This document shows positions 1 through 62,000 of a stretch of DNA of 62,000 nucleotides, in pieces. Every line of letters begins with the position of its first letter. Within the stretch, counting starts at the first letter, position 1. The position numbers and the translations under genes were made by a program. Below the pieces are notes generated by a model. The model was not told the DNA's origin and did not search any database. It saw only the letters and a program-made list of their open reading frames with translations. The DNA lies in the NCBI GenBank assembly GCA_951406725.2, contig OX597825.1:14900001-14962000 (forward strand). Direction: 5' to 3'. Source of the stretch: Octopus vulgaris (Eukaryota).

Positions 1-530
1 TTCTTTGCACTTAAACTTTTCAGAGTTTGCGATAGTAGAAGCCGCGTGTGTTACTAGAGATTTTCAGAGGTCTTTTATACTCGACTGAAGATATCGGATG
101 TCGTACGTTTAGAAGAAGCGTTGTTTCAAATATAAAATATATGATGAGAATGACAAAGATGCGTCTAGGTAGCCGAGTGGAGGTGGTACCAAACCAACCA
201 GGTCTGGGAAGCAGTCACTATTTCAGATGTAATAGAACAGGTCATATAAGAAACATCATGTTTGTCGGATAGACACTGGCGTGTGTTAGCATGTGATTTC
301 ATACTGGACAATCCGGTGCCCTTCTTTGGAAATTTTCTGGTTTACTTGTGTATGTTTTCGTTATGGCATCCTCGATTCCTGAATATTAATCTGTTCCAAG
401 ACTTAATCTATACATCTATACGTGGTTATTATTTCAAGGCAGGGGCTGATTTCACTGGACTGAAGAGAAAGACCAGATTTTGAGATGAAATCTATGGTTA
501 GAAAGAAATATATTTTGGAAAAAATTATTG
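1..530 (+). mobile_element. Probable decayed Helitron Pif1-helicase C-terminal fragment
   Basis: Frame-hopping translation VTISDVIEQVI...RVLACDFILDNPVPF...LYVVIISRQGLISLD*RERPDFEMKSMVRKK resembles the Helitron helicase end (VIEA.I..G..VFIPRI...PF...LYVALSRV.S..GL...KNIVYKE); many stops and frameshifts. Confidence 0.45.
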
Positions 531-1327
531 CTTTTAAAATCATTTTAATGTGAAATAAGAACCAAAATATTAAAAAGTATTCAAAAACAATAATTAATGT
601 GTATCTAATGCATTGTTTTAAAATCAATACAAATAGTGGATAATTACAATAATGAGTGTTTCGGAAAGTGGTTCTGTATTGTATGGACTTTACGTACAAC
701 AATAGCAAATAACTATTATTGTAAGTATGTACATTAGTGTTACGCTTCAAATAAATTCTATACTTAAATAAATAAACATTCGCTGCTCAACTTTAGATTA
801 TTGAATCTAAAGTAGCTTGGCATAAAATATTTACTATATTATCCGGTAAAACTATAACACACCGCTTGTAATATGCCCAATATCAATAAATATCAATTTA
901 TTCTACTACATTAACTTAACATCTTCATTACCTCCAATAAACACTTTAGTCACGAACAACATTAAACATTTTCATCACTTCAATAATTTTATATTTAATA
1001 TCAAAATGTCTCATTGTTTTCTTCTTTCCTGTGTACTCTGAAATATCTAACAACAATATTGTGGTCCAAATATTGTGAAAATTGTTCAAGATACATGCGT
1101 AATGTGATTGAGTGTATTTTAAGTTGAAATACCTTTTCACTTTTTAGTAAAAGACGTTCATACTACGAGGGACCTGAACTTAAAAATGATATCATGATAA
1201 GACTTTAACCGTATTAATGATTTATATCGTTATCTGTTATCAAACAATATAAAATGCGTCTAAATCATCCCACAAAGAATAAACAAAGCTCATAATATTG
1301 TTTTTTAAAGTATTAGAAATATAAATA

Positions 1328-1374
1328 CAGTGGTACCTCGGTTTTCGAATAAATCTGATCACGAATAAATCGTG

Positions 1375-1375
<1 letters not shown>
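1328..1375 (+). mobile_element. Possible pogo/Tigger-like terminal fragment
   Basis: TA followed by CAGTGGTACCTCGG, similar to Tigger/pogo TIR starts; no partner TIR found; truncated by (TA)n. Confidence 0.3.

Positions 1376-1378
<3 letters not shown>

Positions 1379-1430
<52 letters not shown>
1379..1430. repeat. (TA)n microsatellite
   Basis: Pure TA run. Confidence 0.95.
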
Positions 1431-1432
<2 letters not shown>

Positions 1433-1439
1433 AAGTAGA

Positions 1440-2600
1440 TAAATGAATAATCTTATTACGGATTATTCAAATGATAACCGACACCTGGGTAGCAAAAATC
1501 ACAACAGAAAAAGCACGGTTGAGGTTACGACCCTGGGGCCTAAAATCCGTGCCTTAGTGCGGAAATTTGAAGTTTTATATATTTAGTGTAGGAAGAAATG
1601 GAGCTGAACGAAGATTTAACAAAATTCCTTTTTATTATTTTCTACATATGTTTCAAAGGCTGCAAAGTCCCTAATTCGGATTGAATAAGGAGTCCATTTT
1701 GCAGCCTTCTCTTCAGGAAAGTCCAGGAACTTAATTCTCCAACAAAATGCACAGCAAGCTTTTCGACAAACGCTCACGAGGAGCCCATGGAATAAATGGC
1801 ACAAACTGTCTATCAATATGCGTTGACGCCAGGCTGGGTGAAAGCCGACGAGAAAGTCCGTTGAGATAATTCAAGGTCAAAATCCGGTTAACAGAAGGGG
1901 AGTACAGGAAAATCAAAGGGTGTGAATGTATTCTGTATGACTGGTGTTAATATTTGAATTGCTTTAAGAATGAGTGCTAGAGTGTTTGAGTGTGAGAAAT
2001 TGCTTTCATGTATGTGTGTGTGCATCTATGTATGTGTGGCAGTGTGTTTAGAAGGCAGCAAGGGAGAGAGATATAGCTGGTATTAATGGTCAAGCAACAG
2101 AAAAGTCTGTGTCTGTGTGTTCGTCTGTAACCAGTTGATAGAGAGAGGGTGTGTCAACAATGGTCATGGCAGGATACAGTGCTGCTGACAGGGATGTCAG
2201 CAGTTCTAGACAACTAGCAGTTCTTACACTAACAGGGGAGTGATATCCCCTTACAAATTTAATTCAATTTTTCTTCCATTTTCTTAGGAAATCAAGGGGT
2301 TAACTATATTAGACTTCATTGGTATGAGAGAAAAGTATGCCGTTTCCAGTGTGGGCATCTGAAAGAATTTTGCACAATCGAGTTAACAAGGTGCTCTCGG
2401 GCGAACAGAATATGAAAGAGTTCCGAGTTGCAAAGCGCACAGGTTTTTTTGCCCTTATCAAACGGTAAAGACACCGATAAAATTGAACATTCCAGTCTAA
2501 AAGTTGAATTCGCGTTCTTCAAACGCCAGAGTAATTTACTTAGGTAGGTTAGATCTTATGTGCAGTTTCGCCAAGCAATTGCCAGAAATTTCCCCCAGGT
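1440..2600 (-). mobile_element. Penelope-like retroelement 3' fragment (GIY-YIG C-terminus, 3' region, hammerhead)
   Basis: Minus-strand 2560-2316 translates LSKLLWRLKNANSTFRLECSILSVSLPFDKGKKTCALCNSELFHILFAREHLVNSIVQNSFRCPHWKRHTF, matching the PLE endonuclease tail pattern (LSKYIW.LK...C.LC..EK..IL...LN.....CRH); hammerhead downstream on the same strand; outer boundaries approximate. Confidence 0.7.
1639..1720 (-). ncRNA. Type I hammerhead ribozyme (Penelope-type, palindromic stem III)
   Basis: Minus strand: stem I TTTC / core CTGAAGA (1716-1710) / stem II G-U closure plus 11 perfect bp AAGGCTGCAAA:TTTGCAGCCTT / GAAA (1654-1651) / palindrome ACATATGT / GUA cleavage triplet (1645-1643) / stem I GAAA. 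Confidence 0.8.
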
Positions 2601-2913
2601 TTCGTAGACTGCGAGAAAATCGCTATGAAAAGCCATAAAATCACTGTATGAATCATAGACTAGCACCAAACACACAGAAAATATATCGAAAGTCTTTTTT
2701 CGCTAGTTGGCTAATGGGTCATAGAACATATGCACCAATACGTGGGGGTGCTGAAACATTTTCAGCTTTAAGAGGATAGCTTCCGAGTTTGAAAGGCTTA
2801 GGACCATTGCACTAAATATGTGAATCTAAGAGGGCCGGATGTAGTATAAAATCTGATGCTCCTACCGAAAGTCAGGAAATGTTCAGCCCCATCCCCTACA
2901 TACATATATATAT

Positions 2914-3200
2914 GAAAACGCATGGCTCAGCGGTTGGAGCGCCGAGCTTACGATCGTGAGGTTGGGAGTTCGAATCCCGGACAGGGCTGCGTGTTGTGTT
3001 CTTGAGCAAGACACTTTATTTCACGTTGCTCCAGTTCACTCAGTTGTGACGTCACAGGTTCCAAGCTGTATCTGCTGTTGCCTTGCCCTTGGATAACACT
3101 GGTGGCGTGGACAGGGGAGGCCGGTACGAAAGGGTGACTGGTGGTCTTCCATAAACAACCTTGCTTGGACTTGTGCCTGGGAGGGTAACTTTCTAGGTTG
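2914..3200 (+). mobile_element. tRNA-derived CORE-type SINE
   Basis: A box (tggctcagcggtt), B box (gagttcgaatccc), then CORE-like cttgagcaagacactttatttcacgttgctccagttcactcag. Confidence 0.75.
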
Positions 3201-3997
3201 GGTCTCAATATATATATATATGCGCGTTTTTGTGTAAGTTCGACCCTGTGTAATCATGGATTTTAAAAAAGAACTTTTAAGAACCTGAAGGAAATTATGT
3301 TCGCATTGATATCTTTAAAGAATCGGTAAAAGAAACGAAACATTTTATTTGTGTGTCTCAATCTACGTATATATACAATAGCGTTAGTGGAGTAGAATAG
3401 TTTCTGTAAAACGTTAATGTTTCCATTTTCGTATGTTGCCTCTTTTAAATTCGTTGCATTGTTAGTGAAATCATAAATTCATATTGGAAATCTTGCCAAC
3501 TCCATTTGAACATCACTGAACAGCGACATAGAAAATGCAAAACTTTGGTAAATTGGAAAAACTCCAACTTTAAACTGATAACAACTTAATTTCCATTAGC
3601 CAATAAGAACTGCAAAAACGTCTGGTAATGCAGTAGCAAGCAAAACCAATGTGAATATTTTGACATAGTCTTGTCAAAAAACATCTTCAAAAATATATCA
3701 GACTTTGTAAACAGAGAAAATATATTGCATTTAGATAAAAACAACATAGGAAATAAGGAAAATATTCGAATGGTGAGCATTAACGGTGTGAAATGCGAAA
3801 TTCGCAAAAATATATAGAATACGTCGAAAAATTGCAAAAGCGAAGATTTTCTGCTAACTATGCCCGTAATGAATTCGATCTCTACATGATTTTAAGAAAT
3901 ATTCGATTTTTTGTGTGTATCAAGTGAACTATTCTTTTCAAATAGCTTTAAATGCTTAAGTATAGCTGTAGGCGTTCGATATATAGTCAAACAATTT

Positions 3998-3999
<2 letters not shown>

Positions 4000-4036
<37 letters not shown>

Positions 4037-4265
4037 TGTTGGATATTATGTTAAATACTAACGGAAAATAGTCAGTCACATACACACACACACATGCGAC
4101 CACACACACACACACACACACTCATGCACACACTCTCTCACACACACAAAAACACCGCCTCACATACACATACACACGCTCACACACATATGCACGTATA
4201 TATAAATATATATACGTACAGACAAGTACATACATACATACATACACGCACTTACATGCAGTTCC

Positions 4266-4310
<45 letters not shown>

Positions 4311-4448
4311 ATACATATATATATATATATATACATACATATATATATATATATATACATACATATATATATATATACATACATATATATATATATACAT
4401 ACATATATATATATATACATACATATATATACATATATATATATATAA

Positions 4449-4485
<37 letters not shown>

Positions 4486-4540
4486 AATACATATATATAT
4501 ATATATATATGAATATATAAACATACATACATATATATTA

Positions 4541-4582
<42 letters not shown>

Positions 4583-4660
4583 TGTGTGTGTACATATGTA
4601 CACACACATATGTGCTTACATATAGTCATATATATAACATACACGAATAAGTTAAAATAA
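4000..4660. repeat. Compound (TA)n/(CA)n/(TACA)n microsatellite tract
   Basis: Direct inspection; source of the YI/HT-rich ORFs. Confidence 0.95.
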
Positions 4661-5033
4661 CATATATAATAGATACAGACTATAAGAGCTCAGACTGGAC
4701 TAGATACAGAAAATCTAACATCGAAGGAAGGGTGACGGAGTTCAAGCAAATAAGAGATAGCTACAGGCAATGTACCGGGCGATGTAATGAAACTATAATA
4801 TAATAAAAGATGGAAGGAAGGCGAGACGGTTGTAAATGGCATAAAATCATTTATGAAATATTTATAAAGAAGAGAGTAAAAATATATATGGAAATTAAGC
4901 AGCAAAACTGGAAAATCTGGAGAATAACTGCGTAGATTTTGTTTTATATTAAGATCTGTATAACTATCTAATCTATGATGTGCTCCAAATTAAAACTGCA
5001 TACATATACACGCATAGACAGAGAGGTTACATA

Positions 5034-5246
5034 CGGCGAGCTGGCAGAAACGTTAGTACGCTGGGCGAAATGCGTAGCCGTATTTCGTCTGCCGTTACGT
5101 TATGAGTTCAAATTCCGCCGAGGTCGACTTTGCCTTTCATCGTTTCGGGGTCGATAAATGAAGTACCAGTTATGCACTGGGATCGATATCTGTCCTTGTT
5201 TGTCCCCTCTGTGTTTAGCCCCTTGTGGGTAATAAATAAATAAAAA
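5034..5246 (+). mobile_element. SINE family A (ggcgagctggcagaaacgttag... head)
   Basis: tRNA-like head with B box gagttcaaattcc and A-rich tail; highly similar to copies at 15515, 21168, 31192, 42544. Confidence 0.9.
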
Positions 5247-7249
5247 TGTATACGTCCATACACATATTTGATCAGTTTAAATATCGTTTATTTTTAATGA
5301 AAAACTAACACAATAGCGTATTTAGTTATATAATATATCTCTGATACCCCAAACAAGAATGGCATGAATCAGATAATACTAGCGTATAGATATAGAACTA
5401 GATAAATTCCGTGCTGAACTGCTATGGAATCTTAAGAAGACATTACATAATACATCCAGCCTATATTTTCGAAACAAGCAAATGTTGCATTTTACTTGTA
5501 ACCAAAAATAGCATATGTGTATATTTAAGAATTGAATATCTACAGGAAAATTGCCAGCTTTAAAAAGATGTATGAAACTGTGTCAAATATAACAGAAATC
5601 TGATTGTTTGGTAAGCGGACGTTGATACAAATAAAACTCAACCCATAAGATGCTCCATACAGAATATTATAAACATACGCTCTCTTCCAAATTTCAGGTA
5701 TTTCGCTCTAATAGAAAGGACTATTATAATACACAATATTTTAACATTTTTTATGATACAATTCCTAATAATATTTAATTATGAAAATATATTAATATAT
5801 TTTAAACATCGAATGGCTACGGTGGTCCATCCGAGCGAAAAACAAATAAATAAATGGTGTCCATAGGTAAAAGAAATGATTGAGAAACACCGGTGAAGGT
5901 GAACGTTAGACTGCCACTAATCAATCTTGGATGAAAAGTTGAAGTACATATAACGTTATATACATGACTTATATTCAGTGCAAGACACGGACATCCGTCT
6001 TACGAAATGTCGTTTGCGTTATGGTTGAAGGATAGAAATCCTACAAGACGTTATAGTGAACGTATGCAGTTATAGAGATACTAACATTTTACTGCCTATA
6101 TATTATTAAATATGTCATCTATCTTTTGACAGAATGATTCTAAGTGGAGTAGTATCAAGGATATGTGCATATGTATTTGTGTGTGTGTCTGTGTCTGTGT
6201 CTGTGTGCGCGTGTTTATGTAATACGAATAATAGGATAATTACCGTGCACGGATATGATGTAACTGAAATATCAAATGATTTTATGACAGCAGACATGTT
6301 GTACTCAATTGTAGTGAAATGTCCGGCATTGCGATGGAAATGATAATTCGAACATTTACGCCATTTCATTAGTGAAGAATATATGAAGAACTTATTTAAG
6401 ATAATAAAGAAACGAAAATATTATCTTCCCTTAATTAAGAGTTTATCTTCTACGTAATGACAGTTGCTCAAACTCATTTGGAATCGTAGCCAGAAGATAT
6501 TCAGTGACAAGTAGATTTAGAAAAAAAAAAATCAATTATTACAAATGCTTATTCTTCCAATGGCAAAGTCGCAAACAGGTAATTCAGCAATTTTTTTTTC
6601 TATTGTAAAGTGGTACCACGGTTGTGTTTACGCCACGTATGACTCCATTATTGCTATCACAGGTTTTGATGTCCTTCGAGGCGTTTTACTTCACTGCCTT
6701 CTGACAATAATAAAGAAATAAACGCAAGAAAGCGTACAACATAACTTTTAGATCTCTTGAAGTAATTTATATTCAAAGAAAGTCCATTTCACCGAAATGT
6801 CAACATTGTCTAACGTGTTCATTTATAACAACGTTTGAAGGTTTCTTTATGAAGACACAAAGGGAAAAGTGCATCACATAATTAGACAATAAAATATTCT
6901 ACCCTCTCACAACTCTACAAATCTAATGTTGTTTAAATACATATAAATTGTTCACAGGTCGATAAATTGTTCACATTTTCGTTTCATCTGTATTTCTGTA
7001 TTCTTATTCATATATATATGGATTTTTATGAGAAGAATATTATTACTCTAAACGTATTTTACGCGAAGTATATGCTGAAATTATTCATGCTAAATGTAAT
7101 GATGCATGCATAGTGTTGGATATAATTATATGTGAATTTATAAAATTTTATTTGCACGTATATACATATGTGTAAGCTTGTATACACTGATATACAATTG
7201 TCATAGAAATATGTGTATAACTTTACATGTGATTGCCTGTATGTGCCTT

Positions 7250-7250
7250 T

Positions 7251-7340
<90 letters not shown>

Positions 7341-7342
7341 TA
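7250..7342. repeat. (TA)n microsatellite
   Basis: Direct inspection. Confidence 0.95.
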
Positions 7343-8289
7343 ATTGGTTAATGAGAGACGGAAGATCGAAGACACGAGAACTTTAATTAATCATTACAAT
7401 TGTTTCAACACGAGGTATGTTTTGTATTTTGGTATTTGAGAATGTAACAATCCAATAGGTATAGACGATTAGTTTTATTATCTAATAATATATATATTTA
7501 TCACGTCTTACACAGCAGCTTTGAGGCCGCCTATTACATGTCACTCATTCGACGTTTACATCTTCGACATTTCTGTCCCTTAGAACCTCTCTTTCTCTTT
7601 ATCGTTGTTTATACGCGCAAATTTCTGTACGCGTGTGTGTTTGCATGTGTACCAAAAGTACTATCGCCAAAACACGTCAACCTGGCCAAATCGTCGACAT
7701 CCAAACTGCCGCGCCAAACCTGCTCATTCCGTTTTGGGCAGATGGTATCAAAAGCAATAGTTTTGTGCCAATCACTCTTTATGTCAGTGGTGACTAACGC
7801 GCCATTTCTGAAACAATAATTTGTAATAACTCCTGCGCTCATTTACCACAAGAAATTTGCATCGTGGTTTAGGAGATTGAATATACTCCAATCTTTGTTA
7901 AATAGGCAACAGAGCACTTCTATAGTCATCTGAATATATAATCGCACTTAGACACCAAATAGAAGACCATTTCATGCATGCATCATTTACCAAATTTCTC
8001 TAAGCTCTAATAAAATTATTCTGGCTTACAATTTTTGTTAAAAACTGACATTTTCTCAGATACCATTGATAAATATCTTACAACATTCGTACTTATGATT
8101 TTTCTTTTATTTACTCAAATATAATCTTTTGTCAGTTATTGAGGGCGTTTAGATTATCACTGTAGCGTAACTAGGCTAAAAGATGTATTGCATTTTGTTA
8201 TCGGCGGTCTGTATCTAGCAATATACATGAGCTGATGGACCTCATCATACTATAAACTGATGTTTTGAAGCCTAACGATGTTATAAATG

Positions 8290-11200
8290 TAGAGTTACCT
8301 TGCAACTCCAGGATCTTTTTCTGTCTTCTGCACTATAGAACCCCGGCGAAAAAAATTAAGGAGCTCGGACAGAGAGCAGAAATGAGAAATATTAATAAAT
8401 ATGTAACTGCAACATCAAACCTGCTCTGAAGACTGAGTTCCTTTATTTCACAATCGTGCACATTTAAATTCCCTTCCATTTTCAAACACATTATTTGACA
8501 TGCGTATTTAAAACTTCCTTATGATACACTACCATACCAAATTCCCCAAACCTTTTAGAGCAGGCCCTATCATACATTAAAGAGTTCCACTTGCGACGAA
8601 TCGACAGTGTATGTTCTATGCAAAAACGTTGTTTAGTCTTTCTTTTCGACTTTTGATTTGATGCTGGAAGCTGAAATATAGAGTTCACGTTTTAGGAGCT
8701 TCATCAGCTTCACAGAATAAATTCTGTTTTCAGAGGTCCTATGCTTGTTGTAGGCAATTTTCTGCATAGCATGGATAAGCTGAATACTTGTTACTGTTTG
8801 GGAATCTGATTCTGATGATATTAAATGGAGGAATTATTTTTCTTGAATGGAAAATTTTAAATTCCTCCGGCACCATTCATACTTCGCACTGATTTGTACC
8901 CGCGATATTTTTGTTTGTTACTTCTCGAGCCACGCCTGGCTCATATGGGCCGGTTTCCCAGTTTCCTTGGTGTATAGGTTCCCTACCTGGACGGGACGCC
9001 AGTCTTTCGCAGATGAGCTGCAAGATGCAGGAGGAAAGCGCGAGAGAAATTTGTAGCGAAAGAGTCAGCAAAAGTTCGCCATTACCTTCTGCCGGAGCCG
9101 CGTGGAGCTTAGGTGATTCGCTCATAAACACACATCGCTAGGTCTGAGATTCGAACTCACGATCCCTCGACCGCCAGTCCGCTGCCCTAACCACTAGGCC
9201 ATGTGCCTCCACACCCGCGATATTGAGCGAAAATCGTTCCTCTTCCCTGTTCCAACGAGATTACGGAATATGTGTGCGTTTGAATAAATGCTATTATAGG
9301 TATTTGATGTCTTTAACTGATAGACAGATTTCAGCAGTGATTGGGTTTTCGCAATTCTAAAGTAACCAAGCATTGTAGGGAATATCGTGTCCATTACGTA
9401 AGGAGATATTTCTAACTCCAACAATATCAGTATTACTTTATTAGTAGGACTTTGGGAAAATAGTGTGGATAGCTTAATATTTGTGAATGGAAATGTCACT
9501 CGTGGGTGTAATTCAAACTATATTTTCCCATTCACATGCGCAGTAAAGTCGTATGCAGTTCTCTCCGATGCTTGTGTTATTTGATTGTGCATTCCGGCAG
9601 AAATAGCTCTATCGATTTCTTTCTATATGCTGTGATCGTTTTCTAATTTAAAGTGAAAACACCAATGAGGTAAACATGTTTCTCGTCTTCAATAATACAA
9701 CGTTCATCATGATTCCTTAAGCGTCGTATTCGAAATCCTGTTGATGTTGATCCCAATTCAACTTGAAAAGTCGTTCACTTATAAGAGGACGATCTGCAAC
9801 CGTTTGATGTTCACTGAATTGACTTGTGAGGTCTTCGCAATTTAGTTTGTAGGTGAGTGTCACAAATAATGCTAGTTTCCCAAAGTTCTACAAAATGACT
9901 TGCAACGTGCCATAGGATCTTGTCAAATGTCACAGTAGATGGTAATTTCATGTAGCACCGTGTAAACATTCACTTGTATCATCATCACCGCCTTTACCAA
10001 AGCATTTTACATATCTAATTTTAAATATTGTCGGTAGTTTCGAATATTGTGCAAACGAGCAGATTGGTATTAGGCGTATTGGTATAGAAAATAACTCTTT
10101 AATCGATGGTGTCGGTTACACGATTTATTACCTGAATCATCTATGTCTATTATCTCAAAAGAATACAATTGGAGAGACGCCATTTTCTCAAATGCGTATT
10201 TCCTTCAGTGCATTGAGATGTCATCCATCTAAGTTGCCAGGAAAGTATGGATATATAACAGGACATATTCTTTGTAAAATTCGCTAAACATTTGAATACA
10301 TGGCTGATAGCTCTCTGCATTGAACTTATCAAATTTGTTGCAAGGTGACGATTTTCATCGCCAATGTCAGGTAAGTCATATCTTCGCGGCTAATATCTTC
10401 TCAGCAAATCATACCTTCTCGGCAAATCACAACATTTCGGCAAGTCACCACTTCTCGGCATGTCATACCTTTTTCTAAAGAATTAACCATCTGGAATGTT
10501 GTCAACGTGCAATCCAATAGAAACATTTACTGGTTTTTGTCAGCATAAATTTCTTTGACAGATTTTCTTTCAAATACCTTTTTGTTAGCGGAAGGCATAA
10601 CAGATTGAAGCGTACCTGATATACCATCAATATTGTCTATTTCTTTACCTGCAGGGAATTTCTGCAAATTTTGAAGCAGTTCTTTAGAACGGTAACATCA
10701 AATTTGCAGACAGGATATTGCCACTGTAATAGCATTTCTTTCTTTTGCAAAATAATCTATAAGCAACTTCTTGAATTCTGCAAGGTTAAACTGCCTCGAA
10801 CAACTATAGGAACGTTTGATTTTAAGTTCCACACGGTCATAGTAAAGTTGAAGCTCCAAATGTTTCTTCTCAAACATTTTGCTTCTAGTGAATCAATTAT
10901 GAGCATTTGATGTAGCTGAAGAGGTAAACCTGGTACGTCTGAAATATGGATAAACTCAGATATATAGTAAATAATAAAATCGAGATTGCCGAATGGTCTT
11001 CTAGTGCAGTCTCTCATGAATATCAATGCATTAAAACGACGGCATTTCACGTCCATTAAGCTGGAACACTGACGGGTTACATTGACAGCGAATTCCATTA
11101 CCGAGGCTATGTTATATTGCTTTGCAGCATTCATCATCTAATTTTGTCAGTTTTGAAGATTAATCCATTCTATGCTATTAGTTCGGGTGTTTGTTCTTGA

Positions 11201-11510
11201 GAGGGGCGTTGACGCGCTTGAGCAAGCTGTTCAGCCAATTGTTCTAGAATGTGTTTAGGCTGCTATCAAGGGACTAATTGTCATGCTGCTGAACAGGTTA
11301 GAGCGGCACGACGTAGAGCAGTTCTATGAGGATCAGCATTCTGAGACAAAATACATTGTTACTGTAGTCGAGAGCAAGGAAAGTACTTAGATTTAGTTGT
11401 GAGTACACGCTTGTTGTGGAAATATGAGTGTTGATTTTGCATCCATAATACAAGGGATTCGTGTTTCGAATGCTGCGAGCAATGGGTCGGACTATCTGCA
11501 CCATGCACAT
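8290..11510 (-). mobile_element. Decayed Helitron RepHel (Rep domain and Rep-helicase linker)
   Basis: Collinear motifs on the minus strand: QDPMA (~9915), FGKLALFVTLT...QTVADRPLISERLFKL (~9880-9770), EIDRAISA (~9610), IPYNAWLL...EICLSVKDIKYL**HLFK (~9390-9285), RTYTVDSSQVELF...SFKYAC (~8620-8490); many stops and frameshifts. Confidence 0.8.
8910..9212 (-). mobile_element. tRNA-derived SINE inserted in the Helitron
   Basis: Head ggaggcacatggcctagtggttaggg...gagttcgaatct; body contains gactggcgtcccgtccagg; 12-bp TSD acccgcgatatt at 8898-8909 and 9213-9224. Confidence 0.9.
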
Positions 11511-11524
11511 ATACACGCCCCATA

Positions 11525-11637
11525 CAAAGATATATATATATATATGTGTATATATATACGCGCACACATACACATAACTTCCCTCTCTCTCTCTCTAACA
11601 CACGCACACATGCACATATACACACACGCACACAGAG

Positions 11638-11675
<38 letters not shown>

Positions 11676-11777
11676 CTCTCTCTCTCTCTCTCTCAATATA
11701 TATATGTATATATATATATATATATATTGATGCAGATATCTATTTACATGTTTATGTATAAGTAGATAATTTGATGT

Positions 11778-11850
<73 letters not shown>
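11525..11850. repeat. Compound (TA)/(CT)/(CA)/(AGAT)n tract
   Basis: Direct inspection. Confidence 0.95.
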
Positions 11851-11851
<1 letters not shown>

Positions 11852-12746
11852 GGATGATACTGATAGAAATGTGTATGTATGCATTTATCCATATCAAAAT
11901 TATATAGTATTCAAGATCATCGTAATGAACAACAGAAATATTTCAATTTTAATATTTCAATTTGTAAATTTGTAAATTGTACTCTTCTAAAGTTAGCGAA
12001 GGAAGAACATCACTGCATGCACGATCGTCTTTAAAATATGCAGATTTAATATTCACGTGTTAGTTAAATGATGTAAGCACATATTTCGTACGTTTATGCC
12101 ATCAGTATTATTATATAAATAACGTATATAAGTTGGGATATTGTTATAAGAACACACGTGTAATATAGCTATGTCGTAGCCAGTATGTCTTGGAAATGCT
12201 TCTCTTTATTATTCAATATTATATTAGTCTTCTTTCAATATGGATATTTCACAGTTTCATAGTCAACTAACATTACAGATTCAGTGATGAGACATCTATA
12301 CTATCACTTCATCTGGGAAAAAGCAGCTCCCAGAGCTGAACCAAATCATAATCTTTTGTTTTGAAATGCAACATGATATCGTCCAAAAGTCTCATTGTTG
12401 GATTCTCTGATCTTGGTTTGGCGGTAGCTAAACGAACACAACGATCCCGACGAACAGTAAATTATACAAAGGTTTGTGCATTATTTTCAACACGTTAAAT
12501 AGAGAATGGGCATTTTATTATAACATAGCTGCTACTGCATAGCAGCATAGGATTATAAGCAGAGTTAGTAATTTAATTCCACATTCAATACGGATGCCTC
12601 TTTATTTCTACATACGCTATTTAAGTTCAAACAGTTGACTTCTCACGGACGTGCTCAGTTTGCGTAAATCACAAAATGGAGTCAGCTTTGACACTATGCG
12701 ACAAGCTTTGGCATTTTTAGGTTAGGTGGGATCGATTAAGAGGTCT

Positions 12747-12754
12747 CAATAGAC

Positions 12755-12827
<73 letters not shown>

Positions 12828-12960
12828 TGTTTCTTTATTAGCCACACAGGGCTGCACACAGACGGGACAGATTACAAAGTAGAGCTTTTCTTTTTGCGAG
12901 GATAAAAGTGGTGTAGGTTTTCGATCAAAAGGGATCGTAAAAAGGAAAGAGAAAAAAAAC
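12747..12960 (-). mobile_element. Putative non-LTR retroelement 3' end with (TATC)n tail
   Basis: Minus strand ends ...ctgtcccgtctgtgtgcagccctgtgtggctaataaagaaacata directly followed by (TATC)n (12747-12826); last ~45 nt resemble the SINE family A tail. Confidence 0.55.
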
Positions 12961-13329
12961 AATCAATAGGGATCGATAGATAGATAGGGAGGGAGGGATC
13001 GATTGACAAACGGACTGACGGATGAAAGGATGGATGGAGGGCTGGAGGGCTAGATGGAGATTAGGAGAAGTAGAAATTTCACCTCGACAAGACTTGAAGA
13101 TCTTGTTCAAAGCTTCGGATTGATTACAAGCGCTAAAGAATCTAATGGTGCAGCAAAATTAACAAAACGCCACTTAAATAAACGGCTCTTTAACAGAAAT
13201 ACCAATTTTAGTATTGGGAAATTCTTACTACGACAAATTCAATTTTAGGTTTATTGCTTCAGTTAAAATTATAAGCTGAAAATGAAACAGATAGAGACAG
13301 TCTGTCTGTATGTTGCCTTTACTGGTCTC

Positions 13330-13470
13330 ATCTGACAACTGATGTTATATTGTTTACGTACCAGTAACTTAACAGTTCGGCCAAATTAGTGGCCAGTATA
13401 ACAGATATCAAATTACAATAAATAATGCGATTGGTTTAATTGACTAAATCTCTTAAGGCGTTCTCCGAGA
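13330..13470 (+). mobile_element. Old SINE family B 3' fragment
   Basis: Diverged match (gacaactgatg...tgtttacgtaccagtaacttaacagttcggc...aaggcgttctcc) to the family B body. Confidence 0.5.
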
Positions 13471-13741
13471 ATGTACGCAATACAATAAATCCATTCGAAG
13501 AGAGAAAACTCACACACAAACACCTACGTGCACAAAATCTGTGGATAGACTAAGCTTCAAATTCTCAACAAGACCTATGAAATAAATCCACTCATTATTG
13601 AGAAGAGTGTTTTTCTCCAATAAAAGATGTCTTCGTTTATGTATACTAGAAACACAAATAACGTTGTATATTAGTGTCCGCACACGTGTGTGTGTGTGTG
13701 TGCCAGTGTATGTACGTGTGTGTTAATATTTATATGTGTAT

Positions 13742-13952
13742 TACTCTTTTACTCTTTTACTTGTTTCAGTCATTTGACTGCGGCCATGCTGGAGCACCGC
13801 CTTTAGTCGAGCAAACAGTCCCCGGGACTTATTCTTTGTAAGCCCAGTACTTATTCTTTCGGTCTCTTTTGCCGAACCGCTAAGTTACGGGGACGTAAAC
13901 ACACCAGCATCGGTTGTCAAGCAATGCTAGGGGGACAAACACAGACACACAA

Positions 13953-14024
<72 letters not shown>

Positions 14025-14187
14025 GACAGGCTTCTTTCAGTTTCCGTCTACCAAATCCACTCGCAAGGCATTGGTCGGCCCGAGGCTATAGCAGAAGACA
14101 CTTACCCAAGGTGCCACGCAGTGGGACTGAACCCGGAACCATGTGGTTGGTTAGCAAGCTACTTACCACACAGCCACTCCTGCGCCT
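13742..14187 (-). mobile_element. Full-length SINE family B (tRNA head, CORE-like domain, internal microsatellite)
   Basis: Minus strand head aggcgcaggagtggctgtgtggtaagtagc...gggttcagtccc, then caccttgggtaagtgtcttc; internal (TA)/(CA); (aaagagt)n-like tail; similar copies at 36165, 36975, 42316. Confidence 0.9.
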
Positions 14188-15514
14188 ATGCATGCTTCTG
14201 CTAATTTATGTGTGTGTTTATCTTACTCTACGTATGTGTAACCAGCTGATACTTACTGAGCCAAAAAAAAGGGGGGTTACTACAAGAGAAAATATAGAAA
14301 TGTAATTACGACCGTAATTTATCGGATTGTTAACGGAATCTATGATATGTACATTGAAGAAATACTTTTTATTCAGAATATGTTTCTATTGATGTTCCAA
14401 AATTAAAAGTTGTCTTATTCCTGAATATGAATATAAACATGAACTGAATTTAAACAAGAAATCTTTACTTCCAAAGGAATTGTTACAGGTTAGATAGAAA
14501 TATAATTTTTTTTTTGTTTATTTAAATAGTTCCTCCAGTAGCGTTCGCCATATTGAGTTGACATTAGAAACGAGCTCACTGATCCAATTATCAAAAATCG
14601 ATATGCGGCTGCTATTTTTCACTTGTCAATAATTCCTCCGTGGTGTCTTATCTACAATAGGAATTACATTCTCACGTAGACTATAGTTCCGTTATTCGAA
14701 TCATACATGTCTACGAATTACTGAGTTTGATATTTCTTTGGAAGTTTGTTACAGTTTAGATATGTACAAATTGTCTCGTTTTTATGTTAGAAGAATAGTA
14801 TTGCTCCTTACATTTCGATCGAAGAATATTATTGTTCTCTTTTCGATCGTAATAAATACGATAGAAGATATTACTTAATCGTACCAACTTGTAGGCTTTA
14901 TATGGTTTAACAGCAGTTTATTATAAATTATTAAAATTCCTGTATTTCAGTGTAGATCAGATTTATAACGAGCAAATTTCAGATATCTTAAATAGTTTTG
15001 CTTTACAAAAGTGTGTGCAATAATATAAATGTATACCGGTATATAGGCTAGCATACAATATCGTTCTAAGGCCTGCCAAACAGAAAGACGTCACCAGCAT
15101 CCGGTCCAGCCACCCAGTTCAAAAAATTTCCGTTGTATTGCATTTAATGTTGCTGACATGATGACCTCGCTTCTAACAACTCCTTGTGGCCAGCCTTCAA
15201 CAGTAGCAGCCAAGCATATGGCCGCCGTCTCTATTCGGTTATCAAAGCCTGAATGCGCTGGTTCTCAGTAAGAAGCCTATGAAATTGTGTGTCAGTGCGT
15301 GCACGAGGGCGTGGGTGTTTTGTGTGTATGTCTTTAGTTTTAAACAATATAACTTAAGGATAGGCATCTTCAAGCTTTCAATTCTTGCTTTATATATTCA
15401 CTGAGTGGATATACAAATGAAAAGAAGCGCTGATTTACCTGCTACCGAACGGAAACGAGGAGCTATAGGTACTATAAATTGGAGCGATTTGGTTAGAATA
15501 TATTAAAGAATACC

Positions 15515-15744
15515 CATTTCTTTACTACCCACAAGGGGCTAAACACAGAGGGGACAAACAAGGACAGACAAAGGGATTAAGTCCATTATATCGACCCCCA
15601 GTGCGTAACTGGTACTAAATTTATCGACCCCGGAAGGATGAAAGGCAAAGTGGACCTCGGCGGAATTTGAACTCAGAACGTAAGACCAGACGAAATACCG
15701 GTCAGCATTTCACCCGGCGTGCTAACGTTTCTGCCAGCTCGCCG
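15515..15744 (-). mobile_element. SINE family A, young copy
   Basis: 17-bp TSD atatattaaagaatacc at 15498-15514 and 15745-15761. Confidence 0.95.
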
Positions 15745-15813
15745 ATATATTAAAGAATACCGGATTATACTACACTTGCACTGAGTCCTGTAATTTATCC
15801 CCTCTTGTGAATA

Positions 15814-15817
<4 letters not shown>

Positions 15818-15873
<56 letters not shown>

Positions 15874-16070
15874 TATATAGATAGATAGATACATACATAC
15901 ATATATAAATATATATATATATGTGTGTTTGTGTTTGTGTGTGTGTGCGAGTGTATATATATATATATATGTGTGTTTTTGTATATATACACATACATAC
16001 ATATACACACATATTCATATATGTGTGTATCTAAGTATATTGATTCATACATATATACATACTTGAGTAG
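15818..16070. repeat. Compound (TA)/(GT) tract
   Basis: Direct inspection. Confidence 0.9.
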
Positions 16071-16769
16071 GTATATATCATAACCTTCATAACGTGATTA
16101 AACCGTTTCTGTCGATTGTGGATCTATGCAGAGACTTGCACTGAACTCTGCGCTCGTAGAGGCGACATTTCGATGTTTGTTGATATAGCATACATTTCTA
16201 AGATGTTTCTTCTTCACTTTCATGAAAGCAGCATTTCATATGTATTATTAGCAATATAAAACGACAACTGTCTCTTTGATTTCATCTCATATTCTCAATT
16301 GTTTGCAGATCAAACGATATGAAAAATCCATTTTTAAAAAATGAATTACACCGCCGCAATAAAGCAACATTCTGTTGTAGTTTGTATTCTGCATTCTGTC
16401 ATCTACACAGGACTTCAATAGTGGAATGAATATAGCAAAATATATAAATCTAACATAAAGCTATTTTTGCAGGTACGTTGCTGCTGCTGCTGCTGCTGCT
16501 GTATTCCGAGAGTGGAAGTTCCATTTGTCTTCTTGATAAAAATGAAATAGATCTACGTCTTATTTGCTGTTCAGTTCACTTGCAGTAATGATATATATAT
16601 TCCGAGATCACCTGACTGAAGTAACTTTGCTGAAGAATACACGCAATTGCATACACATTGATCACAGGGATATATCGATATATCTATCTATCTATCTATC
16701 TCTATTTATCTATCTGTCCATGTATCTATCTGTATATATGTATATAACGGGAAGCTTTATGAAAATAAA

Positions 16770-16901
16770 CAAAAGACGAAGGCAGGTGGAGTACAAACAA
16801 ACAATTGTATTAATAAGGCGCTCAGGAATATAAATAAAACAAGTCTTTTATGTTTCGAGCCTACGCTCCTCAACATATACATATATATAATTTATACATA
16901 T

Positions 16902-16971
<70 letters not shown>

Positions 16972-17185
16972 TTACATATATATATACATATATATATATA
17001 GTTAATCCGAACAAGAAAGCACAAAAAAAAACACAACAACGCGAGGACGTGGAACAAATATAGTATTATTGGACGCTCAGGAAGGAAGGGAAGAAGGAGG
17101 GTTTAACGATTCGAGTGATGCTCTTTGTCGGAAACATAGGAGAAGGAAAAATCCAGAGAAGGGAAGACAGAGGGAAAATATCGAC
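16770..17185 (-). mobile_element. Repeat carrying two degenerate hammerhead-like motifs (probable Penelope pLTR remnant)
   Basis: Two parallel units (16807-16876, 17063-17131) sharing, on the + strand, gtatta...cgctcagga...ttcgag...gctc; separated by a (CA)/(TA) tract. Confidence 0.5.
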
Positions 17186-17187
17186 AA

Positions 17188-17410
17188 CACGTCCCCGTAA
17201 CTTAGTGATTCGGCAAAAGAAGCCGATAGAATAAGTACTAGGCTTACATAGAATAAGTCCTGGTGTCGATTTCCTCGACTAAAGGCGCTGCTCCACCATG
17301 GCCGAAGTCAAAAATGACTGAAACAAATAAAAGAGTAAAATAGTCACTTTGATCAAGTAAAATTATCCAAGGCGGTGCTCCAGCATGGCAGCTGTCTAAT
17401 TAATGAAACT
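17188..17410 (+). mobile_element. SINE family B 3' fragments (tail present twice)
   Basis: gtccccgtaacttag...aaggcgctgctccaccatggcc...tgactgaaacaaataaaagagtaaaa, then a second aaggcggtgctccagcatggc. Confidence 0.75.
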
Positions 17411-17984
17411 GCATATTTTAAAGGAATCTGCTATATCAAGCCATCATTGTTCCGCGAGTAGCCATTCATTGCAGAGATGTATATGTTCTTTTAGTATGTA
17501 TTGACTCTATAAGGTTAGTCGCCATCCGGGCAGATGTAATGAAGTATAACAGGTTCAATGAAGGGGGTCTGATATTTTCGTGTGTACACGATTTATTTTA
17601 TCAGTAGGTGGAAATATACATTGCAAAATTTGTTGTTCATAATTCGTCCTATCTATGAGATTTGTAGCCAAAACTGAAGCCTAGAGAAAGTGTCCGGCGG
17701 GCATTGTGACTGAGTTTCAGACGAACCGCGCTCAGAATGTATTCCATACAAATAAGATTCAATGTTGGTTTATTCATAAGCTGCAAAGTAACGAAGAGCA
17801 GCGGACGAAATATTTGACAGCGTATATATTTGCTCGTGTATGCTGTGAATTGAAATAACATTTAGATGAAGTTGTCGACGATCGTAAATTTGATAAGTTC
17901 CTGTCTCAGTATATGCGTTTATATACATGCATAAAAGCACAGTTCCTCATAAATTTACATCTGTACATATATACATACATATAT

Positions 17985-17992
17985 GCATAAAA

Positions 17993-18037
<45 letters not shown>

Positions 18038-18212
18038 CTGTACACCACTTCAAATAATCTATAGATAAGCTCACATACACACATGTGTATATATATAGAT
18101 AGATAGATAAATAGATAGATAGGTAGACAGACAGATAGATATATAGACAGACAGACAGATATATAGACAGACAGACAGGCATATAGATATATCGACAGAC
18201 AGACAGACAGAC

Positions 18213-18283
<71 letters not shown>

Positions 18284-18420
18284 CAGATAGATAGATAGAT
18301 ACACATGCATATAAGAATAAGCGTATGTATATACAAAAGTTTATTCACACTCATAGTCACACACATGCGCTCTCAAACACACACACACACACTAACACAT
18401 TAATACATACACACACGTAT
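17985..18420. repeat. (CA)n plus (AGAT/AGAC)n compound tract
   Basis: Direct inspection. Confidence 0.95.
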
Positions 18421-18481
18421 CGTTATATATTTTATTTCTATTATACGGCCATAGTGTAAACAAATATCGTATATATATCGT

Positions 18482-18518
<37 letters not shown>

Positions 18519-19678
18519 ACGTACATTGTTTATAAAAGAATTTGTGTATCATTTCCTCTCCTTGGCCATGTTCCTCTTAAGTATAGACAAATATCACCAC
18601 TATCATTATTAACTATCTGTCATTATAATGTAAAAGGATATTTCAGCCTAGAACGTCTTAATTATAATCTTATAATCTTTTGCCAGTATGATAAAGTATT
18701 TTTAACAAAGACTGAAAAAGATTTGCTCCCTATTTAGATTATAGCTGTTCTGGTATTAATCCTCGTCTTTGTAGTCACCTATTACTTTGCGTATATTTTT
18801 ACTATTTATTGTTTATCCTGCATTCCGAATCGTTATATTTTTCATACTGTAGAGCATTCTGTAAGTATTACTTTCGCCAGTCTGCAGATCTTTATGCTTG
18901 CATAACTCATCCGTTCTTTTTGAAGCAGATATTCACTTGTCAGGATGAATGCGCCTTCTTCTGACAGCGTATTTGAATTAATCAGCATATATAACTTCTA
19001 TCAAATTTCCATTTTGTCATTCCTAAACAGATCATGTAATGTATATTCTGTAATCTGTTTCCTGCATAAATTCCATTTTCTTTTTACACAACCATCATTA
19101 GTCGCTTGTTATATATTACTAAAGTATTATTAATGTTATATGGTATTACTTTCTTATATAATATTTCATATCAGTCGATGGTAAAATAAGTAGGTTATCG
19201 AACGTCATTTGTTGTATCTCGGGTGGATTATTATGCCAATTAAAATCACATGCAATAGTCTTTAGATAGGGTATGCCCTTGATAAAGTTGCGAACGGTAA
19301 CAGAGTGACTTTGGCAGATTTGATTAATAAAAAAACCGGTTAGTTAATTGGTTAAATGGTAGATCAATAGGTTAAAAAAATTAAAGATATGAAACAGAAC
19401 CAATGAATATATTTATTATAGACATAACGACCCTCCCAATATACAGCAAAATATGCTTCAGCAAACGGTTTCATATCAGGAAAATTTACGAACCAAAAAG
19501 AAAATCGAAAATAGTTTTTGACAATTAATTAAGACAAGTAAAGTCCGCTTTCGAAACCATCCAGTACATATCATTTCCATTCTTCCAATATACAAGGTAA
19601 AAGTATACAAATTATTATACAGTCAATTTTATCTAGTCTTTGACTGAACCCATATTGTGTAGCCCCAATCGAAGAAAT

Positions 19679-19764
19679 TCGGTACATAAATGTTAAGAGA
19701 TATGAAAGTAATGTTTGGTTACAACTAAACATTACTTTCATATCTCTTAACATTTATGTACCGA
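19679..19764. repeat. Perfect 38-bp inverted repeat (hairpin)
   Basis: tcggtacataaatgttaagagatatgaaagtaatgttt (19679-19716) is the exact reverse complement of 19727-19764; 10-nt spacer. Confidence 0.95.
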
Positions 19765-20194
19765 TTCCGGGAGTTTTTAAAGTATATAACTAAGTGTTGA
19801 CTAAGTCATCCCGAAATCAGTTGCTTTAGATTACGTATGCGCAGATGCCATGTACTGATTTCGAAGAGTATTCGTAGGTGAACGCATTGAAAATACTTCA
19901 AGTTCACTTCCGATGTAATATATTATTTTACTTGACTAACCTACATGAATGGTAGTATCACAAAGGCTTGCTGGGAAAGTAACCCGTTATTTACATCTAG
20001 ACACTGGTATATTTTTGATAGCCTACTGGTTTGATATTTCCCTTATGCTTTCATATGAAGTTTTATTTTTTCCACTTGAAAGCCAGTATTTCAATGATTG
20101 CGACGTAATTTGTTGTTGTAATTTGATTCTCCTCACTCTCGTTGATTTCTTTGTTTCTTTTTTATTTTAAGCCCCCTGTTTTCTTCTTCACCTC

Positions 20195-20700
20195 ATCTTT
20201 TATATACCTGTGTACAGGACGTAATTAGAACTTTAAAAAACACCGCGAAACTAAGGCTCGTCTTATATACTCTGTATAAAATCTGAAACTTAAATTCATC
20301 TGGTTTAGAGTAGCATTAATGTCAATGTAAAAAAGTCGACGCATCAGTGGCGTCACTACAGTAGATATGTATTATAGATGGTAATTTACAATATTTGACC
20401 ACGTTTTGAAAATAACTAGATAAATACTATACAACCAAGACTGAAGAATTGTTGCATACAAAGTTTACTGACTGAAACATAGTTAAAATGCCATCGAAAC
20501 ACGAGAAAAGCAGGAGCCGCCGCAGGGGGAACCAAAGCGCACCCGTCCACTTCAGCTATGAAACTCGAGCCTTCGGCGCTCGAGCTATTTTGCATGAAAA
20601 CTTGGGTTAGACTTATATAGCAAGTATGGCTCAAAACTCACACTTTCAATGGAAATCTTGAGGGTCATCTTGTAAAGCCAGTCATTTTATATAACGATAT
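20195..20700 (+). mobile_element. Possible pogo/Tc1-like MITE
   Basis: Repeated gtc(g/a)tcttata-like motifs at ~20257, ~20608, ~20665, ~20681 and an inverted version near 20210; internal short ATG ORF MPSKHEK; ends at a TA tract. Confidence 0.4.
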
Positions 20701-20713
20701 ATATATATATATA

Positions 20714-20745
<32 letters not shown>

Positions 20746-20764
20746 GTGGCGATTAAACTACTCT

Positions 20765-20799
<35 letters not shown>

Positions 20800-21167
20800 A
20801 CGTGCGTGTGTATGTATGATGTATGCATGTATATATGTGTGTGACAATACGCTTTTAAAATGTACTTACATATATAAAATTTATTGACGCCTGTTCAAGA
20901 ACATAAAAAAGTAGCCATTGTTATTTCATTAGATTCAAAAGCTTTATTTATGTTTTAAAAAGGAGACATAGTAAATACTTTCTTTGCCATAATTCGATTT
21001 AAATTCTTACAATTCCATAACAAAATGTATCAGTGGCGTCTTGCATCTAAAATTAACAGCAACTTTTGGTCTTTTGACAAAAAAATAAAAGCAAGTTGAA
21101 TAACTTAGAGACGGACATTTGCTAACTATTCGAAAATATATTTCGGATTATATTATTTCCGTTGACG

Positions 21168-21576
21168 AAGGCGGCGAGCTGGCAGAAACGTTAGCACACC
21201 GGGCGAAATGCTTAGGGGTATTTCGTCTGCCGCTGCGTTCTGAATTCAAATTCCGCCGAGGTCGACTCAGCCTTTCATCCTTTCGGGGTCGATTAAATAA
21301 GTACCAGTTACGCACTGGGGTCGATATAATCGACTTCATCCTTTTGTCTGTCCTTGTTTGCACCTCTATGTTTAGCCCCTTGTGGGTAGTAAAGAAATAA
21401 GAAACGTTTGAACGCCGGGCGAAATGCTTTGCGGTACTTTGTCTCTCATTACGTTCTGAATTGAAATTCAGGCTTTCAGGGTCGATAAATTAAGTACCAG
21501 TTGCGTACTGAGATCAATCCAATCCACTAGCCCCCTTCTCAAATATTTCGGACCTTGTGCCTAGAGTAGGAAAGAA
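21168..21576 (+). mobile_element. Head-to-tail SINE family A dimer (two subfamilies)
   Basis: Monomer 1 21168-21400, monomer 2 21401-21576 with a different tail; one 14-bp TSD tatttccgttgacg at 21154-21167 and 21577-21590. Confidence 0.85.
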
Positions 21577-22128
21577 TATTTCCGTTGACGTCATTTCGAG
21601 AAAATATATTGCGAGTTTGTTTTATTTTTATTCTTATTTTTGCCGATGAAATATGAGGAAAAAAGGTTTAGTTTTAAATCGTCGTATTGTACTCGTTGAT
21701 CTCTTACCGACATTGCAGATCTTTCTCAGAATATTACTGCGGTCACCAAATTGTTGTTAGATCTGTATTCTAATATATTTCGAACAATGAAATTTCAGCA
21801 GATAAATCTACCTGCACTGCATCGAATGCTGTGCAGAGCGATACCTTGTCATTCACTTCTCACAGTAAGATAATTTATTGATTCTTAATTCTTATATCCA
21901 TACTACTAATTATCGTTTCTGCCTACCTCTACACTGCTCCATTTTTCCCTTTCAATCATGTAAAATATGCTAAACGTACACCGGGGAACTCCTTACTTAA
22001 AATATGTTATGAAGAGCAGTACGACAGATGATGCCTAGTAGATGTATGCGGTGAAATTGCTCTCAAGTCAAACCACTAGGGACATAACCAAGACATAGTT
22101 TAGATACAACATTCTAAAGTCTCCTTGA

Positions 22129-22190
<62 letters not shown>

Positions 22191-22426
22191 AGAAAAAATA
22201 GAAAATGCTACAATAATTTTATAAAGAACAGTTCAGTACCGGTTTCAATTATTGAGATTTTTTCAACTGTAACAATTAAATTATTAGATTTAGAAAAATT
22301 AAGAGAAAAGTTTTTTAAAAAGAATATTTGTATAGTGTTCAAGTATAAGTGGTATTTTCCTTGTTTCTGCCTGTCTCTGTCTCTCTTGTTTACTCTTGTG
22401 GGCTCGAGGTCATTGTGGTCTCGAGG

Positions 22427-22472
<46 letters not shown>

Positions 22473-25400
22473 TGAGAGCAATATTCCTTTCATGAATGGA
22501 ATGTATGTATTCACAGTGTTCCAGTATTTCAATTCAATATGGAAATATTACATATGTTTTGTGTTCATATGTCAAACATAATTCCAATTGTGGTTGTAAT
22601 AATTTTAAAAGCTATTTTCATCCTTAATCAGTTAATTTTAGGTGATTTTAATTTCAATATCACTTACTCTATTCCTAGTTTTTCCTTATCTCTCTCTATA
22701 TATATACAATGTTTTTTGAGAGCGGCTCCAAATATAACTATATTTCATAAAAGATATATCGATTGCTTCTGGTCATCCTGAGATATATATATATATGTAT
22801 ATAATCCAGGTTATATTCTATTGCAGTGAGTGATTTAACAATCAGTTATTGTATTTCAGCTGTATTTTTTATGATCTCAAAGAAGGTTGAGCATCAAAAG
22901 TAAATTAATACTAAAGCGCTTTCTTAGCTCCGTCGAACAGAGAATTATTTCGAAGCATTCGAGTTAGTATCTCAATATTGTAACGTATTTTATGCTTTTT
23001 ATGCCCCGGTTTATATTTCCGGTTTGCTAAAAATATCTTTCTTAAATGTTGGTGTCCTACAGGCATTCTGTTGCAAAATACTATCTGATATAATGCTGTC
23101 TGTAATATAGGTGAATGTCAGATTTAATATTTTGATTGGAAATAATTTTAATAGAACCAACATTGTTAAGAACACTTTTTTTGCAGTTTCTGTATTTTTA
23201 TATTCATGCAATTTTTTTTTTTTATAAAATGTTGGAAGCTTTTATCAATTATAAAAATTACTTTTCCCATATGTTTCTTGTAGCAGTTCCATTTCATTTA
23301 CATTTCTTTATATTTTATATTATTTTATATTTTTCGTGATCGGAAATTTATTGTCTGTAATGATTTCATTCATTACAATGGTGACATTTCAATTTGGATA
23401 ATAAAATAATAAATTTACATTTCTATACATATAAATATGCATGGATATATGCGTATGAATGTGTGCAATTTATCATTGAATGGAATTCAAAAATCGTTTA
23501 TAATAATAATATCAAAGCAATGTTTGTAAGAAAGAAATTGTAATTACTATAATTACTTTATTCAAAGATGTTGATATTTTCAGATGTGACATGCCTGACT
23601 AAACTTGAGAAATATCGACATGCGTCGCTGAACAATCCATTAGCAATGACACACAAATAAATTCATAAAATTAATTCACATCTCAATGCTGTTAAACACT
23701 TTATATTTTAATTGATTCAATATTTTCTTGACGTTCTGCGAATGATTTGCATTTATATAATTTTAACTATGTTTCTATTTTCGTAACAATTTTTATATTA
23801 CTAGCATCAAACAGCGACAGTTTTTACTTGTATTTAAATTCATTACATTATTGTTTCTATATTGAATTTATATATATTTATTCATTTTTTCCTCATCAAA
23901 ACTCAATCATGTTCGAATGCATTTTAATTTAATAACAAAATTTAATGTATTATTTTTTCCAATGAGTTTTGCATAATACGTTTCAAAATTTCCAAGTATT
24001 TACATGCTTCTGGATTTAAGTATCAAACTTTCAAATACCGTATATTTCCTGGGGTTACTGAAGAGTAAATGTTGTCTGTAGGTGTAGGTCAATATCGATG
24101 TATATATACAGTAATCATTATATATTTATGTTTAGCAATTTAGCAATTAAAAAATAATTTCTGTATAGCATTAAATGATTCCTTAAACTACAAACAAGAT
24201 TATTTTTGTGTTATATTCTCAGATTAAGGCAGGAATATATATATGCCTGAAGTATTAAAGGAATTATTCAGTTAGTTCAACAGTTTTTTAAGAGCACCTA
24301 GCATTTACACTTCCTCGAATAAAGTGACAAATAAGCATTTTTTCTGGAAATTCTATCATGTTATTAAATTCCATTAATTGGTTTGGCAAATATATACACT
24401 TATACTTTTTGTGGCGTTGCTACAACGAGAGGAAAACATTAAAAAGACATTATGCTTCTAATAAAATTAGTACAGAACACATGCAGTAAAAGCTACGAAT
24501 AACAACAGAAAAAATAAACTGCTTTCAAACGCGGTTCACACATTTTTAAAGTACTACCGAACAGATGTTATTGAGTTATGAACAAACACGGACTGCACAT
24601 AAACATGCCTGGCAAGGTAAAAATAAATATTAATTGCTAATAAACAGACTGATAAAAGCAGTCATGTTTGGAAAACATGTATGTGTATGTAAAATGTTCG
24701 TGATAAAGCGTGACAGAAAACTGAAAATATTATCGATAAAAGTTGCTGACATCCCCATGATTGCCAATGGATCACAGTTCTGCTGCATTTCGGATTCTGC
24801 TTGAGAGAAATACTGATTATTATCCATCCTAGACTAAATATTAAATGAATATTGGACGAGATTCTCAAGGAACAGAAGTTAAAAATTCATTCAGATCATA
24901 TGAAATTTAGTTAAGGTGGCAACTCTTAAATGTAAAGAGCTTACTTTTTTTTAAATGTGCCGGCCTCTACACGGAGTGAGCTTCATGAAAAATGACAATA
25001 TCCTGTAAACATGCAGAGGTCCGCAAACAACTGTGATTATAACGTATGAACCCAAACGCATGCGGTCGTCGAGATGGGGATTATAGATTAGAGGCCATTG
25101 AAGAAGTTCTTGATAGACACCACCTTGAAGTGGATGAACTTGTGGCTTGACGAAATACTGACTAAATTCGTAGATTTGCTACTGGAAAAGATGTCAAAAG
25201 CAACCCCGACCGATACCTGTGAATAAATTTTGTATAAAGAAGTCAAATAAAGTATTTAGTAACAAATAAAGGAATTAAATAGATTTGCCTGTATAAGCCT
25301 GGCATCATCATTTTTTATTTCTCCCATGAGAATGGTACCAAAATAGCACTCGCTAGATGGGGCCCATTTTTATGACTACCTGATTATTTATGTAAACCAT

Positions 25401-26329
25401 ACTTCCAGCACCCATGGCTGATGTAGATAACTATATTTATCAAGGATTGTGGGAGCGTGATTAGCCACAAGACTCTTTTATTCATCCATCTCATTCTAGA
25501 ATCACATTACTGAATGTTGTATGCACTTCCGGTGAACGTGATGCCAAAGAATATAATACTTCCTTTGACAGCTTTCAGTTTCAAATTAAGCAGATTTTCT
25601 CTTACTTGTCGCCATTCACTCTGAGGCCGTCAGCGCCTAATCGAGATATGTGCAGTGGAAATCTTTCCTAACACAAAAACATCTTGAAATCCGCCAGGGA
25701 ACCCTCTGCCATCTAATCAATGAAGATGTATACATCTCTATTTCAGTAAAACTTTGGTTTTGTAAAGATATAATACCCTATAATGAAAGAGCGCATCTAA
25801 ATAAGCAATCAATTTGAGATCAGGTTATTCTAGAATGGACTGTAATCTATACATTCAAATGCAAATATTATCGCTCTTGGTATTTTCAAATTTGGTGAAG
25901 GACCCTTCTAAAGTTAATAGACGTTGTTGACAACTACATTGATATTCTCGCTTCCCTTGGTCATTACGAAATTTATAAAGTAAATGCTAATAAATATTTT
26001 TTACGCAGTAACCGTGCATTTGATATTCTTGTCGCTAATATTAAGTGTCATCGACCCTTTCCCAAGAAGGTGCAGTGTGTCTTTCCAGTCCACTGAAGAG
26101 ATAACATGTTCCAAACAAGATCAGCAAAACGGTGCACACAGATCACACGTATGCAAAATGTGGAGTGAAGGCCATATTCATCATTGGTCAGTACTTCACA
26201 TCTACACCTATGGATTTGTCTGTCCACAGAACTCTGCACAACGTATCTATAGATCCCACGTTGTCCAGATTTAGAGAAAACCATAACTCAACTGTGTAGC
26301 TAGTTGTGGATAAGTAGGTTCGTTAAATA

Positions 26330-27720
26330 GTTCTTAAATGATTCGACGGTATTTTAGATTAGAAATAATCGATGCCTGCTTCTTGTCCATCAATATTCGA
26401 ATTTCATGTAAATAGAGGTCTTCGATGTTGAACAACACGTACGGAATGGACATTCTGTCTCCCTAGCAATCGATAGTTAGTAGTGCTACTATTTCCGAAA
26501 TAATCGGTCTTCCAACAAACAGTCGTTCGATTTTGCTCGCAACCCTGAGCCGCAACAGATATTTTCAGTTGCTGCACTTATTCCTCGGATTATACTTGTT
26601 TCATTCTTCATGTCTGAAGTGCGTGTTGTTTTACGCGTGAGATACGCAAGACTATTTTTCAGTATGATCCAGGACACTTTTATTCTTATTCGGACATGCA
26701 ATGCTCTGTTCGGACCACAGCCTAGTCTGCGTGCTTTTAACGACCTGTTTCAACATGAACAGCGCAACTGCACTTAAGTAACCAGACATATCATCATAAG
26801 AGTCGTTATTATTATTTGCAGTTCGTGTAACGTGTGTGGGTAGGTTCCAAATTGATTAAACGAAGATATCACTGATTAGTTCACGTGAGCTATGTTTCAA
26901 AAATCGGTTAACATTAATGCAGTAATCACCATTTTCATATTAGATGATGTTTTTGAGACTTTACCATTATTAGTTGCATTCGCATCCCAGTCGTTTGCAA
27001 CACTTTGGTGACCGCAGGTGGCCTTAATTATTGACCACGAAGATCGGAGTAGAACTGAACTTTCAGAAGATTGTTCTTTAACCCTGCCGCAATTGTTGCT
27101 CATAAATGTCAACAGTTTAGGAGGCAGTACTGGTCAAGGTGACCACCACATAACGGTACAAAGCAATTTCAGATTTCCAAGAAATATATTGGGTTATCCG
27201 GAAAGTTCTTGCCGATTTTTGAAGGAAAGAAAAAAGGTCAATAAATACTTGCCAATATATTTTTAATCAACCAAATATGAACCATTTTGTTACACAATGC
27301 GTCTCCATCTTTCCTTTAACTTGAAAATACCCTCTTCCGAGAATTGAGGTTCCTGTGAGGGTAAGTCGAAAAGTAAGCTACTATAAAATCGGCACGAACT
27401 TTCCAGACAACCTAATACTTCCTACAATTGTCAACAGCAATCGAGACTGATATATACTATTTTAGGAGTTCGTTGGAAGCAGCAACAATACCGAAATGAC
27501 ACTTACACACCCGATCTAATTTAGAAGTACTTGTGCAGCGATGAAGAATAATGGTAAGGAATGATTTTGGCACATATTATATGTAGCAATTTCTTAAGCT
27601 TCTGGGAGTTCTATCATAGCTGGACAGTTCTGAATCTAGTTACCTGTTGTAAGCGTATACTAGTAAAGGTAATGGAAATTGATCACATTGATCCCGATTA
27701 CTGCTATTTCTACACCAAGG
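26330..27720 (-). mobile_element. Decayed Helitron Pif1-helicase fragment
   Basis: Collinear motifs LCGGHLDQY (~27150; cf. GGDFRQ), VLQTTGMRMQL (~26990; cf. L..NMR), SEQSIACPNKN (~26700; cf. ERAILAP.N), ENICCGSGL (cf. GLCNGTRL), TECPF, GQEAGID (~26380). Confidence 0.7.
27189..27415 (-). mobile_element. Mariner-derived MITE
   Basis: TIRs ttgggttatccggaaagttcttgccgatttt and aaaatcggcacgaactttccagacaacctaa; TA on both flanks; internal piece matches the 45884 copy. Confidence 0.9.
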
Positions 27721-27799
27721 GAACAATATCGTTTTGCTTCTTTTTTCTATCTGTCATATTTTACTTGTCTGATTTTCTATCTATCTGTCTGCCTCTTTC

Positions 27800-27811
27800 T
27801 CTCTCACTCTA

Positions 27812-27888
<77 letters not shown>

Positions 27889-28130
27889 CTATATATCTAT
27901 TTATCTATCTGGCTATCTATTTATTTATTTGTGTATCTATCTACACACACAGACTCACATACACAGATGTGTATATACATGTTTCTGTGTGTTTGTGTGT
28001 CTATGTGTTTGCGTGTCTGTGTGTCTGTGCGTCTGTGTGTGCGTTTGTTTCTGCAGGGGGCTTTGTGCATGTGTGTGTGTGTGGTGTATGTGAGTGTTTT
28101 ACTTCCTATGTGCGTGCATGTGGTTGTACG
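27800..28130. repeat. (TATC)n and (GT)n tracts
   Basis: Direct inspection. Confidence 0.95.
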
Positions 28131-28894
28131 CACGCGCAGGTTCCCAAGTGAAATATATTACGAAATCTACCATCAAAAATTTTAACTATCACGAGAAAGC
28201 ATTTTTAAAAACTATTTAACCTAATTTAATTGAAATGAGAAATTGAACGTAGTTTAAACATATTTGTCTTTTTAATTCAATTTCATTTCAAATAAAGGAT
28301 GCTTTATGTAAAAGATCTCCATCAAATGAATTCCATTGTCTATAGAAATCATGGTTGACCATCATTTAAAATCAAATATGAGTAGGAAATATACTCTGCT
28401 TCCTTCTAGACTTATATAACATGTCTACGGTTTTGTATCCCGTTATCTAGTTATAATTAATTTCCATTGAATTCAAAACAGTTCATTTCCATTCACTATA
28501 AATTAATTAAAGATTTGGCTATATTTATTTGTTTGTAACCACAAATTTCATAAATGTTATAAATGAGATAGACAAATAAAGAAATGATAACAAAGAAGGA
28601 AAGTTATAAATAATAAAACACACATGAAGAAAATAAATCTGAAAGATGTTTCTGATTGAAATTAAATTATATTTAAAATTTACAATCGTTGAAAACGATT
28701 TACAAATATATAATTGTTGATGTTTATGATAACCTTGGTGATGATGGCGAAGATATTGATTATAGTGTTGGTAGTAGAGTTAGTTGGAATACGATAGGAA
28801 TAATTCAAAAGAACATCATTTTAAACATCGTCATTTTCATTTCCCATTTGTTATTTGCAGCATGGTCACCATCATTATTCTTATTAAACAACAA

Positions 28895-29430
28895 TTAATC
28901 ATCCTTATCATCATCAGTCTCCGCATCATTATTTTCAGTATCATTATAATCATTGTCGACTAGGTCACGATCATCAATCGTAGTCGTCATCGGAACCATC
29001 ATTGTCACCACCACAATCATCATCATCATAAACATCACCATCATCATCACCATCATCATCAACACCATCTTCACCATCACCATCATCATCGCCATCATCG
29101 CCACCATCACAAACATCACCATCACCATCACCACCATCACCATCACCACCACCATCACCATCACCATCATCTCATCACCATCACCATCACCATCATCTCC
29201 ATCATCATCATCATCACCACCATCACTATCACCACCATCAACATCCACCTCCTCCTCATCATCATCATGATCATCACTATCATCATCACCATCACCATCA
29301 TCACAACCACCACCACCACCACCACCATCACCACCATCACCACCATCCTCATCATCAAAATCAATTACATCGCCCTCCTTCATTGTAAAGGTCGTCGTCG
29401 TCGCCGTCGTGATAGTTATTATCATCATTT
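28895..29430. repeat. Degenerate (CAT/CAC)n trinucleotide array, ~530 bp
   Basis: Direct inspection. Confidence 0.95.
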
Positions 29431-29582
29431 GTCTTCATCTTTCATGACATTTCTTTCAACTCTATTATTAATTTTAAAGTACTGTATCTTGAATTAAATC
29501 ACTAGTATACATTTATACACACGTCTAAGCGAATAAGACGCAAATGTGTATAGTTTTGTCTATGATATCCTTCTTACTCTCA

Positions 29583-29584
<2 letters not shown>

Positions 29585-29629
<45 letters not shown>

Positions 29630-29879
29630 AATATATATATATATATATATACACATACATGAACGCATACATACGTATATATGTATGTCTATATATAGAT
29701 ATATATATACATATATACACATACATGAACACATACATACGTATATATGTATGACTATATATAGACATATATATATATATATATATATTAAATGGAGAAA
29801 TACAATTGACAATCTAACAATTTACACGCAATTACATATATATATAAAGTTGAAAAAGAGGGTTACTCTAATGTGCGTG

Positions 29880-29905
<26 letters not shown>
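29585..29905. repeat. (CT)n/(TA)n compound tract with a short internal duplication
   Basis: acacatacatgaac(g/a)catacatacgtatatatgtatg occurs twice. Confidence 0.9.
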
Positions 29906-29910
<5 letters not shown>

Positions 29911-30429
29911 TAGAGTAACCCTCTTTTTCAACTTTCTAAACATTTACCTACCACCGCTTATCTTTTTGAAGTTTTCGCTCAGAAAGTCATTTTTTCAGAA
30001 AGAAATGTTTATCTCTTATATAACTTTCTCTTATATAAAAAAAAAATGCTTGTCCAGATTTATTTATTCTTGGTAAGACAAAGATAAGTGGCAATTAATA
30101 TAATGGGGAAAGCAACTTGCAAAGCTGAGGATAGAGCGCAGGTATTGGGCAAACACCTATTTTTCGCAGGCTTTAAAACACGCATAGTGTATCCAAATAT
30201 TATTTAGCCTCTAGGTACATGGCCTATACATGTTAAAAATCTGGAAAATTGAGAAATAACGAGAAACCGAGAAAAAGATTGAAGGTGGATTCAAAACCTG
30301 GTCCGGAGAATGAAACTGAAAATGAAAGGAAAAGACAAAAGGAATTAGAGTTATGTCCCTTATTATCAAAGGACCTTAAGGCGAGATTGTGTGGAATCAA
30401 CGATAAAGCTGCTCACTCCGGAGAGGGTG

Positions 30430-31060
30430 GTGCTCTCCAATTCACCAAAAGAAACTTGGACAATTGTTTACAATTTCTGAAAATTGTTTACAATTGTCAT
30501 CTAAAATTCAGCAGTAAGTTGGAATACTTACATCTAAAAATGATGTGAAGTAATTCATCTATGCATAACTCTTTTTGTTCTATTAATATATGGCATAGAT
30601 TTGTCTGCGACTTTCCATTCTACGACTTTCTATTCGTTTGCATGTTGGTCTACAAACACGATACGTAGCTAAATAACATAGAGGCTTTACTTTGTCCATG
30701 AGCAAGAAAGAAGCTAGGTGTTAACATAACGGCTTTTGAAGTCGCTATCGCAGAACGCGATGCAGTTCTTATTTTTGGTTAAGTTAGCATGTAACGTTGC
30801 TGCAACATCTGGTTTATCATGCAGCTCTGTTCGAGTGGACAAGCTCCAAGGAGTCGACAGTTTGTTGATGTTTGCAGGTAATAATTCTAGTTGTAGTGGA
30901 GAAACAGCTCTATAATGATTTAATCGAGCGTCTGCATTTGTGATTTTCTAGGAAATGTTTATTTGTGAAAGGCAGGAATCTTTTATCTGCATTAGTTTTA
31001 ACATTTAGGGAGAAACAAAATAACCCGTTAATGAAGTTCATGACATAATTTTATTTATTT
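30430..31060 (-). mobile_element. Penelope-like element fragment (RT C-terminal linker plus GIY-YIG)
   Basis: Minus strand SPLNVKTNADKRFLPFTNKHFLENHK, TNCRLLGACPLEQSC, KNCIAFCDSDFKSRY, ELCIDELLHIIF...LLNFR...KFLLVN follow the PLE consensus order. Confidence 0.8.
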
Positions 31061-31191
31061 CCTTGACATTTTAATTTGTCAGTACTGTTCTGTAATCGAC
31101 CTACACTTGGATCAGTAACTTTTGTACACAGAAATCTAACACCAGGTTTGTTAATATATCTATGCCTACGTGAAATAGGCTAAGCATTATA

Positions 31192-31426
31192 GCTATTTCT
31201 TTACTACACACAAGGGGCTAAATACAGAGAGGACAAACAAGGACAGACAAACGGATTAAGTCGATTATATCAACCCCAGTGAGTAACTGGTACTTATTTA
31301 ATCGACCGCGAAAGGATGAAAGGCAATGTCGACCTCAGCGGAATTTGAACTCAGAATGTAGCGACAGACGAAATACTGCTAAGCATTTCGCCCGGCATCC
31401 TAACGACTCCGCCAGATCGCCGCCTT
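31192..31426 (-). mobile_element. SINE family A
   Basis: 12-bp TSD ctaagcattata at 31180-31191 and 31427-31438. Confidence 0.9.
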
Positions 31427-31698
31427 CTAAGCATTATACCTAGCGTGGAAATTATATATGCGAGAGTTGCTATGAGCTTATGTTATGTAGAACAGATATG
31501 ATTAATGAATTATGAATAACTACGTATATTTGAAATTTTGGTGAGTGAAAGTATATTTCATTTCCCGCCTGTTTATTTTGCTGTTATAACCACAGGTAGC
31601 ACGCATTTTATGCTAATAATGTTCTTTCCACAGCAAAAATTTACATTGTTAGTTTGTGTATGTGTGTGTGTGTGCGTGTTTGTATGTTTTTGCATGTG

Positions 31699-31730
<32 letters not shown>

Positions 31731-31789
31731 CTTGCGTGTATGTCTCTGTTAGTTTGTTTTCGTGTCTGTTTGCCCCCACACACACACAC

Positions 31790-31964
31790 ACACTTGAGAA
31801 CCGGTGTAGGCTTGCTTACAACTCCGTAACTTGCTGTTCAGGAAAATTGGACAGACACAGCTAAGACAATGGGACCTGGTGTCGATTCATTCGGCTAAAA
31901 ATTGCTTAAGGTAGTGCCCCAGCACGGCCGCAGCCTAATGACTGAAATCAATAGTAAATAAAAG

Positions 31965-31965
<1 letters not shown>
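31790..31965 (+). mobile_element. Old SINE family B 3' fragment
   Basis: Diverged cacttgagaaccggtg...ccgtaacttg...aaggtagtgccccagcacggccgcag...tgactgaaa. Confidence 0.65.
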
Positions 31966-32152
<187 letters not shown>

Positions 32153-33104
32153 GGTTGAGCCGTTAATTAGACTCATTTAAAACTATGTAAATATATATAT
32201 ATTGTTCATATTTTAATATGTGGAAATAGTATTAGATGATCAGTACGGAAATCGAATTACGAATACCGATAAAGAATATTAATGATGTAGATAATAATAA
32301 TTTTTGATGATGATGCTGATCATCATCATCACCCTACACATCTTTCTCATTATGATCGTGATAATAATGGCAATGCGACACTTCCTGATAATAAAAATAA
32401 ATCTATCACTTTAGAGTTTCATTAGTGTTATGAGGGTGGTATTTATAATAATGATGAGGATGGAAATTAATTTCGTTTTAAATCATCAATCTCGGCAACA
32501 ATACAAATTAGATGAAGAGAAATACCGAGGCAAAAATGTATGAATATTAATGAGCTGTGCAAAAGTTTTTATTAACTTTTGTGTCCGTTGTTTGCGAGAA
32601 GGTAATTACGTACAATATGAATGATTGTGTGCCCCTAGTGGTTTATACAATCACGTTAAGTAGGCAAGTGTTTGGTAAACTGTAAATACATTTGTTGAAG
32701 CTTGCAAGAACTTTAAATTACACGTAGTATATTAAAGTTGAGAAAGTCATTTTCGATATATCGGTATGCATCAGACATTAGTGGTTTGCAAAATAGACAG
32801 GGTGTGGAGCAAATTATGATATTATGCTGTAATATGTTAGGTTAGGTCAAACATCGTTCGAACTTTAAATCGTAGTTTTGGGAATGGTGCAAATCCTAAG
32901 TTTGAATAATGCTGATATAATCGACTGTTTATTTTACCATATGCTAACAAATAAATGTTATACATCTGATCTTTCCACCATTATGATTTAATATCTCCAA
33001 ATGTTTCCTTTTTATTTCTCTTCGTTCGGCATCGTTAAAACAAGATGTTGGTAAACGGAAGAGGTCGTATAACATATCCATTGTTATGTAGTATCCTCAT
33101 CCTC

Positions 33105-33184
33105 ATCCTCATCTTTCCTCTTCTTATTATTATTATTATTATTAGTATCTTCTTATCTATTTATTATTATTAGCATTATTATCA

Positions 33185-33249
<65 letters not shown>

Positions 33250-33255
33250 TCATTA
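33105..33255. repeat. (ATT)n/(AGT)n trinucleotide tract
   Basis: Direct inspection. Confidence 0.9.
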
Positions 33256-33375
33256 TTAAAGCAGAGCCCATAGCACGCCGAAGAAAATGCTTAAAGTCAT
33301 TTCGACCGTCTTTACCTTATGAGTTCAAATTCCACCGATGTCAACTTTGCTTTCACCCTCTCGGGGTCGATTAGC
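33255..33375 (+). mobile_element. SINE family A 5' fragment
   Basis: tagcacgccgaagaaaatgctt...gagttcaaattccaccgatgtcaactttgc...tcggggtcgat. Confidence 0.7.
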
Positions 33376-33384
33376 GAGTCTCAC

Positions 33385-34230
33385 CGGATTGTAGAATCCC
33401 GCAGTATCTTAAGTTCTTTGTTCTCGATAACTCCTTCTGGTTATCGTTAGCACCATTTCCGCGCGCTCTCTTCAGACCGTATTTTCACATAGCCTCCAAT
33501 GGATGAACTTCGCCACATTTTCGTGCCTTCTGTTATAGTACTTTTGTGCCAGCTTGCTACACTCACTCATGATATGTGAGATTATTTCGTTTCTGCTGCC
33601 CCGCATACTACTCTTATCTATTTGGGAATTGGTGTAATTAGTTCTCAGAGCTAGTTAGTGGGAGCTGCATATCAATGCCTCAGTGCATCCTTTCAAATCA
33701 CCTTTCTTAGGCATCTCCAAGTGTCTTTTCTTTCGATTCTTCTGCCCATGCGATTATCCCTGCTCCATATCTAAGGATTGAAACCGCCCAGGTGCTGGTA
33801 TCTTCAATCTTATTCCGTTCGTTTAATTTCGACTTAAGGATCAGTCTCAGTCTGCTCAAGTACGCCACCTTAAATTTTTCTGTCATTTTTCTCCCTCAAC
33901 TTATCCATTTCCAGTATACCCAAGTATTCATAGCCCGTCTCATCTCTGTGCTTCATAACTTCCCCCGACGGTATCGTTAACGCATCCATACATTTGACTT
34001 TTGCTTCTATTCAAGACTAACACACCAGTCTTTCTCTGAACTCTATTTTGAAATCAGCACTGAAGGTACACACCGTATCAGCGAGGGAACTGATTTCGGC
34101 TTCATCTTTACCATAAAGTTTGAGGTTGTCCATGAATAACAATTGACTGAAATTTTGTTGGCGGTTTTTGAATACATACGCAGCTTTTGCTTTCCTCAGA
34201 ATTAGTGTTAGTGGTATTAAGCACATTTGT
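33385..34230 (-). mobile_element. R4/Dong-type LINE fragment, internally deleted
   Basis: QLLFMDNLKLYGKDEAEISSLADTVCTFSADF (RT YMDD region), GYEYLGILE...RLILKSKLNERNKI...WAVSILRYGAGII, ECSKLAQKYYNRRHENVAKFIHW (zinc-knuckle/RHD region). Confidence 0.85.
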
Positions 34231-34234
34231 ACTA

Positions 34235-34670
34235 TGTCATTGTTGTTATTATTATTGAGTGAGAGAGCAGCGCATGCCATCAAAGTGACGTTGGGGCAAA
34301 ATATACAAAGCCCAGTATACCCATCATGACTACCCGTCTGATAAGGGTACACTAGGCACATGCATCACAACCATATGTGCGCAGCATGGCGATCTCATAT
34401 CAAGATAAACAGCGCATTACCTTGCAGGTGGAGCCCAGTTAGAATTTTGTTTTTGGTCGAGTAATCCATCCCACTCAAAAGGTCCCTGAATAAGGGTTGT
34501 TTAAGGATGTTGAATGAAACACCCATGTTTCCAGAGGTGAATTATTCAAACCCCACAGAATCCTACTCAACACATGGCTATGATGCTTTCCCACTACTTC
34601 TGCTCGTGATCAGAGATGCACATATCGTGGGCCACTAAGGGACATGCGCAACTGGTTAAGGTCAAACAAT
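34235..34670 (-). mobile_element. 5'-truncated retroposon 3' fragment with (AAT/AAC)n tail
   Basis: GC-richer block ending on the minus strand in ctctctcactc-aataataataacaac and abutting the LINE fragment; family not assignable. Confidence 0.55.
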
Positions 34671-36164
34671 TGACATGTATTAGTAGTGGTAGTAGTAGTA
34701 ACAACCGGCGTTATTATTATTATTATTGTTATTATTCTTTGGGGAGAATCAACGCTTGAATAAATGCTATAACAAAAATTACCCCATCAACTTATACCAA
34801 GGAACGTCCGTCTTGTATAATTTGCATATCTTGTAAAATCATTATTGTTCCACCGTTATGGTGGAATATAGTCTGTCGTCTGTGTATCATCATAACAACG
34901 ATGAGCCGACTGGTTGTGTACAGAGAATCTAATCCAGGAATCTAATCCACAGAGAATCTAATCCACGGAAAAGAATATGTAGTTTATGCATATAACTGAA
35001 ATAAAATTTCTGTTTTGTTTTGACAATTCAAGTACAAATATTGTTTCAGAGGAATACGTAGTATTGCATATCTTCATCAAAGAAACGCACGCAAAAGAAA
35101 AAAATACATACCTGCTGAACAGAAAAGGTTGTTTACAACAATTGTAAATATTTACAAGAACAATGGACTGGAAAATAACATACACACAAATAATATACAC
35201 ACAGGTAATATATGCACAAAGATGAAGACGATAAAAACCAGCGAGCTGCAAGCAAAACAATAGCTTCAACGTCAACATACATAACTCAAGCTGCAACAGA
35301 AACATGTCTTCCAACAGCAACAGGAACAAAGAAAATCTCTAGCAGCTGTTCCTTAATATTACATGTAACATGGTTGTATTGTAGATTTCGCTCAAATCAA
35401 GTCAGACAATGAAAAAGGTAGTTTGAAAAATGTAGTTTGTCACAAATATGAGAATGAATGTCTTTGCTTGAAAACTTTAGAGTACAAGTACGAAGGTGAC
35501 TCAACATTACTTTGTGAAGGACGGATTTGCCCAAATACATCTTCAAGGAAAAGCCAGATTTACCGAAATTGCTGGATAATATATAGTATTTCATATTCTA
35601 TGTAGATACGGCATGCGGAAGAGTGTATGTGGTCCGCAAAAAGCGACTAAAATCGGACCGATTCAGCGCCACAAACCTGAGCATGGGTTACTGTAACATA
35701 TTAGGTAACTAACATGATTGCTGTAGCAGGACATATTAGCCTCCTAACTTGTGAATACAGATATATGGACTCTCAGACTATCGCCATATATAAGTTATCC
35801 AAATGGTAGTTGACGAATTTTGGAGTGACGTAAAATAAGGTGACTGTTCGGCACAGCCTGGTTCTGATGAGTTGAGAACACATTAGAGCTTTAGCATACC
35901 TGCATACCATTGCTGGTGTAGATAAAATGTTATAAGAAAAAGTGTTTCTGATAGAAGGCTCAGCTGTCAACCGCCTGATCGCTTAGAGGTACTTAAACGA
36001 AACTCTTTGAAAAGGTAAGAAATGAAAGAAATTAATCAACAGCGGAAACAGAAGTTGCTACGGTAGTACCAAATCCTGGAGTCAGTTGTTTGTATAATAC
36101 CACATCCTCATATTTAGAAGGTGATGGGCGGGGTCGGGTTGCCTTCACCAACAAGTAAAAGGAA

Positions 36165-36577
36165 GACGCTCTTACTCTTTTGCTATGTTATTGGTTTCAG
36201 TCATTTTGACTGTGTCATGCTGGGGCATCGCCTTTAGTCGAACAAAGGATCCCAGGAATCATTCTTTGTAAGCCTAGTACTTTTTGTATCGGTGTCTTTT
36301 GCAGAACTGCTAAGTGACGGGGACGTAAACACACCGACACTGGTTGACAAGTGATGGTTGTGGGGAGTCAAACACAGACACACACACACACATACACACA
36401 CATACACGACGGACTTCTTTCAGTCATTCGGTTTCCGTCTACCAAATCCGCTCACTAGTCTTTGGTCGACCCGAGACTACAGTAGACGACACTAGCTGGA
36501 GATGCCACGCAGTGGAACTGAACGCGAAACCATATGGTTGGTAAGCAAGCTACTTACTTCACAGCCACGCTTGCGCC
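36165..36577 (-). mobile_element. SINE family B, older full-length copy
   Basis: Collinear similarity to 13742-14187. Confidence 0.85.
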
Positions 36578-36974
36578 AAAGATAATGATAATAGCAAAAT
36601 CACAATGTTATCTTTGTTTAAAATACTTTTGTATGATAGCTATACACTCTTGTCATGATTTATTTATGATAGGTTTATGAGAAATATATATTTGTAGAAG
36701 ATAAAAGAGGCAATGATGAATATAAGCTACTGTAAATATACAAATGGAGTAGAAATATATCTGAAGTTGTGTGAGTGCAGACACATCAAATTTTAAACTA
36801 TGTATTTAGGATATAATGAATTGTATTTGTTTAAAGATTTCCCACGCCGTCGCTTGAATAATCGACATATGCAGATTAATATACATGATATAAGCGGAAA
36901 AGGAAAAACAGATATTTGTGAAGTAATCTTAATGAATGGTGTAAATAGAATTATGGAATTGAACATGGGTGCTC

Positions 36975-37204
36975 TTTTTTCTCTTTTACTTCTTTCAGTC
37001 ATGTGACAGTTGTCATGCTGGAGCAGCGCCTTTATTCGAGCAAATCGAGTCCAGGACTTATTCTTTGTAAGCCTAGTACTTTTTTCTATTGGTTCCTATT
37101 GCCGAACCGCTAATTTACGGGGACGTAAATACACCAGCATCGATTGTCAAGCGATGTTGGGGAGACAAACACAGACACACATATACACAAACACACACAC
37201 ATAT

Positions 37205-37254
<50 letters not shown>

Positions 37255-37415
37255 GACGGGCTTCTTTCGGTTTCCGTCTACCAAATCCACTCACAAGGCT
37301 TTGCACGGCCCGAGGCTACAGTAGAAGTCACCTGCCCAAGGTGCCACGCAGTGGGGCTGAACGCGGAACCATGTGGTTCTTAAGCAAGCTACTTAACACA
37401 GCCACTCCTACGCCT
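36975..37415 (-). mobile_element. SINE family B, full-length
   Basis: Collinear similarity to 13742-14187, including the internal microsatellite. Confidence 0.9.
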
Positions 37416-38478
37416 CTAATAAGAAGCACTCAAAGATGATCAGGGAAGTCAGTTCGAGTACACATTCTATAGAGTAACAGGTTCAAATGCGAATTTATCA
37501 AGTTTACCCACAAACATACGAGACAAAAATGTAACACTCTATTACAAATGCAAATATATTTACGGCATATATTTCCCAAAACACACAAGCAAACATTTTG
37601 AAACTACTCATCAAGCATAAAAAAAATTGTCATTATTTGAAATGTCGATCGCCGAGTTGATCTAACTCATCGAGTTATATCGAAGCATATTCATGAGGCT
37701 AATAAAAAAAAAAGTTATTGCTTTGTTAGAGCGGGAAGAGTTAGTTATCAAATTATTTGGTACTACGTTTCAACTAGTACAGGCAGAAACTAATTTACTT
37801 TCGTGGTTTGGAGTCTTCCAAACATCAAGGATTGAAACATTCTATTAATTATTTGTAAGATAATTACATATTTGTTTATAACATAGTACATTTATGTAAA
37901 TAATTGAACTTTACTTTGAAAGTAAGAATAATGCTACTGGGAAGTATAATTGTTAAGATTATTCACAATAGGGGTCTCTTTCTTTGTCTTCTGATTAAAC
38001 ATTTTCTATCAAAAATTAAGTGTTTAGCACTATACTTGGCGATGATTACCCGAAAATGTATCCACTACTTAGTTCCGTCTAGCAAAATGACATAGTTAAA
38101 AACAGCTTTGAGGAAAATATGATGAAACGTCTAGAATAAAATCTAAGCTGTGTCATCTAATCTTCATAAGAAAACCAAGCTCAACTATGATTGTATTGGC
38201 TCGTTTTGAAAAATATGGTTACTCTTCCACACAACACATGACAAAACATGCGTAAAATCCTAGCCATCTTTTTCGCCAGATAAGATCTACTACAGAATAT
38301 CTATTTTATACTGCTTTGAAAGTATAAATGCAGCATTCGGTGAACGTTTCAATGTTAAGTACATAGCATTTCTTGCTAAATATTTCACAATGTCTGAAAA
38401 TAAGACAGAAGAAAGAAAGCGAAAGTGTACACCAATACCCTATTATATTTATGGAGATTTTGCAACAGAAATTTTATG

Positions 38479-38620
38479 CAAATTCCGCCGAGGTCGACTT
38501 TGCCTTTCATCATTTCGGGGGTCCGCTAATTAAGTACCAAATTTAATCGACTTAATCCCTTTGTTTGTCCTTGTGTGTGCCCTCTATGTTCAGCCCTTTG
38601 TGGGTAATAAAGAAATAAGA
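38479..38620 (+). mobile_element. SINE family A, 5'-truncated
   Basis: Starts at aaattccgccgaggtcgactttgcc; ends aataaagaaataagaaat. Confidence 0.85.
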
Positions 38621-39340
38621 AATGTTATGCTTAGTCCCATTGCATAAAGTAAGCTTTGGAAAGGGAAGTGAAAAATTAATTATTGTTAAATGTATTAACA
38701 GACTATATACATATTCCTGTATTCTAAACAATCCGCCATGGTAACATACACGAAAAAACATTTTAGCGAAGTCAAATATACTTTTGAAGGTCTATTTTGT
38801 CTCTATTTGAATTCTTTCATTAAGCAAGAGTGTGCATAGGATCTAAAATTCAGAGAGAAATTTATTTTGATAGTTTTATTATAAATGTGACTAATAAAAC
38901 AATCTAAAAATCCACTTTATTATGCTTATCGATGGTTCGTATAATGTATGTCGTTATTTTTTTCATTGTGCTGCACACACAAGTGACTATTCCGTTGAAT
39001 TATGTTTCAACAATCTAACTTCAAAATCTGTTTTTAGTCATATTTTATCATAACCATATTTTCCAAATCAAAAGAAAATCTACGAATATTTCATGCAGGA
39101 TTTAATGGTCTTGTTGGAAATGTAATCTTCAAATTTTAGGGGATATGCGCATGAAACAAAATCTTTTTACACTTTTTGCAAAATGTGTATCGCAGGTCTT
39201 CACTGTAGGCGCGAACGACAAAAATTATGACTGAATTAAAATGTTTGTGAAATGACTATAATTGCTATTACGGAGATGTACTTGCATAGCAAGTGATTTG
39301 ATCTTGAGATCGTGTACTGAAACGAAAACAATTCCTGCAT

Positions 39341-39512
39341 GGAAGGTGTTTGTAAGCCATTTAAGAAACATATAAAAGCCGTTCGATTCACTTCAACAGT
39401 TGAACAGGTCGCGGTCTTATAGCGACGAAAATATTTTGACAAATTAATCCTAAATGTTGAAGTGAATCGATCGTCTTTTGTGTGTTTCTTAAATGGCTTA
39501 CAAACACCTTCC
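39341..39512. repeat. Foldback element: 58-bp inverted arms, 56-bp spacer
   Basis: 39341-39398 vs reverse complement of 39455-39512 differ at 4 of 58 positions. Confidence 0.9.
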
Positions 39513-39562
39513 ACACAGCAATTGTTATAAATGCTATACTTTGGCTTTATTATATAACTATA

Positions 39563-39775
39563 TAGATACTTGTTTCAGTCATTTGACCGCGGCCAGCTGG
39601 AGCACAGTTTTTAGTCCAGCAAATCGCCCCCAGGGTTTATTCTTTGTAAGCCTAGTACTTATTCTATCAGTTTCTTTTGTCGAACCCCTAAGTTACGGGA
39701 ACTTAAACACACCAGCATCCGTTGTCAAGCGATGTTTGGAGGACAAACTCAAATACACACACACACACATATATA
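39563..39775 (-). mobile_element. SINE family B 3' portion
   Basis: tacttgtttcagtcatttgaccgcggcc...ctaagttacggg...ggaggacaaac; head absent. Confidence 0.85.
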
Positions 39776-39879
39776 TATATATATGTATGTCTCATATATA
39801 AGAATATTATTTAAGCAACTGTATATATAAGTCACATTAAGTTTTAACTAGCTATAAACATTATTATATCACGACACTT

Positions 39880-40112
39880 TCACGAGGCAGGGGGCGGTGG
39901 TGAACCCTGCTGTACTTTTTCACCACAATTTTCTCTCACTCTTAATTTGTTTCTGTTGTACCTCTATTTCAAAGGACCAGGCTTGTCACACTCTGTGTCA
40001 CGTTGAATGTTCCCGAGAATTACGTTAAGGGTACACGTAAATTTGACGAGTAGGCTGCCCCTTTGAGTGGATCAACTGGAACCCTCGTCGTCGTAACCGA
40101 TGGAGTGCCCTC
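39880..40112 (+). mobile_element. Probable SINE/retroposon 3' fragment
   Basis: GC-richer block ggtgaaccctgctgtac...actggaaccctcgtcgtcgtaaccgatggagtgcc recognised from memory as an interspersed repeat; no second copy in this window. Confidence 0.45.
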
Positions 40113-40911
40113 ATATTTAAATGTGTTGCTATTATAGGTAAATAACTGAATTGTGGTCGACATATGTTAGCGTATAGATAGCGCTAGGATAATCAATAGT
40201 AATCAGATACGTCTGTTAATAATTTTAACTATATTGTAATTTAAGATATTCTGTGAAGCTCCTGTGAAGCCTTTTGATATGATAGTGTATTTAGCTAGTT
40301 AAAATTTAATGTGACTCGTATATACAGTTGCTTAAATGATATTCTTATATATAAGGCATACCAACAAACATTTACGTATGAATAGTTATAAATATATATC
40401 CATACGATAATGTAAAAGCCTTAGAGATCCGTTAGAGAATATTAAATCATAAAATCCATTACTTTTTCATGTAGAAGTTTTATAAATGTCACAAAAATAC
40501 CTACTTCGGGAGTATGTATATCCTTAATAATAATTCACTTCAAGAATTCACAGAAAATATAAATCAAAACTTTTTTTTACTCTATACTCAGCGTGTTTCT
40601 GATAATTCTATTGTGAAATATTTCCAGGAAGAAAGGGCTCTAATTTCGAGTGTGCAATGAATTTTTTCTATATTTCAAAGAATTCTATAGCCAAAATTAA
40701 TAAATAGATGAGTCCGATATCTAAAAGGATCCCCTACGTTGCAATATATTGAATCTAAGTAAATGTTTCAGGCTCTAATGAATAAATATTCCATAACCAA
40801 CATTATCTCTCTTTCGTTAACTTTGAAGTACTTTAACTTCTGTGGCTCGCTGCATTATTCATACGTAATACGTTTGCACATATATACACTTACACGCCCA
40901 AATATCACATA

Positions 40912-40960
<49 letters not shown>

Positions 40961-41128
40961 GCTGAACTCCAAAAGCATTAGGCTTTTATATCCTTCAAAC
41001 ATTCTTGTTAATTCTGATTTTCAATAGTTTTTCTTCCTTAAAAAACATCGTAGTAACTCACTCTGCTAGTGTATGAGCCTGGTCTTACACAGAAAAAACA
41101 TTTAAACATTGCACAGACATACACACAA

Positions 41129-41129
<1 letters not shown>

Positions 41130-41210
<81 letters not shown>

Positions 41211-41270
41211 TATGTGTGTGTGTGTATGTATATATATGCACGTAAATATGTGCATGTATAAATATATATG

Positions 41271-41301
<31 letters not shown>

Positions 41302-41610
41302 GTATATATATATGTATATATATATATATATATAAATATATATATGTATAAATATATATATGTATAAATATATATATGTATAAATATATATATGTATAAA
41401 TATATATATGTATAAATATATATATGTATAAATATATATATGTATATATATATATATGTATAAATATATATATGTATATATATATATATGTATAAATATA
41501 TATATGTATATATATATATATATGTATAAATATATATATGTATATATATATATATATATAAATAAAATGAGATAGGGGTTGTAAATTCATGTTTCTCCAT
41601 TTTCTCATTT

Positions 41611-41650
<40 letters not shown>
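41130..41650. repeat. TA-based minisatellite (~16-bp unit tatgtataaatatata) within (TA)n
   Basis: Direct inspection. Confidence 0.9.
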
Positions 41651-41652
<2 letters not shown>

Positions 41653-41842
41653 TATATACGTATGTATGTACACATCATTAAACAGTGACATTTAGTAATA
41701 CTTTAATTTTATTGTTTGGTATGAGATTTTGCAACAATGGGGAGATCGTTTTGTAATGGACACAAAGGAGATATTGAATATTGAATTCGAACTCAGTCTC
41801 TATAAATGACCGGAATATAATGTCTAATGTCTAATATATGTG

Positions 41843-41893
<51 letters not shown>

Positions 41894-42263
41894 CATATAT
41901 AGAGAGAGATTTATAGATATAGATATATGTATGTATGTGTGTATATATATATATATATGTATGCCATTCTTCAGTTATGTTTTAGGACTTCTTACCATTA
42001 AAGAAAGAGCCGGTTTCTAACCTAGATCCAAGGCACGTTCATTGGAATTTCAACATCAATAAGAGGGTATTTTCGCTTGTATGCATGTTTATGTGGAGGT
42101 TTGCATGTTTTCTTTTATGTATGTATTCTCATGCTTATAGTAGCATATCTTGGCATACTCATATATATTTAAATAATAAACTTCTGGAAAGTTTTACATA
42201 TTTTTAGAGTTCCAGTGATGGAACGGATCCGTAGGCCTTGAAATAGCTTTCTCCTTTCTGATA

Positions 42264-42294
<31 letters not shown>

Positions 42295-42315
42295 CCATAT
42301 ATATACATATACATA

Positions 42316-42960
42316 CAGCGGTAAGAAGCTTGCTTCCCAACCAAAAGGTTCCGGGTTCAGTCCCATTGCGTTGCACCTTGGGCAAGTGTCTACACCTATA
42401 GCCTCGGCCGAGCAAAGCCTTGTGAGAGGATTCGGTTGACGGAAACTGAAAGAAGCCCGTCGTATATATGTGTATGTGTGTATGTGCGTGCCCGTGCTGC
42501 CGCGCGTTTGTGTCTGTCTGTATTTGTCCCTCTGTCGTCATCATTATTTCTTTACTACGCGCAAGGGGCTAAACACAGAGAAGACAAACAAGGACAGACA
42601 AACGGATTAAGTCGATTATATCGACCCCAGTGCGTAACTGGTACTTATTTAATCGACCCCGAAAGGATGAAAGAGCAAAGTCGACCTCGACGGAATTTGA
42701 ACTCACTACGCAGCGGCGGACGAAATACGACAAAGCATTTCGCCCGGCGCGCTAACGTTTCTGCTAGCTCGCAGCCATCACTTGACAACTGATGCACGTG
42801 AGTTTATACTCCCGTAACCTAGCGGTTCGGCAAAAGACGGATAGAAGAAGTGCTAGACTTACAAAGAACAAGTCCTGGGGATCATTTCCTCAACTAAAAC
42901 ACTTTAAAGCGGTGCTCCAGCGTGGATGGAATAGAATGACTGAAACAAGGAAATGAATTA
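42316..42960 (+). mobile_element. SINE family B interrupted by an inverted family A copy
   Basis: Head/CORE 42316-42470; body resumes at 42776. Confidence 0.9.
42544..42775 (-). mobile_element. SINE family A nested in family B
   Basis: catca duplicated at 42539-42543 and 42776-42780. Confidence 0.9.
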
Positions 42961-42981
42961 AAGGACAAAAAATATATACAT

Positions 42982-43040
<59 letters not shown>

Positions 43041-43099
43041 TACATACACACATACATACATGCATATATATATACATACATACACACATACATACATGC

Positions 43100-43156
<57 letters not shown>

Positions 43157-44698
43157 CATGCTCACTTTCAAACATATGTCCATATGTACGTGTGCGCGTG
43201 CCTGTGTGTTTATACAAGCGTATGAATATTTATGAGTATGTGTTCCTGTGTGCCTCCATGTGTGTGTATCCACTTAAGTGCACATGTATATTGTATATCC
43301 TTTTATGTGTACACACATAATATTGTATAAGTCAGACAGTATTTACTGCCATAGAAATCTCTGATACTGAGACTTCTGAAACGAATTTTATTAGCAATTC
43401 ATGCTTATCCATCTCATTGAAAAAAACGGCAGAATTAAAACATGAAACTTATCTCAACAACAAGAATGGGAACTTGAAACGCTCCAATCTTTCCAATGAC
43501 AACTCTAAAGCGAAAACTTTGAATATTTATAGTAAATTTTTGCAAGATGTTCCCATGAATAAATAAATGTAAATACATAGCAAATGAAATGCTTTCATAG
43601 ATGAGGTGCTGCCACAGAGAAATTCGGTAAATTCACTTGTATGTTGATTGATTCTAACCTCAATATCAATTCACATGTCAAATTAATGAAGTGTATTATT
43701 CGATGTGTACTTCAGAATTACAGACTGTTGCAGAGATCGTATGCTTTTCACTAGATTAGTTTTCTCTTAGTTGTTGTGTGGTATTTTCGCTTTGAGCATC
43801 TTTTCATTTAAGAGGATATTTAATATCGATGCATAGGTCAAGATGGCTTAGATATATCAAAGTGTCGATGAAGCATATCGTTAGCATAAAGTAATGAATT
43901 TTCATTGACACGACTTTCTATTATCCTTTTGGCGATAAATAACCAAACTAATTAATTTAGCACATCAAGAAGCTTTAGTCGTAAACTAGACGCGCTGATT
44001 ATGTGCCTAAAATATAGTTCTGGCGACAATAATAAGATCTCAAACACCGAAAGTAGTATCTTCCCACGAGTTATTAGTTATTAGAGTAATTTAATTTAAA
44101 TATGCTTATTTTGCTCTAAAACTGATACTAATTACAAAAAACTGTATTAATTACTAAGCAGTTCTCACTTCTCACTTTCTTCCTTGTTCTTGCTGTTGAT
44201 GACTGAATGATTAAATTTTCTAATTTATGAGGAAAGCAAGCCAAATCGATCTCTTACTCCGTCTCTGAAATGGACGGGATCATATAATTATACAAACGAA
44301 TCCAGTCAAATCAGTATGGCTATGAAAATTCCTACAAAACAGTCAATCATCATACTTTTCTTTCACTTGTTTTAGATTTCCATCTCCGCTGTTGAGAGCA
44401 AATATTTAATGTCAAACATTATAGTATGGAATTGTGGGGGTTTTCTGAGTAAGGGGCGTCCAATGTTCAATAGTAGAGCAATCGAGTTTTTTTTATTATA
44501 CGTCAGCAAAATTGTTAGCAACAAATTCAGCAGAGATCCCTCCTAGTGGTTTGTATTAAAATATGAATACGAGAATACTGTAACGGTATAGATTATGTTG
44601 TATTGGTACATGACCATAGCGAAAGGAAAACTTCGAGATTTGTGCAATATGTTGCTATTGAACAGCTGCTATGTACTTGGAAGGCAATTTCGATTTCG

Positions 44699-45116
44699 AG
44701 GACTTAATAAACGGCAAACTAAATAATATAATGTGCTTAATACAGAGACGCAAAATTTTAGCCAAATAAAACCGTGAAGTGTCTGTAAGGCAATAATCAA
44801 AACGGAGGTTATTTGAAATATGTTTTCACGTATTTTGGGAGATCTTTCATACAAAAACATCTAAAAGAAATGTTGCTAAATGTTATTAAAGTTTATTACG
44901 ATTAGGAGGACTTAATAAACGACAAACTAAATAATATAATGTGCTAAATCTAAATAATATAATGTATTTAATTTTAGCCAAATAAAACCGTGATGTGTGA
45001 CGGTAAGGCAATAATAACAACGTGGAATATTCAAAATATGTTGTCACGTATTTTGGGGATCATTCATACAAAACATCTAAGAGAAATGTTGCTAAATGTT
45101 ATTAAAGTTTATTACG
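44699..45116 (+). repeat. Tandem duplication of a ~205-bp unit
   Basis: 44699-44900 and 44907-45116 both begin aggacttaataaacg and end gttattaaagtttattacg. Confidence 0.9.
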
Positions 45117-45605
45117 TAATTTTGAATCGTAATAGTAAATAGCTAACAGTAGCCTACTATGTACATTCGTACGGATTTAAAACTTTGATTAAAACCCTTA
45201 TATACGAAAATACATGACAAAAATATCTTCTCTTTGTATCAGATGAATGTTGGCTTAATTAGAAGCCACATAGAAATCAATGGAAGATTATTGTTAACAA
45301 CGTAAATTCATTATAATTAACCAGCTATTTATTTTTTATTTATTTATTCTAAACAAAATTTAAAGCAATCCTGTGAACCAAATGAACTGACTGAATTAGA
45401 GTTTCTACCATCAGTAAATGTTATTTTATAACGATACTTACATTAACTCTAACAAATTTATGCTATTCATTTCCAGAAATTTCTATACAATTCAAAATAC
45501 TAATTTATTTTTTTCAAACAAATTTCCACATGGTATGTAGAAGAATTTGTGTTACATTTTCACTCCAGTAAATCCAAAGCTATTTCTTATTACATTTAGC
45601 AAACC

Positions 45606-45663
<58 letters not shown>

Positions 45664-45883
45664 ATAGCTTTACAGAAATAATATGTATGCATATACGTGT
45701 AGGTGAAACTAGCTCTTAACAAACAGTTCGATATTACGTGCCGTGTTCGTCTAATGTTACGTAAATGTAACATACCACGTTTTAGAAGTTATTATATTGC
45801 TAGTATATTGCAAAGCATTACTTATACACATCTATTGTGTACAAATCGAGACATTGCAATCTCCTGTCTTTGTGATACATATA

Positions 45884-46335
45884 TCCATCTTTCCTTTAAC
45901 TTGAAAATACCCCATTCTCAGAATTGAGGTAGTTTAATGACAAAGAATTCATCAAGGTATCTTTTTACCTCATCCAAGGAATTGAAATTGTTACCATTAA
46001 TACTATTCTGCAGAGACCTGAATAAGTGGAAATCCGAAGGAGCAATATCTGGTGAATATGGAGGGTGGGTTAACACATCCCAGCCGAGCTGCAGCAATTT
46101 TTGCCTGGTTCCCAAAGTAACAAGTGCCGAAAATGAACTTTCTTATCTTCCATTTTATAGGGTTACAGAATTAACACAGGATATAAGAACATAAATCTTC
46201 TTTCACGAAAAGGTAGCTTAAACTGTGCTCTAAAGAGAGGTGTAGTCAAATCCTATTTTATGGCCTCAACCATGTTCTAAAATAAGTCGAAATGTAACCT
46301 ACTATAAATCGACACGAACTTTCCGGACAAACCAA
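45884..46335 (-). mobile_element. Internally deleted mariner transposon
   Basis: 5' TIR plus TA at 46336-46337; ATG at 46153 (MEDKKVHFRHLLLW) joined out of frame to TRQKLLQLGWDVLTHPPYSPDIAPSDFHLFRSLQN (YSPDLAP motif and third catalytic D); 3' TIR missing. Confidence 0.92.
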
Positions 46336-47259
46336 TAATTGTGATTTTTGAGTCGACTATTGATATATTCTGTGACAGTAGAAGAGAGAATAAACCTTTT
46401 CAATAGCGCAAACGTTTTCCTGTTTCATTTTCATAATTCACCTTCATAGCTACCATTTTATATATTATTCCTGTGAAAATTGCTTACGCATAATAGTTAC
46501 ATTTATTTGAGTGATGACAGTACCACTATTCATGTGATACAGAAAAACTTAAACTACCATGTAGCAACAATGGCATATATCCATGATGCAATTTGTCTGC
46601 AGAGAAATGTCGCAAAATTTCGTAGAAACACTTTCAAACAAAAGTTATATACTATTATTAAAAGCAGTTAAATGACTTAAATTTATTTTAGATAGTGAAT
46701 GAGACGAGACGAAGCTACGTCAGAGCAGAAACAAAAGAAAAAAGAAATTTGTCTAAGATACCCACAATTTTGACGACAATCAGATATTTAGCTAATTATA
46801 TCGGAGTGGTGGTCAAAATGGTTTTAAGATATTTTAAAATGAATTCGTGTTGACATCATTTCTAATTAAACAAATTAGCAAAACTTTAAAAAAAATTAAC
46901 GATAAAAAAAACACTTTATCATTGTAATAACGGCAGCAGTAATAGCAGAAGAAGCTGCAGCAAGATTAACAAGAACAAAAACAACCAACAATAAAAAGAG
47001 ACAAAACAAAAAAAATCAAGACATTCATCTTTGAAAATGATTCCATATGACAAATGGTAGTCTTCGTAATTCGTGTTTAATTGAGTTTACCATTCAGTAA
47101 TTATTAAAACTGCCACAAAAAAATAAATTAAATAAAACATTTCATTTCATATTTGTTTAGTTGTTGTTGGTTCTACTTCACATATTTTTTTCTTCATTTC
47201 ATTTTTAATCATTTCACTGATTTAGATAATTAATATTTTCCAGAATATTGTTTCCTCCT

Positions 47260-47430
47260 TCTGTTATAATAATAACAACAACAAAAATAATAGTGATAAA
47301 AATGATATTAATGATAATGATGATGACAATAATAATAATAATTTTAATAATTTTGATAATAATCTTAATAATCTTAACAATGATGATGGTGAGGATGATG
47401 ATGATGGTGACAGTAGCAATACTAGCAACA
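47260..47430. repeat. Degenerate (AAT/GAT)n tract
   Basis: Direct inspection. Confidence 0.85.
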
Positions 47431-48751
47431 TAAAGAAATTAATATATCAGTAAATAAGTTAAAGAATAAATTACAAATTTATATAAATGTGTAAAGTAGT
47501 ACTTGACAAATGAATGTTGCAAAAGTTATACTCTTCACATATTTTTAGAAAGTAAGATTCAAGAATATATATGTACTTATATATATGCACGCATGCGTTT
47601 ATATTTACATATACATACTGATGAATACTTTTGGCAACACATATACTGCACACCCAAAACACAATCGGTTTATATGCATTTCCATTCATGACGAAGCGAA
47701 TTTTACACGAAGCCAAAAAATTTATAGAAAAGAATGGATTTTCTTTGTACTTATTTCTGAAGTAAACTATGGAACATCATATCCGTCAAATTTATTCAGA
47801 GACCACGAGAAAAATATTTCAAAGCTTCTTTGTTAAAATTGGAGCCTAGACGTATCCTTCATTCTTTAACACAGTAAAATAAATTCATATACATCTAGCT
47901 CCAAATGTTTAACTGTACGCAAGAGGAGGTATAAAGTGAAAGATTAACAACATTTTTTACTATATAACAGCAGGATATATCACATTTCAATAATATTTTA
48001 TGAGATATTTGATATATTTTTGTGCAACCTATACCATTCTCCAAGAGAGCTTATTTTTTTCGTAAACTGTATGTCTCATTAAACGCAAAGATATGATGAC
48101 TATAGAATCATTGAATCTTTAGCCAATTATGTAAAGTGTGGAAGTCATTTACCGTACTGCAATATTTTTTCCATTCATGAGGATTTAGCGCGTTTTATAC
48201 AATATCAGTTACATAAATATATAATTTCGGCCAAGGAATCGAAGGCTTATCAAAGTGTTTCATATATTCCAGCTTTTAATATGTGTTAAGCATACATAGA
48301 GAGAACAGCTGCACTCTGCTCCAAACATTTTAATTATGTAGAAGTATTAGTATAAGAAGCTTGAGTCTGTAAGAGAAAATGTGTTGCATAAAAAAAGAAA
48401 AGCAATTTAGCAATTCTACGAGGACACAAAATTATCCTTGTGTTTTAGCTCAACATGCAGAAGCAATTTCTTTATAGCCAGTAGAATATCTCGAAGGAAG
48501 GTTCTTTAAGATATGTTTCAAAGAAAGTTAATTCTAACAAAAATTTGCCAAGTCGTGCTCGGAGAAACTAATCTTCGAAAAAGTGTCATTTAGCTTCCAG
48601 GTATAGAAATGCATTCCAGAACAATTCCGAACTGCATGGTATCTTATCATTCCCTATATATATATATATATATATTCACCTTACCCTAATTAAATTATTC
48701 CAAATGACTTGAGATACTCGTTCTGCCTTTGTTTTTATTTTTCCTCTAATG

Positions 48752-48806
<55 letters not shown>

Positions 48807-50650
48807 CATAAGGATATATTGTTCTGCGATAGTCTCTTATGCTAAACGTGATCATTGAATATTTACAACATAAGAACTCCGCACATAAAAGATACATGAC
48901 CTCTGATGAACTCCCTCAACACACAATACGTGGCGTCATTCTTAAACGCCAGAATCTGCCGAGACTTCTGTGTCTAGACCAGTAATATGGGTTGTAATCG
49001 CGGGTCTATCGCCTTTTTCGTAAATAAATGTCATATATTTATGATCGTATTCAGAGAACCCAGAAACAAATGACTCAAACGGACTCGTCCTATGACGGTT
49101 TCAAATAGCTGCTTATATTCTGCTATAAACTTAAATATAACTCTACACATAAATTCGTTATATATATATATATATATATCAATTATGCTAGCTATTATTT
49201 TATGTGGAAGTTGTCTAATAGTTTTAGATAGCCTACATCATTTAACTCTCATCAGAGAGATGAAGTAAGATCAAAGCGTTAGTCGTGACAAAGGTAATAA
49301 AGCTTCCATTCGCCTCACATCTTTATTACAATGAACTCAATTATGCGAAAGCCTCTCAATGGTATTCGCAAAAATTGATAAAGATGTAGACTTTACAGAA
49401 TTTGCACATTTAGCGCCATTCCAGGTTTCAAGGAATAATTAATCCTAACTGCAATTCAGAAATATTCTTACAGCATGGATATTAACGAACTAAGCCTTCT
49501 ATGTTTAATACCGTCTGTTGATTGAAAGCCGTTTGTTGTTTACAGAGGATCATGAGATTGTAGGTAGTTGACTCTTATTCTGGTATGTTTGAAAATTTCC
49601 TAATGGATTTCTTTCATTGCTCGTATCACTTGAAATGATTACATACCTTAAAACCAAATGCGTGTTTAGAGTGGAATCAAAAAATACATTGTTTTCATAT
49701 TTGGCTTCCAATTGTGGCCTATGAGTAATTATGTGCTCACATATGTAATATATTGATGAAAGTTTGTAAACAGAAAATATATGCTGCTGTAATCTAAAAA
49801 CTCTGCAGATCGAAAGATGAGCTTGGAAATAAAATCGTGGTTTCTTTTCGTCTCTAAACGAAAAAGCCAAAAAAAAACCAAAAAACAATAAATGTGTGAG
49901 AAATTTGCAAAAATGTCCCCTTGCTAACCAAATATACAACACTCCTCTGTATGCATACAAACATACACACCCACTCACACATATATATTTATATACGTGT
50001 GTGTATGTGCGTGTGAAAATGGACGCTTATCATTCAGTCATGGCACTAGGTGGATATATGAAGATCAAAATTTAGTTTCTGGCGAGCAATGCTAGCATTC
50101 ATCACTAATTTGGTTCTCGACCAAACTAAATGCGGTTTTTTTATAGTAATGGCAGTTCAGTCTTCAGTCACAGTTTGAGATAAAATAATTGATGTTTGCT
50201 TCTTCAAATGTTAGGTCAAAATACCTGAGATGACAAATAGGAGATTAAGGCAAGAGAACTGATTTTGAACCAAAATACCTCGGTTATTTTTAAAAAAAAA
50301 ACAAGCATAGATTAATTGGATTTAAAAGAATATGCTCATTGAGATGAATGATTAGGAGAAAGTCGCATTAAAATGTATTAGGAAAAAGTTGTGTGGCTTA
50401 AGTGACAAAACAAAATTGTTAGTTAACCCTCCCCCTATCGATTTTCAATATTCCAGTTTTTGTTAAAGAGCTCTATGCAAATCATGTGATCAAATGAAAG
50501 GAATCTATGAGATGAATCTTTCGGGGAAAACCTCTCTCCTAGAAATAGTAGCTACAAAAAGAAGTGGTGTGTCTTTAAGTAACGAAGATAATGGTGATCA
50601 TCAACATATTTTTGTAATTTTAAGATATTTAGCACTACAAAAGATAGCGT

Positions 50651-50785
50651 CCGATGTAATGGGTCACTTAGTTTAATGGTGCAGCGCGCTCATCCGATGT
50701 TTGCAAGGTCCGTTGTTCGATATTCTATACCGGAAAAGGTGGTACCCGATGTTATGGATCACTTAGTTTAATGGTACAGCGCGCT
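50651..50785 (+). repeat. Tandem tRNA-like fragment (95-bp period)
   Basis: 40-bp ccgatg.atgg.tcacttagtttaatggt.cagcgcgct at 50651 and 50746; first unit carries an A box (tagtttaatgg) and a B box-like gttcgata. Confidence 0.55.
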
Positions 50786-51484
50786 TGACCGGAGTTTGTT
50801 AAGAAATGTTAAGAAATGAAAATATTTTGCTATATCACTAAAAAGATAATAATACTCAAATGAAAGTCTTCAATCAGACATCGAGATATTTTTATGCCTT
50901 GTACATATAGAAGATTTTTTCTCTATAACAGTTATAGAGAAAACACTTTCTAAATGTATAAGGCATAAATACATTCATATTTTTTGCGATTTCTTATTAA
51001 TCTATATTAATTTGCTTTTGTATTAAGATATATATATACATATAAAAAACATTAAACTTCTATACAAAAATCACTCACTAAAAACGCTAATTATTAATTA
51101 ACGGTATTATATAACAAAAGTTGTGTTAAAATGTGTGTATTTGTTAATGATATGCTGCCATTAATCCTTTGCTACATTTATGTGCAAAATCAATTTGTAG
51201 ATTTCAACAAAATCTGTATTTAGAAACATCATTTTTTTTTCAATTATAAAAGTAAATGTAAATAATTATCATAATAGAAACACTGCCGCCTGGATAAAAA
51301 TGGATAAATGCGGGAGCAGAATCCTAGAATACTCTTAAGTGCTGAACCTAAAAAATTTCAGATCAAACAGTAACTTATGCCAGGACACGAAGAAAGTTCA
51401 CTACTTGAAAATATTCTACGATTCTTCGCCCTCATTTTTCATTCTAGTTTTATTTATATATGTTTTGTATGTATTTGTATACAT

Positions 51485-51736
51485 AAATAAATAAATGCGC
51501 CCTTTTTAAAGTCTAGCCAGATTCATGGGCCCGGTTTCCCATTTTCAACGGTGTTACTCAGCTGGACGGGACGCCAGTCCATCGCAGTGTTACCCATTTT
51601 TGCCAGCTGAGTGGACTGGAGGAACTTGAAATAAATTGTTTTGCTCAAGAACACAACGCGTCGCCCCGCCCAGGAATCAAAACCACAATCTTACGATCAT
51701 GATGCTGACACCCTAACCACTATGCCACGCGCCTCC
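51485..51736 (-). mobile_element. tRNA-derived CORE-type SINE
   Basis: Head ggaggcgcgtggcatagtggttaggg; CORE-like cttgagcaaaacaatttatttcaag; gatggactggcgtcccgtccag block shared with 8910-9212; (ATTT)n tail. Confidence 0.85.
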
Positions 51737-53719
51737 ACAAAAAATTATGTTATATCGTTATAGCAACAAAGTCACTAACGAGTTTCCATGTGCTTGAAAA
51801 CCTAGATATAGAAAGACCATGTCCCTCAAATATAAACAGTTTATACACACTCCCAACACACATATATGTATATATATATATACCTATGTATGCATATATA
51901 TGTATACGTGTATATAAATATACAAACCATTACATGGAGAGGTCATCATTCGTTTTACGACTGTTTAATGTTGTTGTATAAGAGGTGTTAGCCTGGAAAC
52001 AATACAAGATGTCTATTTGTAAGAAATCTGCGGCAAATGATTTGGAACTGTCATACAGGGAGAGCAGTGGATACGATAAAGGAACAAACTATTGCTGAGA
52101 ATTTTTCGCAACGTACTTATATTAAATGCTAAATACATTGGTAGGCATTGTTTTCACTCTTGCATATAAAATAATTAGTTATAATTGTTCGTAGTTAAGC
52201 ATTTAATGCATCCTGCATTGCATATTTTCTCAGTAACCTAATTTATCAAATTTTGAATTGGTCACAGTAACTTTGTAAATGTGATTATACTATAAAATAT
52301 ATACTGTCCACAGTTAGACATTGTTTCCACACGCAAGTATTTCCCGGAGAAATTAATGAATAGGGATCCATTCGTTATGTTTCATACATCTATAAAATAA
52401 ATGAATTATGTAGCATATAAATGAGATCTAATTACATCATACAAAATTAAATAAAAACAATTCGATGCATCTACTATTGTTGGAAACAGCGACTACAGTA
52501 AATGTATTTGCCACGCTTACTAACATTGGTCAACCTCCATTTAAGACCGCCGTCCTGTGGACATCCCATGTATCTCAAATTCATCTAATTTCACAGGATT
52601 TAAGATACTTACATTTAAATGTCGTCCTAGAACACAGGCACACACATACACACACAAGCATTTATATATGAATGCACACATATTTATACAGAATATGGGA
52701 GTGTAGTTCACTGTTGATCTGAATGCGTACACAAATACATAACTACGTACATACTTAGAGTTGCACTCCCTTTTTATCGGAGAATTACGTAAAATGAAAC
52801 AACCCTTTTCATAAAAGAATTACGTAAAATGAAACATTTACTGTTGTCGTACGAATTTACGTATATAGAACTTATGTAACATTATGATAACAATTGCAGG
52901 TTTCCATTCAAGTCGGTTATGATCATATTGTAAGTGTAAATTGCCAGAGGATATCTTGGAATTGACATTTGCTATGAATCTGTAGTGCAGATGTGGAAAA
53001 ATGATTTTCTCGTTTCTAATGAAGGCAATAAAAGAGAATGAATCAAAAGATGACTCTACGGAGAATAAGGAAAGTAGAAATAAAATTTCAGTGAAATCGC
53101 GAAAAAATTCAGTATAAGTCCCTTTGTGGAAAACCTGAATAAAGATAGGATTCTATTTCTGTAGAGCAGTAATCTTAAATATATGCTATTATTGACATCG
53201 ACATCTTACTCCGCCATCGGTTCCCCAGTATGTTAATGCATTCTATTCTGCTACTCTTTTCTTTCGTATTCCTACTCCTGATAATCTTGCATGAACAACA
53301 GAATCTTCATATACTTATTTATATCTTTAATTGTTAGTTGCCTTGTTCGGTTTCTTCTTTTTCATCTCTTTCTTCGTCTTCCCTTTTTTGTTCATCACTT
53401 CATCATCATCATCATTATCATCACCAATAAAAATATCACTGTCATCATCAGAAGCAGTAACTTCTACTTCATCGTTTTGTTCTTCATCTTCGTCTCCGCC
53501 ACTCCTCCGTTCCTTCTTGTTCTTTCTTCATACGCTTTCATATTTCGCAATATGAATAGAATCACGTTCGATAGAATTATTTTTTTTAAAATCGGAATTA
53601 ATATTTCAGAACATGCATTCCTTAGTTTTATACACTGGCGTGTCATCATTTTAAGGGTTAGTTCATCGTTATCATACCCATCGCTATTACGACTGCCATC
53701 ACCGCAGCACTGTTTAAAA

Positions 53720-54218
53720 TTGGGTTGTCCAGAAAGTTCATGCCGATTTATGGAAGCTTACTTTTCGACTTATTTTAGAACATGTTTGCGTCCATAAAAC
53801 ATGATTTGACTACACCTCCATTTAGAGCACAGTTTAAGCTATCTTTTCATGGAAGAAGGTTTATGTTCCTATAACCTGTGTTAATTCCGTAACCCTTTTC
53901 GGCGCTTGATGCTTTTCTTTTTCCGTTAAGGGGAAAATGCCTCACAAGCAACCAAAGAAATATGCGCAGTTTACGGTGATGTTTCTTTATCCGAACGACC
54001 TGTACGGAAGTGGTTCGCAAGGTTCCGAGCTGGAGATTGTAGCCTTATTGATAAAGTGCAATCAGGCAGACCATCCACTACAGCTGATGACTAAATTGAG
54101 AATAACCCACATTGCACAACCCGAGAGTTGGCAGAAAGCCTCAACCTATCAAAATCAGTTGTTCATGAGCACTTGGTAAAGCTTGGGTAATGGCAAGTAT
54201 TTATTGACCTTTTTCTCT
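53720..54218 (+). mobile_element. Mariner fragment retaining the N-terminal DNA-binding region
   Basis: 5' TIR ttgggttgtccagaaagttc; GENASQATKEICAVYGDVSLSERPVRKWFARFRAGDCSL...SGRP...TTRELAESLNLSKSVVHEHLVKLG; then a 3' subterminal piece; start codon deleted. Confidence 0.92.
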
Positions 54219-55149
54219 GTGTGTATGTGTGTTTGTTTGTGTGTATGTTTGTTTTGTGTATGTGTGTGGAAAAACTAATGCCTCGATAATTGAACAATGT
54301 GATTTATTTTTGAATGTACCAAGTTCTGTTTAACTATTATAATTTACATCATCTTTAAATTCTGCGATATAATATTTATGACTTCATTTTATATTTCGGG
54401 TTTCAATATGTAAGATATAATGCATACGAGAAGGCTAATTATCGGAGAGGCGTTAATCTTTCGGTGATATTGTGGTTAAAAGATTCAAATATCTTCATTT
54501 CTAATGCAAGATGTGCATTCATTCCTGAATGCCCTAGTGACATCTCTACAAGTTTTGTACTCGATAAATGTGTCTTTGTTAGCAAGTTGTGCTACTTATT
54601 TGCTTTGCTAGAGGACAAGCGTTCGTTTGACATTGGCCATTGTTGTAAGAATTCCTTTCAGGTTTACTTTGAATTGGAAAAATTGTATACGAACGAATGA
54701 CAAAGTAATAAATCTGACGAAATTTGAATGAAGGTTATTGTTAATGAACATAAATTTACGTTAGAGAATTGCAGGCAAAACGGCAATAAGTGAAAGCAAA
54801 TTACATCGCATTATCTATACAATGTAAAGAAATAACTGTTTACGATTTTTGCGGCTATTTGTTTAAATACGGAATACGAATAATATACGTCAACGTTTAG
54901 AATCATGATTCGTAAATGCTGTTCAAATTACGGCCTTAGAAATATAGACAATAATCTAGAGACTTATAGAATGAGAAAGCGCGGAAGAGTGAGAAAAATA
55001 GGTAAAATGAGGTAAAATATATTTCAATGAATGATAAGATACACTTTTGATATCAACATTTGACCAACGTGTAAGGCCCAATAGCTCTGTTATATGAGAT
55101 CTATATTACACATGCACACCAGCATACATATGTAAATATATACACAAAT

Positions 55150-55150
55150 A

Positions 55151-55192
<42 letters not shown>

Positions 55193-55219
55193 TGTCTGTA
55201 TGTCTGTATGTACACAAAC

Positions 55220-55300
<81 letters not shown>

Positions 55301-55871
55301 TAGAGAAGGAGAGAAGAGAGAGAGATGTTTGTATGTATATATATATATCTATATGTTTGTGTAAATACAGACATATATCACACACACACACACACACGCA
55401 CACACACACAAACACACATATTCAACGGGGTTTTTTCATAAACGAATGGGAGGCAGGTTATCTTTTTTGACCCTGAGTAATTGTGGAAACCACTGACGAG
55501 AAACATGATCTTATTGATCAAATTTAGAATTCACGTTAAAAGGTTTTATCAAAGTACTTCGTTCTGGGAGTGTATCTCGCCAAAGAAAGACGTTGTGGCT
55601 TGCTGTTTGCCGTTCCGACTACTTCATGAGGTTAGCGCTTTTATGCAGCTACTCAAGTTTAATTTTGGCTCACATTTATTAATTTTACCTGTTTGCTTTT
55701 AACTGCTATAGACACCTTTATTGTAATACATCTTAATATTATATTATATCTTATTGTAAATATATATATATACATATATATATATATACATACATACATA
55801 TATATATATAAACATATATATATATATATATACATACATACATACATATGTATGTATATATATATACATAC

Positions 55872-55902
<31 letters not shown>

Positions 55903-56070
55903 CACATATATATATGCACATATATATATTCACACATATATATACACATATATACACACACGCACACATATATATATATAAATACATATATATACACACA
56001 CACATATATACATATATACATACACACATATATATAGATATGTGTATATATATATATTTATTTATATATA
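55150..56070. repeat. Two compound (TA)/(CA)/(GA) tracts (55150-55420, 55760-56070)
   Basis: Direct inspection. Confidence 0.9.
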
Positions 56071-56653
56071 TATAAGTGTGTACCGATGCATTTGTGTGTG
56101 TGAGTGCGTGTGTTTGCATGCGTGAGTGAGTCAGTAGCTTCCTTTTCTTGATGTAAACAAAAGTGACTCAGTTATATCAAGTGGACAAAAAAACTGATGT
56201 CCTCGTGTCATAAATTCAGCTTTTACTCTGATGAATACGACACACACCAGTACACTCTAAATGGTTGTTGGCTGAAGCTTTTGACGAGAATAAAAGTTCT
56301 ATAGGGGAAGTGACTCTGACACCAAACATAGAGGAGTGCACGTGAACTTCCGACGCAGAAGGACGAATCTAATCAAATATTTGTAGTTGTGAAATTGCCC
56401 GCCTTGAGCACAAGAACGATAATTATATTTTTCCCTTCGACACTCTATGAGAACTGATTTCCAAGCTGCGATTAAATCTATCCGATCTTGTTTTGAAGTG
56501 AACGCCGAAAGTTTTAATTTAATGTCCAAAACTGTTTGAAGAAAACAATTACTTGTTTGCGTTGCGATATAAAAGGGAATTATTACTGATAGACATACAT
56601 ATATGGAGGAGGCTCTTATAGCCATAAATATATGCATCTAGACACATATGTTA

Positions 56654-56688
<35 letters not shown>

Positions 56689-56719
56689 AACGGTTTTGTT
56701 AGGCAGTACCGGTTTTTAT

Positions 56720-57377
56720 AATTCTGTCAATAATAATAATAATAATATTTTATAAGCTTAAAGCTTGTAGCGATCACTGCGCAATGACTAAAGAAAATAG
56801 TCTAATAATAGGGCATATAAGCACTCGAGAGAGAAAAAAGGAAACTTTTCACAAACACTTAGGTCTCGAATTCAGATCTCTCTTAACACAACTGAGTCTG
56901 CTACCGATTACACTAACGAACCTACCTGTTAGTTTCTATGCTTAAGAACTACAATTAAGAACTATAATTAGTTCGTAGTTCTTTTTGTAAACATACTTTC
57001 ATGTGCTTTTTTACTGCGAATGATTGTGTTAAGCAGTGCTGATTTTAACAATTCTGTCAATAATAAAAATAGTATTTTATAAGCTTAAAGCTTATAGCGG
57101 CCACCGCGCAATGACTAAAGAAAATGGCCTAATAATGGGGAATATAAACCTTCGACAGATGAAAATATGTCTTCCCGTACGCGTGGGTATCGAACACACA
57201 ATCCTCTATTTTCGCAACTGAGTGCCCAATCAGATACCAATTATAGTTCTTAAATCTGACAGCAAAAATTAGGTAGGTTCGCAAGTGCAGTTTTTCTGTG
57301 GAGGGCTTATATGCCCCATTATTTGTATAATTTTCTAATTTATTCCGCTGTGATCGCTATATGCTTTAAGCTTATAA
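56720..57377. repeat. Three copies of a small element: direct, direct, inverted
   Basis: Shared block ttataagcttaaagc.t.tagcg...taatgggg.atataa at 56720-56970 (+), 57050-57227 (+) and 57239-57377 (-). Confidence 0.85.
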
Positions 57378-57889
57378 CATTCTATAACTTAAATATGTAG
57401 TTGAATAATAAAAAGAGATCTTCGTACATTATAATATATTTGAAAAAAATGAGTAGAGATGACATTTTGGGGTGGGTAATTTTTACTTTACTGGTAATGT
57501 TTACAGTTACTCTAATGAGTTTCGAGCTTTTCGATAGCGGCTTTCAAACTGAAATTCTGTAGTTTAGAAGTTTGTTTATATAGGAAAAGATTTTTCTCTC
57601 ACAAGTATACGTATAAAAATGAAAAATAGAAAATAAAAAATAGATATAAAAACTAATAGAAAGGTAATAAAATACACAAAACGTAATACAACTGCATGTG
57701 GGAAAAAGAAGAAAGAAGAAAAAAGTAAAATAGAAATAGGAGAAAGTTAAGAAGATAAAAAACGTAGTTGAAAATGTTAATGAGAAGAGATTAGTCTATC
57801 AGGAATAAAGAAATGGAATAATTTTAAGAGAGTGGTCAGAAATGTTGTTGAGTTCTTCTCAAAAGACGATACATAAAATGTGTACTTAC

Positions 57890-58026
57890 CTTCCACCGTT
57901 TTCTTTTTCCCTTTGTCCTTTTTCTTTTTTTGCCTCTTTCTTCTTTTTTCGCACATTCTGTTTTATTTATTGTTTGCATTATTTGCAATCTAATCAAATA
58001 CCATCGTTGGAATGGGATAAAAGAAC
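57890..58026 (-). other. Candidate isolated exon (unverified)
   Basis: Acceptor cttcctttgggtcttccacag|G, donor AAG|GTAAGTAC, one open frame of 45 codons; low-complexity Lys/Arg-rich translation with no recognisable homology. Confidence 0.2.
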
Positions 58027-58439
58027 CTGTGGAAGACCCAAAGGAAGCAGCCTTTTAGCGAAAATAATAACAGATACGAAATTTTACTGCCATACACAGC
58101 TCAGTTTCTCCTAAGCACGAAGTCTCGGGGAAACATGTGTGAAACACACACGCGAAATCAAAATCAGAAAGTTTACAAATTATAAAATATAAATGGAACA
58201 AAACAGTAATTACATAAATTGATTCATTACGCATACACCAGAATGTCAGCATAATCGTATATAAAATTTGATATCCATAGAACTACACATACTTCCCAAT
58301 GTTTGCACAACTACGTTAAATTTACAGGACTCACATACACGCATATGAAAACACGTGGAACAAACAAAGCAAGGAAAAATAAAATAAAAATACATTTTTA
58401 TTTTTCGAAATGACACAGAGTGAACAATTCATAACTTTA

Positions 58440-60095
58440 AAAGCACCACAAAAATTGTGCAATTCCTTAATGACATCAGGATGTAATATGGCGTCGATAA
58501 ATGAACAAAAGCCACCTTTATCAAAGGTAAATATCTATTGTTAATCGTGACCGGCAGAATCTCATAAAAGAGTTAGAACCAGCGGAGGGCTACAAATAAC
58601 TAGGGGTATTGGAAAGAGAGGGAGTCAAACATTCAGTGATGAGGAAATGTATCGGAAGAGAATGTTATCGCAGCTTAAGAGCAATACTCAAGACATAGCT
58701 GAATGCAAGAAATAGGATCGAAGCGATCAATACTTTAGCCATACCAGTCGTGACTTACTATTTCAATATCATTAAGTGGTCAGTTACTGAAATATCTAAT
58801 CTTGACAGAAAAATAAAATAATTGTTGAAAAGGCATATAATGAACCACCCCCATATGGCAGATATAGAACGATTTTGCCAAGAACAGAGGGTCGCCGTGA
58901 AAAGTTACAACGAAGGCTGCTACAATTGCCCTAGACACCTACCTAAAAAATGCTGATAACTGGATGTTAAATAGTCTCAAAGCATGAAAACAAGAAGACA
59001 TCGTACTCGATAACAAAACTGGCAACAGAATACCTAAGTGAATTTCAAACACAACAAATTCCAGAATAAGTCGTATTAGAAACAAACACAGAAAAAGCTA
59101 AGCGTATGAAAACCCGTGCTAAAACTGCTACCTTACATATTCTTACTGATAAATGGCAGTAAAGAGCTCCCAATTGTAAATACCCAAAGAGAACTAATAG
59201 TGTCACCAATGGCTAGTGTCTTCTGGCTTAAAATCAGAAACAGAAGGGTTTATCAATGCAGCCCCAATTCAATGCCTAACTACAAGGAACTAACAGTCCA
59301 ACACATTAAAAAACGGTAGTAGCCCAACATGTCGTGTATGTTAACAACAAAATAAAACCATTGATCATGTTGTGTCTATGTGCAGTCTACTTGTGCCTAG
59401 AGATTATCTCAGTAGGCATGATAGAGCTGCACAATATATTCACTGGGTAATTTGCACATACCTGGACCTGCCCCATGATAAAAAGTGGTGGGAACACAAA
59501 CCATCTCCAAAGCTTAAAAACGATCACACCTCACTCCTCTGGTACTTCACCATTCAAAATAACAGAAAGACAGATGGGAATAGGGCAGACATTATATTCA
59601 AACCCTTCAGCTAAAAATCGTGCCTCCTGATTGACATGACAGTTACAAATGACATAAATGTATCTGTGAAGACCTGCCAAAAACTGAACAAGTATAAATA
59701 TCTTGAAATAGACATTCGTAAAATGTGGAACCTCAAGACTAAAACAACACCTTCTGTCATAAGTGCCGTAGGAATGATAGGAGAAGGGGCTAAAATGCTA
59801 CCTAGCTCAGATACCAGGAAACCTCAAAATGTCAGAAATTCAGAAGATAGTGCTCATTGGAACTGCCCATATCCTACGTAAATTACTATCTGTGTAATCT
59901 CAAATTTTAAAACAAACTCATATTTTTCTTGTTTTCTTAATCATACCATAGAACAATAGAATGTACAAAACCAAAATATACGACACCCTAGGCAAAACAC
60001 CAACTTGAACTCCTAACTTATTGTCTCTTGACGTCTATGGGAGAGACTTGCAGCCAACTTGTACAAATACAAAGCAAGAAGAAGAAGAAGAAGAA
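58440..60095 (+). mobile_element. 5'-truncated R4/Dong-type LINE (RT C-terminus, CCHC region, restriction-like endonuclease, 3' UTR)
   Basis: DIRM*YGVDK; GYK*LGVLE...INTLAIPVVTYYFNIIKW...LDRK; DHVVSMCSLLVPRDYLSRHDRAAQYIHW; NRADII...LIDM...KLNKYKYLEIDIRKMW; ends in a (GAA)n tail. Confidence 0.92.
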
Positions 60096-60099
60096 TTTT

Positions 60100-60292
60100 A
60101 ACTTTTGATACCAGGCGAGCAAATTCAGAGATTACGTTGACCCCAAAATGCAGCTGTCAACCCGTGAAGGAACAAGTCTGAAGTCAACCTTAACGCAAAT
60201 CACAATGACCGGACGAAATGCCACTACGCATTTTTGTCCGGCGTACAAAAGATTTTGCCACTTCACCACCTTAATAACAACAACAACAACAA

Positions 60293-60335
<43 letters not shown>

Positions 60336-60425
60336 AATAATCCTTTCTACTATTGGCATAAGCCTCCTTTCTATTAGGTAGACCCTTATGCGCAACTTAA
60401 TTTATCGAACCAGAAAGGATGAAAA
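60100..60425 (-). mobile_element. Two old SINE family A-like fragments separated by (AAT)n
   Basis: ggacgaaatgccactacgcatttttgtccggcg (60100-60275) and aatttatcgaaccagaaaggatgaaa (60340-60425). Confidence 0.6.
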
Positions 60426-60600
60426 GAAGAAGAAGAAAGAAGAAAGAAGAAGAAGAAGAAGAAGGAGAGGAAGAAGAAAAAGAAGAAGAAGAAGAAGAAG
60501 AAGAAGAAGAAGAAGAAGAAGAACAACAACAACAACAACAAGAACAAGAACAAGAAGAACAAGAACAAAAACAAGAACAAAGAGAACAAGAAATGAAATA
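60420..60600. repeat. (GAA)n/(CAA)n purine-rich tract
   Basis: Direct inspection. Confidence 0.95.
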
Positions 60601-61262
60601 ATATTTGGAATATTAATAATGACAATGTTATTAATATTGTGAAGTAACAAATAAGTAGCTATAAAAATATCGTACATATTTATAAATGGAGACCATAGTA
60701 ATTTTTTTTTTAATCACACCGTTTGAGATATGTTTTAACAAAAGTATCAGCCATTACATCTCAATCAACGGAAGCCTTCAGAGCCTTCTTAAATTTCAAA
60801 TGAAGAACAGGACTAAGATAGCGAATTGATACTATGCATAGATCGGACATTTTTAATTGATTATAAGCGTCACAAATTCAGGCAGAACATTAATCAAATT
60901 GCTCTTCAAATTATTATCTTTCTAAGACTATATTTCGTTCTATATTTTTACCAGATTCTGTACTCATTATGCATACATTTTAAATTTTAATATTTTATTC
61001 TTTTAAATTTGCACCAGTATATTCTGGTGATAAATTGCTTCATTGTGTGCTGATTGAATCAATTTGCCTGTTATTGTTCTTATATACGCCATATCGGTTA
61101 TTTTATGTATTCGTCAATTTAGCTACTGTAATTAAATTATTTTAGATTGAGATTCCAGAAAAAAACAACAACTATATTTAAATTCGTAAGACACACGAAC
61201 TCTTATGAGGCCGCTGTATGTACGCAAACATATATCTATAATCTCTCCCTCTCTCTGTCTCT

Positions 61263-61298
<36 letters not shown>

Positions 61299-62000
61299 AT
61301 ATAGATATATATGTATGCGTCTGTGTGTGTGTGTGTCTTTGTGTGTGTGTGTGTGTCTAAATTTTAAATAATAAGGGTAAAAATTGTATAGTAATTAGAT
61401 TAATATCAATTTAACACCAGTGGTCTAGCATATTGAAAAATCTGAATTTTAAGAAAAAAATATATTATATACATATAAGTGGAGATGACCTGTATGTGGA
61501 CATCCACTATGCTAGAAGAAGATCAGCCATGATCTTACCACTAACAAAGGAATGTTCTCAAGAAAATTTAGCAAACGCCAGAACATTCTATGGTGATAAA
61601 TCAGTTAATGTCGGACTATCTACAAGACTCTCAGCGTACTGGAAACCATATATCCAGCTTTATCTACACATAAGTATAGACTGTAGGGTGTAGGGTTAGT
61701 AGTAAGGGAATGCTTGATGGGGATAATCTTGCAACATCCTGACTAAGATAGAGCAGAGGCAGAGAAGTATGTTGCTCCCTACTAACTATACTGTAAAATG
61801 GATTTTGCACTCCTTCAAATTTAGATGTTGGGCTGAAAACGTCTTATCTTCAAACGTATTAAGGGTATTTAGCTTTCAGTTGCATCTGGCTTTTATAGTG
61901 ACACAACATAGCGTCAGGTTTATCTCGAATCTCAAGTGTTTGAATGCCATTCAACACAAAATGGCATCTTTCATGAAGTTCCATTCATTGAAAGAGGGGG

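What the first reader, a model, noticed from the sequence alone, without database searches (positions are those of the whole stretch)
1639..1720. Hammerhead ribozyme with an intact core and unusually long stem II, downstream of a Penelope endonuclease
Seen: on the minus strand all conserved core positions are present (C3 U4 G5 A6 A7 G8 A9; G12 A13 A14; A15.1-U16.1; GUA cleavage site between 1643 and 1642). Stem I has 4 bp. Stem II has a G-U closure, 11 perfect bp and a further imperfect extension (~55 nt in total). Stem III is the loopless palindrome ACATATGT. Established: Penelope-like elements carry type I hammerheads whose palindromic stem III folds best as a dimer. Inference: this copy may still self-cleave in any minus-strand transcript, although no intact partner copy is visible in this window. 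The small ORF at 1616-1816 is only a translation across this RNA.
Basis: partly seen in the sequence, partly recalled or inferred. Interest (0 to 1): 0.8.

Follow-up and report, generated by a model that had tools for sequence, protein, structure and literature searches.

The report
Retrotransposon hammerhead ribozyme, solo relic copy
This is a genuine hammerhead-ribozyme motif in the tail of a broken copy of a Penelope-like retrotransposon that has thousands of copies in this animal genome: a known kind of element, notable only for an unusually long second helix, and probably inert in this copy.

Summary
On the minus strand, 1722-1637 holds a type I hammerhead: CUGAAGA, GAAA, A15.1-U16.1 and GUA, with cleavage between 1643 and 1642. 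Helix II is 55 nt (G.U closure plus 11 Watson-Crick pairs). Helix III is the 8-nt palindrome ACAUAUGU.

It is not chance. A descriptor gives 0.023 hits per shuffled window. A core-anchored pattern finds 3,049 genomic copies against 0 for the reversed control. The core is invariant across sister families, whose helix II shows changes on both sides of four pairs.

The motif lies about 600 nt after the stop codon of a 1.1-kb, 5'-truncated copy (2543-1431) of a Hydra-clade Penelope-like element, inserted next to (TA)26. Only the last 77 codons of the endonuclease survive.

Rfam finds nothing, even at E<=10.

This copy differs from its family consensus by U2.5 to C, which cuts helix I from 6 to 4 bp. 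It has no partner copy in the window. Folding predicts that the consensus forms a double hammerhead as a dimer; the window copy keeps only the intermolecular helix III. Self-cleavage is untested.

A 62-nt helix II also occurs in an Argonauta hians relative, so the long helix II is a lineage trait.

Verdict: new member of a known kind, of modest interest.

The parts
1637..1722 (-).
   Evidence: Read directly. Custom covariance model R1 scores 115 bits, E 2e-30.
1717..1722 (-). Helix I 5' strand, A2.6 C2.5 U U U C2.1. C1721 replaces the consensus U and breaks pair 2.5-1.5.
   Evidence: 33 loci copies carry GGATTTTC; the window carries GGACTTTC.
1710..1716 (-). Core C3 U4 G5 A6 A7 G8 A9 (CUGAAGA)
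   Evidence: Invariant in all 14 sequences of alignment A1, spanning six sister families.
1655..1709 (-). Helix II, 55 nt. Proximal 12 pairs are 1709-1698 with 1655-1666 (G10.1.U11.1 plus 11 Watson-Crick pairs). The distal imperfect hairpin is 1697-1667.
   Evidence: Proximal helix: 92.3% of cells paired and 4 pairs with changes on both sides (variant table). Distal part: sequence-conserved, no covariation.
1651..1654 (-). Core G12 A13 A14 A15.1 (GAAA)
   Evidence: Invariant across families.
1644..1651 (-). Helix III palindrome ACAUAUGU (A15.1 to U16.1). As a monomer it gives at most 2 bp plus an AUAU loop; between two copies it gives 8 bp.
   Evidence: Sister families have ACACGUGU or ACAUGUGU, and the central pair is always pairable: CG 3, UG 7, UA 4. 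The cofold minimum-free-energy structure uses it as an intermolecular helix.
1642..1643 (-). Predicted scissile bond: 3' of A17 (1643), 5' of G1.1 (1642)
   Evidence: Hammerhead numbering applied to the sequence. One family variant has C17, which is also permitted.
1637..1642 (-). Helix I 3' strand, G1.1 A A A A U1.6
1576..1636 (-). Conserved block between the hammerhead and the 'short' 3' end used by one arm of most insertions
   Evidence: Cross-family identity is 0.81-0.85 over the hammerhead and the next ~70 nt, then falls to about 0.5. Most copies in L002-L030 end at 1576.
1431..1575 (-). 'Tail': a 145-nt extension present only in long-end arms. The window copy has it.
1431..2543 (-). The whole 5'-truncated element copy, 1,113 bp
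   Evidence: 92.5-97% identical to longer copies L043, L044, L057 and L058 over exactly this span.
2316..2549 (-). Remnant of the element ORF: the last 77 codons of the endonuclease plus the stop codon
   Evidence: tblastn of the 904-aa ORF of L057: residues 828-904, 91% identity, E 3e-38. The CxxC, E, N and CxH motifs are present.
1378..1430 (.). (TA)26 microsatellite abutting the element's 3' end: the insertion target
   Evidence: The same (TA)n abuts the ends of other copies. (TA)n is the target reported for the Hydra clade.
2561..2595 (+). 35-nt fragment of the element ORF in inverted orientation, 17 nt beyond the truncation point
   Evidence: 97% identical to L057 3206-3240.

Best explanation
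The feature is the terminal hammerhead of a Hydra-clade Penelope-like retrotransposon (PLE). It sits in a dead-on-arrival copy that is 5'-truncated to 1.1 kb and inserted next to a (TA)n microsatellite.

Layout of the intact element (shown): a unit of about 3.6 kb made of a 45-nt 5'UTR, a 904-codon ORF (reverse transcriptase plus GIY-YIG endonuclease), about 600 nt of 3'UTR, the hammerhead, 66 nt to the short 3' end, and a further 145-nt tail. In tandem arrays the hammerhead therefore also lies about 300 nt upstream of the next ORF, in the position of a pseudo-LTR.

Likely mechanism (inferred from published work on PLE, newt and axolotl hammerheads and from folding): helix III cannot close as a hairpin. 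A single copy is therefore catalytically poor. Two copies, in a tandem transcript or in two separate RNAs, pair their palindromes into an 8-bp helix III and swap helix I strands. This builds two active sites that cut after A17 and leave 2',3'-cyclic phosphate and 5'-OH ends.

A constraint that follows from the layout (inferred): both cDNA start sites (1576 and 1431) lie 3' of the cut. Every genomic copy that contains the hammerhead was therefore copied from RNA uncut, or religated, at that site. This fits a motif kept inactive as a monomer.

This particular copy (inferred): it has no promoter-bearing upstream repeat, no partner copy and a mismatch in helix I. It is most likely an inert relic.
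For: - Motif anatomy read directly.
- Chance rate 0.023 per shuffled window.
- 3,049 genomic matches against 0 for the reversed control. The window's own subfamily 27-mer has 475 matches.
- All 12 core columns (CUGAAGA, GAAA, U16.1) are invariant across six sister families, while 40 of the 98 alignment columns vary. The only change at position 17 is A to C, which is permitted.
- Helix II: 92% of cells paired and 4 pairs with changes on both sides. The covariation score is 0.178, against 0.125+/-0.011 in shuffles (0 of 500 reach it) and at most 0.074 with slid partners.
- Cross-family conservation peaks on the hammerhead and the next ~70 nt.
- Element identity: a 904-aa ORF with the DKT, RW, FDIxxFYPSI and YRDD motifs and a C-terminal Y..YxG..R..E..N endonuclease flanked by CxxC and CxH, matching the published Hydra-clade diagnosis. 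The AlphaFold model (pLDDT 74.8) is closest to telomerase reverse transcriptases.
- (TA)n target, 5' truncation, inverted pairs, a tail and 3,625-bp tandem arrays.
- Cofold of two consensus copies gives the double hammerhead with swapped helix I, 8.6 kcal/mol below two monomers. The window variant loses helix I in the predicted structure.
- Relatives elsewhere carry hammerheads in the same position: Argonauta hians has two copies 3,217 nt apart flanking the ORF, and two environmental contigs also have them.
Against: - No Rfam hammerhead model matches, even at E<=10 on 101 nt.
- The 10.1-11.1 pair is G.U, not the near-universal G-C. [quoted passage not shown]
- All helix changes are CpG-decay-type transitions (CG to TG or CA) that pass through G.U intermediates, and the families share one genome. 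The covariation is therefore weaker evidence than the counts suggest.
- I found no genomic footprint of in vivo cleavage. On contig C1, 24 of the 27 copies that hold the 30-mer just downstream of the cut also span the cut. Insertions at the cut site number 3 against 0 at a control split, and two of the 3 are slippage duplications.
- One inverted pair carries G17, which is non-cleavable, in both arms and was still inserted.
- Published PLE hammerheads cleave poorly in vitro. Catalytic mutants did not affect insertion by a Poseidon element (PMC4209133, PMC11167929).
Confidence: 0.8

Rival explanations
1. The conserved block (hammerhead with its long helix II plus the next ~66 nt) serves mainly as the RNA handle that the element's reverse transcriptase recognises to start cDNA synthesis internally at 1576 and 1431. 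On this reading, catalysis is dispensable or vestigial. This rival is compatible with the motif being a true hammerhead by descent.
For: - Conservation peaks over the hammerhead and the downstream block up to the short 3' end.
- The distal helix II is conserved in sequence, not by covariation.
- Every cDNA start lies 66 or 211 nt 3' of the cut site, so templates must be uncut.
- A G17 variant was transposed.
- The youngest subfamily carries G.U at 10.1-11.1 in about 82 of 100 listed copies.
- In Poseidon from Anolis, the RNA needed for insertion includes the hammerhead region, reverse transcription starts about 90 nt downstream of the cut, and ribozyme-dead mutants insert normally (PMC11167929).
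Against: All 13 catalytic-core positions are invariant across families, including G5, G8 and G12, which have no obvious role in a simple protein-binding hairpin. The palindromic helix III is maintained through CG, UG and UA states. No binding data exist for any Hydra-clade element.
Confidence: 0.3
2. One reading: this solo copy is still an active ribozyme that cuts any minus-strand transcript crossing it, for example a host read-through RNA.
For: The core is intact, helix II is perfect, and 4 bp of helix I remain. At least 3,049 related copies could in principle supply a partner RNA in trans.
Against: - Helix III cannot close in a monomer: the hammerhead fold scores -13 kcal/mol against a minimum free energy of -23.7.
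- There is no second copy in 62 kb.
- The C1721 mismatch removes helix I from the predicted dimer.
- The 10.1-11.1 pair is G.U.
- Published PLE mini-hammerheads show no detectable monomer cleavage.
- No evidence of minus-strand transcription is available here.
Confidence: 0.1
3. The motif is a chance match to a permissive hammerhead descriptor in AT-rich DNA.
For: Rfam finds no hit. The loose pattern CTGANGA..GAAAC occurs by chance about 0.5 times per window.
Against: The full descriptor gives 0.023 hits per shuffled window. The family pattern has 3,049 copies against 0 for the control. The position within the element is conserved across families and in another genus.
Confidence: 0.01

Closest known systems
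Minimal type I hammerheads of Penelope-like elements (Cervera and De la Pena 2014, PMC4209133)
   Same: They sit in the element's terminal repeat region. Helix I is short, helix II is enlarged, and helix III is palindromic so that function requires a dimer. [quoted passage not shown]
   Different: Helix II here is 12 bp plus an extension (55 nt), against 6-8 bp. [quoted passage not shown] This subfamily has G.U rather than G-C at 10.1-11.1.
Hydra-clade PLEs and their hammerheads (Craig et al. 2021, PMC8557442)
   Same: The protein shares DKT, RW(K), a C-terminal GIY-YIG without CCHH, and CxxC and CxH around the conserved E and N. The target is (TA)n. The insertions show inverted and tandem arrangements and a tail. 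The clade has been reported in Mollusca, and canonical hammerheads are 'readily detected' in it.
   Different: This family has replaced the CxCX5C linker with an Asn/Ser-rich low-complexity stretch. The unit is 3.6 kb, against the usual <3 kb. The tail is 145 nt, against 30-40 nt. Two non-octopod relatives have helix II of only 12 and 23 nt.
Dimer-dependent type I hammerheads of newt and axolotl satellite DNA and animal retrozymes (PMC7229834; Forster et al. 1988, cited in PMC6765202)
   Same: Helix III is weak with a palindromic centre, and the double-hammerhead mechanism applies.
   Different: Those motifs have closed loops 1 and 2 with tertiary contacts, and they sit in 170-400-bp tandem repeats. 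Here helix I is open, helix II is long, and the carrier is an autonomous element usually inserted as inverted pairs.
Poseidon PAc hammerhead and internal initiation of reverse transcription (Frangieh et al. 2024, PMC11167929)
   Same: The hammerhead lies a few tens of nucleotides upstream of two internal reverse-transcription start sites that define the 'tail'. Both target strands are extended, which matches the inverted two-arm insertions seen here.
   Different: In PAc the motif overlaps the ORF start and the two start sites are 30-40 nt apart. Here they are 145 nt apart, and each insertion unit shows one end of each kind.
Rfam hammerhead models (queried as part of all 4,227 Rfam 15 families)
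   Same: Same core and the same three-helix junction.
   Different: No match at any threshold tried. I attribute this to the 55-nt helix II and the loopless helix III, but I did not test that attribution.

Membership tests
Hammerhead ribozyme, type I | Core nucleotides C3 U4 G5 A6 N7 G8 A9, G12 A13 A14, A15.1-U16.1, and H17 (not G) | tested here: met
   All are present at 1716-1710, 1654-1651 and 1644-1643. They are invariant across six sister families.
Hammerhead ribozyme, type I | Three helices around the core, with helix I open | tested here: met
   Helix I is 4 bp here and 6 bp in the consensus. Helix II is 12 bp. Helix III is 2 bp plus a tetraloop as a monomer, or 8 bp between two copies.
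Hammerhead ribozyme, type I | G10.1-C11.1 closing pair of helix II | tested here: not met
   The window has G1709.U1655. C11.1 is present in sister families and in 18 of the first 100 listed subfamily copies. The U is a CpG-type C-to-T change.
Hammerhead ribozyme, type I | Helices supported by compensatory changes | tested here: met
   In helix II, 4 of 12 pairs change on both sides. The covariation score exceeds all 500 shuffles and all slid controls. Caveat: all changes are CpG-decay transitions within one genome.
Hammerhead ribozyme, type I | Match to a curated covariance model (Rfam) | tested here: not met
   There is no hammerhead hit at the gathering threshold or at E<=10 on 601 or 101 nt, and none in five related loci.
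Hammerhead ribozyme, type I | Site-specific self-cleavage giving 2',3'-cyclic phosphate and 5'-OH ends | not testable with these tools
   No wet assay or RNA-end data are available. The indirect genomic footprint tests were negative or n=1.
Hammerhead ribozyme, type I | Loop 1 - loop 2 tertiary contact for activity at physiological Mg2+ | tested here: inconclusive
   Helix I has no closed loop. Helix II ends in a 31-nt imperfect hairpin with conserved sequence. No known contact motif can be assigned.
PLE minimal hammerhead (Cervera and De la Pena 2014) | Located in the terminal or pseudo-LTR region of a Penelope-like element | tested here: met
   It lies about 600 nt after the stop codon and about 300 nt before the next ORF in 3,625-bp tandem arrays.
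PLE minimal hammerhead (Cervera and De la Pena 2014) | Palindromic positions 15.2-16.2 and loop 3; enlarged helix II; short helix I | tested here: met
   Helix III is ACAUAUGU, ACACGUGU or ACAUGUGU. Helix II is 12 bp. Helix I is 3-6 bp.
PLE minimal hammerhead (Cervera and De la Pena 2014) | [quoted passage not shown] | tested here: not met
   A9 (1710) is followed directly by G10.1 (1709), which pairs with U or C at 11.1 in all families.
Penelope-like element, Hydra clade | Reverse transcriptase of the telomerase-like kind | tested here: met
   The AlphaFold model of the 904-aa ORF of L057 (pLDDT 74.8, pTM 0.72) has telomerase reverse transcriptases as its top Foldseek hits, E 3e-10 to 1e-8. 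Pfam and PDB sequence searches found nothing.
Penelope-like element, Hydra clade | C-terminal GIY-YIG endonuclease | tested here: met
   Y787, Y800-x-G802, R811, E870 and N883 are invariant in 21 homologues. The model has a beta-beta-alpha-alpha-beta-alpha topology at 783-875. Pfam GIY-YIG is the top family but weak: 3 of 21 members, best E 0.0011. In the window itself only residues 828-904 survive.
Penelope-like element, Hydra clade | Clade markers: DKT, RWK, no CCHH, CxxC and CxH flanking E and N, CxCX5C linker | tested here: inconclusive
   DKT, RW(L), CALC..E..N..C(T/P)H are present. The homologues have CNCRxxxxC, but this genome's family has lost it to an Asn/Ser-rich insert.
Penelope-like element, Hydra clade | Insertion into (TA)n; 5' truncation; inverted or tandem arrangement; one-sided tail | tested here: met

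The most novel reading that the evidence does not exclude
In octopod Hydra-clade Penelope-like elements, the hammerhead has been remodelled into a larger 3'-terminal module. This module comprises the 55-62-nt helix II with its sequence-conserved tip, the G.U closure, and the next ~66 nt. Its main job would be to position the element's reverse transcriptase for internal initiation at two sites 145 nt apart. One site would be used on each target strand, so that each insertion becomes an inverted two-arm unit with one short and one long end. Ribozyme cleavage would be only a secondary or regulatory activity.
Probability: 0.25. Interest if true: 0.5.

Novelty: new member of a known kind. Interest (0 to 1): 0.27.

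Why it matters
Hammerheads in Penelope-like elements are known, but their role in retrotransposition is still unresolved.

This genome offers a young, abundant family: at least 475 near-identical copies of the window's subfamily and at least 3,049 in the superfamily. It contains natural variants at informative positions, namely U or C at 11.1, G17, and helix I mismatches. It also shows a clean genomic signature of two cDNA start sites just downstream of the ribozyme.

That makes the family convenient for testing whether cleavage, dimerisation or protein binding is the selected function.

It also shows that Rfam-based annotation misses this whole class, so cephalopod genome annotations will lack thousands of ribozyme motifs.

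For the window itself the result is ordinary. It is a dead transposon fragment with no sign of host function.

Tried and rejected
- Rfam at the gathering threshold on the window, and at E<=10 on 601 and 101 nt: no hammerhead hit. The only hits were spurious: Plastid-psbA on the plus strand, which is just the long hairpin, and snoR23.
- Rfam on five related loci: only microsatellite-driven miRNA false hits.
- Pfam on the ORF fragments and on the 904-aa ORF: nothing.
- First homologue search over residues 150-904: it failed, probably because of low-complexity words. It worked over residues 1-500.
- PDB sequence-profile search: no hit.
- My first regex descriptor missed true copies because of lazy matching. 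I replaced it with an exhaustive one.
- Footprint of in vivo cleavage. A pile-up of 5' truncations at G1.1 was not seen: 24 of 27 copies on contig C1 span the site, and the other 3 are explained by a G17 mutation (2 copies) or an 8-nt insert (1 copy). Insertions exactly at the cut site number 3 against 0 at a control split, but 2 of the 3 are slippage. The result is inconclusive.
- Marginal model hits at window 10904-10978 and 14217-14297, and the descriptor hit at 8812-8863: chance level.
- Supplementary files of Craig et al. 2021 and the Lunse et al. paper are not held. I therefore could not check whether this exact family or its helix II length has already been published.
- I did not build a full-length consensus of the element.
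Full report
**Observation.** The minus strand of window 1722-1637 reads A-C-UUUC / CUGAAGA / GAAGGCUGCAAA...UUUGCAGCCUUU / GAAA / CAUAUG / U-A | GAAAAU.
- C3-A9 at 1716-1710;
- G12-A14 at 1654-1652;
- A15.1 at 1651, U16.1 at 1644, A17 at 1643, G1.1 at 1642.

Helix II spans 1709-1655 (55 nt). It is closed by G1709.U1655, followed by 11 Watson-Crick pairs and an imperfect distal hairpin. Helix III is the 8-nt palindrome ACAUAUGU.

**Not a chance match.** An exhaustive descriptor (core, helix II >=4 bp, helix III >=2 bp, helix I >=3 bp) finds this site and one weak 4-bp site in the 62-kb window. It gives 0.023 hits per first-order-Markov shuffled window. The looser core-only pattern is uninformative, with 0.5 hits expected.

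**Rfam.** No hammerhead family matches at the gathering threshold on the whole window, or at E<=10 on 601 or 101 nt. Rfam also finds none of the other hammerhead-like motifs in five related loci. The negative result therefore reflects model coverage rather than the quality of this motif. A covariance model built from the family (R1) finds exactly one copy in the window (115 bits, E 2e-30); the next hits have E 0.56 and 1.

**What carries it.** The window comes from a 2.8-Gb genome in 227 contigs.
- A 161-nt query centred on the motif finds dozens of copies at 98-99% identity.
- Homology to longer copies runs from window 2543 to 1431, where a (TA)26 microsatellite begins.
- The upstream end of the copy encodes the last 77 residues and the stop codon of a long ORF (window 2549-2316; tblastn 91% identity, E 3e-38).
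- An intact 904-codon ORF is seen in L057.
- Pfam and PDB sequence searches are silent on that ORF.
- Its 35-43%-identical homologues align with these invariant motifs: RW(K), DKT, FDIxxFYPSI, MGSxD, YRDD, then Y..YxG..R..H and CxxC-E...N...CxH at the C-terminus.
- This is the published diagnosis of the Hydra clade of Penelope-like elements, which also insert into (TA)n and carry hammerheads (PMC8557442).
- An AlphaFold model (pLDDT 74.8) has telomerase reverse transcriptases as its best structural matches.
- Pfam GIY-YIG is the commonest, though weak, family among the homologues.
- The closest named homologue is from Argonauta hians. I infer, but have not shown, that the host is a cephalopod.

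However, the window keeps only the C-terminal third of the nuclease, without the GIY and YIG motifs.

**Family-level evidence for the ribozyme.**
- The pattern CCTGAAGAGN{48,60}GAAACAYRTGTAGAA occurs 3,049 times in the genome and its reversed control 0 times. The window's own subfamily 27-mer occurs 475 times.
- I sampled loci chosen only by reverse-transcriptase similarity (80-94% amino-acid identity). Seventeen of 20 carry the motif at the same distance after the stop codon.
- Across six sister families the 12 core columns never vary, while 40 of the 98 alignment columns do. The one change at position 17 is A to C, which a hammerhead tolerates.
- The proximal helix II is 92% paired, and four of its pairs change on both sides (AU/GC, UA/CG/UG, GC/AU/GU, AU/UA). 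The covariation score of 0.178 exceeds all 500 shuffles (0.125+/-0.011) and all slid controls (<=0.074). A larger hand-collected set shows the same pattern.
- The centre of helix III cycles through CG, UG and UA and is always pairable.

Two cautions apply. All these changes are CpG-decay transitions that pass through G.U, and the families share ancestry in one genome. The distal helix II is conserved in sequence but not by covariation.

**How this copy differs.** The family consensus has a 6-bp helix I (AUUUUC/GAAAAU). The window has C at 1721, which creates a C.A mismatch at pair 2.5-1.5.

The window's subfamily has U at 11.1, giving G.U. Sister families and 18 of the first 100 listed subfamily copies have the canonical C.

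ViennaRNA cofolding of two consensus copies gives the double hammerhead as the minimum-free-energy structure. It has an 8-bp intermolecular helix III and swapped helix I strands, and it lies 8.6 kcal/mol below two monomers. With the window sequence, helix I drops out. As a monomer, the hammerhead fold is about 9-11 kcal/mol worse than the minimum free energy.

No second copy lies in the window.

**Architecture of insertions.**
- Most insertion units are head-to-head pairs of 5'-truncated arms. One arm ends at window-equivalent 1576 and the other at 1431; both abut (TA)n.
- Tandem arrays with a 3,625-bp period have no microsatellite between units. They place the hammerhead about 300 nt upstream of the next start codon.
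- Cross-family identity peaks (0.81-0.85) over the hammerhead and the following ~70 nt, that is, up to the short end.
- This mirrors the biochemistry of a Poseidon element: two internal reverse-transcription start sites downstream of the hammerhead define the 'tail', both target strands are extended, and ribozyme-dead mutants still insert (PMC11167929).
- Both start sites lie 3' of the scissile bond, so every copy containing the hammerhead was templated by RNA uncut or religated there. This step is inference.

**Search for a footprint of cleavage in vivo.** On contig C1, 24 of the 27 copies holding the 30-mer immediately downstream of the cut also span the cut. Of the three exceptions:
- two are an inverted pair sharing G17, a non-cleavable variant that was nevertheless inserted;
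- one has an 8-nt insert exactly between A17 and G1.1.

Genome-wide, insertions at that junction number 3, two of them slippage duplications, against 0 at a control split. This is inconclusive.

**Is the long helix II special?** Published PLE mini-hammerheads have 6-8 bp. Two Hydra-clade relatives from environmental assemblies have helix II of 12 and 23 nt. The Argonauta hians relative has a 62-nt helix II, again closed by G.U, and an 8-nt palindromic helix III (ACAAUUGU); two copies 3,217 nt apart flank its ORF. A second, unrelated hammerhead family in this genome (in L007) also has a 51-nt helix II. The long helix II is thus a lineage trait of these elements, not a peculiarity of this copy.

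**Verdict.** The motif is a bona fide PLE hammerhead in a dead, solo, slightly damaged copy. It is a new member of a known kind. Its activity is untested and is probably nil for this copy on its own.

Noticed in passing
L002-L030 (for example L018 1238-1830, L002 1312-1830); window 1431-1576: Insertion units of this element are typically head-to-head pairs of 5'-truncated arms, with one arm ending at window-equivalent 1576 and the other at 1431. The 'tail' is therefore 145 nt, not the 30-40 nt described for other PLEs, and each unit seems to use one start site of each kind. The two arms are often truncated at nearly the same position (1800/1800 in L018; 1796/1795 in L015).
   Followed up: partly
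window 2561-2595 (+): A 35-nt piece of the element's ORF (equivalent to L057 3206-3240) sits in inverted orientation 17 nt beyond the 5' truncation point of the window copy. It looks like a template-switch remnant rather than a normal partner arm.
   Followed up: partly
L082 and L083 (G000:C1:219915150-219915350 and 219916100-219916260): Both arms of this inverted pair carry G at position 17 (GUG|G), which a hammerhead cannot cleave. Both arms therefore came from the same variant RNA, and that RNA was still retrotransposed.
   Followed up: partly
L081 (G000:C1:58556440-58556740), about locus 160-175: One copy has an 8-nt insert (ATGATAAT) exactly between A17 and G1.1, the predicted cut site. 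This could be a template jump across cleaved ends, but it is a single case. A genome-wide pattern search found only 3 insertions at this site, 2 of them slippage duplications.
   Followed up: yes
L057 ORF residues ~635-779 (L057 ~3365-3800); alignment A3: This genome's family has replaced the CxCX5C zinc-finger linker that precedes the endonuclease in its homologues with a ~145-residue Asn/Ser-rich low-complexity stretch (pLDDT <50). It nevertheless has hundreds of young copies that still insert next to (TA)n, even though that linker has been proposed to confer the microsatellite targeting.
   Followed up: partly
L007 2778-2872 (-) and 2242-2336 (-) (G000:C20:20564559-20567719): A different hammerhead-like motif is present twice, 536 nt apart on the same strand: UUUUGG CUGACGA, a 51-nt helix II closed by G-C, then GAAAC AAUU GUC CCAAAA. 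It is retrozyme-like or belongs to another PLE pseudo-LTR. Rfam does not detect it.
   Followed up: no
L084 2161-2242 and 5378-5459 (Argonauta hians BAAFZT010000013.1): The Argonauta relative of the element has hammerhead motifs 3,217 nt apart flanking its ORF. Helix II is 62 nt with a G.U closure, and helix III is ACAAUUGU. Its helix I is very weak.
   Followed up: partly
L059 and L060 (G000:C1:119515000-119524900; C3:111169000-111177500): A sister family forms perfect tandem arrays with a 3,625-bp period, intact 899-codon ORFs, and no microsatellite between units. This is compatible with more-than-unit-length or circular templates.
   Followed up: partly
window 2926-3198: An unrelated repeat, about 82% identical to stretches in L020 and L022, lies just upstream of the element. 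It translates as ...SELEQREIKCLAQEHN... and also appears in L044. It was not identified.
   Followed up: no
window 4055-4690 and 7059-7382: Long compound microsatellites (TA, CA/TG, and TATG-type) dominate the neighbourhood. They produce spurious long ORFs and spurious Rfam miRNA hits in related loci.
   Followed up: no
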